A DNA stretch of 10,513 nucleotides. Origin: an uncultured Actinomycetes bacterium (lineage in GTDB: Bacteria > Actinomycetota > Thermoleophilia > UBA2241). The position numbers and the translations under genes are program-made. Location: assembly GCA_963755025.1 (NCBI GenBank), contig CAVWIH010000038.1, positions 1-10,513 of the forward strand. The letters run 5' to 3'. Positions within the stretch are counted from its first letter, which is position 1, and the number at the start of each line of letters is the position of its first letter. Below are positions 1 through 10,513 of the stretch, one piece after another. A model generated the notes under the pieces. The model saw only the letters and a list, made by a program, of their open reading frames with translations. It ran no database searches and was not told the DNA's origin.

Positions 1-40
1 GAGAGAAGAAGGGGCGCCGGGCGGCGTGACGTGACGACGT

Positions 41-117
41 TGGTGCCCCCGGAAGGATTCGAACCTTCGACCTCGCGCTCCGGAGGCGCGCGCTCTAATC
101 CCCTGAGCTACGAGGGC
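41..117 (-). tRNA. tRNA-Arg (anticodon CCG), CCA encoded
   Basis: Reverse complement is GCCCTCGTAGCTCAGGGGATTAGAGCGCGCGCCTCCGGAGCGCGAGGTCGAAGGTTCGAATCCTTCCGGGGGCACCA (77 nt). It has a D-arm TAGCTCAG-GG, anticodon loop CT-CCG-GA, T-loop GTTCGAAT and 3' ACCA. Confidence 0.97.
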
Positions 118-126
118 AACGCGCGC

Positions 127-135
127 AGTCTAGCA
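127..135 (-). promoter_or_regulatory. Putative extended -10 promoter of the tRNA gene
   Basis: Minus strand reads TG-C-TAGACT, ending 9 nt upstream of the mature tRNA 5' end. No clear -35. Confidence 0.5.
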
Positions 136-341
136 CCTTTGCGCACCCCCCGGCCATGCCCCGCCCCCGCGCCGCGCCGTCGCCCCCGCGCGCTTTTTCA
201 AGCGAGGGCCGGGCGCAGCCCCAGCCCGAGCCCGTTCGCGGCTTCATAGCCCAGGCCGCGTCGAGCGTTGGTCGCCGCGGCGTCAGGCGCGCGGCGGCGC
301 AGCCGCCCGCCGCGCCCTTGGCTCAGCCGCCGCGAGACCGC

Positions 342-583
342 GAGCGCACCTCGAAACGAGGCCTCCCGCCCTGCCGCCGCCCGGGAGCGCAGGGCGGGGT
401 GAGTGTCGACGGTCGGTCTGCGAGGTGGTGCGCTCCCAAGGTGAGCTGCTGGACCGGGACCGAGACAGCTCCGACCAGAGACGCTTACCCCGCCCGGAGC
501 GACCCCGGTAGGGTGGGCGCCCTTTTGAGGGCGCCTCACCCGATGCGCCGCGAGTCATTCGAACGCGTTTGAGACCAGACGCG
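342..583. ncRNA. Candidate structured non-coding RNA or cis-element of unknown family
   Basis: 16-bp stem 392-407/480-495 with 2 G-U pairs on + strand. Nested stems 411-415/472-476 and 443-448/466-471. Hairpins 349-361, 365-398, 511-541 and 564-583. 9-bp pseudoknot-type complement 383-391/429-437. No credible ORF covers the region. Confidence 0.35.
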
Positions 584-621
584 GCGGACCGGACTTGCGC
601 CGCAGACCGGACGGGCCCGCT

Positions 622-909
622 TCAGGCCGCGTCGGCCAGGTCGTCGATCCCTGCCGCCAGCTCGATGTCGGCCCGCGTCAACCCCCCGGCGTCGTGTGTG
701 GTCAGTGCGATCGTCACCCGGTTGTAGCGGATGTCGATGTCGGGGTGGTGGTTGACCTCTTCGGCCATCTCAGCCACGGCGTTCACGAAGTCGATCGCGC
801 GCACGAAGTCGCGGAACTTGAAGGTGCGCACGATGGCGTCGCCTTGCGCCTGCCAGTCGCTCAGTCGCGTGAGGGCGTCGTCGCGCTGCGTATCGGTCAG
901 TTTGTCCAT
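622..909 (-). CDS. Pterin-4-alpha-carbinolamine dehydratase (PCD/PhhB family), 95 aa
   Basis: Family motifs RTFKFRDF..AIDFVN.VA..AE..NHHPDI and LTTHDAGGLT..DI.LA. RBS GGAGGAG just before the ATG. Confidence 0.93.
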   Translation of the reverse strand: MDKLTDTQRDDALTRLSDWQAQGDAIVRTFKFRDFVRAIDFVNAVAEMAEEVNHHPDIDIRYNRVTIALTTHDAGGLTRADIELAAGIDDLADAA

Positions 910-996
910 CTCTCCTCCGGCCCGGCTTCAGGTCACTGCGCGGTTGGAGAGATAGCCGCGGGGCGCGGCTTCTAATCCGGTTTGGGTCGGCCGGCC

Positions 997-1470
997 TCAG
1001 CCTTCGTCGCGGTGGCGCAGGGCGCGCTCGACGTCGCGCTGGGCGTCGCGGCTGGCCAGGTCGGCGCGCTTGTCGTACTGCTTCTTGCCGTGCGCCAGGG
1101 CGATCTCGACCTTCACCCGGCTGCCGCGAAAGTACATGCGGGTGGGCACCAGGGTGTAGCCGCGTTCGTTGATCTTCTGCTGCAGGCGGGCGATCTCGTT
1201 CACGTGGAGCAGCAGCTTGCGCGCCCGCAGGGGCTCGTGGTTGGCGAGATTGCCCTGCTCGTAGGGGCTGATGTGGGCGCCGACCAGGTAGACCTCGCCC
1301 TCGCGCACCTCGGCGTAGCTGTCGCGCAGGTTCACCCGGCCCTGGCGCGCCGACTTGACCTCGGTGCCCACCAGCACGATGCCGGCCTCGAGCTTGTCTT
1401 CGACGAAGTAGTCGTGGAAGGCCTTGCGGTTGGCGGCGATCGGCCGCGTGTTGTCGTCGGCTGCTTTCAT
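997..1470 (-). CDS. smpB: SsrA-binding protein SmpB
   Basis: IAANRKAFHDY, EAGIVLVGTEVKS, HISPY, RKLLLH and GKKQYDKR motifs; 157 aa. Confidence 0.98.
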   Translation of the reverse strand: MKAADDNTRPIAANRKAFHDYFVEDKLEAGIVLVGTEVKSARQGRVNLRDSYAEVREGEVYLVGAHISPYEQGNLANHEPLRARKLLLHVNEIARLQQKINERGYTLVPTRMYFRGSRVKVEIALAHGKKQYDKRADLASRDAQRDVERALRHRDEG

Positions 1471-1482
1471 GCTGTGTACAAC

Positions 1483-3367
1483 CTATCGTCCTTTGCGCTT
1501 GCCGGTCGACCGTGGCGGCGCCGGCCGTCGCGGTCCGTGGGCCGAGGTGGCGGCGCCGGTGCGGCGCGGCGCGGGTCGCGTGCGTGGCCGGTCGCTGCGC
1601 CGTTCGTCGTCTAAGTCGGCCCGCGAACCCACCGGCACGAGCTCGACCTTGCCCGCTACGCGGTCGACGCGCACCACGCGCACGCGGATAGGGTCGCCCA
1701 GGCGAAAACGGCGGCCGCTCGCGCCCACGAGCGCCGTGCCGAAGCGGCTCTCGGTGAGGTACTCGTCGCCCAGGTTGCGGATGGGCACGAAGCCCTCGAA
1801 CGAGCCGCCGAAGTGCACGAAGGCGCCGCCGCCGATGAGGCCGATGATCTCGCCGTCGAACTGGCTGTCCCAGCCCTCGTCGTGCAGGCGGCGGTCGAGC
1901 AGAAAGGCGAGGGCGATGTCGTCGGCCTTGAGCTCGAGCTTGGAGATGGTGCGCTCCATGGTCGAGCAGCGCGCGGCCACGTCGGAGAGCTCGCCCGGGC
2001 TGAGCTCGAGGCCGCGGTCGCCGAGGCGGGCCAGCAGGGCGCGGTGCACGACCAGGTCGGCGTAGCGGCGGATGGGCGACGTGAAGTGCAGGTAGCCGGT
2101 GCTCGCCAGGCCGAAGTGGCCCAGGTTCTCGGGGTCGTAGCGCGCCTGTTTGAGGGAGCGCAGCAGCAGCTGCGGAAACGCCAGGCGGCCGCGCTTCTCG
2201 CGGGCGCTCAGCTTGGGCAGCGTCTCGGAGAGCCGGCGCAGCGCGCCGGCGACGTCGGGCGCGGTCGCCGAGTGGCCGCCCGGAAAGCGCGGCGTGGGCA
2301 CGTCGAGCTCGGCCATGGCGTCGAGCAGGCCCTCGGTGGCCGACGGGTCGGGGGGCTCGTGCACGCGGTACACGGCGCGCGCGTGACGGCCGTCGAGGAA
2401 CTGGGCGACGGCCTCGTTGGCGGCCAGCATGAACTCCTCGACCAGGCCGTGCGAGGGGCTCTCGAGGCGCTGCCTCGGCGGCTACCAGCTCGCCGCGCGC
2501 GTCGAAGCGGTACTCGGGCTCGAACGAGCCGATCTGCAGGGCGCCGCGCGCGAAGCGCGCGGCGCGCAGCTTGCCGGCGAGCTCGGCGGCCAGCAGCAGG
2601 TGGCTTACGAGGGCCGGCTCGCACGGCGAGGCCGCGCCGTCGGCGAGCACGCCGTCGACGGCGCCGTAGGTGAGCCGGTTGTCGCTCACGATCGTCGAGC
2701 GGTAGAACGACACCGACGTGCGCCGGCCCTCGGCGTCGAAGGTGAACTCGACCGTGACGGTCTTGCGCGGCTCGCCCTCGACCAGGCTGCACAGGCCCGA
2801 CGAGAGCTCGGCGGGCAGCATCGGCTCGGCCCAGAGCGGCAGGTAGAGGCTGGCGGTGCGGCGGCGCGCCTCGGTGTCGATGGGGCCGTCGGGCGCCACG
2901 AAGAACGACACGTCGGCGATGTGCACCCAGGCGCGGTAACCGGCGCCCTCGGCGCGCACCGAGATGGCGTCGTCGAAGTCGCGCGCGCTGTCGGGGTCGA
3001 TGGTGAAGGTGGGCAGGTCGGCGAGGTCGCGGCGCGGGTCGTCGGCCAGGCGGCGTGCGCCGCGGGCGAGCGCGATGGCCTCGTCGCGCGCCTCGGCGGG
3101 GAACTCGCGGCTCACGCCCTGCGAGACTTCGAGCCCCTTGAGCACGGCCGGCAGGTCGCGCGTGGTGCCCAGCACCTCGACGATCATCATGCGGTTGCGT
3201 TTGGCCGGCACGGCCAGCACGACGTCGTCGACGTGGGGCGCGCGTCCGCCGCGCGCCACCAGAAAGCCGCGCTCGTCGCCGAACAGCGGCTCGAGCGACC
3301 AGAACTTGCCCCAGCGCGCCACGCGGGCGGCGAGCATGGCCGGCGGCAGCACGGGCAGGCGGCTCAT
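1483..3367 (-). CDS. rnr: Ribonuclease R (RNB + S1 domains) with an apparent 1-nt frameshift near 2465-2476
   Basis: The N-terminal frame has the catalytic TIDPDSARDFDDA and VHIADVS motifs. The C-terminal frame has (ESPSHG)LVEEFMLAANEAVA, HFGLA, HFTSPIRRYADLVVHR, an S1 domain and a basic tail. Removing one base joins the two frames into ~627 aa. Directly upstream of smpB, a common arrangement. Confidence 0.9.
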
Positions 3368-3415
3368 GGCGCCGCCCTGCGGGCGCCGCCGGGCGCCGCG
3401 CCCACGTGGCTCTGT

Positions 3416-4585
3416 CTAGTGGCCGCTGACAAGGTACTGCACCGCCCGGTCCAGCGCCTCGTCACGGGGCGTCTTGGCGTTGTCGACGACAGTCACACTG
3501 GGAGTGATGCCCTTGTGGTTGATATCGCGTCCGTTCGGCGTGAGGTAGCCGGCGATCGTCATGTGCAGTGTGGCGCCCCCGGGCAGCGCGAAGTTGGTCT
3601 GGGCGACCGCCTTGCCGTAGGTGCGCGTGCCGATGATGGTGGCGCGATGGTGGTCCTGGAGAGCCCCGGCCGTGATCTCTGAGGCGCTCGCCGACCAGTG
3701 GTTGACCAGCACGACGAGCGGCTGCCGGGTCGCGGGCCGGCCCGTCGCCCGGTAGATATGGGTGGGCTCGTGGAGCCCGTGCGTGGTGACCACGACGCCG
3801 CCCGAGAGAAAGTCGCTCGACACGCTGCAGGCCTCGGTGATGTAGCCGCCCGGGTCGTAGCGCAGGTCGAGCACGAAGGCGCGGGCGCCCTTGGCGCGCA
3901 GCGCGGCGACGTCGCGGCCCACGGCCGCCCCGACGCCGGTGGCGAAGGCCGGCACGTAGATGTAGCCGATCGTGTCGCCGCCCTTGTGGATGAGCCTGCT
4001 GGTCGTCTCGGGAGCGGCGATCTGGCGGCGCGTGAGCGTGACGGCGTGCGCCTTGCCCTTGCCGGCGGTGCGCACGCTCAGCGTCACGCGAGTGCCCTCG
4101 ACGCCCTTGATGCGCGCCGCCGCGGCGTCGGCCGACTGGCCGCCCACCGCGACGCCGTCGACGGCCACGATCCAGTCGCCCGCCGCCAGGCCCGCGGCCT
4201 TGGCCGGCGAGCCGCTGAAGACGCGCGTGACGACCAGCTTGGCGCCGCGCTTGTCGAACTCGGCGCCTATGCCCGAGTAGCTGCCCGAGAGCGACTCGGT
4301 GAGCGCCTGGCTCTGCGCGGGGGTGAGGTAGACGGTATAGGGGTCGTGCAGCGAGGCGAGCGTGGCGGTCACGCCGGTGCGCTCGAGGCGCGCCGCGTCG
4401 ACCGGCTTGTAGTAGTGAGCCTGGAGCTCTTTGACGATGAGCGCGTCGAGGCTGCTCGCGCTGACCGCGGCGCCGCTTGCGGGGCCGCTTCCGGAGTCGC
4501 CGCGCAGCGTGTAGCCCGCCACGAACGCGGCGAAGACCGCGAGCACGACGAGGACGAAGGCAAGGATGGCGAGGAGCGGACGCAT
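3416..4585 (-). CDS. S41 family carboxyl-terminal processing/tail-specific protease (CtpA/Prc-like) with N-terminal signal/TM segment and PDZ domain
   Basis: Hydrophobic N-terminus, DPYTVYL, YSGIGAEF (PDZ), LDLRYDPGG, catalytic SASASEI and TYGK motifs, YLTPNGRDINHKGITP. Confidence 0.93.
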   Translation of the reverse strand: MRPLLAILAFVLVVLAVFAAFVAGYTLRGDSGSGPASGAAVSASSLDALIVKELQAHYYKPVDAARLERTGVTATLASLHDPYTVYLTPAQSQALTESLSGSYSGIGAEFDKRGAKLVVTRVFSGSPAKAAGLAAGDWIVAVDGVAVGGQSADAAAARIKGVEGTRVTLSVRTAGKGKAHAVTLTRRQIAAPETTSRLIHKGGDTIGYIYVPAFATGVGAAVGRDVAALRAKGARAFVLDLRYDPGGYITEACSVSSDFLSGGVVVTTHGLHEPTHIYRATGRPATRQPLVVLVNHWSASASEITAGALQDHHRATIIGTRTYGKAVAQTNFALPGGATLHMTIAGYLTPNGRDINHKGITPSVTVVDNAKTPRDEALDRAVQYLVSGH

Positions 4586-4593
4586 GAACGACC

Positions 4594-4623
4594 ATGGTAG
4601 CCCCGCGGTCGGCGCGGTATCAA
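4594..4623 (-). promoter_or_regulatory. Putative housekeeping-sigma promoter giving a (near-)leaderless S41 protease mRNA
   Basis: TTGATA (4623-4618) - N18 - TACCAT (4599-4594), then 8 nt to the ATG. No Shine-Dalgarno sequence before the ATG. Confidence 0.55.
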
Positions 4624-4693
4624 GCGCGAGCGCCGGTCGCGCGCCGGCGGTATCGAGCCCCGGCGCCGGCTCGCCCGGGCCGGCGCGGTCGGC

Positions 4694-5617
4694 TCAGACT
4701 CGCAGGTAGCGGCGCAGGGCCAGCGCGCTGCCGAGCGCGCCCAGCACGGCGCCGACCAGCACCAGCGTGGGGATGAGGCCGAGCGGCCACGAGCCCGACT
4801 GCGCGACCAGCGGGTACTTGATGGGCCGCAGAAAGTCGAGCTTGGAGCTGTGGATCCAGTTGTAGACGACCACGTTGGCGCCCCACACCGCGAGCGCGGC
4901 GACGAACGAGCCGAGGAGCCCGGTGATGAAGCCTTCGAGGATGAACGGCCAGCGGATGAACCAGTTGGTCGCCCCCACGAGCTGCATGATCTCGACCTCG
5001 CGACGCCGGGCGAAGATGGACAGGCGCACGGTGGTCGAGGTGAGCAGGATGGCCGCCAGGGCGAACAGCACCGTGACCACCCACATCGCCTTTTCGATGA
5101 GGTTGACCGTACCGAGCAGGTTGCGCACCGTCTGTTTGGCATAGCTCACGCCGTCGGTGGTGCCCGGGTCGTTGTCGACGTTGGGGTCGTTGAAGAAGCG
5201 CGCGGCCACCGCGTCGACGTCGTTGGGGTTCTTGACGAAGATCTTGTACGAGGCCGGCAGCGGGTTGCTCTGCAGGTTGTTGATGATCTGGTCGGCGTTC
5301 TTGCCGAGCATGTTCTTGAGGTTCTGCAGCGCCTGGGCCTGCGAGACGTAGGTGAAGTTCTTGACCTCGGGCATGGCGGCGATCTTGGCGCGCAGGGCGT
5401 CGATGGAGGCCTGCTGGGGCGGCGCGCCCTTGACGAAGACTTCGACCTCGACCCGGTTGGTGAGGCTCGTCGTGCCCTCTTTCAGGTTCTTGTCGGTGAC
5501 CAGCACGACGCCCAGGATGGCCATGGTGACCAGCACGGTGAGCACGCTGGCGATGGTCATGACCCAGTTGCGCCGCAGCGATTCGACGGCCTCGGAGAGG
5601 AAGAAGTTAAGTCTCAC
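4694..5617 (-). CDS. ftsX: Cell-division permease-like protein FtsX
   Basis: [12 protein letters not shown]1, extracytoplasmic domain with [41 protein letters not shown] and C-terminal LRRYLRV. GTG start overlaps the end of ftsE. Confidence 0.96.
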
Positions 5618-6293
5618 TGTCGTACACCCCCCGACGTTCGTCGCGCACCAGGCGGCCGCCGTCGAGCGCTATGACGCGCCGCCGCATGCGGTCGACCATC
5701 TCGCGGTCGTGGGTCGCGATGACCACGGTGGTGCCGGTGCGGTTGATGCGCAGCAGGAGCTGCATGATGCCGATCGAGGTCTCGGGGTCGATGTTGCCGG
5801 TCGGTTCGTCGGCCAGCAGGAGCGGCGGGTGGTTGACGAAGGCGCGCGCCACCGAGACCCGCTGCTGCTCGCCGCCCGAGACTTCGTGCGGCAGGCTGTT
5901 GGTCTTGTCGGCCAGGCCGACCAGGTTGAGGATCTCGGGCACCTTGCGACGAATGGAGCGACGGTGCTCGCCGACGACCTCGAGCGCGTAGGCGACGTTT
6001 TCGTAGACGGTCTTGTTGGGCAGCAGCTTGAAATCTTGAAAGACGCAGCCGATGTTGCGCCGCAGGAGCGGCACCTTGCTGCTGCGCAGGGTGTGCAGGT
6101 TGCGCCCGGCCACGAGGATACGGCCGTCGGTGGGCTCGAGCTGCTTGAGCACGAGCTTGATGAGCGTGGACTTGCCCGAGCCCGACGGTCCCACCAAAAA
6201 GACGAACTCGCCCTTTTCGATGTGGAACGAGGCGTCCATCATGCCGGGCACGTTCTGGTCGTACATTTTCGAGACGTTCTCGAAGACGATCAC
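5607..6293 (-). CDS. ftsE: Cell-division ATP-binding protein FtsE
   Basis: Walker [46 protein letters not shown]; directly precedes ftsX. Confidence 0.97.
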
Positions 6294-6362
6294 AAATTCA
6301 CCCTGCGGGGGTTAAGAGAACACGGCCGGAAGTGGCGTGGAGCGTGGCTCGGACACATGGGG

Positions 6363-6390
6363 ACTATAGGCTCCAGTCCAGGGAAGTCAA
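6363..6390 (-). promoter_or_regulatory. Putative sigma70/SigA promoter of the ftsEX operon
   Basis: TTGACT (6390-6385) - N16 - TATAGT (6368-6363), ~70 nt upstream of the ftsE start. A second extended -10, TG-G-TAGTAT, lies at 6419-6411. Confidence 0.6.
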
Positions 6391-6485
6391 GTTGCGGACA
6401 TCCCGAACAAATACTACCACGGGGCGCAAACCCCTTCAGGTCGGCGCAAACGGTTACCCCCGCCGAGGGCGGCGGAAAGGCACCT

Positions 6486-6507
6486 GCACAGGGTGCCCAC
6501 CCTGTGC
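6486..6507. promoter_or_regulatory. Perfect palindrome, operator-like
   Basis: GCACAGGGTG-CC-CACCCTGTGC: 10-bp arms with a 2-nt spacer in the divergent ftsE/cupin intergenic region. Confidence 0.5.
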
Positions 6508-6553
6508 GATGGTCGGCGCAGAGGCGATCGCTCACGCGACGACGGAGGTCCTT

Positions 6554-6936
6554 ATGACGACCGTGAACGGCGGTTCAGCCAGGTCGCTGTACAAGCCCGA
6601 CGACCACTTCTCGAAGAACGGCGTAGAGATCGACGTGGTGCAGCTCGGCGACCTCAAGGTCAAGCGCGCCAGCTACCCGCCGGGCTGGCGGTTCTCCGAG
6701 CGCATGGGCGCTCCCGTCTGCTACGACACGCACGTGGGCTACGCCCTCTCGGGCAACATCCACGTCGACTTGAGCGACGGCTCGAGCTTCGAGATCGGCC
6801 CCGGCGACGCGTTCATGATCCCGGCCGGCCACGACGCCTACACGATCGGCGGCGAGCCCTTCGTGCTCATCCAGTTCGACGAGGGCGAGTCGGCGGCGTC
6901 GCGCTTCAACCTGCCGGCATGGCGAAGGCCGCCTGA
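6554..6936 (+). CDS. Small cupin-domain protein (~127 aa) with an apparent 1-nt deletion near 6914-6917
   Basis: RBS GGAGG at 6544-6548. Cupin motifs YPPGWRFS..C...HVGYALSG and GPGDAFMIPAGHDAY..G.EP. Adding one C gives ...FNLPGMAKAA-stop at 6934-6936. As read, the frame runs through a terminator-like hairpin into the opposite gene, ending at 7216. Confidence 0.82.
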
Positions 6937-6987
6937 CGCGACGCTGCGACGCGCGCCGGCGCCGCGGCGTGGCGAGGGCCGCCTGAC
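6915..6987 (+). repeat. 23-nt imperfect direct repeat of the cupin 3' end
   Basis: CGGCATGGCGAAGGCCGCCTGAC (6915-6937) versus CGGCGTGGCGAGGGCCGCCTGAC (6965-6987); 21/23 identical. Confidence 0.75.
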
Positions 6988-7040
6988 CAACGCGAGGAGC
7001 GGCGGCCGCCCTCACGGGCGGCCGCCGCTCCTCGCGTTGG
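6987..7040. terminator. Long perfect hairpin, probable bidirectional terminator between convergent genes
   Basis: 25-bp perfect stem 6987-7011/7016-7040 with loop TCAC, followed on + by CGTTCGTCGTCTTTT. Confidence 0.75.
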
Positions 7041-7097
7041 CGTTCGTCGTCTTTTGGGCCGGGGCGTCGGCCCCGGCACAAGGCCCGGCCACGCGGC

Positions 7098-7301
7098 CTA
7101 CGCCGCGTGGCTCAGGCTGCTCTCGGGCTTCAGCGACCGGCGCGTGTCTTCGCGCAACTGCTGGGAGTCCGTCTCGCCGTGCACCGTCTGGGCGTGGATC
7201 ACGGCGGCGTCGATAAGGTGCTCTTCGTTAGCGCTACAGATCGTCAGGTCGCAGCCACTCTCGCTGGGGAAATCGCGGCAATCGACGCATTGGCGTGCCA
7301 T
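7098..7301 (-). CDS. DUF1059-like small putative metal-binding protein, 67 aa
   Basis: MARQCVDCRDFPSESGCDLTI...EEHLIDAAVIHAQTVHG fits the DC..P....C...I....EE.....A..HA...HG pattern. RBS GAGGGG before the ATG at 7301. Confidence 0.8.
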   Translation of the reverse strand: MARQCVDCRDFPSESGCDLTICSANEEHLIDAAVIHAQTVHGETDSQQLREDTRRSLKPESSLSHAA

Positions 7302-7385
7302 CGTTCCCCTCGTCGTCGGATGGTTTTCGATCAACTGCGCTTTCCGGTGACATTGACCCTGTGTCGACAGTGATAAACCGTTGCC

Positions 7386-7446
7386 GGGGGGTGGGGGGGG
7401 GCGCGGGGGTCGGGAGGCGCGGAGGGGGGGTGGCGAAGAAGGGGGG
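7386..7446. repeat. Poly-G low-complexity tract
   Basis: G runs of 6, 9, 5, 3, 7 and 6 nt within 61 bp. Confidence 0.7.
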
Positions 7447-7470
7447 CGACGTACGGCCGCCCCGCATGAG

Positions 7471-8272
<802 letters not shown>

Positions 8273-8280
<8 letters not shown>

Positions 8281-9210
8281 GGGCCTTCGCCGCCCTTCGC
8301 TCGGCGCGCTTCTCGGCGGCCTCGGTCTCTTGCGCGCCGAAGCCCTTGCCGAAGTACGCCTCGAGGTAATGCTGGCCGATCGTCATGAGCGTCGTGAAGA
8401 AGAGGTACCACAGGGAGGCGACGATCAGCAGCGGAATATGCTGGAAGGTCTGCGAGTAGACGATCTCGACGTTCGTCATGAGCTCGTGACCGGCGATGAC
8501 GCCGAGCAGCGACGTCGTCTTGAGCATCGAGATCGTCTCGTTGCCCATGGCGGGGATGATCACTCGCATGGCCTGCGGCAGCACGATGCGCCGCATGGTG
8601 AGCGCCGGGCACATGCCCAGCGACTCCGCCGCCTCGGTCTGGCCGGCGTCGACCGAGATGATGCCGGCGCGCACGAACTCGGCCGTGTAGGCCGCCTCGT
8701 TCAGACCCAGGGCCAGGATGCCGGCCACCGCCCCGCCGATCACGTTCGCCGAGAACGAACCGAAGACGAGGTGCGTGAAGGGCAGGCCGACGAACACCTT
8801 CGGGTACTCGGCCCCGATGTAGCCCCAGAAGAGGATCTGCACCAGGACCGGCGTGCCGCGGAAGAACCAGATGTAGAAACCCGAGACGCCCTTGAGGATG
8901 TAGTTCGCCGACAGGCGCATGACGGCGAGGAGCGTGCCGCCGACTATGCCTATGGCCATCGAGACGAAGGTGACGTAGAGCGTCACCACGCAGCCGTGCA
9001 GCACGAGTGACGAGAACAGGTACTGCTTGATGACCGACAGCTCGGTGTTGGGGTTCTTGAGAGCGAGACGACCAGCGCGATCGCCACGTAGACGATGACG
9101 ACCGCGCTGATCCAGCGACCCCAGTGCCGAATGGGGATCGCCTTGATCGCCTCGGGGCGGGCGGCGTCGCCGCCGCCCGCCCCCGCAGGTGATGGACCTA
9201 CGTCTGCCAT
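8273..9210 (-). CDS. Polar amino-acid ABC transporter permease (HisM/GlnP family) with an apparent 1-nt deletion near 9058-9062
   Basis: N-terminal [15 protein letters not shown] in one frame. [41 protein letters not shown] and LKTTSL in another. One added base joins them as ...VSLxKNPN... Confidence 0.9.
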
Positions 9211-9229
9211 GTCAGGCACCGGGCCCCGC

Positions 9230-10239
9230 TCAGGGGCTGGGGCTGGCGCTGACCGGCGCGGCGCCCTGGTTGATCTGCGCCGACGTCACCGGCACCAGGC
9301 CGTACTTGGTGACGAGCTTGCCGTAGGCTCCCGAGTTGATCAGGTCCTGCAGCGCCTTCTGCCACACGGCGATGAGCTGCGTGTTGCTCTTGAGGATGCC
9401 GGCGCCGACGAGCTGCGGAGAGTAGCCGTCGGGGTTCGCCGGGTCGGTGGCCAGCTGGAAGGTGTTGCCGTTGTTGGTCGTGCGGGCGATGTAGCCGGCC
9501 GTGGAATGGTCGGTGAGGTCGCCCACGGCCCGGCCGCTCTTGATGGCGAGCAGCGCCGAGGGCTGGTCGGGCAGCGTTAGGATGTTCATCTGGGGCTTGC
9601 CCGAGCTGGCGAACTGCTTGTTCAGGGTCTGCAGCAGCACCTGCTGGGTAGTGCCGGTCTCGACGGCGACGGTCTTGCCGGCGAGGCTGTCGAGGCTCGT
9701 GATGCCCTTGGGGTTACCCTTGAGCACGATGATCGACGTCGTGTCCTTGGCGTAGTCGACGAAGCTGAGCACCTTCTCGCGCACGGCGTTGTCGTACATG
9801 TCGGACATGGCGACCTGGTTCTTGTTCGCCTTGATCGACAGGATGATGCTGCTGAACGGCTGCTCGTTGAACGAGACCGGAATGCCGATCACGGCGCCTA
9901 TGGCCTGCGAGAGGTCGTAGTCGAAGCCCGTGGGCTGCTTGCTCGTGGGGCTCACGTAGGCTTCCCACGGCGGGTACGGGATGTCGGCGGCGACGCGCAC
10001 CGACGTAGTGCCGGAGGGCAGCATCGCCTTGAGCGACGGGTCGACGGTGACCGGCACGCCGGCGACCGTCGTGCTCGCGGCACTCGGGTGCTCGACGAGC
10101 TGCTGTTGCTGCTGCTGTTGTTGCTGCTGCCGCACGCGGCCAGCAGGCCCACCATGGCGATCACGAACACGGTCGCGATCGACCACAGGGTGAGGCGTCG
10201 GCGTGAGTCGCGCGGCGCCCGTTGAAGTGGAACGGTCAT
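9230..10239 (-). CDS. Amino-acid ABC transporter substrate-binding lipoprotein (SBP family 3) with an apparent 1-nt deletion at 10086-10088
   Basis: Signal peptide with lipobox LLAA-C and a Ser/Asn linker. One extra C in the C-run joins it to the frame with YPPWE, GFDYDL, FSSII, REKVLSFVDY and VAVETGTTQ. G-rich RBS before the ATG at 10239. Confidence 0.88.
10098..10130 (-). repeat. AGC/AAC trinucleotide tract encoding the lipoprotein Ser/Asn linker
   Basis: Translates as GSSNNSSSNSS directly after the lipobox Cys. Confidence 0.7.
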
Positions 10240-10365
10240 CGCCCACCCCCCTTCGGCGGCGCCGAGCGGCGCCTCCATCGGATAAGCCCATGCATCCGAG
10301 CAGGCTCTCGCTAAACGTTTCTCGCCAGCCGGTCGCGCGCACGGGCACGCGACCCCCTCTTCCCC

Positions 10366-10469
10366 GGGCTCCGGGCGGCGGCTGAAGACGGCGGCCGCCC
10401 GAGCTCCGGGGCGGCGGGCGAAGACGGCGGACCGCCGGGCTCCGGGCGGGGGCTAGGGGGCGGACCGCC
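10366..10469. repeat. Three degenerate tandem copies of a 33-36-nt unit
   Basis: Units 10366-10400, 10401-10436 and 10437-10469; consensus GRGCTCCGGGCGGCGG..GAAGACGGCGG(A)CCGCC. Confidence 0.7.
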
Positions 10470-10497
10470 GGCCGGCGAAAGCCGGCCGGCGGTCCGC
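10460..10497. terminator. Perfect 17-bp hairpin, probable terminator of an upstream minus-strand gene
   Basis: GCGGACCGCCGGCCGGC-GAAA-GCCGGCCGGCGGTCCGC, extendable by 10450-10457/10504-10511. A possible minus-strand TAG lies at 10505-10507. Confidence 0.65.
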
Positions 10498-10513
10498 GAA
10501 GCGCCTAGCCCAG

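Follow-up and report, generated by a model that had tools for sequence, protein, structure and literature searches.

What is the richly folded DNA that separates a tRNA-Arg(CCG) gene from the 3' end of a run of three genes, rnr, smpB and a pterin-4a-carbinolamine dehydratase gene, in an uncultured Actinomycetes bacterium? The window, that is, the whole stretch of 10,513 nucleotides analysed, is contig C38 of a genome of 3.37 Mb with a GC content of 70.7%. An initial annotation, made from the letters alone, singled out positions 342-583 as an apparently non-coding, switch-like element and proposed an unannotated ncRNA, a ribozyme, a conformational switch, or the non-coding RNA of a lost mobile element. 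The surroundings of the element are the following:

41..117, − strand: tRNA-Arg(CCG) gene, flanking the element
127..135, − strand: probable extended -10 box in the promoter of the tRNA gene, kept whether or not the element is there
511..541, strand undefined: separate GC-rich hairpin without a U-tract, kept in two close orthologous spacers
622..909, − strand: pterin-4a-carbinolamine dehydratase gene, its 3' end towards the right arm of the element

The rnr-smpB-dehydratase run lies entirely on the − strand, with the dehydratase gene as its last member. The word at 127..135 is identical in all nine spacers compared, with or without the element; a consensus promoter scan gave no call there. The open reading frames that cross the stretch (156-572, 198-539 and 283-558) have no Pfam match, positions 1-1100 contain no terminator-like site, and the + strand downstream of 342-583 offers no gene start that a switch could govern. 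The RNase R gene (window 770-3367 and 1483-2430, − strand) is seemingly split by a frameshift near 2430; this frameshift, like the one in the dnaE2-like copy of the same genome, is likely an assembly indel. A second small hairpin at about 199-241 begins with the left-arm-like word AGCGAGGG and is kept in three expanded spacers; it is possibly an older, decayed copy of the element. Near the end of the contig, a strong perfect GC hairpin (10457-10501) stands upstream of an ABC substrate-binding gene, with weak Rfam scores.

Every helix named in the initial annotation could be located. The stem P1 (392-407/480-495) has 16 base pairs, two of them G-U; the helices 383-391/429-437 and 365-374/389-398 have 9 and 10 base pairs, 342-353 can pair with 421-435, and the hairpins 511-541 and 564-583 are both present, although the latter is absent from the two orthologues. 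The folding z-score of 342-583 is -4.63 on the + strand, where none of 200 shuffles folded as well, and -2.72 on the − strand. The signal stems from a core of 121 nucleotides (z -4.4, reached by two of 204 random 121-nucleotide intergenic windows of the same genome) and from the flank 505-583 (z -3.4/-3.6), positions 342-383 alone being ordinary (z +0.6). The caution that very GC-rich DNA folds by chance is well placed for the short helices, since a perfect 9-bp helix turns up in 18% of the shuffles of the stretch and a 10-bp helix in 6%, but the core exceeds chance. The helices of the proposed mutually exclusive fold do exist; however, 365-374/389-398 has a probability of 0.0007, against 0.999 for P1, and the alternative helices trace back to two occurrences of the word GAGCGCA, one at 342 and one at 385.

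Rfam has no match at 342-583 up to an E-value of 1, in agreement with the initial annotation, which could not match the element to tmRNA, SRP, RNase P, 6S RNA or common riboswitches, and Rfam covariance models gave nothing relevant at copies of the element in six other loci. Permuted or diverged forms of tmRNA, 6S, SRP and RNase P were ruled out, the genome having its own genes for them on other contigs. A hammerhead-like reading of the CUGCGA/GAGA loop was dropped for want of a third stem.

The search for homologues, by BLAST and covariance models, returned dozens of them, and it moves the boundaries of the object: when 61 genomes were searched at the DNA level, only about 382-506 was found to recur, in genomes of the genus and repeatedly in each. 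What is conserved is therefore 384-504 rather than 342-583. Its parts, together with a neighbouring unit, are:

342..384, + strand: decayed tandem left-arm unit with a period of 43, source of the alternative helices
384..504, + strand: core repeat, an irregular hairpin of about 120 nucleotides that folds better on this strand (BLAST and covariance-model matches; alignments A1, A2 and A5)
387..391, + strand: outermost pairing of 2 bp (387-388/499-500), followed by GCA, the left side of a 3x3 GNA/GNA internal loop
392..407, + strand: 5' strand of the 16-bp stem P1, the G-rich left arm
408..416, + strand: GA internal loop at 408-410, across from 477-479, then the P2 5' strand (411-416)
417..470, + strand: variable interior, specific to subfamily and genome
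471..500, + strand: right arm, with the 3' strand of P2 (471-476), loop 477-479, the 3' strand of P1 (480-495), the GGA loop 496-498 and the outer pair 499-500

The order along the rod is conserved: 2-bp outer pair, 3x3 GNA/GNA loop, 16-bp P1, tandem GA/GA loop, P2, variable interior. In an alignment of 37 diverse copies, which are related, so that counts over copies are not independent, 94.5% of the stem cells are paired and 19 of the 25 pairs show two-sided changes; the 500 shuffles and the slid controls all stayed far below the observed values. P1 has two-sided changes at 12 of its 16 pairs (A5), and P2 is 99% paired in A2. The left GNA is found in 33 of the 37 copies and the right one in 29. 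Among the 31 copies with a 3x3 loop, 28 show the tandem GA/GA, and within the genus subfamily the loop bases are invariant. In some copies the outer loop has been turned into perfect pairs. The stems contain 42 G·T against 4 A·C appositions, about 19 of the G·T lying at one ancestral column, and the modelled strand is the more stable one in 35 of the 37 copies as RNA and in 34 as DNA. The motif GCGNAGC occurs in the interior of 22 of the 37 copies, where about 6% would be expected. As DNA, this motif forms an exceptionally stable mini-hairpin with a sheared G·A pair; its RNA counterparts, exemplified by an 8-mer, are much less stable (PMC13037366).

Around the core, arm units accumulate with a polarity that can be written (L)n-core-(R)m: decaying left-arm units stand upstream and right-arm units downstream. 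Positions 342-384 compared with a left-arm unit of the genus genome G009 reach a score of 33, against a shuffle mean of 10.4 and with none of 2000 shuffles as high; the left-arm arrays of other loci have periods of about 38-52. No similarity to the right-arm unit was detected for the hairpin 511-541 (p 0.51). Several genomes contain back-to-back pairs of elements, 0.3-3.3 kb apart. One such pair (L034:3271-5424, in G004) brackets a HepT/nucleotidyltransferase toxin-antitoxin pair together with a short open reading frame without Pfam match; others flank DUF218 or small genes, as if marking sites of variable cargo. Short perfect hairpins built of the two outer-arm words only, at window 6984-7044, L103:1501-1557, L092:1501-1563 and L186:3223-3276, may be collapsed elements that now serve as terminators.

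The genome that holds the window, G000, has four full copies, on contigs C38, C19, C31 and C20; G007 has 11-13 model matches, and G011, although 100% complete, has no full copy. Covariance model R1 found matches in 11 of 61 genomes; of the 89 genomes of the family, 23 had matches with R2. R3, searched against Actinomycetota genomes only, found them in 11 of 26 genomes of the family, in none of 124 from other families of the class and in one of 150 from the rest of the phylum; all these counts are lower bounds, 24-57 candidates having been scored per genome. Relatives with the element bear the label of uncultured Thermoleophilia or Actinomycetota. At least four related copies with identical loops, a back-to-back pair and right-arm arrays are present in G301, from another family of Actinomycetota, which hints at a wider superfamily. 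In that genome a pair lies between convergent genes (L233:1380-2043, L237, L238), with the GNA/GNA and tandem-GA layout and tandem right-arm arrays. A search of viral contigs with four sequence patterns gave no match, nor did BLAST against phages and plasmids; a pattern search of metagenomes gave one.

At orthologous sites the element is sometimes present and sometimes absent. The dehydratase gene was found in 10 of the 12 genomes of the genus. The spacer between the tRNA gene and the dehydratase gene measures 472-504 nucleotides in G000, G002 and G004, where the element is present, and 38-127 in G001, G006, G009, G010 and G011, where it is absent; in G005 it measures 107 and holds two right-arm units only, and in G008 it holds a copy of a different subfamily. 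The dehydratases closest to that of the window are those of the three other full-copy carriers (95, 91 and 85% identity), and this proximity suggests a single gain in their subclade. Orphan right arms occur in G000 where relatives hold a full copy. Among 35 intergenic copies, counted with crude gene calls and including some that are orthologous, the right side faces a convergent gene end in 24 and a same-sense gene in 11, the left side being mixed; those 24 lie 2-218 nucleotides past the convergent stop codon.

Other copies, in either orientation, lie within reading frames. Each of the 12 genomes of the genus has two DnaE genes, and diverged copies of the element occur within the second. This host gene is likely DnaE2; the G010 product scores 890 against a cut-off of 939 with the error-prone model and 896 against 1002 with the replicative model. 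Of 39 further matches checked, 36 sit in the DnaE2-like gene. They occupy three sites, with 21 copies sense and 15 antisense. The enrichment is overstated, as copies of this sort formed part of the training set of the models and the loci around first matches were rescanned. The PHP loop has 11 sense copies, the HhH loop 2 sense and 6 antisense, and the HhH-OB linker 8 sense and 9 antisense. For cases with anchors, the frame is open in 8 of 10 at the PHP loop and in 7 of 10 at the HhH-OB linker, a count that leaves aside the eight HhH-loop copies. Whichever their orientation, the insertions translate as linkers rich in G, A, P and R, and up to three copies occur in one gene (G064, G081). Outside the genus of the window, 27 of the 31 copies seen are in the DnaE2-like gene. 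The copies so placed include G000:C20:48501-48620 (L102, L226) and its orthologues L097-L099, L146, L151, L168-L170, L173-L176, L178 and L211-L220. Intragenic copies were also found within a FAD-linked oxidase open reading frame in G072 and G095; two genomes have copies in a FAD/Fe-S oxidoreductase frame (L172:3185-3289 and L177:3358-3465) that point in opposite directions, perhaps through inversion in place.

Genes for an enzyme that might move the element were sought as well. A Y1/RAYT protein (PF01797) was found in none of the 12 genomes of the genus and in two of 89 of the family, with no element at those two loci, the MAGs being incomplete; DUF559 was likewise found in none of the 12 and in nine of the 89, never adjoining an element, and GxxExxY in none of the 89. 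Matches to GIY-YIG fall in long open reading frames only, none near an element, and IS110 was not found in G000 or G007. A scan of 36 proteins that neighbour or host copies revealed no transposase or integrase, and no insertion sequence with matching ends was found among them or at four IS110 and two Y1 loci. Across the 37 copies there is no fixed target-site duplication or terminal tag; direct repeats of at least 5 nucleotides flank 14 of them, a figure from GC-rich DNA with varying offsets and no chance control. At the empty sites, divergence is too great for an insertion junction to be read cleanly.

The interiors suggest exchanges between copies. In the genus of the window they are closer between copies of the same genome (mean 0.80) than between copies at the same locus (0.66). 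In a second genus, 4 of 17 same-genome pairs have interiors 0.90-0.98 identical between arms that are 0.71-0.77 identical; the other 13 show no homogenisation.

Putting these observations together, we consider that 384-504 quite probably belongs to a palindromic repeat, dispersed and devoid of genes, of which it is one copy. The repeat likely acts as a hairpin of single-stranded DNA and likely owes its spread to being a non-autonomous selfish element. On unwinding of the DNA, the strand with the G-rich arm would fold into a rod with sheared G·A pairs, which a nuclease or transposase may read. Insertion by an enzyme would fit the scattered sites and the pattern of presence and absence, and copies would persist where they do no damage, downstream of stop codons, upstream of promoters or in flexible linkers of proteins. 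Once inserted, an element likely has its arms copy-corrected against each other, as suggested by copies whose outer loop is now perfectly paired, and this process would itself generate covariation; consequently, covariation is not a proof of RNA function. The interiors are likely homogenised by gene conversion, as suggested by those common to different sites of one genome. Arm units would multiply in tandem by slippage, and copies would decay into lone right arms. At our locus, the element likely rides along passively near the 3' end of the rnr-smpB-dehydratase transcript, and that transcript would read the weaker-folding strand. Several facts pull the other way: the searches for a mobiliser came back empty, a REP family would normally have more copies, vertical inheritance seems to account for many sites, G·U wobbles and G·A pairs in tandem are equally compatible with RNA, the interior of the window copy does not contain GCGNAGC, and the 13 pairs without homogenisation have to be accommodated.

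The RNA readings must be weighed against this one. The copies could be domesticated cis-acting RNA hairpins (3' stabilisers, pause sites or protein-dependent terminators), spread by gene conversion and kept for their effect on neighbouring transcripts. The 24 copies behind convergent stop codons and the lone right arms that outlast the loss of the core would agree with such a role, PMC3733652 argues likewise for REPs from G·T pairing and position, and contigs assembled from RNA libraries span 404-749 (X5) and 388-539 (X16). However, these contigs carry no strand, ends or level, and the parts left uncovered by the contigs of the three RNA runs and one DNA run compared prove nothing; read-through at the locus would come from the − strand, and more generally the transcript of a convergent gene carries the weaker-folding strand; 15 of the 36 copies in the one DnaE2-like gene are antisense and 21 sense; and five relatives do without the element at this locus. 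We hold this explanation to be unlikely, and somewhat more doubtful still is a novel structured ncRNA or ribozyme, present in multiple copies, that is transcribed from the + strand and possibly moves through an RNA intermediate. Strong covariation, a one-strand G·U bias, invariant loop bases in the genus subfamily and the silence of Rfam are what such an RNA would display, but the interior, where a catalytic or ligand-binding core is expected, shows the lowest conservation of all parts and has nothing in common from one subfamily to another, there is no conserved promoter or terminator, reverse transcriptase was found in none of five genomes, and the copy-correction of arms can mimic covariation, some copies having had their outer loop converted to perfect pairs. 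As for the unique ncRNA, ribozyme or switch of the initial annotation, it finds no support in a core that recurs at loci unrelated to one another, in either orientation, and also within coding sequence on either strand. The fold itself is real and biased towards the + strand. Among those first readings, the lost mobile element came closest, through its link to mobile DNA.

A conformational switch or pseudoknot specific to 342-583 is very improbable. The pairing of 383-391 with 429-437 is retained in both orthologues through G·U changes, and matched pairs of 5' flank and interior bind slightly better than permuted ones (p 0.017 over 26 copies, 0.033 over 11 representatives). Yet this signal is not significant once the window copy is removed (p 0.16), and the pairing attains 9-10 bp solely in the three orthologous copies of the smpB locus, with 3-8 bp in the remaining 23 of 26. 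The segment 383-391 is joined directly to P1, and to reach a partner some 25 bp up the rod without any linker seems sterically implausible; the alternative helix makes up less than 0.1% of the ensemble, the second GAGCGCA belongs to a repeat unit, and no gene starts downstream on the + strand. No conserved alternative pairing and no consistent position 5' of related genes were found. Finally, mere chance folding, invited by the GC content of the genome and adequate for the short helices, can hardly account for the element: with a z-score matched by so few background windows and dozens of covarying homologues, it is refuted for the core.

If the selfish palindromic repeat is retained, it likely belongs to an already known kind, as an uncatalogued family resembling REPINs and RPEs. 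Like REPINs and REP dimers, it has two inverted arms around a variable spacer in a long hairpin, in multiple copies, with lone-arm remnants and tandem arrays (PMC3116915, PMC3733652), and REPs too occur inside dnaE2 and other repair genes (PMC3733652). In contrast with the REPIN/RAYT system, there is no linked RAYT and there are only 1-13 copies per genome; in contrast with GTAG/CGTC REPs, there is no fixed tag, a tag word occurring somewhere in the end zones of 13 of the 37 copies. Single arms fold weakly on their own (median about -3.6 kcal/mol), short of a self-folding palindrome of 20-40 bp. The RPEs of Rickettsia, palindromic and about 150 bp long against about 120 here, are likewise found both between genes and in frame within unrelated proteins (PMC10969869), and the present family has in-frame intragenic as well as intergenic copies. 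It differs from RPEs, as they are described in PMC10969869, by its phylum, its GC-richness, its preference for the DnaE2-like gene, its two orientations and its polarised arm arrays. With MITEs such as ERIC and RUP it shares a length under 500 bp, inverted ends, the lack of genes and a long stem-loop (PMC10969869), but it is GC-rich, has no consistent target-site duplication, and no insertion sequence with matching ends was seen at the IS110 and Y1 loci checked. The BoxC/PIT/TMECO elements of E. coli have a consensus tail, that of TMECO, which resembles the G-rich arm, and they are intergenic, without strand bias or linked transposase (PMC4666352), which we count as a likeness. The TMECO triplex hairpin CCCTCNCCC-N3-6-GGGNGAGGG occurs in none of 247 loci, this spacer included, and where TMECO has a third strand, the arm here pairs with a distant complement. 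In the main text of the open-access literature searched, we found no description of the family.

The missing mobiliser leaves room for a bolder conjecture, which we regard as a long shot: the element could be a transposase-free selfish hairpin of single-stranded DNA, copied by the error-prone DnaE2 polymerase machinery of its host through template switching at the fold. If this were true, DnaE2-dependent copying would explain why, in five or more genera, the DnaE2-like gene is occupied at three separate loops, and also the absence of a mobiliser, and the outward growth of the arms as polarised tandem arrays.

Identifying 384-504 as a repeat removes a false candidate for an ncRNA or switch, and it illustrates that a palindromic repeat whose arms copy-correct each other can pass covariation tests. 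Why palindromic repeats cluster in genes for DNA repair and error-prone polymerases is a question left open in PMC3733652. To it the present family adds an actinobacterial case, in which a single gene is occupied at three sites and in either orientation while no transposase is known, and it offers a compact test set for tracing a mobiliser or an effect on the polymerase.
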